64,000 nt of DNA from assembly GCA_015486135.1 (NCBI GenBank), contig WFSE01000116.1, positions 772 through 64,771 of the forward strand, given 5' to 3'. Every line of letters begins with the position of its first letter. The stretch's first letter is position 1. The notes below the pieces were generated by a model, which worked only from the letters and a program-made list of their open reading frames with translations, was not told the DNA's origin and searched no databases. This stretch comes from Lentisphaeria bacterium (lineage in GTDB: Bacteria > Verrucomicrobiota > Lentisphaeria > Victivallales > JAADHT01). Positions 1 to 64,000 of this stretch are shown one piece after another. The translations under genes and the position numbers were made by a program.

Positions 1-272
1 TCCTTTCACACCGCGCAAGCCATTTTAGCGAAAAAAAAGATATTTTTTCCACGACCACGCCAACGGCGCGTTTTCAACCTCCAAACATGGAAGCGTTTCC
101 CATCTGGCGGGCATTTAAGCTAATCGCCCTTTGACATCGCGCAAGCGCCTTTGCGCTAAAAATTCTTGTTTTTTCTCAAAGATCGGTCATTCAGAGTCAA
201 AAAAACATGATTGCACCCTCCCCGCAAGGGCTGAATTGCTATTAAAAGCCTCCCGGACATACGCCAGAACGT

Positions 273-674
273 TCAATCATCCGCCAAAGCGTCAAGGGAG
301 ATGTGGGCGATTCTTGTATCGGGAGCGCCGCCCCCCCCCTTTCTGGCTATGTCGAATTTTCCCCGGACGACCGCACCGTCCCACTCGGGGACGCCGGATA
401 CGACCAGAACGTCGCCAGGCCCGGCGGGATTGTTGAATCGGGCTTTTTTGATTGAGCGTAGCGACAGCTTTTTGCGCGATATCCGCGAGATGGCGGCTAG
501 GGCGCATTGTGCCAGGCATACCCCCGGGACTATCGGAGCGCCGGGGAAATGCCCCGCGAAAACCGCGGAGGACTCCGGAAACGCGAATTCCGCGGAAATC
601 TTTCCCTCGGAATCCCGCTCCGCGCCGCGCATGGCGCGCTCCACTTCCTCTCTTATGCCCATAACGGCCTCCAT
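273..674 (-). CDS. FabZ/FabA-like hotdog-fold hydroxyacyl-ACP dehydratase family protein
   Basis: 133-aa [17 protein letters not shown] matches the His-containing HFPxxPxxPGV signature of FabZ-type dehydratases. Confidence 0.6.
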
Positions 675-682
675 TCAATTAG

Positions 683-996
683 GGGTCACTGAATAATTGT
701 TAAGTGCTTTATTTTCATTGGGTTAAATTTCTTTTTAGCGGTGTCATCTCCAAGTTTTTGGAAGCAATCCTCCCAGAAACCTTGGAGACGATTAATGTTC
801 TCCGCTCAATTTGAGGCACTTGCCAATTCCGCGACACACGTTCGTGTGATTTAAGGGTGTCCCGCGCTACGCTGGGACACCTATGTCCATCAGGCGCGAA
901 GCGTCCTTCCGCAAAGCCCGCAGGGTTCGCATAGCGAACGGAAGGATCGGCTTATTGCCTAGCCACTGACCCGTTCTCGACTTTTTCAGTAAACCC
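683..996 (-). mobile_element. Family-A MITE-like element, copy 1 (inverted relative to copy 2), no ORF
   Basis: Ends GGGTCACTGAATAATTG... and ...TTTTTCAGTAAACCC are inverted repeats. The 7-mer CAATTAG flanks it at 676-682 and 997-1003. It shares the TCTCCAAG..CCTTGGAGA core with the other copies. Confidence 0.75.
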
Positions 997-1170
997 CAAT
1001 TAGCTGTTGCAACTGGAGAAGCAAACGATACCGCGGTTTTTCCGTCACGCAATTCCGGAAATGCGCATGCGCGTCCGCGGTGCGCCGCCCTGCGTGTATT
1101 CCCGTGGTTGCTAGAGCGCCGCCAGGCGGCTACATTTTCTTTCAGGGAGCATTGGCGAGGAGGCGAGAAT

Positions 1171-2109
1171 ATGAGATATGGGATTATAGGTCTTGGCGCC
1201 ATCGGCGGATACTACGGCGGCCTGTTGGCCAAAGCGGGCTTGGATGTGTCGTTTCTAGCCAGGAGCGACTACCGGGTAGTCAAGGAGCGGGGCTTGGTGG
1301 TCGAATCCCCAGACGGCGATTTCCACCTGTCAAGGGTGGAGGTCCACGACAGCCCCGACGCGATGCCCGCGTGCGATGTCGCGGTTGTCGCGTTGAAAAC
1401 CACGGCCAACAGCATTCTCCCCGACGTGCTCCCCAAGGTTCTGAAAGATGGCGGGATCGTCGTCGCGCTTCAAAACGGCTTGGGTGTGGAGTCGGACGCC
1501 GCGGAGGCCGCGCCTAACGCCGGGGCCGTGTTTGGCGGCTTGTGCTTCATTTGTTCGGCCAAGACCGGACCGGGGCGAATTTGCCATCAGGATTACGGCC
1601 GTGTCGTCCTTGGGGAATTCCGTCCTGGATACGCCCCGGCGGGGGCGACGGCGGCGTTGGAGAGGATCGTCGATGATTTTAGTCGCGCTGGTATCGAGGT
1701 CGAACCGACCGGTGATTTGGGCGTGGCTCGCTGGAGGAAGCTGGTGTGGAATATTCCCTTTAATGGGTTGGCGGTTGTCCTCGATGCGACCACGGAGGAG
1801 ATATTATCGGACTCCCATTCCCGGAGTTTGGCCCGGACGTTGATGCTGGAAACGACCGCCGCCGCTCGGGCCGCCGGTTTCGACGTGAACGACGGCTTCG
1901 CCGACCAAATGATCTCCGACACCGAGCGGATGAAACCCTACAAACCCAGCATGAAGCTCGATTTCGAAGCGGGTAGGCCTTTGGAACTGGACGCCATCTA
2001 CTGGCGGCCCATAGCCGCCGCGGAAACCGCGGGCGGCGCGATGCCAGCGACAAAAGCCTTGGCGTCGCTTCTCGAGTTCATGTCGAAACACCGTCACGCA
2101 TCTGAATAA
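1171..2109 (+). CDS. panE: 2-dehydropantoate 2-reductase (ApbA/PanE family)
   Basis: N-terminal Rossmann motif MRYGIIGLGAIGGYYG. KPSMKLDFEAGRPLELD matches the conserved PanE C-terminal motif. The ATG at 1171 is preceded by GAGGAGG. Confidence 0.7.
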   Translation: MRYGIIGLGAIGGYYGGLLAKAGLDVSFLARSDYRVVKERGLVVESPDGDFHLSRVEVHDSPDAMPACDVAVVALKTTANSILPDVLPKVLKDGGIVVALQNGLGVESDAAEAAPNAGAVFGGLCFICSAKTGPGRICHQDYGRVVLGEFRPGYAPAGATAALERIVDDFSRAGIEVEPTGDLGVARWRKLVWNIPFNGLAVVLDATTEEILSDSHSRSLARTLMLETTAAARAAGFDVNDGFADQMISDTERMKPYKPSMKLDFEAGRPLELDAIYWRPIAAAETAGGAMPATKALASLLEFMSKHRHASE

Positions 2110-2137
2110 CAAGCCGCCATCCAGACAAGGCCCGAAG

Positions 2138-2560
2138 TCAGCGTGAGAAAAGCTCTTTAGCGCCGGGACGCGTAAGCGTGATGATGGTCAGCACACCCAG
2201 CACAGTCCCAAACGGTATGAACACGCATTCGATTCCGGCCATCACCAGGCAGAATGTATAATTGACGCGCCGGGACAGTTTCTTGCCGGCCACGAATATG
2301 GCGATCGCCAACGCCCAACCCAGGCATATGATTACCGCGGCGAAGAGCATGAAAAAGAGGCCGAAGAAAGCCGGGGGCGCATTCCCGCTATGATCGCCCA
2401 TCGATTTGGAGAAGATCGCCAATCCCACGATGAAGTGTATAATCGGGAAACACGCGAAAAGCGCGGTGATCCCGGCGACGACATAGTGGAATATCGATAG
2501 CAACCTCAAATGCTCTAAATCCCTTTTGGTGTTCCCATCACTGTTTTGCCGCTCTTCCAT
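2138..2560 (-). CDS. small integral membrane protein, unknown function
   Basis: About four hydrophobic helices. Start taken at MEERQ (ATG 2558-2560) with a GGAGGA RBS. The longer track ORF runs into the repeat. Confidence 0.55.
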   Translation of the reverse strand: MEERQNSDGNTKRDLEHLRLLSIFHYVVAGITALFACFPIIHFIVGLAIFSKSMGDHSGNAPPAFFGLFFMLFAAVIICLGWALAIAIFVAGKKLSRRVNYTFCLVMAGIECVFIPFGTVLGVLTIITLTRPGAKELFSR

Positions 2561-2579
2561 TTTATTCCTCCCTATGTTA

Positions 2580-2840
2580 GGGTTTACTGAAAAAGTCGGA
2601 AACGTGCCGATGATTAGGCGACGAGCCGACGGCGTGCTTTGCACTCCTAGGCGAAGGCAACGAGATCAGCGGTGCGTTTCCGGCTTTCCCGGAATTGGCA
2701 AGTGCCTCAAATTGAGCAAAGAACATTAGTCGTCTCCAAGGCCTTTGGGAGATCTGCTCCCAAAACCTTGGAGATGACAACACCAAAAAAGGCATTTAAC
2801 CCAATGACAATAAGGCACTTGCCAATTATTCAGTGAGCCC
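2580..2840 (+). mobile_element. Family-A MITE-like element, copy 2
   Basis: Left end GGGTTTACTGAAAAAGTCGG and the reverse complement of the right end GGGCTCACTGAATAATTGGC agree at 14 of 20 positions. A perfect 7-bp direct repeat TATGTTA lies at 2573-2579 and 2841-2847. No ORF. Confidence 0.8.
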
Positions 2841-2844
2841 TATG

Positions 2845-3768
2845 TTATCCCTCGACCAATCGCCGTCCGTTCCTCGGCAGAACGAAGGCGGCTTTATGCA
2901 ACTCCGAATCGTAATATTTCAGCGTTTCGAGCATCTCCGGCGACGGCGTTCTGGCGGGAACGCGGGGATCGCGGCCTAAAGACGCGACACACGCGCCGAT
3001 GTTACCGCCCGGATATGTCGGCACGAACATCGCGGCGTACGCGGCGTGGTTGAAAAGCCCCTTGCAAAGGTGGACCAGTTCCCTGACCACATCGCCATGG
3101 AGAAAAAACGATTCCGCTTGCGTGGCGACAACCCCGCCTTCCTTCAGCGCCCCTTTGAGAGCCTCGTAAAACGGTCTTTGAAACAACGCCTCGCCAGGGC
3201 CTATCGGATCGGATGAGTCCACCACGATCACGTCATACTCGTTCGACACCGATTTCAAATACTTGCTGCCATCCTTCACTATGACATTCACCCTCGGATC
3301 GTCGTAGCCGACCGCCATTCCCGGCAGGAAGCGCTTCGAGACATCGATTACCACCTCGTCGATCTCGCAGATATCCATTCGTTCGAGACAGTCGTGTTTG
3401 CCAAGTTCGCGGAGGACGCCTCCATCGCCGCCCCCCACCACCAGCGCCGTCTTCGGCGCGGGATGCGCGAACATCGGCAGATGCGACATCATCTCCTGAT
3501 ACGCGAACTCGTCCAGCTCGGTCGCTTGGATTATACCATCTAGGACAAGCATATTGCCGCAGGTCTTTGTCTTGTACACATCGACCCGCTGGTATTTCGT
3601 CCGCTCGGAGAAAAGAGTCTCCTCTACTTTAATCGACAGCGCCACCCCCTCCCACATCGGGGATATCTCCGAAAACCAACCTGATGCTATCTCGTCCATC
3701 ATAATCTTCACCAAATCGTAGACTTCCTCCACTTCAACTGAGCGAAACATAGCACCTAACGTCTTCAC
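2845..3768 (-). CDS. speE: spermidine synthase
   Basis: LVLDGIIQATELDEFAYQEMMSHLP and VVGGGDGGVLRE are classic SpeE motifs. Confidence 0.85.
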   Translation of the reverse strand: MKTLGAMFRSVEVEEVYDLVKIMMDEIASGWFSEISPMWEGVALSIKVEETLFSERTKYQRVDVYKTKTCGNMLVLDGIIQATELDEFAYQEMMSHLPMFAHPAPKTALVVGGGDGGVLRELGKHDCLERMDICEIDEVVIDVSKRFLPGMAVGYDDPRVNVIVKDGSKYLKSVSNEYDVIVVDSSDPIGPGEALFQRPFYEALKGALKEGGVVATQAESFFLHGDVVRELVHLCKGLFNHAAYAAMFVPTYPGGNIGACVASLGRDPRVPARTPSPEMLETLKYYDSELHKAAFVLPRNGRRLVEG

Positions 3769-3799
3769 GGACTAGCATTTGTAATGGAAAAACCGTGGG

Positions 3800-4040
3800 G
3801 ACCGCGCACGTTTTCGTGGTCTGAAGGTGCCCTTTTCCTTCCGAGCTTCGCTCCCGTCCGGGCTTTACGGAAGGATTGGGGCGCTTGCGTTCGTGTGGCT
3901 TGAATAAATCGATACTATCGACATTATCGATATATCGAGTTTTTTTCCCTCGCGGAGACGCGGAGGTCGTAAAGAAAGAGAGGGGAAATTCGTGGCCAAA
4001 ATCCAGGGACTTGCGAAATTAATGGCAAGTGGCATGTTGT
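3800..4040. repeat. mosaic intergenic repeat block (family C modules)
   Basis: ATCGAT-rich array at 3908-3939 and TTTTTCCCTCGCGGAGACGCGGAGG module at 3941-3985. TTCGTG motifs and the GGGACTTGCGA...GGCAAGTGG motif at 4006-4032. All recur at 5281-5460 and 22530-23011. Confidence 0.6.
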
Positions 4041-4094
4041 TCATTTCATAGGAGATTGGGGGGTGGGGTTATCCTGCCAAATCGGAGGTGGATT

Positions 4095-5273
4095 GTGAAA
4101 CGGCTCGTATATGTGTTTTGCGCTTTTATTCTGTTGTCAAATCTTCATGCTGACGATAAGACCGCTTCCGAAAAAGGATTGGAAATGCATGTCTGGGCGC
4201 CGGAAGGCTTGTCGGTAGGTCGACAATGCCCAGTACGCATAGAATTTACCAATAAAACAGACGGCGTATTGAGGATTCCGGTATATACTTTTGCTAATTT
4301 GGAAGTTGAACTCATATATGAACGGGAAGGGGTTGATTATGGCTTGAGATTTTCCTGTATGATTTTGCCTGCTACAAGGTACTACGCCGAATCATATCAG
4401 ACTTTGAAACCCCAAGAAAGCAAAACCTTCATAATTAAAATAGCGCCGGCTATACCTGGTAAAGCAACTATGGCTGTGCGTTACAGCAATTATAGGAATT
4501 CGATTATCGAAAAGATTTACTTGTGCAAAAAGAGAACTCAAAATAAAAGATTGTTTTCCCGTATGAGATGCCATGTTGTGAAAAGTGTTGACAATGTTTG
4601 GACGGGATCAGTTTCTTTAGAGATTCCGGTGAAAATGGATAAGAACGGGTACATGGAAGATTTCGCTAATCCCGGCAATACGGGCAATGCGATCTTGGAA
4701 ATAGAAAAAATCTGTGGTAGTGGCTATTGTTTCGGGGACGAATTGGTCGGCTATTTGAACTTCATAAAGGACAAAGACGCGGTCGCATATGTGTATGGAT
4801 TGAATAGACTCTCATTTCTTTTTCTCGAAGGCTTGGCGATGGATAAATTGAATTATTTGCTTGCTCGAGCGAAAGAGTCTAGCTTGCCGGCATCCTGTAG
4901 AAAGGTCATTCTCAGCGCGTTGGAGCCCTATGTGTACGACAACATATACGCGGTGAATTTAGGGGTGAATCGGAAATATATCAGAACGTCGAAGTCGGAG
5001 CGGGACTCCATAATGAGATGCGTGAAGCAACTTGCCGCTTCGGATGATAAGGAGATAGCCCGATACGCTGAAAAAATATTGGATCGACACAAAAGGGGAG
5101 ACGGCAAGTTCTTTCCAGGGGAGAAAATACAGTATATCCTGGACAAGCCCGCAACCCAAATCAGGGAGCTTAAGCCCTACATGGAGCCAAAACGTTATTA
5201 TCAAGAGGACATTGATAATGCGATAAAGAATAAAGAAATAGAAAGGCTCTGGGGAACCCCGTGGGGATACTAA
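4095..5273 (+). CDS. hypothetical secreted protein (AT-richer orphan)
   Basis: GTG at 4095 preceded by GGAGG. N-terminal hydrophobic signal VKRLVYVFCAFILLSNLHA. I recognise no family. Confidence 0.5.
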   Translation: MKRLVYVFCAFILLSNLHADDKTASEKGLEMHVWAPEGLSVGRQCPVRIEFTNKTDGVLRIPVYTFANLEVELIYEREGVDYGLRFSCMILPATRYYAESYQTLKPQESKTFIIKIAPAIPGKATMAVRYSNYRNSIIEKIYLCKKRTQNKRLFSRMRCHVVKSVDNVWTGSVSLEIPVKMDKNGYMEDFANPGNTGNAILEIEKICGSGYCFGDELVGYLNFIKDKDAVAYVYGLNRLSFLFLEGLAMDKLNYLLARAKESSLPASCRKVILSALEPYVYDNIYAVNLGVNRKYIRTSKSERDSIMRCVKQLAASDDKEIARYAEKILDRHKRGDGKFFPGEKIQYILDKPATQIRELKPYMEPKRYYQEDIDNAIKNKEIERLWGTPWGY

Positions 5274-5280
5274 CTTGTGT

Positions 5281-5460
5281 GGAGACGCGGTGTACGCATA
5301 GGCTGGGAGTAACCACGAATAAACACGAATGATGGGAGGCGATAAATCTGTCCACGAAATACACGAAAGGCACGAAAAGTTTTTCCTTTGCGCGCAAAGA
5401 AAATTAGTGTAGATTCGTGAAGATTAGTGGCTAAAATCCGGGGACTTGCGGGATCCGCGG
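5281..5460. repeat. mosaic intergenic repeat block (family C modules)
   Basis: CACGAAT at 5314 and 5324. CACGAAA at 5353, 5362 and 5371. ATTCGTG at 5413. GGGACTTGCGG at 5441-5451. Confidence 0.55.
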
Positions 5461-5484
5461 CTATTCCAAAGGGAAAACATATCA

Positions 5485-5943
5485 ATGAAAGCACTGGTTC
5501 AACGGGTGTCCGGGGCGTCTGTATCGGTGGATGGCGAGGTCATTGGCGACATCGGCAAGGGGCTTGTCGTGTTGCTCGGGGTGGCCCGCGGCGACACCGA
5601 AACGGATGCCGAATGGCTCGCCGACAAATGCGTCAACCTCCGGATATTCGACGACGGTGACGGGAAAATGAATTTGTCGCTCGCGGATATCGCGGGCGAG
5701 GCGTTGATAATATCCCAGTTCACGTTGTGCGGGAACGCCTCCAAAGGACGCAGGCCAAGCTACACCGACGCCGCTCCTCCGGATACCGCCATTCCGCTCT
5801 ACGAGAAGTTTGTCGGACTGGTCGAAAACGCTGGCATCGGAGTCGCCACGGGACGCTTCGGAGCGATGATGGAGGTGGAAATCCACAATTCCGGCCCCGT
5901 GACTCTGATGGTGGATTCGCGACTTCCGCGGAGACGCGGTTGA
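5485..5943 (+). CDS. dtd: D-aminoacyl-tRNA deacylase
   Basis: [21 protein letters not shown]..., SQFTL and NSGPVT motifs are typical of Dtd. Confidence 0.85.
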
Positions 5944-6019
5944 ATTCGCGTCTTCCCGACTGTAGGTTGGGCGGGGGGACAACTGGATTACGCATTTGGA
6001 ACTAGAGAAAGGAGAGTGG

Positions 6020-6529
6020 ATGATGAGGCGTGTGATGTCTATGATGATTGTTATGGTTGCGCTCACGGTGTTTGGTGCCGCCACGGTTAGAGCGGAGGGA
6101 GACAAACCCGTTGACAAGGAAAAATTGTCGGCGGCGATGGAGTTGTTGAAGGTAACGCAATTGGACAGGACACTCGAAAAACTGATCGTCAACAACGTCA
6201 ACTTTCAAATTCGGCAAAAACCCATGCTCGCTCCTTACAAGAAAGTTATGTTGAAGTTCTTCCGGAAATACATGTCTTGGGATAGCCTCAAAGACGAGAT
6301 AGCCGCGATTTACGTGGAGAAATTCACAACCGACGAATTAAAAGAGATAACGGCATTTTACAAAACACCGGCGGGGCAAAAGTTGGCTTTGATGGCCCCC
6401 GAGTTGTCAAAGTGTGGGGCTGAGCTTGGTGCTCAAAAAGTCCAAGCGCATATCACCGAGCTTAAAACGATGATCGCCGCCGAAGCCGCTAGAATTTCCA
6501 ATGAAAACGGTGCCGGAAGCGAGAAGTAG
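6020..6529 (+). CDS. periplasmic DUF2059-like protein
   Basis: Signal peptide followed by FTTDELKEITAFYKTPAGQK, which resembles the DUF2059 signature. Confidence 0.55.
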   Translation: MMRRVMSMMIVMVALTVFGAATVRAEGDKPVDKEKLSAAMELLKVTQLDRTLEKLIVNNVNFQIRQKPMLAPYKKVMLKFFRKYMSWDSLKDEIAAIYVEKFTTDELKEITAFYKTPAGQKLALMAPELSKCGAELGAQKVQAHITELKTMIAAEAARISNENGAGSEK

Positions 6530-6612
6530 GGCTCAAATAGTATGCATTCGTGTGATTTAAAGGTGCCCTCGCACGAAGACACGAAGCTAGAACATTTGGG
6601 GGGAATGGAAGA

Positions 6613-6867
6613 TCAATGCCCGAAGATGGCTTTTTCGGTGCGCGCCCTCTCCTTGCGTTCCCCATCGATTACTTTGTCAACGTCTTTACGTTCCGTGGGA
6701 TTCAATTCATCATTTATATTCGCCTTTTCCATAGCAGAGTCTTGGACATCTTCCCGATGCCACTCCTTCTCCTCTTTTGCCAACTCCCCCTGGAGGGTGG
6801 CGGAACAGGCTGCGGCGAAAAGAAGTGCTAGAGCAGCTAGGACCAACGACATGAGACCGTAACGCAT
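6613..6867 (-). CDS. small putative lipoprotein
   Basis: MRYGLMSLVLAALALLFAAAC has a lipobox-like LFAAAC. The rest is a charged, Glu/Lys-rich tail. Confidence 0.4.
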   Translation of the reverse strand: MRYGLMSLVLAALALLFAAACSATLQGELAKEEKEWHREDVQDSAMEKANINDELNPTERKDVDKVIDGERKERARTEKAIFGH

Positions 6868-6953
6868 TGGGCCAATATTTTTCAATACCCGCTGGAAAAC
6901 TGGGAGCTCCCGAGCAATTGGCGAGTGCGAACACATAAACCGTGGATTCCTTT

Positions 6954-7232
6954 TCATCCAGCGAAATCTCCCGAGCGAATTGTGCTTATGGCATCGTACA
7001 AGTCGCCCAGTGTTCTGACATCTCTAAAGACCTGAGTGGCATCTGTACGTATTTTCATGCCGAACGCCTTTTCCAAAGCGACAATCAGGTCAACGATGTC
7101 CAAACTATCGAGCTCCAAATCAGAAAAAAGCGCAGCGTCTTCGCATAGTTTATCCGGAGGGATTTCGAACTCTTTCTCGAGCACCTCGTTGACGATCCGC
7201 TCCAGTTCTTCTCTGGATGGGGTGTCGGACAT
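6954..7232 (-). CDS. acyl carrier protein-like protein
   Basis: 92 aa. LELDSLDIVDLIVALE matches the DSLD phosphopantetheine-attachment motif of ACPs. Confidence 0.65.
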   Translation of the reverse strand: MSDTPSREELERIVNEVLEKEFEIPPDKLCEDAALFSDLELDSLDIVDLIVALEKAFGMKIRTDATQVFRDVRTLGDLYDAISTIRSGDFAG

Positions 7233-7280
7233 AATGGGAAGCTCCCCCAGTAACTCGTTATGGCAGTACAGGACGCAGAG

Positions 7281-8642
7281 TCAACGCCGCCCCCGCAATC
7301 GACCATGTTTCATGAAACCATCATAATTACGCATAACCAGATGCGACTCCAACTGACTTAGGGTATCAAGCAAAACACCCACAATAATCAAGAGGCTCGT
7401 CCCTCCGAAAAACCTGGCGACGATGGGGGGTATTTTCAACGCCGAGTATAGGACCATCGGGAAAATAGCCAAAGCCGTAAGGAAAAGCGACCCCGCCAAT
7501 GTAATTCGGCTCATGGTATTATCCAGGAACTTTGCTGTTTCCTGGCCAGGCCGGATTCCCGGCAAATACGCACCCTCCTTCTTGAGGTTATCTGCAATTT
7601 TAAGAGGGTTGAACTGATTTGCCACCCAAAAATAGGAAAATACAATTATCAGTATTGCGTAAGTGAGCATGTAGCCAATATTGCCGTATCGGAAATAGTC
7701 GGCAAAACCTCTTGTGAATGGTATCCACGCTAAGGCCGGCAACAAAAAGGAAAGAATGGCACTGGCGAATATTATGGGCATCACACCAGCGTGATTGATT
7801 TTCAGTGGCATATAGGTGGTAGATCCGCCTTTCATCTTGGTCCCCACAGCCCGCTTCGCCATTTGAACCGGGATCCTACGTTGCCCTTGGGTGAGAAGAA
7901 TCGTAGCGGCCGTCACGGCGACAAATATAAGTACCAGTATCAAAGCCGTCACGAGACGGAAATTCCCTCCGGTGATCCCCCTCCCACTTTGAGCCATTCC
8001 GTACAATGTTCCCACAGCCCGAGGCAACCGCGCCACAATATTAACGGTGATTATCAAGGATATCCCTTGTCCAACCCCGTGCTTGGTAATCTGGTCTCCA
8101 AGCCATACCAACAACATGGTTCCAGCCGTTAGAATTATCACCGTCATAACCACGAAATAGGCGCTTCCAACAACAACCAAGTCGTGTTCGGGCTTTCTCA
8201 ATCCCAATTTCGAAGGGGAAAGCATGGCAGTAGCGGCCATGGCACCCTGAACAATGCAGATAATAACCGTGAGATACCGCGTGTACTGATTTATTTTTTG
8301 TCTTCCGACATCGCCTTGACGCTGCAGCTTCTCCAACGCAGGGAGCACAGGGGTTAGCAATGTTAGTATAATCGAGGCCGAAATATATGGCATTATGCCC
8401 AAGGTAGCGATGGCGAACTTCTGCAACGCACCCCCACTGAAAAGGTTGTATATCCCCAAAACGCCACCGTCTCCACCACTTGCTTTGCTCACGGTATGGA
8501 AGTAGTCGGACAACGCCTGTGGATCCACGCCAGGACACGGAATAGTGGCCGCCATGCGACAAAGGATTATGACCCCGGCCACGAAAAGCATGCGGGAACG
8601 GAGTTCCTTGACCTTGAAGCTATTTATAAACGCCGAGAACAT
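7281..8642 (-). CDS. secY: preprotein translocase subunit SecY
   Basis: 453 aa with 10 TM helices. GIMPYISASII motif, and position downstream of rplO. Confidence 0.95.
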   Translation of the reverse strand: MFSAFINSFKVKELRSRMLFVAGVIILCRMAATIPCPGVDPQALSDYFHTVSKASGGDGGVLGIYNLFSGGALQKFAIATLGIMPYISASIILTLLTPVLPALEKLQRQGDVGRQKINQYTRYLTVIICIVQGAMAATAMLSPSKLGLRKPEHDLVVVGSAYFVVMTVIILTAGTMLLVWLGDQITKHGVGQGISLIITVNIVARLPRAVGTLYGMAQSGRGITGGNFRLVTALILVLIFVAVTAATILLTQGQRRIPVQMAKRAVGTKMKGGSTTYMPLKINHAGVMPIIFASAILSFLLPALAWIPFTRGFADYFRYGNIGYMLTYAILIIVFSYFWVANQFNPLKIADNLKKEGAYLPGIRPGQETAKFLDNTMSRITLAGSLFLTALAIFPMVLYSALKIPPIVARFFGGTSLLIIVGVLLDTLSQLESHLVMRNYDGFMKHGRLRGRR

Positions 8643-8737
8643 GGTCGATATGCCTTGTGATTACTACAATCCACCTTCAACATTTAGGGAACAAACCAAG
8701 ACAGCCGGCTAGAATTACGGTCAAATACCAGCAATCG

Positions 8738-9181
8738 TCACTCGACCACGCATTGCCCACCAGCGGCTTCTATTTTCTCTTTCGCCGTCTTGGAGAACTT
8801 GGCCACCTTCACCGTCAGTTTTTTGGACAACTCGCCATTTGCTAGAACCTTGACCGGTAGGTCGTTCTTGCGGATGACTCCCCTGTCCCTAAGGAGCTCC
8901 GGAGTCACCTCGTCCCCCGATTCGAAAAATTTTTCAAGGACCGAGACATTCACCAAGTTGTACTCCTTATGGGAGGGATGATTGAACCCTCGCTTCGGTA
9001 TTCGCCGGAAAAGTGGAATCTGACCCCCTTCGAAATGTGGACGGATAACAGATCCGGACCTGGATTTCTGGCCCTTTTCGCCCCTTCCGCAGGTGCGTCC
9101 CAAGCCAGAGGAATCGCCTCTACCGACTCTCTTCCTCTTGCGGGTCGCTCCCGGCGCCGGACGTAATTCGTGCAATTTCAT
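8738..9181 (-). CDS. rplO: 50S ribosomal protein L15
   Basis: [22 protein letters not shown]. The ATG at 9181 is preceded by AGGAG. Confidence 0.9.
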
Positions 9182-9252
9182 GATCAAACTCCTGATAATC
9201 AGTCGACGGGCAATGCGTTTAGCGGAACGCAACCCGTCCATTCAACATCCTG

Positions 9253-9759
9253 TTAAATTTTCTTCAGTCCTCTTTTAGCCGCGATTTCCTCACGCGACCT
9301 CAACGACGCTATCGCTTTCATGGTGGCCCGGACTACGTTGACCGGGTTGTTGGAGCCTAGGGATTTAGCCAATACGTCATTGACTCCCGCCAAATCCAGA
9401 ACCGCTCGCATCGCGCCGCCAGCGATAAGGCCAGTTCCCTTGGAAGCGGGACGTATAAGCACCTTCCCGCTACGGAATTTCGAGACTATCGGATGGGGAA
9501 TGGTCGTTCCATGCATCGGGACCCGGACCATCTCGCGCTTGGCGATTTCCGTCCCCTTGCCAATAGCGTCAACCACCTCGTTGGCCTTTCCAACACCAAT
9601 TCCAACACGCCCGTTCCTATCTCCCACAGCAACTAAAGCCCTGAAACTGAAATTGCGACCACCCTTTACCACCTTCGAGCACCTGTCGATACTTATAACG
9701 CGCTCGTCAAGCTCGCCGCCTTCGGACTCCCTTTTATTATGTTTGTCAATATCCGCCAT
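9253..9759 (-). CDS. rpsE: 30S ribosomal protein S5
   Basis: [18 protein letters not shown] motif and operon position. Confidence 0.95.
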
Positions 9760-9792
9760 AACTCTCCTCCGCGCGAAGCGCGTCTGGACATC

Positions 9793-10149
9793 CTAGAATT
9801 TCACTCCGCATTCCCTCACGGCATCGGCAAACGCCTTCACCTTGCCATGGAACCGAAACCCCCCGCGGTCGAAAACAACATTTTTTATTTCCGCCTTGGC
9901 CGCCTTTTCCGCCGCCAAAACGCCTAGCTTCTTGACCCCTTCCACGTTGGCCGCCCCATCGAACCCCTTGTCCAGAGTCGATACCGCAGCCAAAGTCCTC
10001 CCAGCCTCGTCGTCGATAAACTGGGCGTAGAAGTGCTTCGACGTGGCGCACACCGCGAGGCGAGGACATTCGGCCGTCCCAGACACCTTGCGCCTCAAAC
10101 GCATATGCCGTCTAATCCGTTTTTCTTTTTTAGTCGTGTATCTAGCCAT
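9793..10149 (-). CDS. rplR: 50S ribosomal protein L18
   Basis: RIRRHMRLRRKVSGTAECPRLAV and VVFDRGGFRFHGKVKAFAD. Confidence 0.9.
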   Translation of the reverse strand: MARYTTKKEKRIRRHMRLRRKVSGTAECPRLAVCATSKHFYAQFIDDEAGRTLAAVSTLDKGFDGAANVEGVKKLGVLAAEKAAKAEIKNVVFDRGGFRFHGKVKAFADAVRECGVKF

Positions 10150-10171
10150 TGCGACAACTCCGATACCGTGG

Positions 10172-10708
10172 TCACCCCACGGTCTTACCTTCTTTCATTA
10201 TAATCTGTTCGCCCTTGTATCGGACACCCTTGCCTTTGTAGGGTTCCGGCTTGCGGAACCGTCTTATAGTGGCGGCAACCTCGCCTACCAGCTGCTTGTC
10301 CGACCCTTCGACGGTAATCTGGGTGTTGTTCGTAACCGTAACGGTAATCCCATCAGGGATATCGTACTCTATGGGATGGGAATACCCCAACGCCATATTC
10401 AATTTGCTTCCAGCGACCTGGGCCCGGTAGCCCACACCAATAATCTCCAGCCCCTTCTTAAAGCCCTCGGTTACTCCCACAACCATACCCGCCACCAAAC
10501 TTCTAGCGAGCCCATGCATAGCACGCGCTCTCTTCGAATCGTCCGTGCGGATCATGGTAATCATGTCCCCGTCGATAGCCATCTCCACTAGTGGCGGCAA
10601 CGCCTTGGTCAGTTTGGCCTTGGGGCCCTCGACCACGACATCGCCATCCACGAGTGCGACCTTAACTCCGGCCGGCAATTTGATTGGTTGTTTTCCTATC
10701 CGCGACAT
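10172..10708 (-). CDS. rplF: 50S ribosomal protein L6
   Basis: MSRIGKQPIKLPAGVKV. The ATG at 10708 is preceded by GGAGAGG. Confidence 0.9.
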   Translation of the reverse strand: MSRIGKQPIKLPAGVKVALVDGDVVVEGPKAKLTKALPPLVEMAIDGDMITMIRTDDSKRARAMHGLARSLVAGMVVGVTEGFKKGLEIIGVGYRAQVAGSKLNMALGYSHPIEYDIPDGITVTVTNNTQITVEGSDKQLVGEVAATIRRFRKPEPYKGKGVRYKGEQIIMKEGKTVG

Positions 10709-10745
10709 CGCGCCTCTCCAAAAACTCCGATAGACGGAGGTAAAA

Positions 10746-11141
10746 TTACCACACGTAACAAAGCACCTCGCCACCAACGTTCTCCGCTTTGGCAACGCGC
10801 CCACTAATAACTCCCTTGGGCGTGGAAAGTATAGCAATTCCAAGCCCATTCCTGACATTCGGGATGTCGGAAGATCCACAGTAAACCCTCCTGGAGGGCT
10901 TGCTTACCCGCTGAATCCCCTCGATAACCGACACGCCACTGCGATATTTCAGTCGCAGGCGCAACATTCTGTCGACACCCTCGCCTTCTTTAGCAACATC
11001 ATCGATGTAGCCTTCCGACTTCAACACCTCAGCTATGGCCGTCTTCATCTTCGACTCCGGTACAAGCACATCCTGCTTTACCGCCATGCCGGCGTTTCTA
11101 AGCCTTGTCAACATATCCGCAACGGGATCCTGCATACTCAT
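10746..11141 (-). CDS. rpsH: 30S ribosomal protein S8
   Basis: [17 protein letters not shown]. Preceded by a GGAGA RBS. Confidence 0.9.
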
Positions 11142-11179
11142 CGCATGTATCTCCAATATCTCCTGTCAATTCCAGTAAA

Positions 11180-11365
11180 TCACCAACTGGCTTTGGTAAC
11201 TCCCGGAATACGGCCACTGACCGCCAACTCCCGGAAGCATATACGGCAGAGCTTATACTTCCTGATATAGGCGCGCGCCCTGCCGCAACGCTCGCAGCGA
11301 CTATATGCGCGAACTGCGAATTTCGGCTTCATCTTTGCCTTGTTAACCAAACATTTCTTCGCCAT
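11180..11365 (-). CDS. rpsN: 30S ribosomal protein S14, short zinc-binding type
   Basis: 61 aa with CERC...CRIC cysteine pairs. Confidence 0.9.
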
Positions 11366-11391
11366 TTGGCAACTCCCTCAAAAAACCACGC

Positions 11392-11928
11392 CTACTCGGC
11401 AAAAGGCATATCCATCTCTTTAAAAAGATCGAACGCCTCCTCGTCCGTATTGGCCGTGGTGACCATCGATATATTTATACCTATCTGGTGCTTGACCTTG
11501 TCAAGATCAATCTCCGTAAACACCGAGACATCCTCCAAACCCATATTGTAATTCCCCGACCCGTCAAAACCTTTCGGGGAAACGCCGCGGAAGTCCCTAA
11601 CCCTTGGAAGGGCGTTGTGGACCAACCGGTCGTAAAACTCGTACATCCTAGAGCCACGCAACGTCACCATCACTCCAACAGGCATGCCCTGGCGGAGCTT
11701 GAAGTTCGCCACGTTTTTTTTGGCGTTAACCAATACGGGCATCTGCCCGGTAATGGCGGCTATTTGGACCTTGGCGTCGTCGAACGTATCGCGCTCCCTG
11801 CTTGTGGAAATCCCGGTGCTCACAACAATCTTCATCAACTTCGGTGCTTGAAGACGGTTGCGATAACCTCTCTTCTCCATCAAAACAGGCAACACGCTCT
11901 CGCGATATGTTTTCAGCATGTCAGGCAT
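11392..11928 (-). CDS. rplE: 50S ribosomal protein L5
   Basis: Conserved L5 sequence ([16 protein letters not shown]) and operon position. Confidence 0.95.
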
Positions 11929-12232
11929 TTTTCTCTACTTTTCCCTTGTCTTCTTTCTTGGTGTCGACCCTCTTTTTCGAAGCCACCGTATTGGCGACGG
12001 CCTCCACCTTTTTGACGTTGGACACATGAACACTAACCGGACGCTCGACCATGCCACCGTTGGGATTCTTGCGCGTCTTTCGCAAGGTCCTCATCCGACC
12101 GGAGGACACACCCTCGAGAACCACCCTGGACTTGGCGGGCAAGACAGCGACTATCTTCGCCTCGCGTCCCTTGAACTCACCCGTTATCACTTTCACGGTA
12201 TCGCCTTTTCTCACGTGGAACTTACGCATCAC
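11921..12232 (-). CDS. rplX: 50S ribosomal protein L24
   Basis: [19 protein letters not shown] (KOW motif). Overlaps rplE by 8 nt. Confidence 0.9.
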
Positions 12233-12594
12233 AACACCTCCGGAGCAAGCGAAATGATCTTCATGAAATTCTTGTCCCGCAACTCTCTGGCCACAGGACC
12301 AAAAATACGCCCGCCACGCGGATTGTTCTGAGCGTCTATTATCACGGCCGCATTGTCATCGAAACGAAGGTAGGAACCGTCCGCCCTACGAATCGGATGG
12401 GCCGTCCGCACTACAACCGCCTTGACGACCTCGCCTTTCTTGACGGTGCCACCCGGAATCGCCTCTTTAACGGTAGCGGTTATGACATCGCCCACACCAG
12501 CGTATTTGCGCCTCTGGCCGAGAACAGTTATGGCCATGACACTCTTAGCGCCGGAATTGTCGGCGACAACCAGTCTGGTCTGCATTTGAATCAT
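12229..12594 (-). CDS. rplN: 50S ribosomal protein L14
   Basis: [21 protein letters not shown] overlaps with both neighbours. Confidence 0.95.
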
Positions 12595-12884
12595 TTCGTC
12601 TTGGCCCCTCCCGGCGCCTTGGCCACCACCTCGGCCAACCGCCAACGTTTAGTCTTGCTTACTGGCCTGGTCTCCACGATTCTCACTTTGTCCCCCACAC
12701 CCGCTTCATCAGAAGGGTCGTGGACGGCGTACTTCTTACTGGTTTTTACGACCTTGCCATACAACGGATGGGCGGCGCGACGCTCAACCAGGACGGAAAT
12801 CGTTTTCTCCGCCCCGGCACCGACCACAATCCCGACGCGTTCCTTGCGGTGACCACGTCCCTTTTTGTCCGATATTTCCGCCAT
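12591..12884 (-). CDS. rpsQ: 30S ribosomal protein S17
   Basis: [27 protein letters not shown]. Start chosen at MAEIS (ATG 12882-12884). Confidence 0.85.
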
Positions 12885-12910
12885 TTTTCTGTTCCCGTGC
12901 ATTTAAAACG

Positions 12911-13114
12911 TCACGACACCGCCGCTTTGGTGCGCCGCGCATTCAGTTCCGTTTTCAATCTAGCAATGTCCCGCCGCAACCGCCTGAAATCGGCGGTATT
13001 CTGTAATTCTCCCGAGCGAAACATGCACTTCAGGTCATAACGCTTACGGACCAACTCCGCAACTTTCGCGTCCAACTCCTCGTCGGTCAATTCCCTAACC
13101 TCGTTATTCTTCAT
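12911..13114 (-). CDS. rpmC: 50S ribosomal protein L29
   Basis: MKNNEVRELTDEELDAKVAELVRKRYDL. Preceded by a GGAG RBS. Confidence 0.85.
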   Translation of the reverse strand: MKNNEVRELTDEELDAKVAELVRKRYDLKCMFRSGELQNTADFRRLRRDIARLKTELNARRTKAAVS

Positions 13115-13133
13115 ATCGCTAGCACTCCAACCG

Positions 13134-13547
13134 TCACGATTCACGCGACAGGAATTTGCAACGCAACGGCAGTTTCGCCGCGGCGAGCGCCATTGCCTCG
13201 CGAGCCACGCTCTCCGAACATCCACTAGCCTCGAACATCACTCGTCCAGGTTTGACCTTGGCGACCCAACCCTCAGTGTTGCCCTTTCCTTTTCCCATAC
13301 GGGTCTCAAGAGGCTTCTTCGTTATAGGCTTGTCCGGAAAAATCCTAATCCAAACCTTTCCACGACGTTTCATATGCCTGGTTATAGCGACACGGGCCGC
13401 CTCGATCTGGTTGTTCGGAATATAGCCTCTCTCCATGGCCTGTAATCCGAAATCACCGAAATCAAGCTTGTTGTTCTTTCTGGCCAGCCCCGCTAGGCTA
13501 CCTCGCTGCACCTTTCGGTGCTTTACCCTTTTTGGCATCAACGCCAT
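13134..13547 (-). CDS. rplP: 50S ribosomal protein L16
   Basis: [16 protein letters not shown]. The start could instead be the Met at 13538. Confidence 0.95.
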
Positions 13548-14187
13548 TGTCTCTCTCCTCGAGCGTTTCCTTGTGGCATATCCAAACTTTCACGCCGATT
13601 TTTCCGGCAGGCGTGTTGGCCTCAGCCACTCCATAGTCGATGTTGGCCCTCAACGTGTGAAGCGGCACCCTGCCCGCCTTATATTGCTCCACCCTGGCCA
13701 GCTCCGCCCCGCCCAAACGGCCGGCGCAACGTACCCTTATTCCATCAACCCCCATGTCCATGGAGGCCTGTATCGTCTTCTTCATGGCACGGCGGAAGCC
13801 AATACGCCTCTCCAGCTGCATCGCAACGCTCTCAGCCACAAGCTGGGCATCGGTTTCGGGGGTCTTAACCTCGACGACATCGACGATCACATCCCGGCAG
13901 GAAACGAACCCCGCCACAATCTGGCGCATCCGGTCAAGCTCGGCACCCTTGCGCCCAATCAACATTCCAGGCCTTGCCGTGTGCACTATCGCCTGGACGG
14001 AATTCGTGGCGCGTTTTATCAATATTTTCGATATCGCCGCATTGTAAAACTCTTTTTTCAAGGCGTCGCGGATACGTAGATCCTCGTGCAGCCAGTCTCC
14101 AAACACATTTTTCTTGGCGAACCAGCGCGAATCCCAGTTCTTGTTAACCGCGACCCTGAATCCAATTGGATTGACTTTCTGTCCCAC
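13498..14187 (-). CDS. rpsC: 30S ribosomal protein S3
   Basis: [12 protein letters not shown] and KH domain sequence. The basic C-terminal tail overlaps the rplP start. Confidence 0.95.
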
Positions 14188-14218
14188 TATTCCTTCTCCT
14201 TGCGCACGTCCAGCGACA

Positions 14219-14557
14219 TCATCCCTCGCCGTCGGTCAAGATTATTGACAAATGGCTCGTGCGTTTGCGAATCCTTCCCGCCATCCCGCGGGCCTTGGGC
14301 CTGAAACGCTTCAGCGTCGGGCCAGGCCCCACCTGCGCGGACTTGACTACCAACGAGCCCCTATCCATATCAGCGTTGTTCACTGCGTTGGCTATCGCCG
14401 ACTTGAGGGTCTTCTCCCACAACTTGGAAGCTTTTCGGGGCACTAACGCCACTATCGTCAAAGCCTCCTCGACATTCTTCCCAGAAAGCAACCGAGCCAC
14501 ATGGCGGGCCTTTTCGGGCGAAATCCGCGCCCGTCTAGTTTTAGCCACAACTTCCAT
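14219..14557 (-). CDS. rplV: 50S ribosomal protein L22
   Basis: MEVVAKTRRARISPEKARHVARLLSGKNVEEAL. GGAGA lies 7 nt upstream of the ATG at 14557. Confidence 0.9.
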   Translation of the reverse strand: MEVVAKTRRARISPEKARHVARLLSGKNVEEALTIVALVPRKASKLWEKTLKSAIANAVNNADMDRGSLVVKSAQVGPGPTLKRFRPKARGMAGRIRKRTSHLSIILTDGEG

Positions 14558-14587
14558 ACCATCTCCACAAAACCGCATCTGCCACGG

Positions 14588-15382
14588 TTATTTAGACTGC
14601 TTTTTCCCGATCGTCGCCACCATTCCCGGCGCTAAATCGGCCATTTTCCCTTCCACAACGATCGCGGCACACATAAACGGCCGCGTCTCGACCACTTTCA
14701 ATCTTATCTCGTTTTTTTCTCCAACCCACAGGAGCAAGCCGCATCTGACACCGCTCGCAGCCCCGGCGTCCAACGCCACGGCCTGGCTCTTGTCGTCAAC
14801 CGCAATTATCCTGCAGCCTTTGAACCGACCCGCCGATTTCGGCGGTTTCGATATGCGGGCATGAAACTCGCGCAATGCGGCCCGCATGGCATCGAGCCGC
14901 AATTTCGCCCGCGCCTTATCAATATCGGAGAGATGCTCTTTTTCCAGGACTCCACCCATAAACGTGCAGAAATCCGTTGCCGTCGACACGAGCTTTCCTC
15001 CCGCGTTCGACAAGCCCAAAAGCGTCTCTATCAATCTGACACCCTCTTTGTCGAAAGCCCTCTTCGAGCCATCCGCCAAGGACGCCGCCATACTCACCCG
15101 CAAGCGAACCACCTCATCATCGAGCGCTTTGGCGTTAGCCGCGACACGCTCGAGCTCCTTGCGGAGGAAAGACAACTCCTCGCAGGTCATCTGCAACTCC
15201 GCCTTGAGCCGCCTGATTCGCTCGTCCGATGTCTCAACACCACTGCTCTTCTTGGTGTCGTCTTTACCGGACTTGGCAATCTCCGCCTTCGGAGACACCG
15301 CATCTTCACCAGCCGATATGCGACAAGGCAAAGAGCCCATAAGAATAACCAACACCACGCGAACTGTCCAGTCGCTTTTCAT
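14588..15382 (-). CDS. hypothetical secreted coiled-coil protein with C-terminal beta-rich domain
   Basis: Start taken at MKSDWTVRVVLVILMG (hydrophobic N-terminus). Heptad-like central region RIRRLKAELQMTCEELSFLRKELERV. Sits where rpsS would be expected. Confidence 0.5.
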   Translation of the reverse strand: MKSDWTVRVVLVILMGSLPCRISAGEDAVSPKAEIAKSGKDDTKKSSGVETSDERIRRLKAELQMTCEELSFLRKELERVAANAKALDDEVVRLRVSMAASLADGSKRAFDKEGVRLIETLLGLSNAGGKLVSTATDFCTFMGGVLEKEHLSDIDKARAKLRLDAMRAALREFHARISKPPKSAGRFKGCRIIAVDDKSQAVALDAGAASGVRCGLLLWVGEKNEIRLKVVETRPFMCAAIVVEGKMADLAPGMVATIGKKQSK

Positions 15383-15527
15383 AAAAAAAACGTTTTTTTT
15401 GCTTTCAGCCTCGAATTTCGCCTCTGTTCCAGCCTCGGCAAAACCCGTTCCACCGCTCAGCGGACGCAGACTATAGACCAATTAAGCGGATTAGCAACCA
15501 TAGTCAGCAAAAGAAACCCTGTTTCAC

Positions 15528-15555
15528 TTGAATTTGAGTGCGTTATGGGTATTTT
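15528..15555 (+). promoter_or_regulatory. candidate sigma70-type promoter of htpG
   Basis: TTGAAT (15528-15533), 16-nt spacer, TATTTT (15550-15555), about 80 nt upstream of the htpG ATG. Confidence 0.3.
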
Positions 15556-15635
15556 CCGCGGCATGCGGTGGTCGTTCCGCCAGCGGGCCGCCACGCCCGT
15601 ATACCCTGTTTTCAAAGTTCAAGGAGGAAACAAAC

Positions 15636-17558
15636 ATGTCGGAAAAGAAAAAATTCAAAACCGAGGTGAAGCAGCTCCTCGACCTGGTGGCCAACGCCCT
15701 ATATACAAATAAGGATATATTCCTGCGAGAGTTGGTGGCCAACGCTGCCGACGCTATCGACAAGGCACGCTTCGAGTCGATCACAAACTCAAACCTCGCC
15801 CGCGAATGGGAGATAACCATCGAACCCGACAAAAACAACGGCATCCTGACTATATCCGACAACGGCGCTGGAATGACCAAGGCCGAAGTCATAGCCAACA
15901 TCGGGACTATAGCGAAATCGGGGACTAAAGCCTTTCTGGAGGCCCTCGAGCAAAAGGGCGGCTCCAGAGCTCCGGAGCTCATCGGGCAATTCGGTGTCGG
16001 GTTCTATTCCGCCTTCATGATCGCCGACAAGGTCGTCCTCGAAACCAAGCGTTCCGGGTCGGACGAGCCGGCTCTTAGATGGATCTCGGACGGCGTTTCC
16101 AGCTACACCATCGAAGCGTCCGATCGATCCGAACCTGGAACCAGCGTCTCCCTGCATCTGAAACCGGACGCCACGGGATATCTCGAGGAGTGGCGGATCA
16201 GAGATGTTGTCAAAAAATACTCCGACTTCATCGAGCATCCCGTCAAACTGATATCGAAAAACAAGAAAAACGACGACGAGTCGACTGGCGCCATCGAGAC
16301 AATAAACTCAATGAAAGCGATATGGTTGAGGTCTCCGAAAGATGTCTCGGACGAGGACCACGCCAATTTCATGGCCCACCTCGATCCATTCGGGGGGGAG
16401 CCATTGCTCAAAATACACCTTTCCGCGGAAGGCGCGACTGAGTTCAAGGCGTTGCTCTATGTGCCTTCCAACGCGCCTCTAGACCTCTTCAACGCGGACC
16501 GCAACAAAAAGGGCTTGCATCTTTATATAAGGAGAGTGTTTATCACAGACGAGTGCGAGGAATTGCTTCCACCGTACCTCCGATTTGTCAGGGGCGTGGT
16601 CGATTCCAGCGATCTTCCCCTGAACGTATCCCGGGAAACTCTGCAAGACAACCCCGTGCTCTCCAAAATAAACCGGAACCTCACTCGCAAGGTCCTCGCG
16701 GAACTTGCTAAATTAAAGGAAAACGACAAGGAGAAGTACGCCGCGTTCCACAAGGAGTTCGGCAAAACCCTCAAAGAGGGGCTCCACTTCGATTTCGAAA
16801 ACAGAGACAAGCTGCTAGACCTTATCATGTTCGAAACCCTCAATCGACCTCCGGAGGAAATGGTCACCCTGAAAGAATACGCCGACTCCATGCCCTCCTC
16901 TCAAAAAGCCATATACTATCTCGCTGGAGACAACAGGGAGGAGATGGAAAAATCCCCTAAACTGGAAATTCTCAGGGCCAACGGCAACGATGTCCTCCTG
17001 ATGACCGACCCGATAGACGAGTGGGTAGTACAGGCCGTTCCGGAATACAACGGAACAAGACTGCAAGCGATTGGCGAGGATGGATTGGAGCTTGAAGGCG
17101 ACACTGCGAAAGAGATGGAGGAAAAGGCGGAAAAGGCCGGAAAGGCGCATGGAAAACTGCTGAAAGCGTTGTCTAAATCGCTCAATGGCGAAGTCGCCGA
17201 GGTGCGGTTTTCGCGTCTCCTCGCGGAAAGCGCGTGTTGTCTGGTGCGGAGCCAAAATGAAATGACACCCCGGATGCGAAGGATTTTGGAGGCCATGGGG
17301 CAAACGCCACCGCCGGAATCGAAACCCATACTGGAATTAAACCCCTCCCATCCATTGCTGGAAAAACTCGAATCCCTACCTGAAAAAACGATTGACAAAG
17401 GAGACGGGAAAATTGCGGAAGTGGCGGAATCGCTCTACTACTTGGCGCTCATCGCCGAGGGAAGTCCTCTTCCCGACCCGGCGAAATTCACATCCAACGT
17501 CGCCAGTCTCCTAGCGCGAACACTCGAAGAACCCGACGGCAAAAAGGGCAAAGACTGA
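15636..17558 (+). CDS. htpG: molecular chaperone HtpG (Hsp90)
   Basis: LRELVANAADAIDK and IGQFGVGFYSAFMIADKV motifs. The ATG at 15636 follows AAGGAGG. Confidence 0.95.
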   Translation: MSEKKKFKTEVKQLLDLVANALYTNKDIFLRELVANAADAIDKARFESITNSNLAREWEITIEPDKNNGILTISDNGAGMTKAEVIANIGTIAKSGTKAFLEALEQKGGSRAPELIGQFGVGFYSAFMIADKVVLETKRSGSDEPALRWISDGVSSYTIEASDRSEPGTSVSLHLKPDATGYLEEWRIRDVVKKYSDFIEHPVKLISKNKKNDDESTGAIETINSMKAIWLRSPKDVSDEDHANFMAHLDPFGGEPLLKIHLSAEGATEFKALLYVPSNAPLDLFNADRNKKGLHLYIRRVFITDECEELLPPYLRFVRGVVDSSDLPLNVSRETLQDNPVLSKINRNLTRKVLAELAKLKENDKEKYAAFHKEFGKTLKEGLHFDFENRDKLLDLIMFETLNRPPEEMVTLKEYADSMPSSQKAIYYLAGDNREEMEKSPKLEILRANGNDVLLMTDPIDEWVVQAVPEYNGTRLQAIGEDGLELEGDTAKEMEEKAEKAGKAHGKLLKALSKSLNGEVAEVRFSRLLAESACCLVRSQNEMTPRMRRILEAMGQTPPPESKPILELNPSHPLLEKLESLPEKTIDKGDGKIAEVAESLYYLALIAEGSPLPDPAKFTSNVASLLARTLEEPDGKKGKD

Positions 17559-17670
17559 CTTGGGGGATTGTTGAAAAAATCGAAATCGCTCCGGAACGCG
17601 CCAAAATAGCCTGGAGGCGGGCTCGCACGGCCGCGACAGCCCTCTAACCAGCTATTTTCCCGTATCTGGC

Positions 17671-17698
17671 TTGCGGTATTCTAGTTGGGTGTTATAAT
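17671..17698 (+). promoter_or_regulatory. sigma70-type promoter of rpsB-tsf
   Basis: TTGCGG (17671-17676), 16-nt spacer ending in TGT (extended -10), TATAAT (17693-17698). Confidence 0.6.
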
Positions 17699-17847
17699 AC
17701 GGGCCCTCTTCGCCTCCGGAAATGGCGTGGAGGGCCTGGCGAAAAGCCAGGTTCGCCCTAAAAACAAACAACAAAGGCGTCTTCCCGGATGGTGCGCGCG
17801 CACGCATCCGTCGGCAAAGTCGTCGAAAAGCAGAAGGAGAACTGGCG
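17699..17847 (+). promoter_or_regulatory. structured rpsB 5-prime leader (candidate autoregulatory element)
   Basis: About 150-nt untranslated leader. Complementary segments GGCCCTC/GAGGGCC and hairpin CCTGGC-GAAAA-GCCAGG. Confidence 0.3.
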
Positions 17848-18900
17848 ATGGCCAAGATCGGAGTCAAGGACCTCTTGGAAGCTGGAGTCCATTTCGGACA
17901 CCAGAAAAAACGTTGGAATCCCAAAATGAGGGATTACGTCTACGGCATTAAAAACGGCATCCATATCATCGATCTGACGAAAACCATGCGCCAGCTTGCG
18001 GACTCGTGCAACTTTCTGCAACATGTTGTTCAGGACGGGGGCGAGATCCTTTTCGTCGGCACCAAACGCCAAGCGCAGAGCGTGGTTCAAGACGCCGCTG
18101 CTAAAACGAATATGCATTACGTGAGCGAGCGTTGGCTGGGGGGAACTCTGACCAACAACTCCACGATAAAGAAAAGCATTGGAAAAATGCGGGAAATCGA
18201 CTCCATCCTGGAGTCCGACAAAGCCCAAGGAATGGGCAAAAAAGAGCTGGCGTCCCTCGGTCGCCAGTCCGCCAAACTCCACCGCAACTTGGGCGGCATA
18301 CTCGAAATGAACAAACTTCCCGGCGCCTTGGTGGTGGTGGATATCTGCCATGAGGATATCGCCGTGAAAGAGGCGAGGAAACTCAAAATTCCGATAGTGG
18401 CGATAGTGGATACCAATGCGAACCCGGAACTGGTCGACTATCCTATCCCGGCGAACGACGACGCCATGAAATCGATAGCGGTGATTGTCAACGTTCTGGC
18501 CGACGCCGTGAACGTATCCATGGAACTCTACAAAAAACGCGTCGCCGAAGAGAAAGCCCGCTTGGAGGCCGAAAAAGCCAAGGCGAAAGAGGAAAAGGAA
18601 AAAGCTAGAAAAGCGGCGGAAGCCGAAAAGAAAAAAGCCGCCGCCGCTAAAAAGGCCGATGCCGAAAAGGCTAAAAAAGCCGATGATGGCAAAAAGAAAG
18701 CCGAAAAAAGCGACGAGGTGAAAGAGGAGAAACCCGCGGAAACCGCGCCGGAGAAAACCGAAAAGGCGGAGCCGAAGAAGGCCACCGCCAAGAAAGCGCC
18801 CGCTAAAAAGGCGCCGGCGAAAAAAGCCCCGGCAAAGAAGAAAGACGATGCCGAAACCGCGGAGAAGAAGTCCGAGGAGAAGAAAGAGGAGAGCAAGTGA
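17848..18900 (+). CDS. rpsB: 30S ribosomal protein S2 with long Lys/Ala/Glu-rich C-terminal tail
   Basis: LLEAGVHFGHQKKRWNPKM. The ATG at 17848 follows AAGGAGA. The tail begins near 18531 and includes KKAPAKKAPAKKAPAKKK. Confidence 0.95.
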   Translation: MAKIGVKDLLEAGVHFGHQKKRWNPKMRDYVYGIKNGIHIIDLTKTMRQLADSCNFLQHVVQDGGEILFVGTKRQAQSVVQDAAAKTNMHYVSERWLGGTLTNNSTIKKSIGKMREIDSILESDKAQGMGKKELASLGRQSAKLHRNLGGILEMNKLPGALVVVDICHEDIAVKEARKLKIPIVAIVDTNANPELVDYPIPANDDAMKSIAVIVNVLADAVNVSMELYKKRVAEEKARLEAEKAKAKEEKEKARKAAEAEKKKAAAAKKADAEKAKKADDGKKKAEKSDEVKEEKPAETAPEKTEKAEPKKATAKKAPAKKAPAKKAPAKKKDDAETAEKKSEEKKEESK

Positions 18901-19694
18901 TGGCCGAGATAACTGCCCAATTGGTTAAGGAATTGCGCGACAAGACCGACGCCGGGATGATGGATTGCAAAAAGGCTCTAGTCGAGGCTGGAGGCGATCT
19001 GGAAAAGGCTGTGGACATTCTCAGGAAGTCCGGCATGGCCAAGGCCGCCAAAAAATCCGGACGCGGTGTCAAGGAAGGCAAGGTGGTTTCCAAAATACTT
19101 GACGACGGTGGAGCCATGCTCGAGGTTCTTTGCGAAACCGATTTCGTGGCTACGAACGATAAGTTCAAAGATTACGTGACATCCCTTTTGGACAAGGTCG
19201 CGGCTCTCGACGCCGATGGCGATGTTTCCCGAGAGGTCGCCGAGGCCGAGAAGGAAGGCCTGACCGCCATGATCGCCACGATCGGCGAAAACATGGTTAT
19301 CCGCCGCGTGGCCAGATGGAAAGGTAAGTGCGCGTCATACCTCCACATGGGAGGACGTATCGGCGCCATGGTCGAGGTTGAGGGATGCGACGATGATGCG
19401 GTTCTCAACGACCTTTGTATGCATATCGCCGCGTTTAAGCCGACCTACGTATCCCCGGAAGACATCCCCGCCGATATCGACGCCAAGGAGCGCGAGATAG
19501 CGGCTGGACAGGTCGCGGGGAAGCCCGCGGAAATCGTGGAAAAGATTGTCAACGGCAAAATAGCCAAGTGGCATAAAGAGGTTTGCCTCGTCCAACAGCC
19601 GTGGATCCGCGACGACAAGCAGTCCGTCAGCAAGGCCAATCCTGGGCTGGTCGTGAAACGCTTCCTCCGCTGGGAGGTTGGCGAGGAGATTTGA
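18900..19694 (+). CDS. tsf: translation elongation factor Ts
   Basis: MAEITAQLVKELRDKTDAGMMDCKKAL. Its ATG overlaps the rpsB TGA (TGATG). Confidence 0.9.
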   Translation: MAEITAQLVKELRDKTDAGMMDCKKALVEAGGDLEKAVDILRKSGMAKAAKKSGRGVKEGKVVSKILDDGGAMLEVLCETDFVATNDKFKDYVTSLLDKVAALDADGDVSREVAEAEKEGLTAMIATIGENMVIRRVARWKGKCASYLHMGGRIGAMVEVEGCDDDAVLNDLCMHIAAFKPTYVSPEDIPADIDAKEREIAAGQVAGKPAEIVEKIVNGKIAKWHKEVCLVQQPWIRDDKQSVSKANPGLVVKRFLRWEVGEEI

Positions 19695-19703
19695 CGCTGT
19701 CCG

Positions 19704-19724
19704 CCCGGCGGCGCGCCCGCCGGG
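19704..19724 (+). terminator. GC hairpin after tsf (weak terminator or attenuator candidate)
   Basis: CCCGGCGG-CGCGC-CCGCCGGG forms an 8-bp stem. No U tract follows it. Confidence 0.3.
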
Positions 19725-19754
19725 AATCGGAGAAACCCCACACGGGATGCCGAT

Positions 19755-22211
19755 ATGGAATACGATTTCGCCTCTATCGAGAGCGAATGGCAGGGATACT
19801 GGGAGGAGAACGGGACGTTCAACGCGTCCGACTCCTCCGGTAAACCCAAGTTCTATTGCCTCGTGGAATTTCCCTACCCCTCGGGCGACGGTTTGCACGT
19901 CGGCCATCCGCGTTCCTACACGGCGCTGGATATCCTGGCGCGTAAACGGCGGATGGACGGATACAACGTCCTCTACCCAATGGGGTTCGACAGCTTCGGG
20001 CTCCCGACCGAGAACTACGCCATAAAAACCGGCGAAAAGCCGGCGGTGGTCACCAAGCGCAACATCGAGCGGTTCAAAAAACAGCTCAAGGCCCTGGGCT
20101 TCTCCTTCGACTGGAGCCGGGAAATATCCACCACCGATCCCGAATACTACAAATGGACGCAGTGGATATTCCTGAAACTCCACGAGAAAGGACTGGCCTA
20201 TAAGGCTAAAATGCCGATAAACTGGTGCGTCTCGTGCAAAATCGGCTTGGCGAACGAGGAAGTCGTCGACGGTGTTTGCGAACGTTGCGGCGGGGAAGTC
20301 GAAAAGCGCAACATCGAACAGTGGATGCTCAAAATCACCGCCTACGCCGACAGGTTGATTGACGACCTCGAGTCGGTCGATTTCCCCCAGCGCGTGAAAA
20401 CACAGCAGATAAACTGGATCGGACGCTCCGAGGGCGCCGAGGTCCTCTTCTCTATCGATGGCGCGGACGACACCATCACCGTTTTCACAACCCGGCCCGA
20501 CACCCTCTTCGGCGCCACCTACATGGTTCTCTCTCCTGAACATGAGCTCGTGGAGAAAATCGCCACGCCGGAGGCCCGCGCGGAAGTCGCGGAATACCAA
20601 AAGAAGGCGCGCCTGAAAAGCGACATAGAACGCTCCGACGCGGCAAAGGAGAAAACCGGGGTCTTCACCGGAGCCTACGCAGTAAACCCCGTGAACGGGG
20701 AGAAAATCCCGATATGGGTCGCCGACTACGTCCTCGCCGGATACGGCACTGGCGCGATAATGGCGGTTCCGGCGCACGATACCCGCGATTTCGAGTTCGC
20801 TAGAAAGTTCGCCCTCCCGATACGATGCATCAACAAGCCGAAGCGGGAAGACGCGGAAAGCGCGGGGATTTCCATAGATGATGTGCTCGCGGGAACCGCG
20901 TGCTGGACTGGCGACGGAGAATTGATAAATTCCTCTAACGATTCGGGCTTGGACATAAACGGCCTTTCGGTGCCGGAAGCGAAGCGGGCGACCACCGAAT
21001 GGCTCGAAGCGAACAAACTCGGCAAGGCCGCGGTCAACTTCAAGCTCCGCGACTGGGTCTTCTCCAGACAACGCTACTGGGGGGAGCCGATCCCGATGGT
21101 CAATTGCCCCGATTGCGGCTGGGTCCCCCTTCCGGAGGAGGATCTTCCGCTGCTACTGCCGGAAGTCGAGAAATACGAACCAACCAGCACCGGGGAATCG
21201 CCTCTGGCGGCCATGACCGACTGGGTGGCGACGACATGCCCGAAATGCGGAGCGCCAGCGCGCCGCGAGACCGACACCATGCCCAACTGGGCGGGCTCTT
21301 CATGGTATTTCCTGCGGTATATCGATCCGCATAACGACAAGGCCTTCGCCGACCCCGATAAACTGAAACACTGGATGTCGGTGGACTGGTACAACGGGGG
21401 CATGGAACACACGACCCTCCACCTCCTCTACTCCCGCTTCTGGAACAAGTTCCTGTTCGACTGCGGCTTGGTCCCCACAAGCGAGCCCTACGGCAAACGC
21501 ACCTCGCACGGCATGGTGCTCGGAGAAGGCGGCGAGAAGATGTCTAAAAGCCGCGGGAACGTTATCAACCCCGACGACGTGGTCCGCGAACATGGCGCCG
21601 ACGTTTTCCGGCTTTACGAGATGTTCATAGGCCCGTTCGAGCAGGCGGCCGCTTGGGACACCAAAGGTATCTCCGGGATGGACCGCTTTATTAGGAAGGT
21701 CTGGAGGCTTTACACCGAACGCGGAGTCGATAACGCCGCCGAACTATCCCGGGAACAGGCGAGAGTCCTGCACTCCACCATTAAGAAAGTCTCGGAGGAT
21801 ATCGAAACGCTGGACCTGAATACCGCCATCAGTCAAATGATGGTCTTCGTCAACGAGTTCTCGAAAGCCGATTCCTTCCCGCGCTCCGCCGCCGAGCCTT
21901 TCCTTAAAATCCTGGCGCCGTTCGCCCCGCATATATGCGAGGAGCTTTGGCGGAAAATCGGCAACGAGCCCCCGGTCTCATTGGCGGAATGGCCCAAGTT
22001 CGACGCGGAACTCGCGGAATCGGACGAGGTGGAAATACTGGTCCAAATCAAGGGCAAACCCGTCGCCAGAATCAAAATGTCCCCAAACGCCTCCAGAGAA
22101 GAGATGGAACAAACCGCCCTGGCGGATCCCGCGGTCGCCGCGGAACTCGCGGGCAACTCCCCCCGGAAAGTTATCTGCGTCCCCGGACGCCTCGTGAACA
22201 TCGTCCCCTAA
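19755..22211 (+). CDS. leuS: leucine--tRNA ligase
   Basis: 818 aa. HVGHPRSY (HIGH) and KMSKSRGN (KMSKS) class I motifs. Confidence 0.95.
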   Translation: MEYDFASIESEWQGYWEENGTFNASDSSGKPKFYCLVEFPYPSGDGLHVGHPRSYTALDILARKRRMDGYNVLYPMGFDSFGLPTENYAIKTGEKPAVVTKRNIERFKKQLKALGFSFDWSREISTTDPEYYKWTQWIFLKLHEKGLAYKAKMPINWCVSCKIGLANEEVVDGVCERCGGEVEKRNIEQWMLKITAYADRLIDDLESVDFPQRVKTQQINWIGRSEGAEVLFSIDGADDTITVFTTRPDTLFGATYMVLSPEHELVEKIATPEARAEVAEYQKKARLKSDIERSDAAKEKTGVFTGAYAVNPVNGEKIPIWVADYVLAGYGTGAIMAVPAHDTRDFEFARKFALPIRCINKPKREDAESAGISIDDVLAGTACWTGDGELINSSNDSGLDINGLSVPEAKRATTEWLEANKLGKAAVNFKLRDWVFSRQRYWGEPIPMVNCPDCGWVPLPEEDLPLLLPEVEKYEPTSTGESPLAAMTDWVATTCPKCGAPARRETDTMPNWAGSSWYFLRYIDPHNDKAFADPDKLKHWMSVDWYNGGMEHTTLHLLYSRFWNKFLFDCGLVPTSEPYGKRTSHGMVLGEGGEKMSKSRGNVINPDDVVREHGADVFRLYEMFIGPFEQAAAWDTKGISGMDRFIRKVWRLYTERGVDNAAELSREQARVLHSTIKKVSEDIETLDLNTAISQMMVFVNEFSKADSFPRSAAEPFLKILAPFAPHICEELWRKIGNEPPVSLAEWPKFDAELAESDEVEILVQIKGKPVARIKMSPNASREEMEQTALADPAVAAELAGNSPRKVICVPGRLVNIVP

Positions 22212-22214
22212 CTA

Positions 22215-22501
22215 GGGTTTACTGAAAAAGTCGGAAACGTGCCGATCCTCCATCGCCGCCAAGCGGCTATGGAGGACTCGTGATTAGGCGACGAGCCGCT
22301 GGCGTATAAGCATACTCCTAGGCGAAGGCAACGTGATCAGCGGTGCGTTTCCGGCTTTCTCGCGGAATTGGCAAGTGCCTCAAATCGTTAGTCGTCTCCA
22401 AGGCTTTTGGGAGATTTGCTACCAAAACCTTGGAGATGACACCATTAAAAACAGGCTTAACCCAATGAAAATTAAAAACTTGCCAATTATTCAGTGAGCC
22501 C
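22215..22501 (+). mobile_element. Family-A MITE-like element, copy 3
   Basis: Same termini as copy 2. Direct repeat TAACTA at 22209-22214 and 22502-22507. The left repeat contains the leuS TAA stop. Confidence 0.8.
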
Positions 22502-22529
22502 TAACTAGAGCCTGCCGCATAATTTCCCG

Positions 22530-23011
22530 GCCACGCATTTTTTCCCCTCGCAAAGATGCGGAGGCCGCAGAGAAAGAAGGAATGCGGGTTAGCCACGAAT
22601 CTTCACGAATTAGCACGAATAGCTTGTTCTTTGCGCCTTTGCGAGGAACTAAAAAGGAGATTCCCTTGCAAATTGTGTGTTCCCAAAGAGTAACTCGATA
22701 CTATCGATAGTGTCGACATTATCGATAATATCGAACATTTTTCCTGCGTAAATCGCATAAAGCGCCCTAGGGCTGAAAGCCCTGAATAGCAGAGCCCCGG
22801 GTGCAACCCGGGGACAGAGGGCCCCCTCTGTTCCCAAGCGCTGAAAGCGCGACATTTTCCCCTCGCAAAGACGCAAAGTGGACGAGGGGACAGGGGGACA
22901 AAAAGACGGATGGACAGCGCAATCCCATCTCTTCCCATAACTCCCAACCTACAGCACCTACTGGTGGGAAAATCTGGGGAACTTGCGATTTCCACGGGCA
23001 AGTGCTATGCT
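22530..23011. repeat. mosaic intergenic repeat island (family C modules)
   Basis: TTTTCCCCTCGCAAAGA module occurs twice (22541, 22853). CACGAAT x3 at 22594, 22604 and 22614. ATCGAT array at 22694-22736. Run of short GC hairpins at about 22765-22850. GGGGAACTTGCGA...GGCAAGTG motif at 22977-23004. Confidence 0.6.
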
Positions 23012-23094
23012 AACATACTAGGGAAAGACCGACTTGAAATTACTTTGGGCAGCATTGATAATTTCTCTAAAAAGTGGTCTCCTATGAAGCACCG

Positions 23095-23574
23095 ATGACA
23101 ATGTTGACAAAAGCAAAAAACATTATCTTGCGCTACATTGTGCCGTATTTGTTGCTTCCAGTGGCCATATCCCCTTACTTTCTCTCCCTGGCTCTTGCCA
23201 TGTCGATATGCCAGCGCTGTCGCTGGCTGTATGCGGGAGGTGGGGATCAAAGCATTGGAGTTGTCTTTGGGGTTGCACTTCTTGGGCTTGCCTCCATCCT
23301 TATCGTGTTTCTCTACTATATCTTTTTGATGATCATATGGCAATTTCGTAAAAATATAATTAAATGGATATATCGCCTGATACTTTACTGTCTCTTTACT
23401 ATTTGCCTAAGTCTGACAATTTGCACGTCTTATAGCTCGTTTAAGATATGGGCAACTCTTGTTTTGGCGATATTCCCCCTCATCGGATTGATAGTTGCCG
23501 ATTTGAGTGCAGTCACATATTTCAAGATTGTAGACGCAAACGGGAATAGGGTATGCGGTGATCAAAAGGATTAA
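23095..23574 (+). CDS. hypothetical multi-pass membrane protein (AT-richer orphan)
   Basis: Four or more hydrophobic helices. The start is uncertain (GTG 23074, ATG 23095 or ATG 23101). Confidence 0.45.
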   Translation: MTMLTKAKNIILRYIVPYLLLPVAISPYFLSLALAMSICQRCRWLYAGGGDQSIGVVFGVALLGLASILIVFLYYIFLMIIWQFRKNIIKWIYRLILYCLFTICLSLTICTSYSSFKIWATLVLAIFPLIGLIVADLSAVTYFKIVDANGNRVCGDQKD

Positions 23575-23606
23575 AAAAGCCTGCCCCTTTTGCAAAGATA
23601 TAATTA

Positions 23607-23706
23607 GGGTTTGCTGAAAAAGTCGGAAACGTGCCGCTGATGTCGCAGCCCTTGTCGCCACGGGCGGGGAACGCCGCCGATGGCAAGTGGATTATTAACC
23701 TGTCCC
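23607..23706 (+). mobile_element. mini-MITE with family-A left end and family-B right end
   Basis: Left end (TA)GGGTTTGCTGAAAAAGTCGGAAACGTGCCG. Right end ...GGCAAGTGGATTATTAACCTGTCCC(TA). Confidence 0.6.
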
Positions 23707-23759
23707 TAATTCTCTAAAGTTGGCTCAACGGCAAGTTGATTTAGGATGTCGGGGGGGGG

Positions 23760-25496
23760 TTAGCGTATTTTTGCTATAGTTCTCGTAACGGTGGACATTT
23801 CGGAATGGCTTACAGGCAACGAGAATGCCACCGTGCAACCCTCGTCTTTTTTGCTGCTAGCGGATATATTGCCTTCGTGGGCGGTGACGATTCGCTTGGA
23901 GACGGCGAGGCCAAGCCCCGTTCCAATGGATCCTTTGGAGGTGACGAAGAGGTCGAACATCGAGTCCAATTCTTTTTTATCTAGTCCGATGCCGTCGTCA
24001 CTTACCGTCACGATGGCGAAATCTCCTTTGTCATTGAATTTGGACATCACCAGGATATGTCCGGAGTTGTCCTCATCGCCGATGGAATCCCTTTTGGCGA
24101 GAATCGCCTGTTCGGAATTGGATATGAGATTCAGCAACACCCGGTGGATTCCCTTGGCATCCAATTCCACATAGAAAGGAGCGTTTTTGACAGCCGTGTC
24201 CATTGCGATGGATATTCCTTCCTGTTGCAACTGTGGTTCCACTAGCTCCACCACGTCGCCGATAATGGCGTTGAGGTCATGTATTGCCAGTTCGGGTTCT
24301 TGCTCGCTGGCCAGGTTCAGCAGGTCCAAAACAAGATTGCTAAGGCGCCGGTGGTTTTTGCTCAGGATTCTCGCGGCTTCCGCGGCAATCTCGAAATCCT
24401 TTTCCTCCACGCCCATTTGGAGAAGGTTCAAGCTGCCGTCCAAGCCCGCCAGGATATTTTTAATGTAATGGGAGAGCCCTGCCGCTGTGGCTCCGGTGGC
24501 AACCAATCGTTCGTTTTTAAGATTGAATTCCACAAGGCGGCTGTTTTCGATAGCCATTCCAGCGATATGGCCGATAACCGTCAAAAGACGCAAATCGTCC
24601 TCGGTGTACTTTTGCGTGGGGCTTGTCACGGAAAGATACACCATTCCGTTCAGTTGCCGTTTACCGAGCATTGGCACACACATTATGCTGGTTACGACAT
24701 ACGGCATTCCCACCATTTCCTGGAACTGGCGTTTTTCGGGGGAATCATCTATGGATAGTACCGACTCTTTGTTTTCGCGGACGAAATTGATTACTGCTTG
24801 GGAGATGTCGTTTGGGTTTACTTCTTCGATCATTCCGGATTCGTCCCGCCCGCCAACCGGTTGGAACGTTCCGCTTTCGAGATCATAGAGCAACAGGTAC
24901 GCCTTGTCCGTCGCTATCACATCCATCAACGCGTTCAATATTCGTGGATACAGCTCTTTTTCGTCCAATACCGAAGCGATCATGTTTTGAAATTTGTATA
25001 TTGCCGAGAGGTGTTGGCTTTCTTCCCTCAGCAAGCGTAGCGACGGTGCTCGTCCGGCGTGCCCCCCCCCTTCTTCGATTCCCGGGCGTGAGACGGCTAG
25101 CGTCTCTGGCTGGATGCTGTATGCCACAAATGGCCTGTTGAATGATTGCGTGTCCGATGCGTAGGCATCTATGAGTTCTATGATGGTGTTACCTATGCGT
25201 ACCGAAGTTTTCAAGGGCAAAGGAGAACGCTTGTCGACCTTGCGTCCCACCATCCAAGTTCCATTTGTGCTACCCAAATCGGAAATGAACCAATGCCCGT
25301 TTTCCCACTCCAAGAGGCAATGAGTTCGGGAAATCATGGAATCATGGATTTGGATGTCGGCATCGGCAGTTCTTCCCAGCGTGAACCTTTCTGTTCTTAC
25401 TGGAATTTCCGTGCCGCGCATGGCACCGCTGACAACCTTTATTATGGTGTCGCTATAGGTGGCGGGTGCCTTGGCGTTTTTCCTTCTTCTCTCCAT
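23760..25496 (-). CDS. FHA-GAF sensor histidine kinase
   Basis: FHA-like FTLGRTADADIQIHDSMISRTHCLLEWENGHWFISDLGSTNGT. H-box GLSHYIKNILAG. ATPase boxes DDGIGL and GTGLGLAV. The ATG at 25496 follows GAGGAGG. Confidence 0.8.
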   Translation of the reverse strand: MERRRKNAKAPATYSDTIIKVVSGAMRGTEIPVRTERFTLGRTADADIQIHDSMISRTHCLLEWENGHWFISDLGSTNGTWMVGRKVDKRSPLPLKTSVRIGNTIIELIDAYASDTQSFNRPFVAYSIQPETLAVSRPGIEEGGGHAGRAPSLRLLREESQHLSAIYKFQNMIASVLDEKELYPRILNALMDVIATDKAYLLLYDLESGTFQPVGGRDESGMIEEVNPNDISQAVINFVRENKESVLSIDDSPEKRQFQEMVGMPYVVTSIMCVPMLGKRQLNGMVYLSVTSPTQKYTEDDLRLLTVIGHIAGMAIENSRLVEFNLKNERLVATGATAAGLSHYIKNILAGLDGSLNLLQMGVEEKDFEIAAEAARILSKNHRRLSNLVLDLLNLASEQEPELAIHDLNAIIGDVVELVEPQLQQEGISIAMDTAVKNAPFYVELDAKGIHRVLLNLISNSEQAILAKRDSIGDEDNSGHILVMSKFNDKGDFAIVTVSDDGIGLDKKELDSMFDLFVTSKGSIGTGLGLAVSKRIVTAHEGNISASSKKDEGCTVAFSLPVSHSEMSTVTRTIAKIR

Positions 25497-25820
25497 TTCG
25501 GAATGGTTCCTCCTCGTGGTCTCACCAACGACTATACAACATCTGGAGTAAAAAAGCAAAGGGGTAGGATGGAGACGGGACGATCCCGGCAATGGAATGA
25601 AGAGGGCGGAGTCGGTAAAACATTTTCAAAAGCTGAATGAGCGCTTGCTGGTTTGGGTGAGCCAAGTCCGTGTCCAGCGGGATTGACATCAATGAAAACG
25701 GGCTTACCCTAACAGGAATAAAGCCAGTCGTTACTCGAGAGCCTCTTGACGCGGGGAGTTCTGCATGGTGGTTGGTCTGGTAGTATATGGAATGCGTAAC
25801 GCTAATCGAGATTTAGGCCG

Positions 25821-26864
25821 ATGGGAAAACACAAAAAGAAAATCAAGGTGGCGTTTGTGGGATGTGGCAGGATTTCCCGCAACCATCTCGAGTCGATGTT
25901 GGCACTCAAGAAGGAGTGCGAAGTTGTAGCGGTTTGCGATGTCGACCGTGAGCGGGCTAAGATGGCCGGGGGCAAGACGGGAGCCGAAGTGTTTACCGAC
26001 TACGACAGGATGTTGGCGGAATCCGACTGCGACTTGGTATCCATCGCCACGCCTTCCGGGCTTCATCCTGATATGGGGGTGAGGGCGGCCGAGCGAGGGC
26101 GACACGTGCTCACCGAGAAGCCTATGGCTATAGATCTGGATAGTGCGGACAGGTTAATAGAGGCCTGTGACGATAATGGAGTTATGTTGTTTGTGGTGAA
26201 GCAGAATCGTTTAAACGCCACCATGCGACTACTAAAAAGCGCCGTGGACAAAAAACGGTTTGGCAAAATATATTGCGCCCATGTGAACGTTTTTTGGCAA
26301 CGGCCACAATCCTACTACGACATGGCTCCTTGGCGCGGTACTTGGGCATTGGATGGCGGGGCGTTGATGAACCAGGCCAGCCATTATATCGATTCCCTCT
26401 ATTGGTTGGTTGGTGACGTGGCGGAGGTCGTCGCTATCGCTGGTACGCTGGCACGAAAAACGGAGGCGGAGGACACTGCCTCGGTTGCGTTGAAATTCGC
26501 GAATGGCGCCATTGGGAGTGTAAACGCAACCATGCTGACGTATCCGAAAAATTTCGAGGGTTCCGTGGTTCTGCTCGGGGAGAAGGGGACTGTCAAAATT
26601 GGCGGTATGGCGATTAACCGCGTTGAGCACTGGGAGTTTGCCGATTACGACGACGACGATAAGTTCATTGAGCAATGCAATTACGCTCCCCCCAACGTCT
26701 ATGGGTTCGGCCATCAACCTTATTACGAGAACGTTTTCGCCGCGATTAGAGGCGAGGCCCAGCCGGAAACCGCTGGCAGGGACGGCCGTAAGAGTTTGGA
26801 GATAATCCTCGCAGCGTATAAGTCTGCCAAGGACGGCGTCAAGGTGGCGTTGCCGTTAGATTGA
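25821..26864 (+). CDS. Gfo/Idh/MocA family NAD(P)-dependent oxidoreductase
   Basis: IKVAFVGCGRISRNH Rossmann N-terminus, EKPMA motif, and a C-terminal dimerisation-like region. Confidence 0.8.
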   Translation: MGKHKKKIKVAFVGCGRISRNHLESMLALKKECEVVAVCDVDRERAKMAGGKTGAEVFTDYDRMLAESDCDLVSIATPSGLHPDMGVRAAERGRHVLTEKPMAIDLDSADRLIEACDDNGVMLFVVKQNRLNATMRLLKSAVDKKRFGKIYCAHVNVFWQRPQSYYDMAPWRGTWALDGGALMNQASHYIDSLYWLVGDVAEVVAIAGTLARKTEAEDTASVALKFANGAIGSVNATMLTYPKNFEGSVVLLGEKGTVKIGGMAINRVEHWEFADYDDDDKFIEQCNYAPPNVYGFGHQPYYENVFAAIRGEAQPETAGRDGRKSLEIILAAYKSAKDGVKVALPLD

Positions 26865-28648
26865 TGACCAACGAGAATAAAAACGCATTCGGTGCCGTGA
26901 ATCATTCGTGGTTGGCTCGGTGTCGCTCCGTTAAATTTTTTCTTCCTCCGTTGTTGGTTGCGCTGATAGCGGCGACGACCTATATCCATGGGGTTGGCGG
27001 GGGGTTTGTGTTCGACGACATGCCGTTGGTAGAGACGGATCCGTTTTATCAGTCGTCCGATACCACGATTTTGGACTGTTGGAAGCGTTGCTATTGGCGA
27101 AAGGGGATGGCGATAGGGCAGCATAGGCCTTTGACGCTACTATCGTTTCTTTTAAACGCCAGGCTGACCGGGGTTTACTCTCCGGGATTTCGTTTTGTAA
27201 ACCTCCTTTTGCACATTTGTGTCTCGATATTGGTGTGGAGGTTGTTCGCGGTTTTGGGGGCTGGGCGTCTCGCCGCGTTTTTCGCGGCCGCGCTTTTCGC
27301 GGTGCATCCCTTGCATGTGGAGGCTGTTACGCCCACATCTGGTCGCGCGGAGTTGCTCTGCGCCTTTTTTGTTTTGCTCGGGTTGCTGTCGTATATCGCA
27401 CATTGCCGGCCCACGGGAAGTGGAATCGACTCTGGCGCTCTTTTTGCGCGAGGCGCTCTGCTGCCGGGGGTGTTTCTTCTTTTTGCATGCTGGTCTAAGG
27501 AGAATGGGGCGGTGTTGTTGCCGTTGTGCGCGCTTTACGATTTCGTTTTAGGGGGGGCGTGGTTGGGGCTGTTCCGGAACAATCCGACGCAATGGGCCAA
27601 AGGGGTTATCCTGAGGTATTGGGCGCTGGCGGCGGCGTTACTCGTGGCTGCGTTAAGCCGGGTATATGGAATTGGGGCGTTGACTCCCAAGGTTGGGAGA
27701 GCGTCTTTCGTTGACAATCCCCTGATAAATGCCTCTTTTTGGGATCGGCAGATTTCCGCGTTCAGCATGCAGGGGTTGGCTTTGTGTAAATTTTTCTGGC
27801 CTGAAACGTTGTCGCACGACTATTCCTACGCCCAACTGGATATTGTGAGGTCTCTTGCCGATTCACGATTTCTGGTCGCCATAGGGGGCTTGGTGTTGTT
27901 GCCTCCATTTATCTTTCTTGTTTGCGGGAAGCGTTCCAGGCGGCTTGGTTTTTTCTTGTATTTATCCTATATCGTCTGTGTGATTCCCGCTGGAAATTTT
28001 ATCATACCTACCGGGACGATATTCGGGGAGCGGCTTTTTTATCTTCCTTCGGTGTTTTTGTGTTTGGGGGTTGTTATGGCGGTGGTTGGGGCATGCCGAA
28101 TCGCAGTCGCTAAAACGCTTCCGCTGGGGCGGCGACGGCGAACGGCGCGGATGGTCGCCGCCGCGTTACTATCGCTTATGGTTGGGCTGTGCTCTATCCG
28201 CGCCGCGGTGCGAGTTCTGGACTGGAAAGATGCCGACACAATGACCATCAAAGGCGTGGAAACCGCCCGTTACAGCGTTAAAACCTGGAACAATTTGGCG
28301 GTAATGTTCGCGCATCAAAATCGCCTTGTTCATGCTATTGCCGCATGCGACGAGGCTCTCTCCATATATCCCAAATACGTTACCGCTATGAAAAACAAGG
28401 CGTACTATCTTATTGCCTTGAAGCGTTATCGTGAAGCGGAGCGTCAACTCAGGGCGGTGATACTGCTGGATTCGCGCGACCCGGAGATATACAACAAGCT
28501 TGGAGGGCTTCTAGCGAGGGCTGGAAAATTAGAGGAGGCTAAGGGGATGCTCGAGCGATCCTTGTCGCTTGACCCTGAGCAGAAAATAACACGCGACGCA
28601 CTTGCCGCTGTGAACGAGGACATGCGGACCAAACGTCTGATAAAATAG
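26864..28648 (+). CDS. TMTC-like GT-C membrane glycosyltransferase with C-terminal TPR repeats
   Basis: About 10 TM helices and FVFDDMPLVETDP near the N-terminus. C-terminal TPR-like repeats (AIAACDEALSIYPKYVTAMKNKAYYLIALKRYREAE). TGATG overlap with the upstream gene. Confidence 0.6.
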   Translation: MTNENKNAFGAVNHSWLARCRSVKFFLPPLLVALIAATTYIHGVGGGFVFDDMPLVETDPFYQSSDTTILDCWKRCYWRKGMAIGQHRPLTLLSFLLNARLTGVYSPGFRFVNLLLHICVSILVWRLFAVLGAGRLAAFFAAALFAVHPLHVEAVTPTSGRAELLCAFFVLLGLLSYIAHCRPTGSGIDSGALFARGALLPGVFLLFACWSKENGAVLLPLCALYDFVLGGAWLGLFRNNPTQWAKGVILRYWALAAALLVAALSRVYGIGALTPKVGRASFVDNPLINASFWDRQISAFSMQGLALCKFFWPETLSHDYSYAQLDIVRSLADSRFLVAIGGLVLLPPFIFLVCGKRSRRLGFFLYLSYIVCVIPAGNFIIPTGTIFGERLFYLPSVFLCLGVVMAVVGACRIAVAKTLPLGRRRRTARMVAAALLSLMVGLCSIRAAVRVLDWKDADTMTIKGVETARYSVKTWNNLAVMFAHQNRLVHAIAACDEALSIYPKYVTAMKNKAYYLIALKRYREAERQLRAVILLDSRDPEIYNKLGGLLARAGKLEEAKGMLERSLSLDPEQKITRDALAAVNEDMRTKRLIK

Positions 28649-28824
28649 TGGAACACGGAAACGGTACGACAAGGTGGTTCGCAGAAAAATTCCTCCCTTG
28701 GGCATCTTTCAAGCGATTTGAATCCCAATATGCGCCATGTACATTCCGTTTGCGCGATTTTCGCGGGTTGGGATTATGTCATCCTTAGGTGGGCGAATAT
28801 TCGACAAGCCTTAACGAGGAATGT

Positions 28825-29760
28825 ATGGGAGTTTTCAACAAGCCATTCGTGAAAGCCGTCGGCGGAAGCGTATCCTCCACGCCGTCAAACTCGGATAAAA
28901 CCATTACTGTCTACGACAAGGATGGCGGGGCGCTATCCGTATCCTTGGACCAATGGAAAGACAAAGTCCTTCCGGCCACCATACAGAAATTCCAAGAAGA
29001 TGCCAACGGATTGTATCAATTGGTAGTGCAATCGCTTAAAGACGGATTTATAGACGAAATTGCGGAAGCCTCGGAACGGTTGTTTGAGATAGATTCCCAG
29101 TCGCCACGATCGGCCGTTGTTCTTGGAATTGTATACATGAAGGCCAATAAGTTGGATGATGCCGAGCGTGTGCTTGAGAAATGCATTGAAAAGCACGGGG
29201 AGAATGGTGCCGTGCTAACAAACTTGGCGAAAATCCACAAAGTGCGAGGTGACGACGAGTTGGCGGAGGAAACATTGTGGCGCGCGTTGGAAATCGATCC
29301 AAACCTCAGCAATGGACTTTTATGGTATGCGGCGATTCACAGGGAACGCGATGGTATGGATGGCTGGCTCGACGCTATGAGTCGCATGGCGGCCAGATCT
29401 GGAAGTTGGCGCGCGCAATTGTGGCTGGCGCAGGCGGAATTGACTTCGAAGAACATTGAGAACGCTATTGCGTGGTACGAAAAGAGCTTTGCCAACGCTC
29501 CCTCTCCAGTGCCGTCCGACATGCTTGTTCAAATATGCGGCGACTTGGGGGGCAACGGGTATTTCAAGGAGATAATCCGCATAGTTGAACCTAAATTTGA
29601 CCCCTTTAAGCATGGTATTACCATTGGGAGTCAGCTAGCGCGGGCGTATATCGCCTTGAAAGACATCGACAATGCCAGGCGTATTGTTAAGATGCTTGAC
29701 GCACTGGGCCGCCCGGACTGGAAAAAGCACTTGGACGCACTGAGAACGCTAATTGTTTGA
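28825..29760 (+). CDS. TPR repeat protein
   Basis: GIVYMKANKLDDAERVLEKCIE and WRALEIDPNLSNGLLWYA are TPR-like. Confidence 0.55.
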   Translation: MGVFNKPFVKAVGGSVSSTPSNSDKTITVYDKDGGALSVSLDQWKDKVLPATIQKFQEDANGLYQLVVQSLKDGFIDEIAEASERLFEIDSQSPRSAVVLGIVYMKANKLDDAERVLEKCIEKHGENGAVLTNLAKIHKVRGDDELAEETLWRALEIDPNLSNGLLWYAAIHRERDGMDGWLDAMSRMAARSGSWRAQLWLAQAELTSKNIENAIAWYEKSFANAPSPVPSDMLVQICGDLGGNGYFKEIIRIVEPKFDPFKHGITIGSQLARAYIALKDIDNARRIVKMLDALGRPDWKKHLDALRTLIV

Positions 29761-29781
29761 AAATAGACATGGCTCTCTTCG

Positions 29782-29853
29782 CCCAAGCTCCTTGGAGTCG
29801 TTTATAATTCGCATCTCAAGTTGAGATACTTGACAATTATTCGGGAAGCCCTA
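29782..29853 (+). repeat. degenerate right-end fragment of family-A element
   Basis: CCAAGCTCCTTGGAGTCG core and ACTTGACAATTATTCGGGAAGCCCTA, compared with the canonical CTTGCCAATTATTCAGTGAGCCCTA. Confidence 0.4.
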
Positions 29854-29897
29854 GACTAGGGGGGGTGGAGAGAGCGCATTACCCTTTTCTGCTTTAT

Positions 29898-30941
29898 ATG
29901 GAAAACTTGATTCTCGCTTTATTTGCTTTGGTTCCTGTTTTGGCAGGGGCGTTGATAGTCCTATCCAGGAAAACTCTTTTTAAAAAAAAGACTACTGGTG
30001 CGTTAATTGCGGGAAATCTACTTTTCTTTCTTTGCTTCTTTTTTCTTTTTCTTTTCATAATGGAAATATATTTTCGCTTTATTTTCGACTCCACAGATTC
30101 CTTGATTTGCACAAAAACATCAAAAAAATGGTATGAGCTTCATTACAAGGCAAATCAATCCGGCTTTCGGGACAATATCGAATATCTGAAAGATATAACG
30201 CCTGGCAAGACTCGAATAACCTTTCTAGGCGATTCGTTCACCGCTGGACAGGGAATTGAGCTTAACGAACGGTTTGCCAACATTATAAGGGAGAATAAAC
30301 AAGAATGGGAAATTCACACTCTCGCCATTCCAGGATGGAATACTATCGATGAATTAAACACTATCAAGGCGGCTTTCGAGTCCAAATATAAGACAAACTG
30401 CGTAGTTCTCGTTTATTTTCCTAACGATATTTCATATTTAAACGACAAAGGGAAAAACAAAGAGCTGGAGGATAAATTCAATGATATGACATCAAAAAAT
30501 TTCTTTATATCAAACAGCTATTTCCTCGATCATGTGTATTTCATGCTGAAATACATAACGACACCGGTTGTGCGAGACTATAGCCATGATGTTATTGATT
30601 GCTACTCCGGCGCAACGTGGGAAAACCATAAAAAAGACCTTAGGACTCTGAAAAAAGTTGTACAGGAAAACCGTGCACAGCTACTTGTGGTACTATTCCC
30701 CTTTATGCAGGATATATCGGAGGTATACCATTATAGGGATATACATGATAAGCTAACGGAATTCTGGAGTTCGGAAGGCGTTCCCTGCCTCGACTTGCTG
30801 GATACGTATCTCAAGCGTCATGAAAAATCTCTGGTGGTGAACAGCTACGATGCCCATCCAAGCGCATATGCAAACAAAATAGCCGCGGATGAAATCGAAG
30901 AATTTATTTCAGCCAATCTTAAAACCAAATCTTCACACTAG
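29898..30941 (+). CDS. membrane-anchored SGNH/GDSL-family hydrolase (AT-rich orphan)
   Basis: FLGDSFTAGQG matches the block I GDS(L) motif. Two N-terminal TM helices. Clearly AT-richer than its neighbours. Confidence 0.6.
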   Translation: MENLILALFALVPVLAGALIVLSRKTLFKKKTTGALIAGNLLFFLCFFFLFLFIMEIYFRFIFDSTDSLICTKTSKKWYELHYKANQSGFRDNIEYLKDITPGKTRITFLGDSFTAGQGIELNERFANIIRENKQEWEIHTLAIPGWNTIDELNTIKAAFESKYKTNCVVLVYFPNDISYLNDKGKNKELEDKFNDMTSKNFFISNSYFLDHVYFMLKYITTPVVRDYSHDVIDCYSGATWENHKKDLRTLKKVVQENRAQLLVVLFPFMQDISEVYHYRDIHDKLTEFWSSEGVPCLDLLDTYLKRHEKSLVVNSYDAHPSAYANKIAADEIEEFISANLKTKSSH

Positions 30942-30978
30942 TGTGGAATTGGCAAGTGCCTTAAGGGGAGAGCTGATT

Positions 30979-33057
30979 TTGGTGGGAGCTTTTAGTAAAT
31001 TTGTAGTGAGCGTGGTTGCGGCGTTGGTTCTGTTGTTGTCTTCCGTTTTGACGGCGGTGAATGCCGATGGCCGTGACGACGCGCCTCCGTTACAAGTCAA
31101 CATCGTCCCGCTTGTCACCTCTCCCCGCAACCTTGCGCCGATGCCGGCGGTAGCGATATTTTCTAACAACAGCGAATCGAATATCGAGGGACGACTTCGG
31201 ATAGGAATAGCCCAACTGAATTGCGTATTGGAGATTAGAGACCTGTTCCTCCCTCCAGGGATGACGAAAAGGCGCGTATTTCTGCCGCCTGGATGCGATT
31301 CGTACATAGTATTGGACAAAGCGTTTGTGGTGCCAGGTGGCGGAGTAGTGGCATTGGGGACGCAGCCACTTCCAATGGGACGCGCGCGCTACGCGCTCAG
31401 CTTGAATGTCATGGAGATAGCTGGCTCCATAATTGATCGGGGACGCGACAATCTACTGGATGCGTTGAGACTCGAAAAGCTCGCGCCATTAACCGAGAAA
31501 CCAACCACGACATCGGGTCGGGTTACCGCCACCACGAGTGTTCAGGTGGAGAACGTGATTCCATCGCCGTTTTTCTTTATGGTGTGCGATATCGCGGTTA
31601 TCGGAGGCGACACTCTGGAGCTAATGTCGTCAGACGCGTTGGATGCGCTAGCGGTATGGATAAAAGGCGGAGGATCGGCATTGTTGGGACCGTTGAGCCC
31701 CTCCCCATCCCGGAAGGTTCTGGATTTCATCGGAGTGCTGGCCAAGACCGATCCCGCGGCGAAGGGATTTCCCGCTTTGGCGCCGGACGGAAAGGTGGAC
31801 TTTCCCAAGGACGGCGACGGCGCCAAGCGCGTTCTTTTGCGTCCGGCGTTGGGACGGGCCGCGGTTCTCGCGCCGGGACCGTCTCCAGCCGGCAATGATT
31901 TCAAATCGCTTTGGTGGCGGAAAATATCGGCGTTTCTTTGGAAGGTGCGAGCGGAATGCGCGGGCCGGGTGGTAGAGGAGGGGCGTTGGCTAGACCAGAA
32001 AACGATTGAGGATATTAAGAAAGAGCAAGACGAATACGGTGGGACGGCCGATGTTGATTTCACCAGTCTCTCCACAGGGTTGCTGTCGATTCCGGACGAG
32101 ACTGATATTTCCTATTTTCTTCCAGCCAAGTTCGTGGCGGTGCCTAAGGGCCCGCTGTTTTTCATACTAGCGCTGTTCGTTCTAGTCATCGGGCCGGGGG
32201 AGTATTTTATTCTCGGAAAACTCAAGCGGCGCAAATGGACTTGGATCACTTTTCCCTTGACATGCTTGTTGTTCACATACGCTACGCTGAAATACACCCG
32301 TTCAAAACTGAAGACCCCCGTGCATGTGGGGCGATTGGTGGTTCTGGACATGTCGGCTGAAAACGAGATCGTCAGATGCGAGACGATAAGAGTTCCGCTA
32401 GCGTCGGGCACGCATATCGAACGATGGCGCATGAAGCACACCATGGTGACTCCGGAAACTCTCGCCTCGGATTCCATTCCTCGTTGGAACCTCGGTTTTG
32501 GTGTCTCGAGCTCATCTTCGGAGGCACCTCCAGTGGAATTCCAAGGGACATTGTTCTCTAATTACGATATAGCGTTTCAAATACAACAGTGGCTGCCGCT
32601 GATGGTTTGCTCCACATCGTTCCAAGCCGAGCCGGATGACATTCCGCATTGGCAATTCCCGGAGACACCACCCAAAAACAACGAAGAGGTTAATGCGTTC
32701 AGCAATGATATCAAAGCCAACCTGCCACAAAATGCTATAGTGAGGTATGTCATGGTATTTACGAAAGATGGAGGTGTTTTGAGAAATACCGCCAGCGCAC
32801 GGTATGCCCGCTACTGTCGTGGAGAGTTCGCGCTAAAGGGACAGATAACGGACCGATTCGAAGACGAAGCGACAGGGGTATCAACGCGGTTTTCCATCTT
32901 TTCCATTGTTTCGGCGCTGTCGCCTTCCGCCTTGGATTTTCTGGGAAACGCTTTGAGGGCCGCCGATGCGACCGACCCCGACGAGACGGTCGCCGTGGTA
33001 GTCCTCTACGATAAAGCTAAACGCGAGTCGAAGATATACAGGAGGATATACAGATGA
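30979..33057 (+). CDS. large membrane protein, possible GldG-like/amidotransferase-like auxiliary component of the ABC system
   Basis: TTG/GTG start after AAGGGGAGAG. N-terminal anchor and mid-protein TM pair (GPLFFILALFVLVIGPGEYFILG, WTWITFPLTCLLF). DIAVIGGDTLELMSSDALDALAVWIKGGGSALL resembles class-I GATase-like folds seen in GldG/DUF4159-type proteins. The stop overlaps the ABC ATPase start. Confidence 0.45.
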   Translation: MVGAFSKFVVSVVAALVLLLSSVLTAVNADGRDDAPPLQVNIVPLVTSPRNLAPMPAVAIFSNNSESNIEGRLRIGIAQLNCVLEIRDLFLPPGMTKRRVFLPPGCDSYIVLDKAFVVPGGGVVALGTQPLPMGRARYALSLNVMEIAGSIIDRGRDNLLDALRLEKLAPLTEKPTTTSGRVTATTSVQVENVIPSPFFFMVCDIAVIGGDTLELMSSDALDALAVWIKGGGSALLGPLSPSPSRKVLDFIGVLAKTDPAAKGFPALAPDGKVDFPKDGDGAKRVLLRPALGRAAVLAPGPSPAGNDFKSLWWRKISAFLWKVRAECAGRVVEEGRWLDQKTIEDIKKEQDEYGGTADVDFTSLSTGLLSIPDETDISYFLPAKFVAVPKGPLFFILALFVLVIGPGEYFILGKLKRRKWTWITFPLTCLLFTYATLKYTRSKLKTPVHVGRLVVLDMSAENEIVRCETIRVPLASGTHIERWRMKHTMVTPETLASDSIPRWNLGFGVSSSSSEAPPVEFQGTLFSNYDIAFQIQQWLPLMVCSTSFQAEPDDIPHWQFPETPPKNNEEVNAFSNDIKANLPQNAIVRYVMVFTKDGGVLRNTASARYARYCRGEFALKGQITDRFEDEATGVSTRFSIFSIVSALSPSALDFLGNALRAADATDPDETVAVVVLYDKAKRESKIYRRIYR

Positions 33058-33986
33058 ACACCGTCGAGGTGGACAACCTGAAGGTTAGGTACGGGAAGGT
33101 CGAAGCGGTGAAAGGAATCTCCTTCGCTATACCCAAAGGGGAGGTTTTCGGGTTCATAGGACCTAACGGCGCGGGAAAGACCTCGACTATAAAAGTCATG
33201 GCCACGCTTATCCGGCCGCATGATGGAGATGTGGTGATCGCCGGAAAAAGCGTCAAACGCGATCCATCGGCGGTGAGATGCCACATTGGGTATCTTCCCG
33301 ATTTCTTCGGGGTGTACGAGGATTTAAATGTTTTGGAGTATCTAAACTTTTTCGCCGCCGCATACGAGGTTCCGCGCGACATCCGCGCCAAGTCGGTGGG
33401 CGGCGTGTTGGAACTGACCGATCTCTCGGATAAGAAAGAGGCCCGGGTGGACGACCTTTCCCGGGGGATGAAGCAAAGGCTGGCGCTGGCGAGGTTGCTG
33501 CTACACGATCCGGAAGTGCTGCTTCTGGACGAGCCGGCCAGCGGATTGGACCCAAGAGCCCGAATAGAAATGCGGGAGCTCCTGAAAGAACTGCAAGGGA
33601 TGGGTAAAACCATTCTCATATCCAGCCATATCCTTTCGGAGTTGGCGGAACTGTGCACTCGAATAGGAATCATCGAGAGCGGAAAGATGGTCGCCGAGGG
33701 GTCGTTGAAGGAGATTTACGCGCGGTTGGAGATGAGAAAAGTCGTCCATGTCCAAATTACGAACGCCACACCGGAGATGATCCGCAAAATCGGAATGCTA
33801 CGAGGTGTCTCCGAGGTGGAGGAGGATGTGGACAGAATCGCAGTGCGTCTCGACGAGAGCGTCGCGTCGGTCGAGGACCTCCACGCCGCGATCCATAGTT
33901 TCGGGGCGAAAATACGGATGTTCCAGCCGATAGCCATGGATATGGAGTCGGTGTTCATGAAACTAACCACGGGGCAAGTGTCGTGA
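33054..33986 (+). CDS. ABC transporter ATP-binding protein
   Basis: Walker A GPNGAGKTS, signature LSRGMKQRL, Walker B LLLLDEP. Confidence 0.9.
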   Translation: MNTVEVDNLKVRYGKVEAVKGISFAIPKGEVFGFIGPNGAGKTSTIKVMATLIRPHDGDVVIAGKSVKRDPSAVRCHIGYLPDFFGVYEDLNVLEYLNFFAAAYEVPRDIRAKSVGGVLELTDLSDKKEARVDDLSRGMKQRLALARLLLHDPEVLLLDEPASGLDPRARIEMRELLKELQGMGKTILISSHILSELAELCTRIGIIESGKMVAEGSLKEIYARLEMRKVVHVQITNATPEMIRKIGMLRGVSEVEEDVDRIAVRLDESVASVEDLHAAIHSFGAKIRMFQPIAMDMESVFMKLTTGQVS

Positions 33987-35635
33987 GAATAGTGCCTAGA
34001 ATCTCGCTTCCCCTTTTGGCGAAGGAACTCGTCGAGAAGGCGAACGCCAAACGCACCTATATCATCCGGACATTATGCGCCGTAGTCATAGCCGGGGTCT
34101 TCGCTTTCAACATGTTGAACTATGGGACGGGCAATTATCGCGGCGGGATGTCACTTTGGGCGATGGCTATGGCAGGAAAAACCCTCACGTTCACCATCTT
34201 GTCGATGATAACCGCGTTGGTGCTTCTCATCCTCCCCAGCGCGGCGGCGACATCCATAACATCGGAAAAGGAGCGCGGCACACTTGAGCTTCTCCTGTTA
34301 ACGAGGCTGGGGCCATGGAAAATAGTCCTGCAGAAATTCCTCGGCAACGTAATCCCCATGTTCATGCTGCTTTTCCTGGCCCTTCCGATGCTGGCCATCG
34401 CACACACCCTGGGTGGAGTGGATTTGGAGCATTGGAACGAGGTCACGATATGGCTGGCTGAACTGCCAGTGATGATACTTTTCGCCGCCGCTTGGGGTGT
34501 CGCGATGTCCGCGTTCTTCCGGAGCGGCGCCGCCGCGGCGGTGGCCATGTATATTTTCTGCGGAATAGCTTTTTGGATACTCATTGCTCTGGCCGACATG
34601 CCAAGGTTGGCTTGGAGGGGCCCTGGTGCGTTTGCCGATCTGACAGCGCTTGGAGTGGCGCAATTGCTTTTGGTGTTACCCGCGCTGATTTTGGCGACTG
34701 TTTTCCTCCGGCGGCGTCACACTCCCGCCAAGGGCAATCTCGCGCTTCGGATATTCCTCGCTTTGGACCGTTTCTGGAAGCATCTCAACGACAAATGGCT
34801 AGGCGGCATGGAAATAGTCGCTGGCGGCGATGTCCCGCTCCCGGAAGACGACCCGGTGGGCTGGTTCGAGAAATATAAAAAGCCTTCCGGCAGCAAAAGT
34901 CATCTTACTCGAATTATAATGTTTTTCACGATTCCGGCCGTTATCGTGGTTATAGGCGTGTTCACAATCGACCCGTACTACCAGCTAAACACAGGCAGTC
35001 GCCTCGGGCTGATGCTTCTGGCACATTTATACTTGGGAGTGGCAGCGTTAACGCTCCTCGTGAAAGGGGTGTCGATAGTTGCGGAGGAGCGGCGGAACCA
35101 GACACTGGATGTCCTACTCACAACACAAGTAAGCGCGGCGGGCTTTCTCGCCGCCAAAAAAAAATATCTTCGCCGCCTCCACGTTGCCTTGGTAATGCCT
35201 CCCCTCATATTGGTGGTGTTGGCGCTCGTTTGCCCTGGGATAAATGTATCCAAGCGGATCACCATAGCTCTCCCGACGATAGTGCTGGCGACAATACATT
35301 TGACGGTGCTGTCGGAGATATCCATATGGATTGGAGTCAAAGCGCGGAACCACCGGCGCGCCTTGATGACGGCGTTGGCAGTTGTTCTAGTTTGGATATT
35401 GGCGCCGCTGTTGATGGGAGCTCTGGTAGATGGCATATCGAGAAACACCGAACTGGCGGACACAATATCCTATATCAGTCCCCTGAGGGCCAGCGTGCGA
35501 ATGTTTTCGCGCCGAATGCCACACTTGGGATCCTTCGCCCAAATAATCACATGCGCCGTCATTCCGGCTATGGCCATATACACCTTCTGCCGAATAGACA
35601 CGTGGAGAAATGCGGAGAAACGACTGAGACAGTGA
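33983..35635 (+). CDS. ABC-2 type permease, tandem-duplicated (two permease modules in one polypeptide)
   Basis: GTG start overlapping the upstream stop. Two copies of the ABC-2 hallmark: SEKERGTLELLLLT and AEERRNQTLDVLLTT. Each is followed by several TM helices. Confidence 0.7.
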   Translation: MRIVPRISLPLLAKELVEKANAKRTYIIRTLCAVVIAGVFAFNMLNYGTGNYRGGMSLWAMAMAGKTLTFTILSMITALVLLILPSAAATSITSEKERGTLELLLLTRLGPWKIVLQKFLGNVIPMFMLLFLALPMLAIAHTLGGVDLEHWNEVTIWLAELPVMILFAAAWGVAMSAFFRSGAAAAVAMYIFCGIAFWILIALADMPRLAWRGPGAFADLTALGVAQLLLVLPALILATVFLRRRHTPAKGNLALRIFLALDRFWKHLNDKWLGGMEIVAGGDVPLPEDDPVGWFEKYKKPSGSKSHLTRIIMFFTIPAVIVVIGVFTIDPYYQLNTGSRLGLMLLAHLYLGVAALTLLVKGVSIVAEERRNQTLDVLLTTQVSAAGFLAAKKKYLRRLHVALVMPPLILVVLALVCPGINVSKRITIALPTIVLATIHLTVLSEISIWIGVKARNHRRALMTALAVVLVWILAPLLMGALVDGISRNTELADTISYISPLRASVRMFSRRMPHLGSFAQIITCAVIPAMAIYTFCRIDTWRNAEKRLRQ

Positions 35636-35643
35636 GCCGCCTA

Positions 35644-36123
35644 TCAGGATATACCCAAGATTCTCCGGGCTACTGTTTCGAGGTTGGCGTCGACATCGGG
35701 AAGGAGGTCGGACAAGCTGTCCAGGGCGGATGCGTGTTTGGTGTCAAAGCCTTTAGTTGTCCGGATAGCGTTTATCAGCCCTGGAAGGTTTGTGATTGAC
35801 GGGGCGCCCGGCCCATCGTCGAACGCGGCCTCGGCTATCCACAAATCCAATTTGTCGAGCGTTTCGGTATATTCCTCAAGAAAACCCGCGAACATTGCGG
35901 CGTTCTTCGACAGGCATCCCAGCCCGGACAGGTCGTGCAATAGCAAGCCGTAAAGGGGGAAATTCAACAGGGCGTTGAGTCGATTCTCCTCGACGCATTC
36001 GATGAGGGCGCTCAAGCGATCCATCATCGCGCGCAGGTCCACTCCGTCTGCGTCCATTTCCAGTTCGCTGGCGATATTCGGCAACGAGTCTATGTCAAAT
36101 TCTCTTGGGATCTTCATGTCCAT
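35644..36123 (-). CDS. hypothetical acidic cytoplasmic protein
   Basis: Start moved to MDMKIP (ATG 36121-36123, GGGAGG RBS), because the longer N-terminus is encoded by a repeat fragment. Confidence 0.4.
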   Translation of the reverse strand: MDMKIPREFDIDSLPNIASELEMDADGVDLRAMMDRLSALIECVEENRLNALLNFPLYGLLLHDLSGLGCLSKNAAMFAGFLEEYTETLDKLDLWIAEAAFDDGPGAPSITNLPGLINAIRTTKGFDTKHASALDSLSDLLPDVDANLETVARRILGIS

Positions 36124-36160
36124 GTCCCGAGCCTCCCGTGATAATTCAATGTACACCAAA

Positions 36161-36345
36161 GCCTGCTGAATAATTGGCAAGCGATTGATTACTATTGGGT
36201 TGAATTACATTTTACCTGTGGCATCTCCAAAGTTTTAGGAGTAATCCACCCAAAGCTCCTGGGGCCGACTAATCTTTTCCGCTCAGTTTGTTGCATTTGC
36301 CAATTCCGCGAGAACCGCGAACGTATCGCTGATCTCGTTTTACTT
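36161..36345 (-). repeat. truncated family-A element
   Basis: GCCTGCTGAATAATTGGCAAGCG end, ATCTCCAAAG...CTCCTGGGG core, and TTGCCAATTCCGCGAGAACCGCGAACGTATCGCTGATCTCG. Stops 2 nt before the fucosidase stop codon. Confidence 0.55.
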
Positions 36346-36347
36346 TG

Positions 36348-38465
36348 TTAGCGGCATAGGCAACGCGTTTTCAGCTCTCCTTTCTTCCCGTCCGGCTGTG
36401 TTGCTTCTAGCTCCAATGCTATATCGCCTCCGCTTTGGAAGAATCTTACTTCGACCGGATGTAGGCCACGTTCTAGCACTGCCATGCCGCTTTTCGTTTC
36501 GGAGGCGTGCTCCCCGTCGTTCGAAATGAGCGTTTTTCCGTGCAAAAGCATTTCCGAGCCATCGTCACTAGTCAAATGGAACGTGTAAAGTCCTGTTTGG
36601 GGTGCGTCGATATATCCCACGAATACGACTGCGTAATTCTCGCTTAGCTTTCGTGCCGACTTGGGAATGGAAAGTGAATCGACCACGCCTTCCGAAACTG
36701 GTTTCAACTTGGAGAAGTCCGGAAGTTCGTGCCATGCTCCCTGATAAACTTTGTACTCAAATCCTGGCGCTGTATTTTCAAGACGCACTGCTTTGAGGGG
36801 AGTCAGTTTTTCGAATTCCGCTTTTTTAGTCGGGCCAACCATTTTCCCTTTCAAGCATGAGCGAGTTTTGATTACAAGTGTCCTGTCAATTTCCAAAGGG
36901 CGTTTGTAGACGGGACTGGAGGGAATCGGCTCCGATCCATCCATGGTATACCGAGCCTCCAAGCCGAGTTGCGGAACAATCTCCACGGTAGTTTTATCGG
37001 CAAAGCGCGCCCTCCCTTTTATATCGGGGGCGTTGGCGACTACTGGCGCAACGGCGAATGTCAGTTTGATGACGCTGTCGACTGGATCCGGGGCGCGCTC
37101 CGGAAGCTTCAGAGTGGCACCGTAGGCCCCTTTCAGTATCACGTCGACTTGCTGGCCATTAGCTAGAAGCTCCGCCTTTCCCGGCTTCGAAAGGAGCCCG
37201 GGCAACTCCAGTACGCCATTTTCGGGCCATTCGAAAACATGAAGGTATAGGGTTCGCTCCTTTGTTGTCGAGCGCCCCCAGGAAAGGTTCTTGAACACGC
37301 TTGCTGTGGTGCCCCGAATCGACTCCCCGTTGACTTTCATCCATTGACCTATACCGCGCAATATTGTCAAGGACTCTTCGGGGAATTCCCCGGTAGGTTT
37401 GGGGCCAACGTTGAGGAGGAAGTTGCCGCCCTTGCTGGCGATATCCGCAAGTTTCCGTACGAGGTCCCCCACGGTCTTGAAATTCCCGTCCCTCTTGTTC
37501 CAGCCCCAGTGCCTGTTCATGGTCATACACGTTTCCCAATACATCCCCTTGGGCATTCCAGTGGCGGGTATGTGCTGCTCCGGCGTGCCGAAATCGCCTG
37601 CGTGGACACCGTCCTTAGCGGCCGAGCGACTTTTGTCCAAGCGGTTGTTTACTATCAGATCGGGGTCGAGCGTACGAAGGTAGTTGTAGAGTTTCACTCC
37701 CCGCTCATGGGTCCATGTAGGCTCCCAACCGCCGTCGAACCATATCAAATAGGGGTGGTAGCGACAGATCAGTTCCGCTAGTTGCTTCCTCATATAGTCG
37801 ACATACCGGTCGTAATCCGCGCCTTCCGCAGAACGTTTTTCCCATTTCCTCCTAGGAGTGTAGTCGGGATGATGCCAGTCCATTATCGAGTAGTAGACGC
37901 AGAACTTCACGTCTTGCCTGGCACAGGCTTTGTCCAACTCTCCAATTACGTCGTGCTTGAACGGTGTGGCGTCCATGATATCATACTTGGTGAATCGGGA
38001 ATCGAACATGCAGAATCCGTCATGGTGTTTGCTTGTTATCACCAGGTATTCCATGCCGGCGTTTTTGGCGGCTGCCGCCCATGCGTTCGGATTAAACTTG
38101 ACAGGATTGAATTTCGCCGCGAACTTTTCATAGACGGACACGGGAATATGCCCGCGGTTCATAATCCATTCCGCATAGTTTGTCCGTCCCTGCCACTCGC
38201 CAGCGGGAACGGAGTATATGCCCCAATGGATGAACATGCCGAATCTAGCCTTGGCCCACCAGGCCATTCGCTTGTCGTATTCCGCCCTCGTCTCGTCGGC
38301 TATGTAGTTTTTGGGGTGCTCCCAAGCATATCGCGCCTTTTTCTCGCATTGGGCGCCCTTTCGCTCGTCGCATCCCGAAAAAAAGCACGTAACCACTGCA
38401 CTTGTAGTGACCGCCAAATGAAGTCGGATTCCCTGCGCAATCTTCGATGAAATGTTTAAACTCAC
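36348..38465 (-). CDS. alpha-L-fucosidase (GH29) with C-terminal PA14-like domain
   Basis: FGMFIHWGIYSVPAGEW GH29 motif. C-terminal GYIDAPQTGLYTFHLTSDDGSEMLLHGKTLI is typical of PA14. Confidence 0.85.
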   Translation of the reverse strand: MSLNISSKIAQGIRLHLAVTTSAVVTCFFSGCDERKGAQCEKKARYAWEHPKNYIADETRAEYDKRMAWWAKARFGMFIHWGIYSVPAGEWQGRTNYAEWIMNRGHIPVSVYEKFAAKFNPVKFNPNAWAAAAKNAGMEYLVITSKHHDGFCMFDSRFTKYDIMDATPFKHDVIGELDKACARQDVKFCVYYSIMDWHHPDYTPRRKWEKRSAEGADYDRYVDYMRKQLAELICRYHPYLIWFDGGWEPTWTHERGVKLYNYLRTLDPDLIVNNRLDKSRSAAKDGVHAGDFGTPEQHIPATGMPKGMYWETCMTMNRHWGWNKRDGNFKTVGDLVRKLADIASKGGNFLLNVGPKPTGEFPEESLTILRGIGQWMKVNGESIRGTTASVFKNLSWGRSTTKERTLYLHVFEWPENGVLELPGLLSKPGKAELLANGQQVDVILKGAYGATLKLPERAPDPVDSVIKLTFAVAPVVANAPDIKGRARFADKTTVEIVPQLGLEARYTMDGSEPIPSSPVYKRPLEIDRTLVIKTRSCLKGKMVGPTKKAEFEKLTPLKAVRLENTAPGFEYKVYQGAWHELPDFSKLKPVSEGVVDSLSIPKSARKLSENYAVVFVGYIDAPQTGLYTFHLTSDDGSEMLLHGKTLISNDGEHASETKSGMAVLERGLHPVEVRFFQSGGDIALELEATQPDGKKGELKTRCLCR

Positions 38466-38501
38466 TGTGCCCTCCTAGCTGGCTGATTTGTTCGTACATG
38501 G

Positions 38502-38530
38502 TAGGGCTTGCTTAATAATTGTCAAGCAGG
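38502..38530 (-). repeat. solo terminal-repeat remnant of family A
   Basis: TAGGGCTTGCTTAATAATTGTCAAGCAGG, compared with TAGGGCTCACTGAATAATTGGCAAGTG. Confidence 0.35.
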
Positions 38531-38622
38531 TTATCCTATAGGGCAAGGCTCCCCTGGAGCGCGCAGATTCCGCAAGCGGAAGCGGTAAGCCTGTCCCGCC
38601 ATTTTTCCTAGGGGCTTAGGTA

Positions 38623-38960
38623 GGGCTCACTGAATAATTTGCAAGTGTTTAATTTTAATTGGGTTAAGCCTGTTTTCAATGGTGTCATCTCCAAGGTTTT
38701 GGTAGCAGATCTCCCAAAAACCTTGGAGCCGACTAGCATTTTGAGGCACTTGCCAATTCCGTGACACACGTTCGTGTGATTTAAAGGTGTCCAGCGCTAC
38801 GCTAGGGACACCTAGTCCATCAAGCGCGAAGCGTCCTTCCGCAAAGCCCGAAGGGTTCGCAAAGCGAACGGAAAGAGCGGCTCGTCGCCTAATCACAAGT
38901 CCTCTATCGCCTGGAAGGCGGCGGAGGGATCGGCACGTTTCCGATTTTTTCAGTAGGCCT
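38623..38960 (-). mobile_element. Family-A MITE-like element, copy 4 (long form)
   Basis: GGGCTCACTGAATAATTTGCAAGTG at the left and CGGCACGTTTCCGATTTTTTCAGTAGGCC at the right. Its central module is nearly identical to copy 1. I found no clear flanking duplication. Confidence 0.75.
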
Positions 38961-39018
38961 CTATAAGAAAGTAATTTCAAGAGAAAGGCTTGGCTTATGG
39001 TTTTTTCCTTTTAAAGTG

Positions 39019-39358
39019 TAGGGACAGGTTAATAAAGGCCATCTTGCATGCCCCTGCAATGCCTGCATAGTACATAGTGGAGAAAGAACAGGGACTTGCG
39101 ATATCCGCAGCAAGCTGGTAGCTTATCCGCGCCATGGGACGCAGGGAAAAATGGAGGATACAGAAAAATCAATAGCGGATGTTTGACTCCAATAGTTCTT
39201 GGGGAACACCCATGGTATACAGCGAAAGAAAGGCCAAAATGAAAAAAACAGAAACAGTATTGTCCGGTATAGAGATTGTGACCGTGGAAAATACAATGAA
39301 GGGTTTTCGGCTGTTTCAGGAGGTCTGTTCATGCTGGTGTGCTATTAACCTGTCCCTA
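39019..39358. mobile_element. Family-B element bounded by perfect 16-bp inverted repeats (MITE or invertible promoter segment)
   Basis: TAGGGACAGGTTAATA at 39019-39034 and its exact reverse complement at 39343-39358. Internally carries TTGCGA-N17-TAGCTT (39096-39124) facing the downstream gene. Confidence 0.7.
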
Positions 39359-39874
39359 GTCTCTATTTTGATAATTTCAATTTTTATTTCTAGTCTCGTT
39401 GGCTGTGCGCCTTATTTAAATCATGACAATAATGTTGTGTCTCTAAAGTATTTCCAGACAACTCTCTCCAAAGAAAAATGGAAGTGGGGATACGGGGGGA
39501 AAAACCAGCAACAGGAGATAAACGAATATGTTCCACTAAATGAGTCCGTGGAAAAATGGACGGAATTAGTCACAGAGCAATATATATTTCAATTTGACAA
39601 AAAATTATTATCCAAATATGTCGCAATAATTAAGGAACAACTTCGTGCTAACAGTAAAGATTTTCAATGGAGAATAATTGAAGAAAATGACGACAGCATT
39701 GTATATGAATGGTCGCATCAAGGCAGCGGCATTTATCCTCCAACATATGAAGTCGCAAAATTGTTTGCGGTCAATGGGGGATTATATCGGATAGCTTATG
39801 ATAAATATACAAAAGAAATGGACGATGATGCTAAGAAATGGAGAACGTCCATTAAAAACGCAAAAATAAAATAA
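39296..39874 (+). CDS. hypothetical lipoprotein (AT-rich orphan)
   Basis: Lipobox-like SSLVGC after a hydrophobic stretch. The start is uncertain: ATG 39296 lies inside the repeat, TTG 39368 just outside it. Confidence 0.45.
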   Translation: MKGFRLFQEVCSCWCAINLSLVSILIISIFISSLVGCAPYLNHDNNVVSLKYFQTTLSKEKWKWGYGGKNQQQEINEYVPLNESVEKWTELVTEQYIFQFDKKLLSKYVAIIKEQLRANSKDFQWRIIEENDDSIVYEWSHQGSGIYPPTYEVAKLFAVNGGLYRIAYDKYTKEMDDDAKKWRTSIKNAKIK

Positions 39875-39920
39875 GATTGGCTCTTCCGCAGTTGTGGGCT
39901 ATCGCTTAGATTTTCCTCTG

Positions 39921-39955
39921 AAAAACGCCCCCCTTTCAGGGGTGAGGGGGCGTTT
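39921..39955. terminator. bidirectional intrinsic terminator between convergent genes
   Basis: AAACGCCCCC / GGGGGCGTTT stem with a 13-nt loop. Flanked by A5 on the left (U5 for the minus-strand dedA transcript) and TTT on the right. Confidence 0.55.
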
Positions 39956-40043
39956 CCCAAAGGGAAATCTATTTGGGTGTCGGATTGTGTAGCCTCATTT
40001 TGCGCCTGCGCCACCCACTTTTTCTGCCGACGAGGCACCTTTT

Positions 40044-40721
40044 TTAGACGGAGCGTTTCGCGGTTTTCGTTACGATTTTATGGACTAAGGCGTAGGCCGC
40101 CACAGCCAGAATCAATCCGAGAATTATCCAAAGGAAATGTGCCCGTAGCATATCGCGGCCTTTGAATACCATTTCCCGATAGCTCATATTCTTCGCCAAG
40201 GACGCCAGCGACCATCCTATCCACGCGAGTATGGCGGACCATATTCCCGCTCCCGCCGCGGTGTAGACGCTGAACTTTCCCAAGGGCATGCGGGATAATC
40301 CCGCCGGAATCGAGATGAGTTGTCGAATGGCGGGCAAAAGCCTGCACACGAACGTCGTTATGTCGCCGTATTTCCGGAACACCGCCTCGGCGCTTTCCAC
40401 CGTATCTTTTTTCAGGAACACGTATTGGCCATATTTGAACAACAGGGGGCGTCCCAGCCAGAGGGAGATAAAATAGTTTACATACGCTCCGGCTAGGGAA
40501 CCGAGGGTTCCACATGCGATGGCCACCGTCATGTCCACGGTCGGGATTCCGAACAAGAGCTCGCTTCTAGCGGCCATGAATCCCGCTGGGATCATCACGA
40601 TTTCGCTTGGAAACGGGATAAACGAGCTTTCCACCGCCATGAAGGCGAAGATCATCAAAAAACCCCATAAGTGGGCGTGAGTGGCTAATTGCTCCACATG
40701 TCCCGCTAACAATTCCGTCAT
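40044..40721 (-). CDS. DedA/SNARE-associated family membrane protein
   Basis: ESSFIPFPSEIVMIPAGF motif typical of DedA. Confidence 0.8.
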   Translation of the reverse strand: MTELLAGHVEQLATHAHLWGFLMIFAFMAVESSFIPFPSEIVMIPAGFMAARSELLFGIPTVDMTVAIACGTLGSLAGAYVNYFISLWLGRPLLFKYGQYVFLKKDTVESAEAVFRKYGDITTFVCRLLPAIRQLISIPAGLSRMPLGKFSVYTAAGAGIWSAILAWIGWSLASLAKNMSYREMVFKGRDMLRAHFLWIILGLILAVAAYALVHKIVTKTAKRSV

Positions 40722-41167
40722 TTTCCACTCTCCGTTCGTTCGCTGTTTGGGTGGGTGTTCCCGTAGTTATCCGGGAAAAGCGATGGAGCCATAGCCAATC
40801 CCGCGCACCACACTAGGATGGCTGCCATAAAGCTTAGCAGCACGGCCAGGCTTCCCATGTCTTTTATCAATTTCGCCCTCTCGTCGTATTCGGAGGTTAC
40901 CATGTCCACCAAATTCTCAATTCCCGTATTCAACGTTTCCGCCGCTAGAACCGCTAAGAGCGAGGCCAACATTACTAGCTTCATCGGCAGGGGTGTTCCG
41001 ATTACGAATAGCACCGCAACGCCAATTGCCAGTAGCGCCAATTCCTGCCGGAAAGCGTCTTCCCCGCACATTCCCTTGAATCCCGACCAAGAAAATGAAA
41101 ACGCCCTGAATATTCTGGGCAGTCCCGTCTTGCCGGATGGTATTTTTTTGTCTTTGCCTTTGTCCAT
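40718..41167 (-). CDS. dgkA: diacylglycerol kinase family protein
   Basis: FRQELALLAIGV and AETLNTGIENLVDMV match DgkA motifs. 4-nt overlap with dedA. Confidence 0.85.
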   Translation of the reverse strand: MDKGKDKKIPSGKTGLPRIFRAFSFSWSGFKGMCGEDAFRQELALLAIGVAVLFVIGTPLPMKLVMLASLLAVLAAETLNTGIENLVDMVTSEYDERAKLIKDMGSLAVLLSFMAAILVWCAGLAMAPSLFPDNYGNTHPNSERTESGK

Positions 41168-41173
41168 ATAATA

Positions 41174-42311
41174 GGGCTCACTGAATAATTGGTAAGTGTT
41201 TAAGAATCATTGGGTTAAATCTGTTTTTAGCGGTGTCATATCCAGGATTTTGTGAGCATGCGCGCGAATATCTGGACTCAGTTCCGCAATTTGACTGAAG
41301 CCGGGAGTGCTAGTCCCGACCTCGGTGGCTCGTAGCCAACATGTCCTCCGTGTTATCCGCCACCGCTCTAGCGAAAGAGGGATCACCGGCCCGTTTTCGG
41401 CTTTTTCCGCAAGCTCTTTTTAGGCAACCTTTTTGTAGAGTCTTCGTTGTTTGTTCGTATCACTTTGGTATTTGAAAAGACAATGGTAGTGGAATCGCCA
41501 CCTTTTTCCCGCATTACCACCGTCGACAAGTGAAACATGCCATTGGATTTGGCGAAGGCAAGGGTTACGTTGGCGACGACTTTGCCTATCAGCTTGTTTT
41601 TTGGGCGGAAGACAAGAACCGGCGCTTCGGGGGAGGATTTTGGAGAGGTCTCGATATTGTAATCCTCCGACAGCACCTCGTAGCGTCCCATCAACCAAGC
41701 GCCCAACTGTTTCCACATCAAACTCATCATCGGGTTTTCCGACCGCGAAAAGACTTTTCTTTCCCCTGTAGCCTCGTCCCAGGTTTCGGCTTTGTCGCCT
41801 TTTATAGCCACAGTGCTCCGCATTGGGGAGAGCACCCTCCATTCCAGCCCGTCGGGGAAATCGATTCGGAGCGTCCCTTTCAAGACTATTGGTTTGTCGA
41901 ACAGGCTTATTTTGTTCGTTTGCGTGAAGTCCGCGGTCAAGGTTTTCGCATTGGTGAATCCAGTTTCAATGGCGGCTAGTATGGTTGGGGGCGCGTCCCG
42001 CGTTTTCGTGGTGTCACCAGCAATCGCGGAAGTCGCGGCCAGCGCGCAGCCGCCAAACAGGAGTTGTTGAATAATCGTTGACAATTTCATGTTCATTTGG
42101 TTGCCTTTTTTTAGGATGTTTGGGGTCAGTTCCGCATGTTGCCCGATACTCAGGCCCGTCGTTACTCGGGTAGGACCCCTCCGTGCCGCAGGCACCTTTC
42201 CGGCTTTGCGGAGGGGGTCCCGACTCCGGCGGCCTGTCGCCTAATCACAAGTTCTCCATAGCCCGGAGGGCGACGGGAGATAGACACTTTGTCGATTTTT
42301 ACAGTCATTCC
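41174..42311 (-). mobile_element. composite: family-A termini bracketing the lolA-like gene
   Basis: Right-type end GGGCTCACTGAATAATTGGTAAGTG at 41174. Left-type end ...GTCGCCTAATCAC...GTCGATTTTTACAGTCATTCC ending near 42311. Internal direct repeats at 41278-41337 and 42126-42241. Confidence 0.45.
41383..42096 (-). CDS. LolA-like outer-membrane lipoprotein carrier family protein
   Basis: Signal peptide MNMKLSTIIQQLLFGGCALAATSAIA. TLTADFTQTNKISLFDKPIVLKGTLRI resembles the LolA fold signature. Confidence 0.5.
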   Translation of the reverse strand: MNMKLSTIIQQLLFGGCALAATSAIAGDTTKTRDAPPTILAAIETGFTNAKTLTADFTQTNKISLFDKPIVLKGTLRIDFPDGLEWRVLSPMRSTVAIKGDKAETWDEATGERKVFSRSENPMMSLMWKQLGAWLMGRYEVLSEDYNIETSPKSSPEAPVLVFRPKNKLIGKVVANVTLAFAKSNGMFHLSTVVMREKGGDSTTIVFSNTKVIRTNNEDSTKRLPKKSLRKKPKTGR

Positions 42312-42334
42312 TGAATAGATGCCCGTGGTCACGT

Positions 42335-42775
42335 TCAACTTCCTCCGCGAAATTCGCTAGCGTTAAAAAGCATCGGCACATGCCCTTCCATTACCGCAAA
42401 CCCTTGGCGACGATGGAATTCGACGCTTTCCGGTTCCGCTATCAGGCCTATCCAATCTACTCCCCGCTTGAGGAGTTCCTCAATCAATCGACGTTCTAGT
42501 CTAGCGCCGATTCCTCGTCCGCGGAAATCGCGGGCCACTACCACGTCCTGAATGTAGGCGTCGCTGCATCCGTCTGAAACCGCCCTAGCCATGCCGACCA
42601 TTTGTCGATCCGCGGAAATCGCGACGGCGAAGAGGAGGGATCCCGAGACGATTCCATCGATAAACGAAGGATCTTTGTCATATTCCTCCCGCCACCAACC
42701 AGCTTCCCGGTACAAGGTGATGAACGCGTTTTTTTCCACGCTGTCGACGATTTCCACCGAGGCAATATCACTCAT
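42335..42775 (-). CDS. GNAT family N-acetyltransferase
   Basis: VVVARDFRGRGIGARLERRLIEEL carries the acetyl-CoA binding R/QxxGxG/A motif. 8-nt overlap with lnt. Confidence 0.8.
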   Translation of the reverse strand: MSDIASVEIVDSVEKNAFITLYREAGWWREEYDKDPSFIDGIVSGSLLFAVAISADRQMVGMARAVSDGCSDAYIQDVVVARDFRGRGIGARLERRLIEELLKRGVDWIGLIAEPESVEFHRRQGFAVMEGHVPMLFNASEFRGGS

Positions 42776-44978
42776 TTCGTTCCAGTCTTTTTGGCTCCAC
42801 CGCCACGCGGATACGCCCCTCCGTATCTTTATGGAAAATCACCATTGCCACTACGTCGTGTTTAGACAACCACGCCGCATCGGGGTGGAAGGAGCCGTCC
42901 AGCATATCTTTTCCCACATTTACCGCTTTGTTGTCGGGGGCCGCGAACACCGCGTTGGGATAGCGATGGTAAACCATCCGCTCGTACAGCAATATTGGGA
43001 TGTCGATATCCCCGTCTTTCAAGTGTGGGTCGAATCCCTCGAATCGCACGGCGATATTTCCCGGGGGGACCTGTTTGTCGAGCAACCGGTCTATGCCGGT
43101 AGCGAGGAAAACGGGATTTTGGTCGCCATCAACGAGGATTCGCTTCAAAAGCAAAGGCAAGGAATCCGAACTAAAGGCCCAGGATGCGAAATTAACGCAT
43201 AGAACGATACCAAGAGCCGGCTTGAAAGCCGCCGCGAGAAACCGTCTTTTGTCGCGCCATTTCCAAGCGGCTATCAATAACGCCGCGCCCCAGGCAATAG
43301 CGCATAGCCACACGAACACATCGCCGTATTTGGAGTAGAATGTAAGAGGGGTATGTGGGTCGAACCTCACTTTGAACGGGGCGAAGCCCCGGCATTTAAC
43401 CATTGGCTTTGGTATCATTGTTCCGTCGGGGCCAGTTTTCGAAACGACGCTATCGGCGACGATGCCGCTTGGGAGCACGAGGCAAGTTCCGTTGTTGTTC
43501 CCGACTCGAACCAGCGGACGGCGGGTCTCAATGGCCCGGAAAATGGCATTAGCCAGATGTTGTTCGGACTCCGCGCTTGTGGGATACCATGCATCGTTCG
43601 TTATATCCAGAAGAATATTCGCGCCGTTGCGAACGAAAGCCCCCGTTATCTCGGGGAAAACATCCTCGTAGCAGACGCACACTCCAGCGCGGGCCCCTTT
43701 TCCCAGGTCGAAAACGGTGTGCCGTTGTCCTGGCGACAACCCACGTCCCATTCCGATCAGGTCCACCAGCCACGGGAAGAAGCGTCCCAAGGGAACATAT
43801 TCGCCGAAGGGGACCAGGTGCGTTTTGTCATATCTGTCCGCCAGCTTGCCGTCTGGTCCAATCATGAAAACCGTATTCCAAGCAGTGACATCTTTTGCTT
43901 CTCTATAAGACGCCAAATGGTCGAAGTCGTAGTCTATCGTTCCAAGAATGACGCGCGTGTTTCCTTGTCTTGCCAAGGCTTCCACCACTGTACGGTATTT
44001 TTCACCGTATCCGTTAGGACTTCGGAATGAAAGAGGCACCGCCGTTTCGGGCCACACCATTACGTCGGGTTTGTTGAGTAGAGCGAGTTCCGAAAGGCGC
44101 GAGTATTGGTCCAGGACCTTGTCCGCCTCCTCTTCGGAGGCGAAGCGGCACTGTGGTATGTCGCCTTGGATACCGACAATGTTCAAGTAGCGTTTGGATT
44201 CCCCCTTGCCTCGGGAGGCATTCCACGAGAGCATTGATTTGAACCCAATCAGCGCGACCGACATTACCATTACCATTCCAGCCATCAGTGGGACTGGACG
44301 GCGGTATCGCCCCGTTCCGAGCGTGCTTAGCACGCTGGCTAAGGCCATTGACCCCGCGACATTCACATACACCACTAGGAAGCTTATTCCGAAAACCCCC
44401 GTGTACTCGGCGATTTGTATCATCGGGATAATTTTCCATTGGCTTGCTCCAGCGAGATTCCATGGCAACCCCGTGAATATCCAGCTTCGAATCCACTCCA
44501 GCGCACACCATCCGGCCGCCAGGACTAATGCCAACGCGGTTTGACGAATTCCCGAGGGCTTGTACGCGGTTTCCGCTTCGAAGCCTTCGAGTTGGATTTT
44601 CGTAGGCACAAGAATGTGTCTCGTCAAAACCGGAATTAATCCAGCCCATACCGCTGGGAAGAAAGCCAAAACCGGGGCGATGGCGAACGGAATTGGAGTC
44701 GCGATTTCGCGTAACCAGAAAAAAGAGGGAAAGGCCCAAGCGCATCCCCACAAAAACCCCAGCCCGAAAGCCCTTTTAGGCGTAGAGCGAGCCACGATGA
44801 AATGTAGTGGCACCAATGCCATCCACGCGGCGAATTCCCAGTTCCGCGGTGGAAACGCCGTGGCGTAGAATATTCCCGCCAAAATGGTTGCCGCGATTTC
44901 CGCCGAAAGGATTTTTCGGCTTGTCCGCCATGCTTCGTTCGAAGCCTGCTCTTTTTCTATTTCCGTCTTGATTTCCAT
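42768..44978 (-). CDS. lnt: apolipoprotein N-acyltransferase with about 200-aa C-terminal extension
   Basis: N-terminal multi-TM region plus a nitrilase-like CN hydrolase core (GVCVCYEDVFPE). After the last TM (VFVWLCAIAWGAALLIAAWKW), an extra soluble domain of unknown family. Confidence 0.8.
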   Translation of the reverse strand: MEIKTEIEKEQASNEAWRTSRKILSAEIAATILAGIFYATAFPPRNWEFAAWMALVPLHFIVARSTPKRAFGLGFLWGCAWAFPSFFWLREIATPIPFAIAPVLAFFPAVWAGLIPVLTRHILVPTKIQLEGFEAETAYKPSGIRQTALALVLAAGWCALEWIRSWIFTGLPWNLAGASQWKIIPMIQIAEYTGVFGISFLVVYVNVAGSMALASVLSTLGTGRYRRPVPLMAGMVMVMSVALIGFKSMLSWNASRGKGESKRYLNIVGIQGDIPQCRFASEEEADKVLDQYSRLSELALLNKPDVMVWPETAVPLSFRSPNGYGEKYRTVVEALARQGNTRVILGTIDYDFDHLASYREAKDVTAWNTVFMIGPDGKLADRYDKTHLVPFGEYVPLGRFFPWLVDLIGMGRGLSPGQRHTVFDLGKGARAGVCVCYEDVFPEITGAFVRNGANILLDITNDAWYPTSAESEQHLANAIFRAIETRRPLVRVGNNNGTCLVLPSGIVADSVVSKTGPDGTMIPKPMVKCRGFAPFKVRFDPHTPLTFYSKYGDVFVWLCAIAWGAALLIAAWKWRDKRRFLAAAFKPALGIVLCVNFASWAFSSDSLPLLLKRILVDGDQNPVFLATGIDRLLDKQVPPGNIAVRFEGFDPHLKDGDIDIPILLYERMVYHRYPNAVFAAPDNKAVNVGKDMLDGSFHPDAAWLSKHDVVAMVIFHKDTEGRIRVAVEPKRLERNE

Positions 44979-45002
44979 ATAAAAACCATTGAGTTGAATT
45001 TT

Positions 45003-46529
45003 TCAGTATTCTTTTCTCAGGTGCGACGACGGGATGCCCATTTCCTCTCTGTATTTAGCGACGGTACGTCTAGCTACCGAGAGGCCTTCCTCTTTCAGCA
45101 TTTTTGCTATTTGGAGGTCCGATAGCGGTTTTTCGGGATTTTCCATAGCAATCATATTTCTGATTTTCTCCATTACTCCTCGGCTGGATATCTCGTCTCC
45201 ATCGCTGGACTGGTACCCTGTCGAGAAGAAAAATTTGAATGGTAGTAGGCCGCATGGTGTTTGCAGGTACTTGTTGGCAATGGCGCGGCTGACGGTGGTT
45301 TCGTGCAGGCCTAGTTTATCCGCCACTTGTTGCATTGTGAGCGGTTTGAGCCTGTCGACCCCCTCTTTGAAGAAGTCGTACTGCTCGTCCCGTATGACTT
45401 CTGCTATTCGAGCGATGGTGCTTTGTCTCTGCGAAATGCTTTTGATGAGGGCTTTTGAGTTCGCGAGTTTGGCTCGGATGTAGTCTTTCGTTTCTTTGGA
45501 GATGGCTGGGTCCTCGAGCAGGTTAAGGTAGTATTGGGACACTCTGAGTTTCGGAAGGTGGTCCGAATTCGCCTTGACTGTCAGAACGCCATCGTTGTCT
45601 TCCTCAATGGACACTTCGGGAACGATATACAAAGGTGCCGCCGAGGCCAGAGCTGATCCGGGATAGGGGGTCAAGGACTTCAATTCGTCGAGCAACTCGT
45701 GGAGTTGGTCCATAGAAATTCCCATTTTTTTAGCGACTCTGGGGAGTTTATTGGCGGCGACTTCGTCTAGATGGTTTCTAACAAGCTTGGCCAAATCGGA
45801 ACGTCCTTTTCCTTGCCGTTCCAGTTGTAGAAGCAGGCATTCCTTCAAATCGGACGCGCCTATTCCAGGTGGGTCGAAAGACTGCACTAGCTTGAGAGCT
45901 TTTTTGGTGTCCTCCAAGGATGATCCACCTACCGTGGCCAAATCCGCTAAGATGCTACGCAGGTATCCGGAGTCGTCAATACTCCCGATAATCAATTCGG
46001 CAAGACGCTTGGTCTTGTCGTCGGCATCGGCGAATCGCAATTGCTCCAGCAAAATTTCCTGTAGCGAGGGTTCCTCGGTAAGGGAGTCGAAGAGGAACTG
46101 GCGTTTTTGCATATCCTCGCTCGTGAAGCGTTCCGACGGGTTGAAAATTGGAGTTGATTCCCGCCACGATTCCGCCAGCCGCATAATTTCGGCGATTCCG
46201 TCGTCATCGCTGTTTTTACGTTCCGATTCGGTGTCGGCCAATTGCGATGCCTCGGTGTTGGCGAGAAGATCGCCAGCCAAGTCCTCGTTGCCTGGCGTTT
46301 CCTGTTCCAGCGTGGGGTTTTCCACCATCTCCGCGGATATTTTTGCTTGCAACTCCTGCAACGGAGCCAGCAACACCTCCAAAGATTGTATCTGTTGAGG
46401 CGCTAGAACCTGTTCCTGCCTCAGCGTTTGAGATTGGTTCAATCCTTGTTCCAAGAAAATCCCCTCATCGTTTGTCGGTACGCTATCCAAACCCGCGCGT
46501 ATCCCCGCATTGGGAGGGACCGCAACCAA
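45003..46529 (-). CDS. rpoN: RNA polymerase sigma-54 factor
   Basis: Gln-rich region I (QTLRQEQVLAPQQIQSLEVL) and RpoN box ARRTVAKYR. The true start may be the TTG near 46454 (GAGGG RBS). Confidence 0.9.
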   Translation of the reverse strand: MVAVPPNAGIRAGLDSVPTNDEGIFLEQGLNQSQTLRQEQVLAPQQIQSLEVLLAPLQELQAKISAEMVENPTLEQETPGNEDLAGDLLANTEASQLADTESERKNSDDDGIAEIMRLAESWRESTPIFNPSERFTSEDMQKRQFLFDSLTEEPSLQEILLEQLRFADADDKTKRLAELIIGSIDDSGYLRSILADLATVGGSSLEDTKKALKLVQSFDPPGIGASDLKECLLLQLERQGKGRSDLAKLVRNHLDEVAANKLPRVAKKMGISMDQLHELLDELKSLTPYPGSALASAAPLYIVPEVSIEEDNDGVLTVKANSDHLPKLRVSQYYLNLLEDPAISKETKDYIRAKLANSKALIKSISQRQSTIARIAEVIRDEQYDFFKEGVDRLKPLTMQQVADKLGLHETTVSRAIANKYLQTPCGLLPFKFFFSTGYQSSDGDEISSRGVMEKIRNMIAMENPEKPLSDLQIAKMLKEEGLSVARRTVAKYREEMGIPSSHLRKEY

Positions 46530-46604
46530 AGCAGAACAATAGCCTCCGTCAAGGTTGAAGTCAACCCGAGGGGTATCGGACTCGGACGATTTTGGCGATT
46601 TTAC

Positions 46605-46632
46605 TTGATTTTTCGTTTTTATTTGATATGCT
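46605..46632 (+). promoter_or_regulatory. candidate promoter of the orphan exbD paralog
   Basis: TTGATT (46605-46610), 16-nt T-rich spacer, TATGCT (46627-46632). Confidence 0.35.
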
Positions 46633-46669
46633 TGTTTTTAGCGGGTCGTAGGTAGCAACAAGGAGGTGA

Positions 46670-47122
46670 ATGATGCGTAGGAAGAGGTCAGGTGCTGAAG
46701 GGACGGCGGAAATTCCGTTATCGTCGATGATCGATGTGGTGTTTCTTTTGCTAGTGTATTTTATCGTCACGCAGAAGCCTATTGTGGAGGATGTGTTTTT
46801 GAAGGCTGACCTTCCCTCCGGGCCAGACCGTGCCCCCACCAACTTGCTAATGCCTCTTGTGGTGGATGTCCGCGCCGTTGATGGTGAGGGGCGTTACGGA
46901 TTTATGGGGAGCAGTATTGACGAGGAGAAGTTATTCGGGTACTTGCGCAAGGTGGCGAACGACGATCCCGAGCATACGGTGGTGGTGAATTGCGGTCCAA
47001 ACGCCAAGCATGACAAACTTGTACGGCTTCTCGATGCGTGCGCCGACGCGGGATTGAAAGGGTTGAACTTGGTCAATGACGCGGGAATTCCGTTCAAGGG
47101 GGGGCGTAGTCGGAGGCCGTGA
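46670..47122 (+). CDS. exbD: ExbD/TolR family biopolymer transport protein
   Basis: IPLSSMIDVVFLLLVYFIV is the ExbD/TolR TM signature. RBS AAGGAGG. Confidence 0.8.
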   Translation: MMRRKRSGAEGTAEIPLSSMIDVVFLLLVYFIVTQKPIVEDVFLKADLPSGPDRAPTNLLMPLVVDVRAVDGEGRYGFMGSSIDEEKLFGYLRKVANDDPEHTVVVNCGPNAKHDKLVRLLDACADAGLKGLNLVNDAGIPFKGGRSRRP

Positions 47123-47127
47123 AGCCC

Positions 47128-47715
47128 TCAGTGTGTTTTTCCCCGCGGGAGCACGAATATTTTAATGATACCAGAACGCGCCGATATGGATCTTAGATTT
47201 AGTGTGGCGAAAACAAGGAATGCTGTTGGTTTTTTAACATCGAGCAGGCGGATGAAAGGGAGCAACTTATCCACCAGGACGGCATTTCGGGGTTGGAGCT
47301 CCAGCGTCATTCTTTTGGGTTTTTTTCCGACATCTGGAATTAACGGGGTGAATTTTCGCAATGGAGGCGGGGCTTGTTCGCCTTCTTTCATTTTGTAGAA
47401 ATAGAGTCTCAGGTTGTCCGGGGAGCGTTCCAGCCATTCGTAAACGACGAGAGGTTTGGAGTCGACGTTGTGGAGTCTGAAAGTTAATTTGGCAAAATCC
47501 CCAGCGGTGAAATAACGTTCCAAGGAGATGCACTCCAAGTTCGCTTTGTAGTCTTTTATTTTCGGGAAGTATATCTTGTCGAACTGCTCTATCGGCTTTT
47601 TTGTCAATATTACATGTTTTTTATGTTCTTTTGCAAAGGAGGGAATTGCCGCCACGCATAACGCCGCGGAAAAAAGAGTGAGGACGGCTGGCTTTAGTTT
47701 TAATATATTTTTCAT
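47128..47715 (-). CDS. hypothetical secreted protein
   Basis: Signal peptide MKNILKLKPAVLTLFSAALCVAAIPSFA. ATGA overlap with the upstream methyltransferase gene. Confidence 0.45.
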   Translation of the reverse strand: MKNILKLKPAVLTLFSAALCVAAIPSFAKEHKKHVILTKKPIEQFDKIYFPKIKDYKANLECISLERYFTAGDFAKLTFRLHNVDSKPLVVYEWLERSPDNLRLYFYKMKEGEQAPPPLRKFTPLIPDVGKKPKRMTLELQPRNAVLVDKLLPFIRLLDVKKPTAFLVFATLNLRSISARSGIIKIFVLPRGKTH

Positions 47716-48308
47716 GAACGCTCTCCGAGCATCTTCCGTTGTCTCACTACTTCGAACAAAACCACTCCCGCTGAGACCGAGGCGTTGAGGCATTCGACTT
47801 TTCCGCTCATGGGGATGGATGCCAACGCACCGCAACGTTCGGATGTCAATCGCCTCATACCATTGGCCTCCGAGCCAATCACAATAGCCGTTGGTCCTGT
47901 CAAGTCAAAGTCATACAGCGATTTGGTCGCCTTATCGGAGGTGCCAAGTATAAAGACTCCTTGGTGCGTTATTTTCTCCAGAGTCCTTGGGATGTTCACG
48001 ACTTGCACGAAGACTACGTTTTCCGCACCTCCGCAGGCGATTTTTCGAACTGTTGGGGTTATGGAGGCGGCTCTGTTTTTAGGGACGACAACGGCATTCA
48101 CTCCCGCGGCGTCCGCAACTCGCAGGCACGCGCCTAGATTATGCGGGTCCTGTATACCGTCCAAAACCAGTAGCAAAGGTTTTTCCACCGTCTCGAGGAT
48201 GGAGTCCAGTTTCTCTTCCGGGAACACCGCGACTACTTTGGAGAGGTCGAAGTGCCTGTTAGCGCGTCCTCTGGCCATTTTTCGGCGTTTGTCTGCGCTG
48301 GAAGTCAT
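47712..48308 (-). CDS. SpoU/TrmH family RNA 2-prime-O-methyltransferase
   Basis: DGIQDPHNLGACLRVADAAG, IVIGSEANGM and LNASVSAGVVLFE are the three SpoU motifs. Confidence 0.8.
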   Translation of the reverse strand: MTSSADKRRKMARGRANRHFDLSKVVAVFPEEKLDSILETVEKPLLLVLDGIQDPHNLGACLRVADAAGVNAVVVPKNRAASITPTVRKIACGGAENVVFVQVVNIPRTLEKITHQGVFILGTSDKATKSLYDFDLTGPTAIVIGSEANGMRRLTSERCGALASIPMSGKVECLNASVSAGVVLFEVVRQRKMLGERS

Positions 48309-50068
48309 TTTTTTCTTTTAACCATTATGGTCAGGCCGAGCTGGCCCTTATTGTTTTTTCTGGGTTTCCCTTCCCTCTCGTTGATGTCGAAGAAAAGAGG
48401 GCCTCCCTTGCGGACGGAGAGTTTGATGGTTTGCTTTGAGATATAGCGTATGGTGGCGTGTTCATCCTTTCCTATTCTCATCAAGAGAGCGCCATATGGG
48501 TAGCTTTGGGTTTTTCTCAAGTCCTTGGAAGCGTCGGCGTAATATTGGTAGTGAGCGGTATCGTTTGGAATTCCCCTGGGACCACATTTACCCTTGGTGC
48601 TTCTAACGCAACACCAGCGGCCTTTAACTTGGATTATCACCTTGTCTCCCGGGGCGAGGGCAATCCGTGTGTCGGTCCATTCAGGCGCATTTGCCGCTAT
48701 ATTCCGCTTATACACCTCGAAAGACGGATCCTTTTCCAAAGAGGCTTTGATAACGGCACCCTGTTTGGCCATGTATTTTGGGAAAATCTTGGGAATGTAT
48801 CCCAGCATGGTGAGTTTTATGGCGCAACCACCTTCCGGGACCAGGACTTTGCACGGTGTGGCGACGTTTTTTTTCTTCATGATGAGCGGTTTTCCGTCGA
48901 CATACACTTTCGCCCCCGCTGGATGGGAATATATCTCGATGGGCACTTTTTTGACGTTCTTTTTAGGCGCGGCGGCACCAGCCCCACCATTCTCCGAGTC
49001 GTAGCAGTTGGCTCCGAAAGCCTTTTTCAGCTCGTTTTCTGGCAAACTTACTTGTAGGACAAAGCCTCGTTTCAGGGGAAAGTCTGATTCGGAGGGTTGC
49101 GGTTTGTCAGTCCTGAAAATAAGCTTCCAAGAGTTGTGCGGGGAGGGCCATTCCATTACCGCCACTCCTCCATATCCTGAGATTCGTTTAAGTCTGTACG
49201 CGAAGGCGGGGTTGTGAGGCAAAGGCTTTATCACTTCGTATTTGAGGGTTGAGTCCTCGTTGGCTAGCGCCGAGAACTGAGTCCACTCGAAAGTGTCGGA
49301 TTTGTCTCCCAGTGCCAATTCGACGACATCCATTCCCATCATATTCCCCGTCCATTTTCCAACTGGGACCCAATGGCTTCCAGAACCCTTTGAGGCGATG
49401 ATAGGGTTGAGTTGTTTCCTTTTGGCTTCTTGATCCTGAGTCACGCCAAGTTCGGCGAGTTCGTCCGGTGTGGCGGCGTTGGTTTGTTGTTCTGGAGGGG
49501 GTTTTGGGAGCTCGATATTGGATGTCAGGAACTCCAGGAATCGTTTATTTATCTCTTTTTCCGATGGTGCGTTGTCCTCGCATAGCGTTTTGTAAATTTC
49601 GGCGAACTTCTTGCGGTATTGGGTTTTCAACTCTTTGGCGCGTTGTTTAGCCTTTTCCAATATAGCATCTTTCTCTTTGGCGCAAGCCGCCACCTCCTCT
49701 CTGAGTTCTTTCCGGATTTTCTTCGGGAAGGTGAATTCGTGCTTTTCCTTGAGTTCTTCCAACGCTTTCGAATAAATTGAGATAGCTTTTTTAGCAACAG
49801 CCATGCCTTTTATATTGCCTCGCTTTCTCATTTCGGCGCGGTTCTTTTGGGCGGCGGCGATGCGGGCATTGAGCATGGCTTCGAGTTTTTTATCGAATGG
49901 AGCGAACAATTCCTCTTTTTTTTGTCGATAATGTTGCTGGAGCGTGTAGAGCTCGTCCGTGTTCAGGCTGGGCTCGGTGGAGGTTGGCTCGGTTTTAGAG
50001 GTATCCTGCGAGAGAAGCGTTCCGCATGTTATCGAAGCTAGGATGAACATAAGACATCGTAATAACAT
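48305..50068 (-). CDS. secreted protein with coiled-coil N-terminal part, PEGA-like domain and C-terminal beta-rich domain
   Basis: The ATG at 50066-50068 follows GGAGGA. Signal MLLRCLMFILASITCG. IYSHPAGAKVYVDGKPL...TPCKVLVPEGGCAIKLTMLGY resembles PEGA. Confidence 0.5.
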   Translation of the reverse strand: MLLRCLMFILASITCGTLLSQDTSKTEPTSTEPSLNTDELYTLQQHYRQKKEELFAPFDKKLEAMLNARIAAAQKNRAEMRKRGNIKGMAVAKKAISIYSKALEELKEKHEFTFPKKIRKELREEVAACAKEKDAILEKAKQRAKELKTQYRKKFAEIYKTLCEDNAPSEKEINKRFLEFLTSNIELPKPPPEQQTNAATPDELAELGVTQDQEAKRKQLNPIIASKGSGSHWVPVGKWTGNMMGMDVVELALGDKSDTFEWTQFSALANEDSTLKYEVIKPLPHNPAFAYRLKRISGYGGVAVMEWPSPHNSWKLIFRTDKPQPSESDFPLKRGFVLQVSLPENELKKAFGANCYDSENGGAGAAAPKKNVKKVPIEIYSHPAGAKVYVDGKPLIMKKKNVATPCKVLVPEGGCAIKLTMLGYIPKIFPKYMAKQGAVIKASLEKDPSFEVYKRNIAANAPEWTDTRIALAPGDKVIIQVKGRWCCVRSTKGKCGPRGIPNDTAHYQYYADASKDLRKTQSYPYGALLMRIGKDEHATIRYISKQTIKLSVRKGGPLFFDINEREGKPRKNNKGQLGLTIMVKRKK

Positions 50069-50090
50069 AGTGGATCCTCCAAGTGAAGAT

Positions 50091-50654
50091 TCAATTATTT
50101 TTTTGGGGCACGGATCGTTTTTGTTTAGGGGGTTTAACCACCAATGACCCTTTTTTATCGTCCCATATGTACGCCTTGTCCGTGCGGATTTCCTGCTCCC
50201 AAACAATTTCACCGTCCTCGTATGCCCGTATTATCATTCTAGGTTCCGTTATGGGATACTTGGCGTGAAAGGCGAATTGTCCGTAAATTATTCTCAAGCG
50301 TTCGCGGCTAGTGGGTACCCTGAAGTTGACATAGTTGTCTAAATCCTCGACCAGTTTCACATCCCTACGCGTGTATTTGAACTTTGCCGGCTCGTGTATT
50401 TTATGGTATTTATTGCCCCTCGAGTCTTCGAAAGGGAAATCCTGGTGGTACACGACAATGTATTCAATTTTATCGAATTTCTTGGTTTCTCCCGGAAGCA
50501 TATGGACGGTGAATATGGTTTTCCCGGTTCCTTCCTCTTCCCGAACGATATTGAGTTCGAGTATTTTGTAAGGAGCTGCCGTGGCGGCAATACACACCAA
50601 GGTTGCCACTGCGGTCAAAACGAAAGTTTTAATAGAATGAAGCATAATCGTCAA
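50091..50654 (-). CDS. hypothetical secreted protein
   Basis: N-terminal signal (FVLTAVATLVCIAATAAP). 4-nt overlap with the vWA gene. Confidence 0.45.
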   Translation of the reverse strand: MTIMLHSIKTFVLTAVATLVCIAATAAPYKILELNIVREEEGTGKTIFTVHMLPGETKKFDKIEYIVVYHQDFPFEDSRGNKYHKIHEPAKFKYTRRDVKLVEDLDNYVNFRVPTSRERLRIIYGQFAFHAKYPITEPRMIIRAYEDGEIVWEQEIRTDKAYIWDDKKGSLVVKPPKQKRSVPQKNN

Positions 50655-52108
50655 CGAGCCTTTAGTGTTTGAACTCTCCTATACTTACCCTTGTATTCTT
50701 TCGCCAACGCTTTGAGGAATTTATTGCCGGCCCGGTCAATTTTGTATCCAATACAATGAATTACCGGACGTTTCTTTCCTTTTTTGAGGTAGTAGTGCTC
50801 GTGCAGCAATTTTAGGTGCTTTAAGAACTCCGCCAGTGTCCAGTATCTTGGCTTGGGTGGCTTAATAGGGCAAGTTGGCCTACGCCGTCCACCATGTCCA
50901 CCCGAAGAGGAAGAGCTTCGCCATTCATAATGCCCTGGAACCGCCGGGGTGCCTTGATCCGGAGGCTCTCCCTCCCGGGGAGGACCTTTCCTTGGTGGCC
51001 GCCCCTTTTTCGGGGGAATCCATACCTTGACCATTTTAGGAGGGGTCGAAGGGGCGGAGGATTGCGACTCCTCCCATGCCTTTATCTTTGCGGAGTTTGC
51101 CTTTTCCCACTCCCTCTTTTTGTTGGAATACGCCCTCATTTCGTCGGGTGTCACTCCCCTTAGAACCATAGGCGCGCCATCGCTGATAATCAATATTGTG
51201 TCGGCGCCCTGCTGGAAGGCCGCGGTCAACGCCAAGTCGAGTCGCGTCGTACCACCTTGGGCGCGCAAGCCCTTTCCATCGGAATGAATGTTCCCCGTGG
51301 CGCACCCCCAGTTTCCTTCCGTATTGAAAGGGCGCAGGTAATTTTTCGCTTCCTTTTTGTTCTTCGTGTTAGCTATAACCAGCGAATGGAAACACGCATC
51401 CGCAGCGTCACCGAAGACAATAACATTGAACAGGGCCCCTTCGTTTAACGCGTCCACCACTCTGTTTATGCGATTTTTAACCCGCATGTATCCAGCCACA
51501 CCTCCCTTCTCCTCCTCGACCATACTGACCGAGACATCCACGAGGATGGCGATTCTATCGCTTTTACCGCGTATTCCAAAGAAGTTGAATTTATTGACAC
51601 CCTGTCCAAAACCTCCGAGCCCGTAACCATTGCCAAGGCCGACTCCCACGCCTTTTCCGGAGACCGATTTGAATTTAGGTTGGAAGCTGGTGTTTATGAC
51701 TTTAGGGTCGACTTGGATGTTAGGTAGCGTCATGTTCGTCTTTTTCATAGCCACCAATCTGGGGACTATCGTCGGACGGCTGGAGCTTCGCTGTCTTTTT
51801 TGAATCTTGACTTTGTGCTCGAGCTTTCTCGGCTCGTACCGTCTTTTTGGAGGGGGAGGAGCCACGAATACGGTTTTCTCCTCCACTTGCATGTTCATCA
51901 TGACATATCCGCCGAACACTGCGAGGGAAACAACGAGTCCTATTCCTCCGGTCATGAAAGAGACGGAAAGCAGTCGGCGTCGTTGCTGGGCCATTTTGAT
52001 GGAGCCAAGCTCCGCCAAAGATCTTGGATCGGCCTCCGTTTGTGGAGCCGCCATCAATGCGGGCTCTTCTTCATCCGCAACAATAGTGTTTTCTGGTTCT
52101 TCATTCAT
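50651..52108 (-). CDS. membrane-anchored von Willebrand factor A domain protein with Pro-rich segments
   Basis: Single TM (GGIGLVVSLAVFGGYVMM) followed by PPPPKRRYEP. MIDAS DVSVS, then GGTTRL and IISDGAP. Pro/Lys/Arg-rich insertion PPKKGRPPRKGPPREGEPP. Confidence 0.7.
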   Translation of the reverse strand: MNEEPENTIVADEEEPALMAAPQTEADPRSLAELGSIKMAQQRRRLLSVSFMTGGIGLVVSLAVFGGYVMMNMQVEEKTVFVAPPPPKRRYEPRKLEHKVKIQKRQRSSSRPTIVPRLVAMKKTNMTLPNIQVDPKVINTSFQPKFKSVSGKGVGVGLGNGYGLGGFGQGVNKFNFFGIRGKSDRIAILVDVSVSMVEEEKGGVAGYMRVKNRINRVVDALNEGALFNVIVFGDAADACFHSLVIANTKNKKEAKNYLRPFNTEGNWGCATGNIHSDGKGLRAQGGTTRLDLALTAAFQQGADTILIISDGAPMVLRGVTPDEMRAYSNKKREWEKANSAKIKAWEESQSSAPSTPPKMVKVWIPPKKGRPPRKGPPREGEPPDQGTPAVPGHYEWRSSSSSGGHGGRRRPTCPIKPPKPRYWTLAEFLKHLKLLHEHYYLKKGKKRPVIHCIGYKIDRAGNKFLKALAKEYKGKYRRVQTLKAR

Positions 52109-52120
52109 AGTCGCACCTCC

Positions 52121-52564
52121 TCAGCTACCCCCTTCGGCACCAGAGAACGTAATGTTCTTAATATGCGCCGCCGCGCAGGCGTTCATAACATCTATAACTC
52201 TTTGCTGTTTCGTGTCGTCGCTAGCGCTGATAGTGATCAACGCCTTGGTTTTAGCGGCGTCGCAGGCGGCCTTGTATCTTCGCAGCGTGTCGGTAAGCGT
52301 TGGTAATTCGGTGCTGGCAAAGGAATCATACTCCCTGCTATTCAGGTAAATCCTGCCATTGGCCTTAATCTCTATAATCTGCTCGTCCGGCATGTCCACG
52401 CTTTCTGCCTGGGCCACCATTCCTGGCAACTGTAGTCCCAAGTCGCCCTCGGACTTGACCAAACTACAGGATACCATAAAAAAGACCAGCAGGAGGAACA
52501 CCAAGTCGATAAGAGGCGCAACGTCCAATTCCGGCTCGTCCATTTGCGGCATATTCAATTTCAT
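52121..52564 (-). CDS. exbD: ExbD/TolR family protein
   Basis: LDVAPLIDLVFLLLVFFMV signature. Confidence 0.8.
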   Translation of the reverse strand: MKLNMPQMDEPELDVAPLIDLVFLLLVFFMVSCSLVKSEGDLGLQLPGMVAQAESVDMPDEQIIEIKANGRIYLNSREYDSFASTELPTLTDTLRRYKAACDAAKTKALITISASDDTKQQRVIDVMNACAAAHIKNITFSGAEGGS

Positions 52565-52603
52565 TTCAACACCTCGTTGGCATCACGCCATAGCCATATC
52601 GGG

Positions 52604-53017
52604 TTATTTTTCCTTTTTGACAAACACCCCGAAGATAAAGTCGCTGACACCGGCTTTAGCCATCGCCGCCATTACCTTTCTGACATATTTGTGCTTGGTG
52701 TCCTTGTCCGCTCTTAGGTACACCTTCGTTTTTGGGTCGGCCTTGAGTCTGTCCCTGACATGTTGTTCCAGGTTTTTGAGTTCGATTGGTCGGTCACCCT
52801 CGAACAAGGAGCCGTCGGGTTTAATATTCACAATCCAGCGATTGGCCCGGTTTTTCGGGACGACCGCTTTGGTTGCCTCGGGAATTTTCAACGGAATATT
52901 CTGCCGTTGTGACATCCTGGATGCCATCATAAAAAAGACCAACAGAAGGAACACCATGTCAATCATGGGCGCCATCTGAAAGCTGGCGTCGTCTCCGCCA
53001 CCCAAATCAATTTTCAT
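52604..53017 (-). CDS. exbD: ExbD/TolR family protein
   Basis: FQMAPMIDMVFLLLVFFMM signature. The ATG at 53017 follows GAGGAG. Confidence 0.8.
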   Translation of the reverse strand: MKIDLGGGDDASFQMAPMIDMVFLLLVFFMMASRMSQRQNIPLKIPEATKAVVPKNRANRWIVNIKPDGSLFEGDRPIELKNLEQHVRDRLKADPKTKVYLRADKDTKHKYVRKVMAAMAKAGVSDFIFGVFVKKEK

Positions 53018-53065
53018 GACACAGCACTCCTCTAGTGGCAATCATATAGTGCCAACCCGTAAGAT

Positions 53066-53866
53066 TCAAGCCTCTATTTCCTCTTGTTCGGCGCTTTCGC
53101 TTCTTCTGCTAGCAGAGACAAGCGCATGACTCAAGTTCCCCAGCATTCTCGCCAGCTTGGATACGTTGCTGAGATATTTGCCTTTCAAGAAGAAATAAAA
53201 GAACATCGCCGGGATACCGATTATCAAGCCCGCGGCTGTCGTTACCATTGCTTCACCGATGTCCCCGGCCAGCAATTCGGGTTTTCCCATTCCGCCTTGG
53301 CTGATCTTTCCGAAAGCTTTGATCATACCGCTAACCGTACCCAACAGTCCGAGCATCGGTGCGATTTGCGCGATGATTGAAAGGTAGTTGATTGGTTTCA
53401 ATCCGGCGGAAGTCTCTTCCACGGAGGCCTCTTCCATTGCTTTTTCCATGGACTCAACGTCCAAATAGCCGTCTGACAATCGCTGTATCCCCGAAAGCAT
53501 TATATTCGTCAAAAGGCAAGGATTGCCGGCGCATATATTGGACGCCTCTTGTATGTTGAGCGCTTCCAAGGAGTTTTGAATGTTGGGAATTACCTGGGGA
53601 TTGAGCATCTTTTTTTCCTGCGTGGCTAAAAATCCATAGATGGTCAAGGCTATGGTTGCCACGGCGAGCAATCCCAGCGGGAACATGGTGGCTCCCCCTT
53701 GCTTGATCAGGGTCCATAATGTGGTCTTTGGCGCCAAAGTCTGTTTTTCCGTTTTCGTGACAGTCTGCGCGCCCCCGGCCGCCGCATCCTGAGCCTGTAG
53801 CGTCAGGTAACAGCAATAGGAAATCATGAGAATAAAACCCATCGCCAGAATTCTGCGTGTCGACAT
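53066..53866 (-). CDS. exbB: MotA/TolQ/ExbB proton-channel family protein
   Basis: IAPMLGLLGTVSGMI and GEAMVTTAAGLIIGIPAMFFY motifs. Confidence 0.85.
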   Translation of the reverse strand: MSTRRILAMGFILMISYCCYLTLQAQDAAAGGAQTVTKTEKQTLAPKTTLWTLIKQGGATMFPLGLLAVATIALTIYGFLATQEKKMLNPQVIPNIQNSLEALNIQEASNICAGNPCLLTNIMLSGIQRLSDGYLDVESMEKAMEEASVEETSAGLKPINYLSIIAQIAPMLGLLGTVSGMIKAFGKISQGGMGKPELLAGDIGEAMVTTAAGLIIGIPAMFFYFFLKGKYLSNVSKLARMLGNLSHALVSASRRSESAEQEEIEA

Positions 53867-53928
53867 AACTTTTCTCCTTCCTTTTGGATTATAGACCTAT
53901 TTCCCGCACTCCCAGTTCGGCATCAAAT

Positions 53929-55080
53929 CTAGGAATGCTTCTTCTTTTTAGCGTCTTCGCGCTTCCATTGCTCCTCGAGCCTTTTCTTCCTCTCTCTTCT
54001 GATCTTATCCTGTTCTTTAGCCTTTGGTATGTATTCGTCTATGGTTTTATTGACATCTTCCACGGAGTTGAAGAACACCTTTTCTATACCAACCGCTTCC
54101 GCCGTGTCGGTGAGTTTCCGCGCTCTGATGAACTGTATGCTGGAAAAAGCTATCCGCCCCTCCGGGGTGTCGTGGAACAATCTAGCCACCTCGAAGTAGG
54201 CGTCTCTGGCGCGATAGTAGTCCAGCATGTCCTCGTAGCAATACGCGGTAAGAAGCCTCGCTTGGGGAAAGACGTGGAGGTCCCTGGAATCGAAATCGAC
54301 AGCCTTTATGGCGGACGCAAGCGCTTCCGGGTATTTCTTATCCTCGAACTTCATCATACCGTCCACCAACCAATAGAGACCGAACGCGGCGTCGTCTATT
54401 TCAGGCGGATCAATTTCTTTGAAAAGCTTTTCGGCGATGGCGCGTTTTTTCAATTTCAGCGCGCAATACGCCATATTGAGATGCGCTAGAGTCGCACCGT
54501 AATACCAGTCCGCTTCCGTTATTTTTTTGAAGACACTGTAGGCCTTGACGTATTCCGTTTGCGCTTTTTTCGGGTCGTAGTGCCTTCCCTTTTTGTCGTC
54601 GTGGGTAGCGGCGGCGTCCAAGTAGAGGTAGGCGGCGTCCGAGAGATATCCCACGAGATTGTTGTCTGGGAGCTTGATATATTTCAACGCTGGCGCGAGG
54701 TTTTGCACGATATACACCGCGCCCTCAACGAACTGCTCTCGGTGCTCGAAGACCTTCACCTTGTACGGGTCGAAGCGGTTGAACAAAAAATTGACGCTTT
54801 GTATGTCCTTCCGCGGGATTTTCTCTATCCTCAAACCTTTTACATATTGAAGTTCCGTGTCGGTGAGGGCGACCAGATTGAGGGTTTTCGGGTACTTTTC
54901 GCCTGTGATTGTCACCATTGCGGGCTGCTTGGGCAATTTGGACGGGGAAACATAACGGCTCTTCGCCGCCTTTTTGCTTGTGACTTTTTTCTTCCCGGCG
55001 GCAGTGGCCGCTGGCGCGATAAGCGCGACGCATAATGCGGTTGCAGCTATCCCAGTGACGTATCTGTGGATTCCGGTCAT
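53929..55080 (-). CDS. secreted TPR-like protein with Lys-rich C-terminus
   Basis: Signal MTGIHRYVTGIAATALCVALIAPAATAAG and helical-repeat-like sequence. ATGA overlap with the upstream TPR gene. Confidence 0.5.
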   Translation of the reverse strand: MTGIHRYVTGIAATALCVALIAPAATAAGKKKVTSKKAAKSRYVSPSKLPKQPAMVTITGEKYPKTLNLVALTDTELQYVKGLRIEKIPRKDIQSVNFLFNRFDPYKVKVFEHREQFVEGAVYIVQNLAPALKYIKLPDNNLVGYLSDAAYLYLDAAATHDDKKGRHYDPKKAQTEYVKAYSVFKKITEADWYYGATLAHLNMAYCALKLKKRAIAEKLFKEIDPPEIDDAAFGLYWLVDGMMKFEDKKYPEALASAIKAVDFDSRDLHVFPQARLLTAYCYEDMLDYYRARDAYFEVARLFHDTPEGRIAFSSIQFIRARKLTDTAEAVGIEKVFFNSVEDVNKTIDEYIPKAKEQDKIRRERKKRLEEQWKREDAKKKKHS

Positions 55081-57893
55081 ATTTTCCTCTCCAGCTTCCT
55101 CAGTTCCTTCTTGGCCTCGCTCCATTCTTTGAATTTGGAGTAGTCGTCCTCGTGTTTCATCATCTCCCGCAATATCGCCGCGGCCTTTCTGTACTCGCGC
55201 ATTTTGGCTAGGCAACGGCTACGGGCCAAATAAGCTTTGGCGCACCATTCCTTGTAGAAAGCGTACATTATGTACACGCGTTCCAACGGCACGCAGGCTT
55301 TCGCATATTCTCTCCTACCCATTAATGACTGGGCTAAACCATAAAGCGCCCTTGGCCATAGTTTTCCCTTCCACTCTTTGACCGACAGTATGTCTTTGTA
55401 GCACTTCTCCGCCTTGTCGTACTCCTTCTTCTCGAGATATATGTCTCCCATCATAGCAAGTGCTTCACCCGCCTGCAGGTTTGTGGCGAAGACCTCTCGT
55501 ATGACTCCCAGGTGTTTCAACGCGGTTTTGTAATCCTTGCGCTTCATCGCTTGTTTCGCTAGGAACATTCTAGCGTCCAACGCATAATCCGTTTCGGTGA
55601 AGATATCGACTATGGTGTTGGCCGCGTCTTCCGCGAGCGCCATGCTGTGTTTCTTGACGGCTTCATCCATAATGAAGACCAAAGTCGAGGGGGTCGCAAT
55701 ATCGATATTGCGTGGCTGCACGATTTCTTTTATGAGGCGCGCTTTCTCCTCGTCGCTGATGTTTTGTTTGTAGAGGAGGGCTCTTTTAAGGCGTAGCGCC
55801 AGAACGGACTTGTGCTCTCTCCGAGCCTGTTTGATAAGATCCCAAACCTGATTCCAGGTACGTTCCTTCAATTTTTGGTCCTTCAGGCTGTTGGCCTTGC
55901 CTATCCATTCCTCCAAGATCATATCCACGCCCAATGCCGACACCTCGTTGCCGTATTTTTTCACCGCGTCCAAATAGTGTTCCAAAGCGCCGCTGCGTTC
56001 GCCCTTGTTCCAAAGGCTCCTACCTATGTAGAAGATGGCCTGCGGGATATTGGAGCCAGGCCTGTTCCTAGTGATATACGCATTGAAATGCTTGATGACG
56101 GCGTCATAATCTATTACCAGCTTTTTCTTGTGCTTGTCGTATTTCAATTCGTTCTGGAAGAGGATTTCCCCGCAACGGAACATTGCGTAATTGTATAGCT
56201 CGACGTTTATGGGATAGTTTGCCACCTTTTGGTAGTAGGTCACGGCCTCCTTCAGCCTGGCGTCGCTCGCCGCTATGTCGCCAAGCATCATATACGCCTC
56301 CCCGAGGAGCTTGCTATGGGGATACTGGGCGACGAAATCCTTGAAGTGTTTTTCGGCCTCTTTCATTTTGCTGAGGCCGAAAAGGCACACGGCCGTCCTG
56401 TATTTGGCGTCTTCCGTGTATTGCGAAGACGGATCGGTGGATAGCAATTCCTCGAAGTAGGACTCAGCCTCCTTGTAGTTTTTACTGAACATATAGGCCA
56501 TTCCCAGCCAGTAGAGGGAATCGACGTACCGCGGATTGTCGGGATTCTGCTTGTCCATTTTGGTGAGCCAGAAGATCGTCTGGTCGAAGTCCTCCTCCAT
56601 GAACGACGCGTACGCGATTAGAAACTCGCACTCCGCCCTGTCTTCGTGTTCGGGTTTTATTTCGAGCGTTCTTTTGTAGTGCGATATGACCTTGGGCCAG
56701 TCCTCCAGCAGGGCGTATAATTTTCCCATGGTCATTGTGACAATATCGAAGTAGTTGCCTTTTCCTTTGTACTCGTCCATATAGCGCTCGCCTAGCTTGA
56801 ACGCGTCGTCCAAGGGGCGCAACGCCATGGAGCAACGGAAAGCGAGAAACAAATCCTCGTCCTTGGACTCGGGGTTTTCCACCTCTTCGTTCAGGTAGAG
56901 GTACAAATCGCGGGCTTCGCGGAACAAAGATGTCTCGAAGTAGGCTTTAGCTATCCGTGTGTACAGTTCTATATCGTAGTTGTCGATTTCCTCCAGCGAT
57001 TTCAGCTCCGCCTCGGTCTCGCCGATTCTTTCCTGCAGTCGCATGAGCGCTCTCAGGGCGTCGGTCCTCTTTTTGAGGAGTTCGGCTTTGCGGCGGAGGT
57101 AGGCCAAGTAACGCTCGGCGTTGTTTTCCAGCATGTCATGGGGATAAATAATCCGGTATATCCACAACGCCCTACGGTATTCCTCCTCGGAAAACAGGTT
57201 GTCGCCAGCCGCTAGCAGTTCCATGTTGAGCGCCACGCTACGCGAAGCGAACGAGTTTCTTCCTAGGAGCAACGGAATCATGTCGAAGACCTTGCTGACC
57301 TCCATTTTCTTGAGATAGCTGATGGTCAATATGCAAGCCGCCCAGTTTTTCCGCTCGGCATCGGGAGCCAGCTTGAATATCTCCTTGATCAAGGGAGGCA
57401 CTTTAGCCCATTGGTCTTTGGCTATTTTGCAACGCACCATGGCGCAGTATATATCGGTTTTCTGGTCCCGGGTATATTGGGTCGCATGCTTCTTGAGGGT
57501 GCGCTTGTAGGCGGTGAACGCTTTGTCGATCTTGTCCCTGAATCTTAGGGAATCCGCTATGTATAGGTCCGCGTCGGCTGTGTAGGCACCCCGGGGGTAT
57601 TTTTTGAGGTAGACCTTGAACGCTTTTTCGGCGCTGTCGAATTGTGCGGTGAAAAAAAAGGCGACCCCCAGCCTGTAGTAGATGGACTCCATCATCCTCT
57701 TTGTGTCTTCTTTGCTAGAGTCGCCAAGCGCCTGGATGAGATATTGGAGGTTTTCTATGGCCTGTTCGAATTCGCCTTGGGCCATGGCGGCGTTGGCCTG
57801 GGCCCGAGCCTCCTTGGCCGTGATGTTACTTACCGCCGCGGCGAGGTCGGAGGAGGAAAATAAGAGCAGCGCTAGGCAAGCGGGGAGCCCCAT
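55077..57893 (-). CDS. large secreted TPR repeat protein
   Basis: Many TPR-like repeats, for example YRLGVAFFFTAQFDSAEKAFKVYLKKYP and LYWLGMAYMFSKNYKEAESYFEELL. The start is uncertain (ATG 57893 or GTG 58010). Confidence 0.65.
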   Translation of the reverse strand: MGLPACLALLLFSSSDLAAAVSNITAKEARAQANAAMAQGEFEQAIENLQYLIQALGDSSKEDTKRMMESIYYRLGVAFFFTAQFDSAEKAFKVYLKKYPRGAYTADADLYIADSLRFRDKIDKAFTAYKRTLKKHATQYTRDQKTDIYCAMVRCKIAKDQWAKVPPLIKEIFKLAPDAERKNWAACILTISYLKKMEVSKVFDMIPLLLGRNSFASRSVALNMELLAAGDNLFSEEEYRRALWIYRIIYPHDMLENNAERYLAYLRRKAELLKKRTDALRALMRLQERIGETEAELKSLEEIDNYDIELYTRIAKAYFETSLFREARDLYLYLNEEVENPESKDEDLFLAFRCSMALRPLDDAFKLGERYMDEYKGKGNYFDIVTMTMGKLYALLEDWPKVISHYKRTLEIKPEHEDRAECEFLIAYASFMEEDFDQTIFWLTKMDKQNPDNPRYVDSLYWLGMAYMFSKNYKEAESYFEELLSTDPSSQYTEDAKYRTAVCLFGLSKMKEAEKHFKDFVAQYPHSKLLGEAYMMLGDIAASDARLKEAVTYYQKVANYPINVELYNYAMFRCGEILFQNELKYDKHKKKLVIDYDAVIKHFNAYITRNRPGSNIPQAIFYIGRSLWNKGERSGALEHYLDAVKKYGNEVSALGVDMILEEWIGKANSLKDQKLKERTWNQVWDLIKQARREHKSVLALRLKRALLYKQNISDEEKARLIKEIVQPRNIDIATPSTLVFIMDEAVKKHSMALAEDAANTIVDIFTETDYALDARMFLAKQAMKRKDYKTALKHLGVIREVFATNLQAGEALAMMGDIYLEKKEYDKAEKCYKDILSVKEWKGKLWPRALYGLAQSLMGRREYAKACVPLERVYIMYAFYKEWCAKAYLARSRCLAKMREYRKAAAILREMMKHEDDYSKFKEWSEAKKELRKLERKI

Positions 57894-58159
57894 CAAGCCT
57901 GCCTTGCAAAAAACTACCCGGAGACCAGGTGATCCGAAGTCGCGCAGCCACGATGTTTTTAGCGTTCTTGACAAAAATCGATACCTCCTGCCCCCCAAAG
58001 AAAATTTCACGCAACGCTAACCCGCAACGGGCCAGCTCCCAATGGAAGGCTTTGGACACCCTATTAAAAGATACAAAACATACACCGACTTCGCGCTTTG
58101 TCAACCTTTCCGCACCATGCGCTTCTCTTCGGATGTCGCGCGGTTTGCCCTCCGGGAAC

Positions 58160-58188
58160 TTGACAAAGACACGGCGACGCGTTAAACT
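58160..58188 (+). promoter_or_regulatory. sigma70-type promoter of the tetR-MFP-RND operon
   Basis: TTGACA (58160-58165), 17-nt spacer, TAAACT (58183-58188). Confidence 0.5.
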
Positions 58189-58200
58189 ACTGTTTAAAAC

Positions 58201-58215
58201 TGTTGTTTAACAACA
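58201..58215. promoter_or_regulatory. palindromic candidate TetR operator
   Basis: TGTTGTT-T-AACAACA is a perfect 7+1+7 palindrome. It lies between the -10 element and the tetR ATG (58222). Confidence 0.5.
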
Positions 58216-58221
58216 TTCGAG

Positions 58222-58863
58222 ATGGAGATAGTCGTGGAAAACGCCAAGGATCGCATTTTGAAGGTGGCGGTGGAGCTGTTTAGTCAAAAGGGCTACCGAT
58301 CCACCACGGTTCGGGAGATATGCTCCAAGGCTGGAGTGAACGTGGCCCTTGTGAACTACCACTTCAAGGGCAAACTAGGGCTAGGAGAGGAGGTGGTGGA
58401 TTATTTGTTTGGTCCCATGTCGATGGCGGAATGGGACGATTTGCCCGAGGAATTTTCGACGTTGTCGGGGTGGAGGGATGCCGTGCGTGGCTTTATTCGC
58501 AGGTTTATTTCGGCCGAAGGAGGAGAGCTAGGTCGGCAGATGGCTCGTTCGAATTTGGTTTTCCGCGAATTGGACGCGCCATCGGAGCTGTTCCCCATAA
58601 TGTTTGAGAAGTACATGGAGCCAATCCAGAGGCGCTTGAAGCGATTGGTCAGGGCGGCCCTTCCCGAGGATGTCTCGGAGGAGGAAGTGGAGATGTGGTT
58701 TGTCACTGTGATATCACAATGCGTGATGTTCCGTAAGAGTCCACCGCCGGCGATGGGGATGAGGGGGTTCGACATGAGCGATCCCGAAGTCGTCGACAGG
58801 GTCTCCGCGCATATCGCGGACCCGGTGTTCGCCAAGCTGGGTCGCAAGTGGGGGGAAGCATGA
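58222..58863 (+). CDS. TetR/AcrR family transcriptional regulator
   Basis: N-terminal HTH ILKVAVELFSQKGYRSTTVREICSKAGVNVALVNYHF. Confidence 0.85.
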   Translation: MEIVVENAKDRILKVAVELFSQKGYRSTTVREICSKAGVNVALVNYHFKGKLGLGEEVVDYLFGPMSMAEWDDLPEEFSTLSGWRDAVRGFIRRFISAEGGELGRQMARSNLVFRELDAPSELFPIMFEKYMEPIQRRLKRLVRAALPEDVSEEEVEMWFVTVISQCVMFRKSPPPAMGMRGFDMSDPEVVDRVSAHIADPVFAKLGRKWGEA

Positions 58864-60188
58864 ACGTCAAAGTCGCGAAAACGGCGTTTTTATGTCTGCT
58901 TGTCTTTGTTGTGGGTATCGGGACGTATGCCGTGCTTTTGACTCTACGGCGGCCGCCTCCGAACAAAAAAGGGGGGGGGGCGAGGACTCTGACGGCGGTT
59001 CCGTTGCGCAAGGAGGACGTGGTTCCGTTGGTAAGGGAGTTCGCCGTGGTCTCTTCGTTGGAGAACGTGGAGTTGAAGGCGCAAGTGGCGGGCAAGGTAG
59101 TTTTCTGCGGTCGCGGGACCGAGGATGGCGCGTTGGTGAGGAAGGGGGAGCTCCTGGCGCGTATCGACGGGACCGACTACGAGGTGGCGGTGGAGCAGGC
59201 GGAGGCCGAGCTGGCCATATTGAAGTCCGACGCGAAACGCGCGGAGACCGACATCAAGGACCTTGTGTCGATGACCGCCGAGATGAAGGGCGACTACGAG
59301 TTGGAAAAGGATAATTACGAGCGGGCGAAAATGCTTTTTGAGAAGCAGGTTTTCGCTAAAAGCGAGTACGAGCGGGCGGCGCAGTCCGTTTCCAGGAGAA
59401 AGAAAATATACATCGAGACCGCCAATGCCCTCTCGAAACGTAAATTTGACTTGGAGGCGACTCGGGCCCGCATCAAAAGGGCGGAGGCGGCTATCAGGGA
59501 AGCCAAGGCCAACCTTGACCGCGCCTCCGTGCGGTCGCCTATCGATGGCAGGGTCGACAAATGCGACATTGAAGTTGGCGAATACCTTAGTGTCGGCAAG
59601 GTGATATGCCATGTCGTCAACGACTCCAAGCCCATGTTGGACGTTCCGGTCAACGCCGACGACGCTTTGAGTATATTGGGGGTGCGTCCGGACAAGGAGC
59701 ACTGGCTGAAAATTCCAGGCTCCGTCAAGGCAGTGGCGCGCTGGCTCCGGAATCCGGGTGTTTGCTCGTGGGATCTCGAAGTGGTCGGCGTGGAGGACTA
59801 CGACCGGACGACCGACACGTTGAAAATCCGGGTGGTCCCCTCCAAATACAATGGAAACGCACCGAAGTCCTTTCCGTTGCTGCCGGGGATGTTTTGCGAG
59901 GTGGTGTTCAGTGGCGCTCCGTTGAAAGGGGTGTTCAACATTCCGTTCTCCGCGTTGCAATTCGGCAACAACGTTTTCACCATAGGCGGCGATGGAGTTC
60001 TCCACAGGCACGCCGTCAAACCGTTCCATGTCGAGGGGGACCGCGTTATCGTTCTCTCGGGGTTGCCGGAGGGAGAATCTGTCGTGGTCCAACAACTTCC
60101 CCGGGGGCTTGTGGCTGGCATGAATGTCCACGCGGCGATTGCAGGCGAGAAAAGCGGGGGCGCGGACGGCGTCCCCGGGAACGAGTAG
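58860..60188 (+). CDS. RND efflux periplasmic adaptor (HlyD/MFP family)
   Basis: N-terminal anchor, coiled-coil hairpin region (YEVAVEQAEAELAILKSD...) and SVRSPIDGRV lipoyl-like motif. ATGA overlap with tetR. Confidence 0.85.
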   Translation: MNVKVAKTAFLCLLVFVVGIGTYAVLLTLRRPPPNKKGGGARTLTAVPLRKEDVVPLVREFAVVSSLENVELKAQVAGKVVFCGRGTEDGALVRKGELLARIDGTDYEVAVEQAEAELAILKSDAKRAETDIKDLVSMTAEMKGDYELEKDNYERAKMLFEKQVFAKSEYERAAQSVSRRKKIYIETANALSKRKFDLEATRARIKRAEAAIREAKANLDRASVRSPIDGRVDKCDIEVGEYLSVGKVICHVVNDSKPMLDVPVNADDALSILGVRPDKEHWLKIPGSVKAVARWLRNPGVCSWDLEVVGVEDYDRTTDTLKIRVVPSKYNGNAPKSFPLLPGMFCEVVFSGAPLKGVFNIPFSALQFGNNVFTIGGDGVLHRHAVKPFHVEGDRVIVLSGLPEGESVVVQQLPRGLVAGMNVHAAIAGEKSGGADGVPGNE

Positions 60189-60195
60189 GGGCGAT

Positions 60196-63100
60196 ATGTT
60201 CAAAACGACACTGAAATTGCTTTTTTCAAATCCCGTTTTGGCGAATATCCTCATGCTACTGATAATATCGTGCGGCGTGGCCGGATACCTGTCCATGACG
60301 CGGGAGGTTTTTCCGCGTTTCACGCTGGATAAAATAAGCGTTACGGTGAAGTATCCCGGCGCCGACCCGGAGGAGATGGAGGAGGGGGTCGCCATACGGT
60401 TGGAGGAGGCTATCGACGGATTGGAGGGGGTGAAGGAGCTAACGACTATTTCCCAGGAGGGGATATGCACGGCGATGGTGGAGGGGGAGGACGGCGTCGA
60501 CATTGACAAGCTGAAAGACCGGGTGGAAAACGCGGTTAACGCGATAACCACCTTTCCCTTGGACGCCGAAAAGCCTGTGGTGTCGGAATTGGAGTTTCGC
60601 GACGCTGTTTGCTCCGTCGTGCTGTGGGGGGATGGGGTGCCGGAACGGCAACTGAAAGAGCTGGCTCGCTCGCTGGAGCGGGAATTGCGGCGCCAGCTGG
60701 GGTTGAGTCAAACGCGTGTTTCCGGGATTCGGGATTACGAGATCAGCGTGGAAATCAAGGAGTCCAAGCTGCGAGCGCTCGGACTGGACTTCAAACACGT
60801 CAGCGATGCTATAAAGGCGTATGGCGAAAACATTCCCTCGGGAACCCTGCGAACCAAGTATGAGGACATACGAATCAAGGCGTATGGGCGTAGGTATTCG
60901 GCCAAGGACTATGGTAATATTCCTGTGATTGTAAAGTCCGACGGCACTAGGGTTTTGCTAAGGGATGTGGCCGACGTCAAGGATTCGTTCGACGAGGACG
61001 CCGGCGTTTATTCCCTTTTCAATGGCAAGCCAGCGGTGGCCATCAACGTGTTCAAGACGGAGGAAGAGGACATCATAAAGCTTTCTAGGCTTGTGGACAA
61101 GTTCATCGCGTTGAAGCGGGCCGAACTGCCGTCGAACATTCATGTGACGAAGTTCATGGACCGGTCGAGGATGGTTAGAGATCGTTTGAGGATACTACGT
61201 TGGAATGGAATTCTCGGATTGTGCCTGGTGTTTATCTCGTTATGGCTCTTTTTGGATATGCGGCTCAGTTTTTGGGTGGCGATGGGGATTCCCATCTCGC
61301 TGGCCGGAGCCTTGGCGGTGATGGCTCTTTGCGGGGCGTCGATCAACATGATATCGATGTTCGGCATGATCATGGTGCTGGGCTTGATAGTGGACGATGC
61401 CATCGTTGTCGGGGAGTCGATCTACCACAGGAGGGTCATGGGCGACGGCGCGATGGACGCGGCTGTCAACGGCACCGCGGAAGTGGCGTTTCCCGTGATG
61501 GCGGCGGTGCTAACCACGATTGTGGCCTTCCTGCCATTGTTTTTCATCCCTGGCATCATGGGGAAGTTTATTAAGATTATGCCCGTGCCCGTGGTGGCGT
61601 CCCTGGCGATATCGCTAATCGAATGCCTGTTCATTCTCCCGGTGCATTTGAGGCATCTCCCCCCTCCGGGCGCTCCCCCGCGTCTGGCGCTTTCCCGCAA
61701 GGTGGATAGTTTTCGCAACGCCCTCAACGACAAGCTGACCTGGTTTGTGGAAGATGTTTATGGGAAGGCTATGGAGAAGATTCTCCCCAACCGCTATGTC
61801 GCTATCACTGCGGCGTTCGCGCTGGCTCTCGCCGTGGCGGGGCTAGTGAAGGGCGGTTGGATCAAGTCCAGCTTGCTTCCGGATTCCGACGATGATTTCA
61901 TACAGGCGAAAATCGAGCTCCCAGCAGGTACACCGACCAGTAGGACTCTCGAAATAGCGAAGCGCGTTACCAACGCCTGGACGAAAGTGGAAAACATGCG
62001 CGAATTTAAGAAACGCCTCGATGGCAAGCCGTTATCCGTGGCGGTATACTCCCTCGTGGGTTCCACTGTGGAATGGCGGAAAAGTGTGTCCGATCCCAAT
62101 AAGCTGGAAATATCGATAGAGTTACTTCCTTCGGAAGAGCGCGGAATTCTCGCCAAAGACCTCGTAACCGCTTGGAAAAAAGCCGCCGGAGATATCCCGG
62201 GAGCCGTTTCAACATCATTCGCCATTATCCAAAAGGGTCCTGGAGGAATGCCGATAGCCTTCGATCTTATGGGTGACGACAAGGACGATCTCGCTAAGGC
62301 GGCAGACGAGCTGGCCGCCGAAATCGATAAGAAAAGGGGCACCTACGATGTGTCGACCGACTTTCACGCGGGGAAGCGGGAGTTCTCGTTGACCCTCAAG
62401 CCGGCCGCGGCCAAATACGGCGTAAGCTTGGCCGATGTCGCGCGCCATGTTCAAAGTGGATTTTTCGGAGACGAAAGTCTGCGGATTCAAATCGGCCGCG
62501 ACGACGTGAAAGTAAAGGTCAAGTATCCTCGATCCGAGGGCCGGGATTCGGTGGGCTTTTTCGAAAGGATCCGGGTCAGAAGCAAAACCGGGAAAATGAT
62601 TCCGTTGCGTTCGGTAGCCGATATTAAATTGGTTTCGGGCTCCAGCGCCATTCGGCGCAAATACAGAATGCGTACGATACGGGTTAGCGCCGATGTGGAC
62701 AAGAAACTCGGCAACGCCAACGAGATTATACTCGATTTGGAGAAAAACTTTATCCCTACTCTGGAGCGCAAATACGGGGTTACTCACAAGATTTCCGGAC
62801 AACAGATGGAGTCCCGGGATTCCCTAGGCGCCCTTTGGAAATTCTTCCCTATCGCGCTCTTCGGAATATATTTCATCATAGCCTCCATATTCCGTTCCTA
62901 CATCCAACCGGCCATCATCATGACGACTATACCGTTTGGCATGGTTGGCGCCGTTTTGGGCCACATCGTTTTCATGTCCAACCTGTGTATCTTCAGCATG
63001 TTCGGGATGGTGGCGCTGGCGGGAATAGTCGTCAACGACGCGATAGTGTTCATCGAGCGTTTCAATCAGAATTTGGAGGAGGGGGAAAGATTTTTCCCCG

Positions 63101-63405
63101 CCTTGATTGATTCGGGCAAGCGGAGATTTCGGGCAATTATGCTTACTACGTTAACCACGTTCGCCGGACTCATGCCGCTTATTCTCGAACGCAGCGCCCA
63201 AGCCGCGTTCCTCAAGCCGATGGCAATCTCCATCGCATTTGGAGTCCTCTTCGCCACGGGAATAACGTTGATACTCATGCCGTGCTTTATCGCTGCATTG
63301 AACGACGTTCGCCGGGGAGCATTGTTCTTACTTACAGGATGTCTTCCCGAACGCGAGGAGGTCGAAAGCCGGGCGAAAAAAGACACCGCGGACGAGCCCG
63401 CTTAG
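60196..63405 (+). CDS. RND family efflux transporter permease (AcrB/HAE-like)
   Basis: 12-TM, two-loop architecture. GLIVDDAIVVGE and GIVVNDAIVFIE conserved RND motifs. Confidence 0.9.
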   Translation: MFKTTLKLLFSNPVLANILMLLIISCGVAGYLSMTREVFPRFTLDKISVTVKYPGADPEEMEEGVAIRLEEAIDGLEGVKELTTISQEGICTAMVEGEDGVDIDKLKDRVENAVNAITTFPLDAEKPVVSELEFRDAVCSVVLWGDGVPERQLKELARSLERELRRQLGLSQTRVSGIRDYEISVEIKESKLRALGLDFKHVSDAIKAYGENIPSGTLRTKYEDIRIKAYGRRYSAKDYGNIPVIVKSDGTRVLLRDVADVKDSFDEDAGVYSLFNGKPAVAINVFKTEEEDIIKLSRLVDKFIALKRAELPSNIHVTKFMDRSRMVRDRLRILRWNGILGLCLVFISLWLFLDMRLSFWVAMGIPISLAGALAVMALCGASINMISMFGMIMVLGLIVDDAIVVGESIYHRRVMGDGAMDAAVNGTAEVAFPVMAAVLTTIVAFLPLFFIPGIMGKFIKIMPVPVVASLAISLIECLFILPVHLRHLPPPGAPPRLALSRKVDSFRNALNDKLTWFVEDVYGKAMEKILPNRYVAITAAFALALAVAGLVKGGWIKSSLLPDSDDDFIQAKIELPAGTPTSRTLEIAKRVTNAWTKVENMREFKKRLDGKPLSVAVYSLVGSTVEWRKSVSDPNKLEISIELLPSEERGILAKDLVTAWKKAAGDIPGAVSTSFAIIQKGPGGMPIAFDLMGDDKDDLAKAADELAAEIDKKRGTYDVSTDFHAGKREFSLTLKPAAAKYGVSLADVARHVQSGFFGDESLRIQIGRDDVKVKVKYPRSEGRDSVGFFERIRVRSKTGKMIPLRSVADIKLVSGSSAIRRKYRMRTIRVSADVDKKLGNANEIILDLEKNFIPTLERKYGVTHKISGQQMESRDSLGALWKFFPIALFGIYFIIASIFRSYIQPAIIMTTIPFGMVGAVLGHIVFMSNLCIFSMFGMVALAGIVVNDAIVFIERFNQNLEEGERFFPALIDSGKRRFRAIMLTTLTTFAGLMPLILERSAQAAFLKPMAISIAFGVLFATGITLILMPCFIAALNDVRRGALFLLTGCLPEREEVESRAKKDTADEPA

Positions 63406-63414
63406 GAAACCCCA

Positions 63415-63606
63415 GGGTTTGCTAAAAAAGTCGGAACCGCTTTGTCCCGCCGGCCTGAGTCCAGCGCCCCCCCCGTCCGCGCTCCGGATCTCCATTCCAT
63501 TAACCTGCCCTCTAGTAACTTTGCACTCGCCCTTTTTGAGACCGCGGGGATCGTTCTCCAGGCTCTTTTAGCTGGACCTCTCTCTGGACCTCTATTAACC
63601 TGTCCC
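63415..63606 (+). mobile_element. family A/B chimeric repeat(s) downstream of the RND gene
   Basis: Left end GGGTTTGCTAAAAAAGTCGGAACC. Two right-type ends: ATTAACCTGCCCTCTA (63499-63514) and ATTAACCTGTCCCTA (63594-63608). Confidence 0.5.
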
Positions 63607-63899
63607 TAAGCTCTTTCCGTCCATGAAGATTTGACAAGATAATGCAGCGGAGTGTTTCCCCTCACACCTTTCACCCCTAATCTTGCCCCGCTCTTGATTA
63701 ACAAGTCAACGATCTCAGGGTTATTCATTGCCCCATAGTGGAGAGGGTATAATCCTCGCCACATCGTGTTGACATATTTTTTATCAGATTTAGATAAAAC
63801 AAATTTTACAATCTCAACGTCTCCATACATTGCCGCAAAGCATAAAGGATTGTTGCCATGCTTATGCTCAAGTTGCAAAGCCCCTTTTTCGATAAGCAA
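63606..63899 (-). CDS. ankyrin repeat protein (AT-rich; 5-prime end unclear, possibly disrupted)
   Basis: GNNPLCFAAMYGDVEIVKFVL and GNTPLHYLV are ankyrin consensus-like. Ankyrin-like coding sequence continues upstream of the called TTG, up to an in-frame TGA. Confidence 0.5.
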   Translation of the reverse strand: MLIEKGALQLEHKHGNNPLCFAAMYGDVEIVKFVLSKSDKKYVNTMWRGLYPLHYGAMNNPEIVDLLIKSGARLGVKGVRGNTPLHYLVKSSWTERA

Positions 63900-64000
63900 T
63901 TTTGCAGCTTCATTATTTTTTCGGAAAAAGCGTGGTATAGCAATGAGATCGCACTTACCTTCGTTGGAAAAATAACATTTGGATTCTCATCAATAACCCG

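Follow-up and report, generated by a model that had tools for sequence, protein, structure and literature searches.

A 261-bp insert at the speE junction of an uncultured bacterium is probably a copy of an abundant MITE family

Introduction

Between a speE-like gene and the membrane-protein gene that follows it on the minus strand lies a 261-bp segment, at positions 2580-2840 of the window (the whole stretch of DNA analysed, 64 kb in length). The locus raises the question of what this segment is, and how it came to occupy an operon junction in which both genes are intact. MITEs, which are short gene-less derivatives of insertion sequences, are well known in bacteria, and the segment is probably one copy of an abundant family of such elements, non-autonomous, without genes of its own and moved by transposition. 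In prokaryotes, MITEs have been defined by a length of 50-800 bp, inverted repeats of at least 10-15 bp and duplications of 2-10 bp (PMC11602168). The segment has the size (261 bp), inverted termini, a copy-specific duplication, no coding capacity, and multiple dispersed copies.

Results

The features of the locus are as follows.

2138-2560, minus strand: downstream cistron, a 140-aa hydrophobic membrane protein; no Pfam family; 3031 homologues, the best about 60% identical
2573-2579: left copy of the target-site duplication, TATGTTA, directly adjoining the GGAGGA RBS (2566-2571) of the downstream minus-strand gene
2580-2604, plus strand: left terminal inverted repeat (A-L), GGGTTTACTGAAAAAGTCGGAAACG
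2592-2687, plus strand: internal hairpin 1, in which the subterminal left-end part (2592-2615) pairs with an inverted internal copy (2664-2687) in the predicted fold
2693-2827, plus strand: internal hairpin 2 (R module), in which GGAATTGGCAAGTGCC (2693-2707) pairs with GGCACTTGCCAATT (2813-2827); nested stem GTCGTCTCCAAGG/CCTTGGAGATGAC
2816-2840, plus strand: right terminal inverted repeat (A-R), reverse complement GGGCTCACTGAATAATTGGCAAGTG
2841-2847: right copy of the target-site duplication, TATGTTA, holding the speE stop codon (TAA, minus strand, 2845-2847)
2845-3750, minus strand: upstream cistron, speE-like gene for a 301-aa member of the spermidine/spermine synthase family; the called product matches Pfam Spermine_synt_N and Spermine_synth

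The original prediction described a segment with imperfect terminal inverted repeats matching at 14 of 20 positions, and direct reading reproduced this figure. The left end at 2580 reads GGGTTTACTGAAAAAGTCGG and the reverse complement of the right end at 2840 reads GGGCTCACTGAATAATTGGC; the first 12 nt are identical at 10 positions, the similarity reaches about 28 nt if one indel is allowed, and the ends pair in the predicted fold. TATGTTA was present on both sides (2573-2579 and 2841-2847), the speE stop codon was found within the right duplicate as predicted, and GGAGGA lies next to the left edge (2571-2566, minus strand). The speE ORF spans 2845-3768 on the minus strand, its called start yielding 301 aa, and the membrane-protein gene starts with an ATG at 2560-2558 on the same strand. 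When the element and one repeat were removed, the junction became ...GGA TAA CATAGGGAGGAATAAA ATG... (the reconstructed empty site reads ...GGATAACATAGGGAGGAATAAAATGG...), with 16 nt from stop to start; excision thus restores a tight junction, as had been claimed. The element would have inserted in this 16-nt spacer, between the speE stop and the RBS of the next gene, duplicating TATGTTA. Given that both genes are intact and that the downstream gene retains its own RBS, the insert is most likely tolerated and read through in the speE transcript, and its co-transcription, which had been put forward as a necessity, is thus most likely. Between 2100 and 4100, neither strand of the element showed a terminator-like site, and within the speE transcript the element would form a very stable, hairpin-rich spacer. 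We infer that the insertion was neutral. The locus offers a clean case of a MITE in a 16-nt operon spacer with neither cistron damaged.

The window had been said to hold at least four further full or near-full copies and several fragments. Besides the element at 2580-2840, three complete and two partial copies were recovered, together with fragments (at 23607, 29851, 30945, 38504, 42223 and 63415). The principal members are listed below.

682-996, minus strand: complete copy (c680); flanks TAATTG (997-1002 and 676-681, minus-strand reading); right end a few nt upstream of the RBS and ATG of an ApeI-like gene
22215-22501, plus strand: complete copy (c22215); flanks TAACTA (22209-22214 and 22502-22507), the left repeat holding the leuS stop codon (22209-22211)
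23607-23706, plus strand: short chimeric element with A-type left end and B-type right end (…TTATTAACCTGTCCC); flanks TAATTA / TAATTC
29779-29851, plus strand: solo right-end fragment with TTGACA-16 nt-TAGACT; the GTG of ORF 29865-30941 follows 13 nt downstream
36159-36345, minus strand: partial copy that retains the R module and, of hairpin 1, the 3' arm, but lacks the left end; begins directly after the fucosidase stop codon (36348-36350)
38504-38528: second solo right end, beside c38621
38623-38960, minus strand: complete copy (c38621); flanks differ (TTATAG / TACCTA)
41174-41382, minus strand: partial degenerate copy filling the LolA-DAGK intergenic region; right end adjoins the called DAGK start
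63415-63606, plus strand: second chimeric element with A-type left end and B-type right end; flanks without match

Complete copies are 250-338 bp long and all have the same termini. The A-L terminus recurs at 22215, 23607 and 63415, at 996 and 38960 on the minus strand, and on contigs L008, L010 and L011. A conserved 21-base pattern of the right module, shared by all six window copies, had 6 matches in the window and none in any of 100 shuffles, and the family and its sister family together make up about 3.8% of the window. Nine more copies lie on five other contigs (L008, L010, L011, L013 and L015), all from this MAG and sample set; these contigs were reached through a representative-library search with the single 110-aa stop-free frame of c38621; in all, A-type termini occupy about 30 ends within 110 kb of genome. 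The copies in the window and on the other contigs are all intergenic. They are 75-92% identical, with mosaic middle parts. Judged by its sequences the family is old, because copies differ by 8-25%, are mosaic, and in several cases are without an end or a duplication.

When the 21-base pattern was searched for in 185,579 species genomes and the JGI metagenome set, the single match was a chance one inside a Verrucomicrobiota TPR gene, and a distant blastn search of a plasmid collection gave no match to the element. The family appears restricted to one uncultured lineage, for which it may serve as a strain or lineage marker. Empty sites were also sought, with none found. All three assemblies covering the 2580-2840 locus (99.95-99.98% identical) carry the insertion, and every covering assembly was likewise filled when three insertion sites were compared. 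A search by flanking proteins found records of the membrane protein and of the VTT protein only in insertion-bearing assemblies, and relatives of the membrane protein were at most about 60% identical and without linkage to speE. Sulfatase and Ser/Thr-kinase genes beside homologues hint at nothing narrower than the PVC group.

The flanks of the copies provided the main evidence for transposition. Perfect flanking direct repeats, each different, were present in five of the eight complete copies (TAACTA, TAATTG, TAGTTA, TAAGTA and TATGTTA; four of 6 bp and one of 7 bp) and absent in three, and the first chimeric element, with TAATTA and TAATTC, may be counted as a sixth case. In cross-copy flank controls, 0 of 56 comparisons reached 6/6. 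The perfect 7-bp duplication of the original prediction thus stands for 2580-2840, but not as a rule of the family, in which 6 bp is usual and 7 bp the exception. It had also been envisaged that the 7-mers might belong to a longer conserved motif; because the flanks vary by copy, with only the initial TA conserved, and are perfect in five of the eight, this scenario is ruled out. The five distinct repeats indicate a target of approximately TANNTA and a duplication of 6 bp (7 bp at 2580-2840). Since 13 of 15 right ends have a flank that starts with TA, two models fit these flanks and cannot be separated. In the first, the termini are GGG...CCC and 6 bp are duplicated; in the second, the termini are TAGGG...CCCTA, the target is TANNTA and 2 bp are duplicated. 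The TAATTG copy would favour the first. A duplication of TA only, of the IS630/mariner type, was rejected, because in five copies the two sides agree for 2-3 nt past the TA as well.

These observations suggest a mechanism in which a transposase acting in trans would recognise the termini (TA)GGGYTYRCTGAAWAA and cut AT-rich TANNTA targets with a stagger of 6 bp and occasionally 7 bp, presumably by DDE-type cut-and-paste chemistry. In a genome of 52% G+C, such targets would mainly be found at gene boundaries, given the AT-rich make-up of stop codons and of the regions where translation starts.

The claim that the element has no ORF of its own held up: reading frames are interrupted differently by indels and stops from copy to copy, and the mechanical ORFs overlapping 2580-2840 are of 54-72 aa. 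The frame open in 7 of 11 copies showed flat codon-position variability (0.21/0.19/0.23). A small protein from the 42-codon frame of the R module was ruled out by codon-position variability together with the synonymous fraction. When the stop-free frames of all copies were concatenated and used in a protein search, 0 of 8000 word-sharing candidates were significant, a search in which random words probably crowded out real ones. Where the element matches database "proteins", these are short ORFs, or extensions of ORFs, that overlie other copies. For annotation, the many MITE copies in the intergenic DNA of this organism inflate intergenic distances, yield spurious ORFs and N-terminal extensions (e.g. 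P0126), and break assemblies.

The interior of the element is modular. The hairpin 1 module (D) is common to c22215 and L011b, and another module (E) takes its place in c680, c38621, L008 and L010; the R module is the best-conserved part of the family, with a mean column identity of 81% in an 11-copy alignment. The predicted fold of 2580-2840 is very stable, at -125.5 kcal/mol (z = -11) on the plus strand versus -110.6 on the minus strand, and c22215 showed a similar strand asymmetry (20 kcal/mol). Stability and asymmetry of this kind would be consistent with structured non-coding RNA genes or cis-regulatory RNAs, the inverted ends then being a closing helix and the flanking repeats incidental. 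However, the asymmetry was missing in four other copies, the middle modules are exchanged between copies, and copy-specific direct repeats are unexpected for RNA genes. Moreover, compensatory change in the R-module hairpin was not in excess: 85.6% of cells were paired, equal to the shuffle mean, covariation was below it, and all five measures were at or below it. A search of the whole 64-kb window against Rfam gave 0 matches at the gathering score. On the covariation test and the Rfam result the RNA-gene reading was rejected; it is largely refuted, and we regard it as extremely unlikely.

The right end of the element was found to contain half of a promoter-like site.

2819-2846, plus strand: outward promoter-like site; TTGCCA (-35-like) in the right end, 16-nt spacer, TATGTT from the duplication; 9/12 consensus match

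The right end, or the R module, might have been recruited as a movable promoter or 5' leader: with a -35 held 16 nt from a flank that starts with TA, insertion into a -10-like hexamer would rebuild or create a promoter. At all 15 right ends exactly 16 nt separate the edge from a -35-like hexamer of the ACTTGCCA type (TTGCCA, TTGACA, TTAACA, TTGCAA or TTACCA); the flanks start with TA at 13 of these 15 and fit TAnnnT at 6, or at 7 if TGGTGT of c36166 is admitted solely on the strength of its final T. A promoter scan called TTGCCA-16-TATGTT at 2819-2846, and apparent native promoters with a ACTTGCGA-type -35 were seen upstream of rpsB at 17670 (CTTGCGG-17-TATAAT), at 22982 and at 39095. A start codon, called or evident, lies within about 45 nt downstream of the right end in about 9 of 16 copies (counted by eye), and only in the copy at 2580-2840 does the left end lie similarly near one. 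Sigma-70-like promoters on MITEs have been documented for Correia and other elements (PMC10969869). Several points nevertheless make this role doubtful. The evidence for promoters consists of consensus matches, and in several copies the start codon falls 0-5 nt past the putative -10, so that a transcript start upstream of it lacks room. The orientation bias in tandem gene pairs is only 5 versus 2. The copy at 2580-2840 is oriented the wrong way for a promoter role, its promoter-like site facing antisense into speE, where the proposal would predict an antisense transcript. Finally, the -35-like hexamer also belongs to a hairpin arm and to the terminal repeat, and this could by itself account for its being conserved. 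The right end of the family may bring half a promoter to many genes.

A cognate autonomous insertion sequence with A-type termini, as expected for a MITE, was not found in about 110 kb of genome, and the surroundings of the copies yielded no IS5-family transposase. An IS30-family transposase on L011 was rejected as the partner, because A- and B-type termini are absent nearby. A different candidate was offered by the sister, B-type terminus TAGGGACAGGTTAATAAT, which is identical to the A-type right terminus at 12 of 18 positions. Inverted TAGGGACAGGTTAATAAT termini bracket a gene for a Y1_Tnp protein of 317 aa (L013 5286-6239), the sole transposase-like gene seen between related termini, in a 1.29-kb unit at L013 5053-6340; the protein scored 33 bits with Pfam (cut-off 23) and 48 bits with NCBIfam REP_Tyr_transpos, below the cut-off of 80. 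The family could accordingly be read as REPIN/BIME-like palindromic units mobilised by a RayT-like Y1 (HUH) tyrosine transposase and not by a DDE enzyme, with the two internal hairpins as REP doublets and the mosaic middles resembling BIME mosaics.

Several observations are in keeping with this reading. Besides the RayT-like gene between inverted termini, the B-type terminus joins A-type left ends in the window elements at 23607-23706 and 63415-63606, and small palindromic sub-modules are found alone and in both orientations. Y1 paralogues are intact, 317 aa long and 74-90% identical, many of them on contigs of 1.1-1.7 kb, as a multi-copy unit would give. On the other hand, Y1/HUH transposition (IS200/IS605; REP-RAYT) is not known to duplicate its target and relies on subterminal hairpins in place of terminal inverted repeats, whereas five copies here bear perfect copy-specific direct repeats of 6-7 bp. 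Furthermore, the Y1-containing unit itself (L013) is without a flanking repeat, the A-type termini are non-palindromic, the GTAG/CGTC tag is not conserved (the base before TAGGG being T, C, A or G), and the Y1 gene could be a mere passenger between two termini. A scan of viral contigs for the RayT-like family gave no match. On balance, we consider mobilisation by the Y1 enzyme improbable. A stronger version, in which a single superfamily uses A- and B-type termini interchangeably as its ends and has the 1.29-kb Y1 unit as autonomous partner, is very improbable. Were it true, an HUH transposase would be tied to elements with terminal inverted repeats and 6-bp target duplications; to our knowledge, this combination is undescribed for IS200/IS605 or REP-RAYT.

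Discussion

The probable MITE family described here is previously undescribed and ordinary in kind. Surprise for the field would lie only in the possible link to a RayT-like gene.

The density of the family in the window (3.8%) is presumably of the same order as that of Correia elements, and the termini GGGYTYRCTGAAWAA are probably unlike Correia ends. The Correia/NEMIS elements of Neisseria resemble this family in being short, gene-less, bounded by terminal inverted repeats, flanked by TA, abundant, mostly intergenic and often upstream of genes. However, they measure about 100-200 bp, whereas this family measures 250-340 bp, has two internal hairpins that differ from each other, and contains middle modules that can be exchanged. 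They also duplicate TA only, in contrast to 6-7 bp here (TANNTA, beginning with TA); no sequence similarity to Correia was observed, and this family resides in an uncultured bacterium rather than in Neisseria. Correia/NEMIS elements carry parts of sigma-70-like promoters at their ends, and their co-transcribed copies form hairpins that are cut by RNase III (PMC10969869).

The BOX/RUP/SPRITE elements of Streptococcus pneumoniae are likewise modular, with conserved end modules around variable internal ones. BOX-type elements insert into each other and cluster intergenically (PMC3049150; PMC10969869). BOX contains tandem boxB units, whereas this family has alternative hairpin cassettes and clear copy-specific 6-bp duplications; sequence and host also differ.

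REP/BIME/REPIN elements share with this family the mosaic of small palindromic units, the hairpin doublets, and a RayT-like gene bracketed by a related terminus. REPs are palindromes of 20-40 bp tagged with GTAG or CGTC (PMC3733652). The termini here, in contrast, are not self-complementary. In REP systems the RAYT gene has inverted copies of the same repeat on both sides; B-type termini, related to the A-type but distinct from it, flank the RayT-like gene found here. We know of no target duplications described for REPs, whereas five of the eight complete copies of this family have them.

The termini of IS903-type IS5-family elements (GGCTTTGTTGAATAAATC) share GG...TGAAnAA with the A-type ends and match them at 12-13 of 18 positions by hand count, a lead only; duplications are of 9 bp in the IS903 group and 4 bp in the IS5 group. 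Lastly, mobile insertion cassettes are non-autonomous elements whose inverted termini enclose passenger genes. The unit at L013 5053-6340 likewise has inverted termini around a single gene, but there the enclosed gene is transposase-like (Y1).

The element at 2580-2840 and its operon junction

The 261-bp element is bounded, as had been predicted, by direct repeats of TATGTTA at 2573-2579 and 2841-2847, and its inverted termini are imperfect (left end GGGTTTACTGAAAAAGTCGG, reverse complement of the right end GGGCTCACTGAATAATTGGC), with 14 of 20 positions matching. The minus-strand stop codon of speE (TAA, 2847-2845), whose called 301-aa product contains the Pfam domains Spermine_synt_N and Spermine_synth of the spermidine-synthase family, lies within the right repeat. 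The GGAGGA ribosome-binding site (2571-2566) of the downstream minus-strand gene, which encodes a 140-aa hydrophobic protein (ATG at 2560-2558), is one base off the left repeat. When the element and one repeat were removed, the expected tight junction was recovered (GGA-TAA-CATAGGGAGGAATAAA-ATG, spacer of 16 nt). A scan detected no terminator-like sites within or near the element; because of this, and because the downstream ribosome-binding site is intact, read-through from speE across the element would be the simplest expectation. The hairpin of the R module (the best conserved right-hand part) was dominant in the predicted ensemble of the operon transcript.

Copies and distribution

Self-comparison of the window bore out the original prediction of further copies, revealing three complete and two partial copies, together with several solo ends or pieces:

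22215-22501, plus strand, complete copy (c22215)
682-996, minus strand, complete copy (c680)
38623-38960, minus strand, complete copy (c38621)
36159-36345, minus strand, partial copy
41174-41382, minus strand, partial copy
23607, 29851, 30945, 38504, 42223 and 63415, solo ends or pieces

The window contained six matches to a 21-base pattern derived from the conserved right module, versus none in 100 shuffles. Elements with the termini of this family (A-type), together with those of a sister (B) family, occupied ~3.8% of the window. Neither 185,579 species-representative genomes nor JGI metagenome records contained the 21-base pattern, apart from one chance match in a coding region. By chance, c38621 is stop-free in one frame, and its 110-aa translation was queried against a representative library of 1.84 billion proteins. 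Seven short "proteins" matched, all of them ORFs called over other element copies; the five that were traced to contigs came from MAG GCA_027076635.1 or its two ENA source samples. The traced contigs contained nine extra copies (five on L011 and one each on L008, L010, L013, and L015). As far as accessible data go, the A-type family is restricted to one uncultured lineage.

Two further observations were made on these contigs. The called start of P0126, a 290-aa protein on L008 (9525-10397), lies inside a MITE copy, making its N-terminal annotation an artefact of that copy; the true start is probably the ATG 4 nt past the element (MVRILIALICLAFVVSCG..., a lipoprotein-like signal). On L011, two A-type left ends (1943-1982 and 2288-2312) lie 345 nt apart with the same preceding flank (GTGCGTCCTGCGTCC...CCCCGAACATCCC), which suggests that the region was duplicated locally or that the left end is fused to a different repeat family.

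Target-site duplications

When the six bases outside each end were compared in eight complete copies, perfect direct repeats were found in five and were absent in the other three:

Copy 2580, TATGTTA
Copy 22215, TAACTA
Copy 680, TAATTG
Copy on L008, TAGTTA
Copy on L010, TAAGTA

None of 56 cross-copy flank comparisons agreed at 6/6. Given that the repeats vary from copy to copy, they are duplications outside the element proper, and not the longer conserved motif against which the original prediction had cautioned. Their common form is TANNTA, and the flank begins with TA at 13 of 15 right ends. A duplication of TA only was rejected, as the next 2-3 bases are also identical on both sides. The pattern could be described as a duplication of 6 bp with termini GGG...CCC, or as one of 2 bp with termini TAGGG...CCCTA at a TANNTA target; the TAATTG copy speaks for the former. 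The upstream gene's stop codon lies inside the duplication at two sites (speE and leuS), and one partial copy adjoins a stop codon; such overlap is expected from an AT-rich target preference in a 52% G+C genome.

Modular anatomy and coding potential

In the fold of 2580-2840, the terminal 12 nt of both ends are mutually paired. Hairpin 1 (2592-2687) forms between the subterminal left end and an internal inverted copy of that end; hairpin 2 (2693-2827) likewise joins the subterminal right end to its own inverted copy and has a nested 13-bp stem. Each element thus has a ~16-nt motif in four copies that make up two inverted pairs. The central part is a mosaic: module D is present in 2580-2840, c22215, and a copy on L011 (L011b), an unrelated module E takes its place in c680, c38621, and the L008 and L010 copies, and module B is optional, found in some copies. 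Over their best conserved part, copies share 75-92% identity. Module E includes a 43-nt palindromic sub-module (TCCTTCCGTTCGC..GCGAACCC..GGGCTTTGCGGAAGGA) that occurs inside copies in either orientation, nested in the hairpin loop of another copy, and also alone, and that behaves like an independent small unit:

904-946 and 38834-38873 (window), minus strand
L008 4405-4447 and 7660-7684, minus strand
L011 8441-8482 and 9890-9932, minus strand
L015 3100-3116

A highly stable fold is predicted (-125.5 kcal/mol, z = -11); it was stronger on the element's plus strand in two copies, with no such excess in four others. A reading of the element as an RNA gene was rejected: Rfam gave no match, and when the R module was aligned across 11 copies, paired cells made up 85.6%, exactly the shuffle mean, with compensatory changes not above shuffle frequency. 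The palindromes are inherited rather than maintained. A protein-gene reading fared no better. A 42-codon frame is open in 7 of 11 copies, but its variability by codon position (0.21/0.19/0.23) and the 35% of single-difference codons that are synonymous indicate that it is not coding, in keeping with the prediction that the element has no ORF of its own.

Search for a partner transposase

A search for a transposase gene with A-type termini, as envisaged in the original prediction, found none in about 110 kb of this genome. An IS30-family transposase gene (L011 12189-13238; NCBIfam, 278 bits), located within a toxin-antitoxin gene cluster, was rejected as partner because A-type termini were absent nearby. 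The sister B terminus (TAGGGACAGGTTAATAAT), identical to the A-type right end at 12 of 18 positions, was found in the following arrangements:

23607-23706, short element, A left end and B right end (23684-23706), flanks TAATTA/TAATTC
63415-63606, short element, A left end and B right end (63584-63606)
39021-39356, 336-bp B/B element, B terminus paired with itself
L013 5053-6340, B termini enclosing a 317-aa Y1_Tnp/RayT-like gene (5286-6239, minus strand)

The RayT-like protein has intact paralogues (74-90% identity), many on ~1.3 kb contigs; a scan of viral contigs gave no match to the family. To our knowledge, known Y1 enzymes make no target duplications, and the L013 unit has none; the gene is therefore taken as a possible passenger between B termini, and its link to the elements as a lead.

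Possible co-option of the right end

Sequence features suggest that the right end may have been co-opted as a promoter or leader. A promoter scan found TTGCCA-16-TATGTT, formed by the right end and the duplication, on the strand opposite the operon and antisense into speE; apparent native promoters in the window look similar, e.g., CTTGCGG-17-TATAAT upstream of rpsB. The same -35-like-16-flank geometry was present at 15 of 15 right ends:

Window: 682, 2840, 22501, 29851, 36159, 38504, 38623, 41174
L008: 9798
L010: 353
L011: 2537, 6112, 10127
L013: 10310
L015: 3250

A start codon lay at most ~45 nt downstream of the right end in about 9 of 16 copies as counted by eye, whereas the left end was so placed only in copy 2580-2840 (about nine copies versus one). 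However, the promoter matches are to consensus alone, several start codons are too near the putative -10, and the called ATG is 0-5 nt past the element in three copies. Correia elements are among the MITEs in which such co-option has been documented (PMC10969869).

Separately, a palindrome resembling a promoter or operator (GGGACTTGCGA-N~10-GCAAGTG, then TAnnnT) recurs upstream of several genes, and the MITE arms GGCAAGTG/CACTTGCC are similar to its half-sites. Intergenic DNA of the host genome holds unusually many repeats, including further short families (one block rich in ATCGATA, blocks rich in CACGAA, and TTTCCCCTCGCAAAGAYGCGGAGG). At its C-terminal end, ribosomal protein S2 (gene at 17722-18900) has a long, repetitive, Lys/Ala-rich extension (18630-18856), visible as direct DNA repeats D6 and D7.

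4005-4037, 22975-23010, 39092-39125 and 17670-17700, plus strand, promoter- or operator-like palindrome
3902-3933 and 22688-22730, short intergenic repeat
5305-5434 and 22589-22620, short intergenic repeat
3945-3985, 22540-22580 and 22857-22890, short intergenic repeat

Classification

Judged from its sequence, element 2580-2840 is a MITE under the structural definition for prokaryotes (PMC11602168) in its size, inverted termini, duplications, non-coding nature, and multiplicity. The A-type family is new; the kind of element is well known and ordinary in principle, and there are two leads of modest interest in an otherwise ordinary element. The A-type element fails the definition of REP; its construction is somewhat like that of BOX and its behaviour is closest to that of Correia/NEMIS, but it is a member of neither.

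Follow-up and report, generated by a model that had tools for sequence, protein, structure and literature searches.

The window (the whole 64-kb stretch of DNA that was analysed) is ordinary chromosome that carries a ribosomal-protein/SecY cluster and genes for LeuRS, sigma-54, an AcrB-type pump, and a fucosidase. One enzyme encoded in the window is 76% identical in amino acids to its counterpart in a Kiritimatiellota MAG. Directly upstream of an orphan lipoprotein gene lies a 340-bp segment (39019-39358) that is bounded by both arms of a 16-bp inverted repeat. The features of this segment, the body of the lipoprotein gene, and two solo copies of the 16-mer are shown in Table 1, where the 16-mer is labelled as a terminal inverted repeat (TIR) following the reading preferred in this work. 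The GC content of the whole window is 52%, which serves as the reference for the values of the interior and the lipoprotein gene.

Table 1. Coordinates of the putative TIR copies and of the adjoining lipoprotein gene in the window.
Feature	Position	Strand	Remarks
Left TIR, TAGGGACAGGTTAATA	39019-39034	+	Exact match
Interior, 308 bp, unique sequence, 46% GC	39035-39342		Carries neither a transposase remnant nor a convincing promoter
Right TIR, exact reverse complement of TAGGGACAGGTTAATA	39343-39358	-	Lies over the position of the ancestral lipoprotein start codon
Orphan lipoprotein gene body: h-region of the signal peptide, lipobox LVGC, mature part	39359-39874	+	35% GC
Solo TIR copy between two convergent genes	23693-23708	-	Exact match; ORFs 23074-23574 (+) and 23760-25592 (-) on either side
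Solo TIR copy 3' of the AcrB-type gene	63593-63608	-	Exact match

The inverted repeat and its copies in the window

The perfect 16-bp inverted repeats at the ends of 340 bp that had been described in an earlier note on this DNA were recovered, with both arms exact at their coordinates. The pairing of the arms reaches outward to 23 nt at 87% when mismatches are allowed. In a fold of the single-stranded DNA the arms form a 16-bp stem in the MFE and the centroid structures, which is a consequence of the repeat itself. The single recurrences that the note had placed at 23694-23708 and 63594-63608 are also real. Both are full 16-mers, each one base longer than reported, and both read as TATTAACCTGTCCCTA. 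An ankyrin ORF on the minus strand takes its stop codon from the TAG that ends the copy at 63593-63608, as seen from the translation and Pfam match of this ORF.

When up to three mismatches were allowed, five matches to the 16-mer were found in the window against 0.23 expected, and none of 100 shuffles reached five. The recurrence of the 16-mer in the window is far beyond chance. The fifth match (26144-26159, two mismatches) codes for ADRLIEA within a Gfo/Idh/MocA oxidoreductase gene, and it is probably a coincidence. No partner of the solo copies was found in the window at up to four mismatches, and nothing more stood above background at that level; thus the solo copies have no degenerate partners.

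The outer flanks of the 340-bp pair are AAAGTG and GTCTCT. They have nothing in common, and therefore target-site duplication is absent at this segment. The TA dinucleotide that had been taken as common to both flanks turned out to be part of the repeat. Neither the rest of the window nor any of the loci that were fetched has a second copy of the 308-bp interior or a sequence similar to it (blastn and tblastx). The Rfam search of the whole window was empty at the gathering threshold and returned only noise around the element at E <= 5. The literature search with the motif sequence matched unrelated primers and barcodes only.

The gene of the DedA protein that neighbours the element was found on three contigs, and the two of these loci that were fetched are identical to the window. 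The other assemblies that carry the locus (L049 and L050) are a MAG (GCA_027076635.1) and an ENA metagenome scaffold, and they are 100% identical over 7957 bp.

The lipoprotein start and the invertible-promoter reading

The signal peptide and the lipobox (VSILIISIFISSLVGC) directly follow the right arm, which agrees with the earlier observation and is seen in the translation. The lipoprotein family is very small and consists of four clusters in a collection of 5.8 billion proteins. The homologues (P0002-P0004) are 48-65% identical and have a normal lipoprotein signal with the N-termini MKLKISIISIVFSVIAGC or MKYSILIF… (MKLK/MKY), and the 16-mer does not occur at their loci. DNA homology with the locus of one homologous gene (L051) starts at window position 39365, and the ATG of the homologues aligns to approximately 39353, within the right TIR. 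Since this ATG falls inside the right arm, the element occupies the place of the native start. By this alignment the right arm covers the site at which the lipoprotein gene ancestrally began, and the native start would have been displaced by the element.

In silico removal of 39019-39358 joins the flanks as …AAA GTG | GTC TCT ATT…, which places an in-frame GTG right before VSILIISIFISSLVGC and within one codon of the start of the homologues. The chance that a start codon falls at this spot by coincidence is about 5% per codon position. The restored in-frame start fits the insertion of one block without duplication. With the element present, the lipoprotein frame is open upstream to in-frame ATGs at 39179, 39212, 39239, and 39296. 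In the current orientation this frame reads MKGFRLFQEVCSCWCAINLSL…, and after in silico flipping of the interior it reads …MAFINLSL… into the same lipoprotein signal peptide.

It had been proposed that the segment has the architecture of a phase-variable inverton. A site-specific recombinase would then flip the 308-bp interior, and with it either the promoter or the N-terminal end of the lipoprotein would be switched. The perfect inverted repeats directly upstream of a surface-lipoprotein gene are as expected for such a switch, and either orientation gives an ATG-led frame that crosses the right repeat and enters the signal peptide. However, the promoter-like sites in the interior are at background level, with three sites found by the promoter scan compared to 2.9 in shuffles. 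The proposed promoter TTGCGA-N17-TAGCTT is indeed present at 39096-39124, but it matches the consensus at only 7 of 12 positions and is not among the sites found by the scan. No tyrosine or serine recombinase was found in the scan of the 30 largest ORFs of the window or in the precomputed Pfam hits of the neighbours, and neither of these gave a transposase. The homologous genes have an ordinary start without repeats, and the 16-mer also occurs singly, where there is nothing to invert. The other assemblies carry the segment in the same orientation, yet this gives little information as the copies are 100% identical. Many unrelated contigs, moreover, have the 16-mer as the end of HUH-transposase units, as described below. 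The inverton is very unlikely on the combined evidence.

The 16-mer beside Y1/HUH transposase genes in other contigs

The genome scan for the 16-mer used one genome per species and gave 48 loci, most of which are the chance-level scatter expected for a 16-mer. Twelve of the 48 loci belong to PVC-group MAGs (Opitutaceae, Opitutales, Verrucomicrobiia, Kiritimatiellota, Victivallales, and 'PVC group'), some of them with multiple copies. The metagenome scan gave 88 further loci. All instances were oriented as TAGGGACAGGTTAATA→, and the ORFs that follow them were tabulated.

In five loci (L065, L066, L073, L075, and L109), a gene for a protein of 310-341 aa starts 50-85 nt after the exact 16-mer. 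Three other loci (L044, L062, and L067) have a left copy with two mismatches upstream of the Y1 gene and an exact inverted copy 240-365 nt past its stop codon. The motif is therefore found 50-85 nt ahead of the recurring gene in eight loci, and three partial loci (L112, L128, and L137) are fragments of the same arrangement. In these loci the 16-mer keeps a conserved place with respect to the transposase gene. The inverted copies past the stop codon show that the unit consists of TIR, promoter, Y1 gene, trailer, and TIR, with a length of about 1.35 kb.

All seven of the aligned proteins that adjoin the motif pass Pfam Y1_Tnp (PF01797) with 34.6-48.7 bits against a cut-off of 23. The NHFH (HUH) motif and the YIDLNP motif, which is the class-2 tyrosine motif, are invariant in their alignment, and the alignment also exhibits a conserved tail, RCRVRYFSDG…. 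The closest PDB sequence match of an adjoining protein is ISDra2 TnpA (PDB 2XM3, E = 1.5e-4). Against the NCBIfam RAYT equivalog NF047646 the adjoining proteins score 64.6 and 66.1 bits, which is below the cut-off of 80. By these profile scores the proteins are RAYT-like and not canonical RAYT.

Several copies have a -35/-10 pair just inside the motif, such as TTGACA-N17-TATAAT in L089 and similar pairs in L075 and L066. The motif lies just upstream of the -35 box in these autonomous units, and it forms arrays of direct copies in two loci, with five copies in L022 and a further array in L025. Both arrangements would suit a binding site of a host regulator or nucleoid protein, that is, a cis-regulatory sequence that is not mobile. 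However, the solo copies in the window are at the 3' ends of genes and not upstream of them, and the only gene that is consistently beside the motif is a transposase. The exact 16-mer is also found in different phyla, for which the horizontal spread of an element is the better fit. A host regulator site is highly improbable with these distributions.

The loci of four members of the Y1 family that had been picked regardless of the motif (P0042, P0057, P0043, and P0108) were also fetched. The P0042 loci have a variant TIR, with the left end GGGAACA[A/G]GGTGACAGGCTATTA and the right end (read inward) GGGAACAAGGTGACAGGTTAATA. This TIR stands 76 nt before the gene and, on the other side, 224 nt after it. 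Its right-end copy has the last 12 nt in common with the 16-mer motif. The P0042 unit was found in different flanking contexts without target duplication. The P0057 loci have AGGGTCAGG at the corresponding upstream spot, where the motif of GGGGWSAS type (a consensus described below) is AGGGTCAG; its counterpart at the P0042 loci is GGGAACA. The P0043 loci have only the looser AGGGTCTCCAGG upstream, and at the P0108 locus the gene begins at the contig end, which leaves the upstream side absent.

The possibility of a MITE of the classical DDE type (Tc1/IS630-like), mobilised with TA duplication, had been raised in the earlier note as the plain alternative to an inverton. Like such a MITE, the segment is short and has perfect inverted repeats at its ends, which start with TA. 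This TA, however, is inside the repeat, and the flanks show no duplication. The units with the related TIR variant at the P0042 loci show no target duplication either. No DDE transposase accompanies the motif in any locus, and the gene bounded by the motif encodes a Y1/HUH enzyme. A Tc1/IS630-style MITE is extremely unlikely here. The more general suggestion of a MITE family with a shared terminal sequence holds in so far as the 16-mer is the TIR of a mobile-element family and the 340 bp most probably a gene-less pair of it; the assignment to the Tc1/IS630 type does not.

Among 124 distinct exact instances of the 16-mer, an inverted partner lies inward in 16 and outward in 4, and the orientation of partner copies is non-random. 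The inward distances cluster at approximately 1200-1400 nt, where the gene is present (5 instances), and at 1-313 nt, where the pairs are gene-less dimers that include the window pair. The gene-less dimers elsewhere include one of 133 bp in L011, which is from a PVC-group MAG, and pairs in L139, L040, and L024 that are back-to-back or nearly adjacent. Gene-less dimers with other spacings therefore exist, and the 308-nt spacer of the window pair is the longest among those seen.

Several other candidates for the function of the 16-mer were considered and dropped. The density of the 16-mer is too low for a DNA uptake sequence. The five direct copies in L022 had suggested multi-site ends of the Tn7/Mu kind, which were dropped once the association with Y1 genes appeared. 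A translation signal without SD upstream of ATG had been considered for the Opitutaceae loci, where the motif was found to be the right end of a unit bounded by TIRs. To our knowledge, integron attC, dif/Xer, and hix/gix-type sites have no sequence resemblance to the 16-mer, and they were dropped as well.

The 340-bp segment as a putative gene-less TIR pair

Enzymes related to RAYT normally read hairpins, and the repeats that accompany those described here, the TIRYTs, are plain inverted repeats. The passages of Di Nocera et al. 2013 cited in this work (PMC3733652) describe RAYT-like genes with long terminal inverted repeats in place of REP hairpins, and the names TIRtrons for the units and TIRYTs (TIR-associated tyrosine transposases) for the enzymes are from the same source. 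Many TIRs of TIRYTs are described there with a similar distance to the gene and a common GGGGWSAS motif, and the TIR families are described as moderately abundant and present as singles, dimers, and groups (PMC3733652). The loci identified elsewhere in this work resemble TIRtrons in that a RAYT-like Y1/HUH gene has inverted repeats on both sides, and the distance to them is short and fixed. The window TIR AGGGACAG matches 7 of the 8 positions of GGGGWSAS and differs in the first consensus G, which is A. The window copies consist of one dimer and two singles, which is similar to the mainly extragenic TIRs of that description. In contrast to it, the window shows the gene-less form only, and one of the arms falls within a coding region. 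The cited passages of PMC3733652 mention neither the 16-mer itself nor the hosts in which it was found (Kiritimatiellota, Verrucomicrobiota, and other PVC MAGs).

The match of the 16-mer and its layout to TIRtron/TIRYT units elsewhere leads to the reading that we consider most probable, at roughly 80%. The 340-bp segment would be a non-autonomous, gene-less TIR pair of the Y1/HUH (TIRYT) family that was mobilised in trans as a block, and the solo 16-mers would be single TIRs. The element would hence be a gene-less TIR dimer that is MITE-like but not of the Tc1/IS630 type. The 16-mer is identical to the ends of the TIRtron units elsewhere. The autonomous form would consist of a TIR, a promoter, a TIRYT gene for a Y1/HUH protein (IS200-like and RAYT-like) of 310-340 aa, approximately 250 nt, and an inverted TIR. 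Neither a TIRYT gene nor a transposase remnant was found in the 64-kb window by tblastn. As the window has no transposase gene, we infer mobilisation in trans. A cognate transposase is assumed to be present in the source organism, where its Y1/HUH gene would be bounded by AGGGACAGGTTAATA. We infer that the repeats are moved by this kind of transposase, and the P0042 unit, judged from its flanks, appears in different contexts.

The TIR pair would have arrived as one block, moved by a TIRYT encoded elsewhere in the source genome. The route would be single-strand cut-and-paste by a HUH Y1 enzyme, which leaves no duplication. We know of no biochemical work on TIRYT enzymes, and the transposition mechanism is thus extrapolated from the work on IS200/IS605 and RAYT. 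The insertion would have separated the start codon of the lipoprotein gene from its second codon, and the empty site before the insertion may have read …TTTTAAAGTG GTCTCTATTTTG…. After the insertion, the lipoprotein gene would be silenced, or it would be translated from an ATG internal to the element with a long atypical N-terminus. This effect would be a by-product of the insertion and not a designed switch. A disrupted or re-headed orphan lipoprotein gene would then be the sole biological consequence at the window locus.

Several findings stand against this reading, and the length of the spacer is one of them. The interior is unlike the leader or the trailer of any TIRtron compared, it is single-copy in everything searched, and neither window arm keeps the TTGACA box that is seen after the TIR in several autonomous copies. 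The dissimilarity of the interior to TIRtron leaders and trailers leaves an origin by internal deletion unsupported.

The same dissimilarity of a unique interior would be in line with two independent solo TIR insertions around 308 bp of native upstream DNA that never moved together. Solo copies are present in the same window, and other genomes have clusters of both direct and inverted copies of the motif, for example the direct copies in L022. On the other side, the removal of the whole block restores an in-frame start where the homologues predict it, which is better explained by a single insertion. The interior also bears no resemblance to the DNA upstream of the homologous genes in L051-L055, and the 16 inward partners outnumber the 4 outward ones. 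Two solo insertions are slightly disfavoured as a minor variant of the main reading, and we regard them as unlikely.

The TIRYT (HUH) transposase itself could also flip the 308-bp interior or cut it out, and the lipoprotein start would be toggled in this way. The present, flipped, and excised states all give an in-frame start codon into the same signal peptide in silico. There is only a slim chance that this takes place. If true, toggling driven by a HUH enzyme would be phase or N-terminal variation without a tyrosine or serine recombinase. The use of the 340-bp element as an on/off switch has no support on the present evidence. The gene-less TIR pair is an ordinary repeat element of the TIRtron kind that has already been described.

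The adjoining proteins are comparable to the class 2 TnpA_Y1 proteins, whose signature is Y---NP (Quentin et al. 2018, PMC6006769). It has been reported that most TIRYTs fall in subclass 2.1, which belongs to class 2 of the Y1 superfamily and encloses subclass 2.3, and that subclass 2.3 consists of proteins of about 325 aa with a 55-aa insertion, a C-terminal tail, and no REPs, mainly from Chromatiales and Alteromonadales (PMC6006769). The motif-adjoining proteins likewise have NHFH, WE, and YIDLNP motifs, a length of 310-341 aa, a C-terminal tail, and an insertion of approximately 55 aa that separates the HUH motif from the Y motif. REP hairpins are absent from the vicinity of their genes. 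This likeness to 2.1 and 2.3 is by features and motifs and not by phylogeny. The HTH tail of subclass 2.1 (Bac_DnaA_C, HTH_23, and HTH_28) was searched for in the seven adjoining proteins, and none of them had a Pfam hit at E <= 1.

The window copies are similar to REPIN/RAYT systems (Bertels and Rainey 2011, PMC3116915; Nunvar 2010) where short repeats occur as singlets and inverted doublets. The mobilisation of REPINs is also attributed to a Y1 transposase that acts in trans and has the repeats on both sides of its own gene, and the repeats are mostly extragenic at the 3' ends of genes (PMC3116915). However, the 16-mer is not self-complementary, while a REP is an imperfect palindrome of 20-40 nt. 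There is no conserved GTAG head, and a G precedes only one of the four window copies (at 39018). The window arms pair across 308 nt, compared to a REPIN spacer of tens of nt, and the adjoining proteins are under the NCBIfam cut-off for RAYT.

The Y1/HUH catalytic core and the absence of target duplication are shared with IS200/IS605 elements. These differ in having asymmetric subterminal hairpin ends instead of terminal inverted repeats and proteins of approximately 140 aa without the insertion and the tail, and the motif-bounded units have no tnpB gene. The likeness to invertible promoters (fimS and Bacteroides invertons) is limited to the inverted repeats around a few hundred bp beside a surface-protein gene. 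The window differs from these in that its interior has no credible promoter, that a recombinase was not found nearby, and that its repeat is a transposon end, which occurs both on its own and on the two sides of transposase genes.

Perfect inverted repeats beside a surface-protein gene, which are easily called invertons, can therefore be orphan ends of HUH units, and this is a caveat for annotation. The exact 16-mer and its core AGGGACAGGT provide a searchable handle on one TIR family in Kiritimatiellota, Verrucomicrobiota, and other PVC MAGs, and through it on a large transposase family that is biochemically untouched. The profile search identified at least 7998 clusters of this Y1 family at E <= 1e-20, some of which are labelled by JGI as 'REP element-mobilizing transposase RayT'.

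Two further repeat families in the window

The window contains a second repeat family that ends in TAGGGCTCACTGAATAATT. This end occurs seven times in the window compared with an expectation of 0.01, and the coordinates of all features are shown in the table below. The end is similar to the 16-bp terminal inverted repeat (TIR) in its pattern TAGGG-N6-T-AATAA, which is followed in the second family by TTG.CAAG. The TTG.CAAG resembles the TTGACA that follows the TIR in autonomous TIRtron units, in which two inverted TIRs enclose a gene for a Y1/HUH transposase (TIRYT). A second TIRYT lineage may own TAGGGCTCACTGAATAATT, which would then be its TIR. The family also forms an element of ~145 bp whose two copies are mutually inverted, and it is probably the same repeat that the earlier note had named family A.

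A third short repeat, AGGGTTTGCTGAAAAAGTCGGAAACGTGCC, begins directly past a stop codon in the three copies whose gene context was examined (22213, 23606, and 63410). A copy of the TIR 16-mer lies ~60-180 nt away from this repeat in three places.

Coordinates of repeats, genes, and ORFs in the window and at other loci
Feature	Location	Strand or orientation
Second-family end, TAGGGCTCACTGAATAATT	window 680-698, 2824-2842, 22485-22503, 29835-29853, 38502-38520, 38621-38639, 41172-41190
Second-family element, ~145 bp	window 38619-38765, 22357-22505	mutually inverted
Third short repeat, AGGGTTTGCTGAAAAAGTCGGAAACGTGCC	window 2585-2611, 22213-22251, 23606-23636, 63410-63437; 38923-38955	inverted at 38923-38955
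Lipoprotein gene	window 39179-39874; counterpart region L051 3582-5522
Imperfect palindrome, 26-bp arms, 85% complementary, 13-nt loop	window 39907-39971
Small ankyrin-repeat ORF	window 63606-63899	(-)
Five copies of ACCTGTCCCT within 150 bp	L022 6796-6946	direct
MITE-like dimer, ~195 bp, arms AATAGGGACAGGCAATCTGA / TCAGATTGCCTGTCCCTT	L149 1085-1280; L150 339-534, 1085-1280
90-aa ORF, MAWKSESPMDQKQQF…GLSERSRRPH	L001 7271-7543; L010 275-565; L067, in the stretch from the end of the Y1 gene to the right TIR
362-aa ORF, MCSTVLKRRSKMKYYISTTEFNCGIDLHARQ…	L102, ~349 nt inward of motif copy 3943-3958

Genes and palindrome next to the TIR copies

The lipoprotein gene is much more AT-rich than its surroundings and belongs to a tiny family (four clusters in 5.8 billion proteins). 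An alpha-L-fucosidase gene adjoins it both in the window and in L051, a contig that carries a homologue. The lipoprotein gene and the DedA gene are convergent, and the palindrome that separates them shows no similarity to the TIR and is probably a bidirectional terminator. The solo TIR at 63593-63608 has TAG as its outermost triplet, and this TAG is the stop codon of the ankyrin-repeat ORF, which the TIR may have clipped or re-terminated.

TIR clusters, gene-less pairs, and additional ORFs at other loci

The array of ACCTGTCCCT in a Verrucomicrobiia MAG separates two genes of an ABC-transporter operon and is a cluster, not a dimer. The MITE-like dimer is located upstream of a TIRtron, with two copies in L150, and shows that gene-less pairs of related GGGACAGG-type arms exist in other genomes.

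In Opitutaceae-like TIRtrons, the Y1 gene is followed by a 90-aa ORF that precedes the right TIR. This ORF resembles an IS481-type transposase at its HTH N-terminus. It may be a fragment that was captured, or else a DNA-binding gene carried as cargo or in an accessory role. Contig L102 has the start of a 362-aa ORF near a TIR copy, and this ORF presumably resembles an IS110-family transposase. REP-like repeats are known targets of IS110 elements.

One motif locus is identical in two contigs (L016 and L028) that were assigned by one study to an Opitutaceae MAG (ANT-100) and a Dehalococcoidia MAG (ANT-39), which is probably a binning error.
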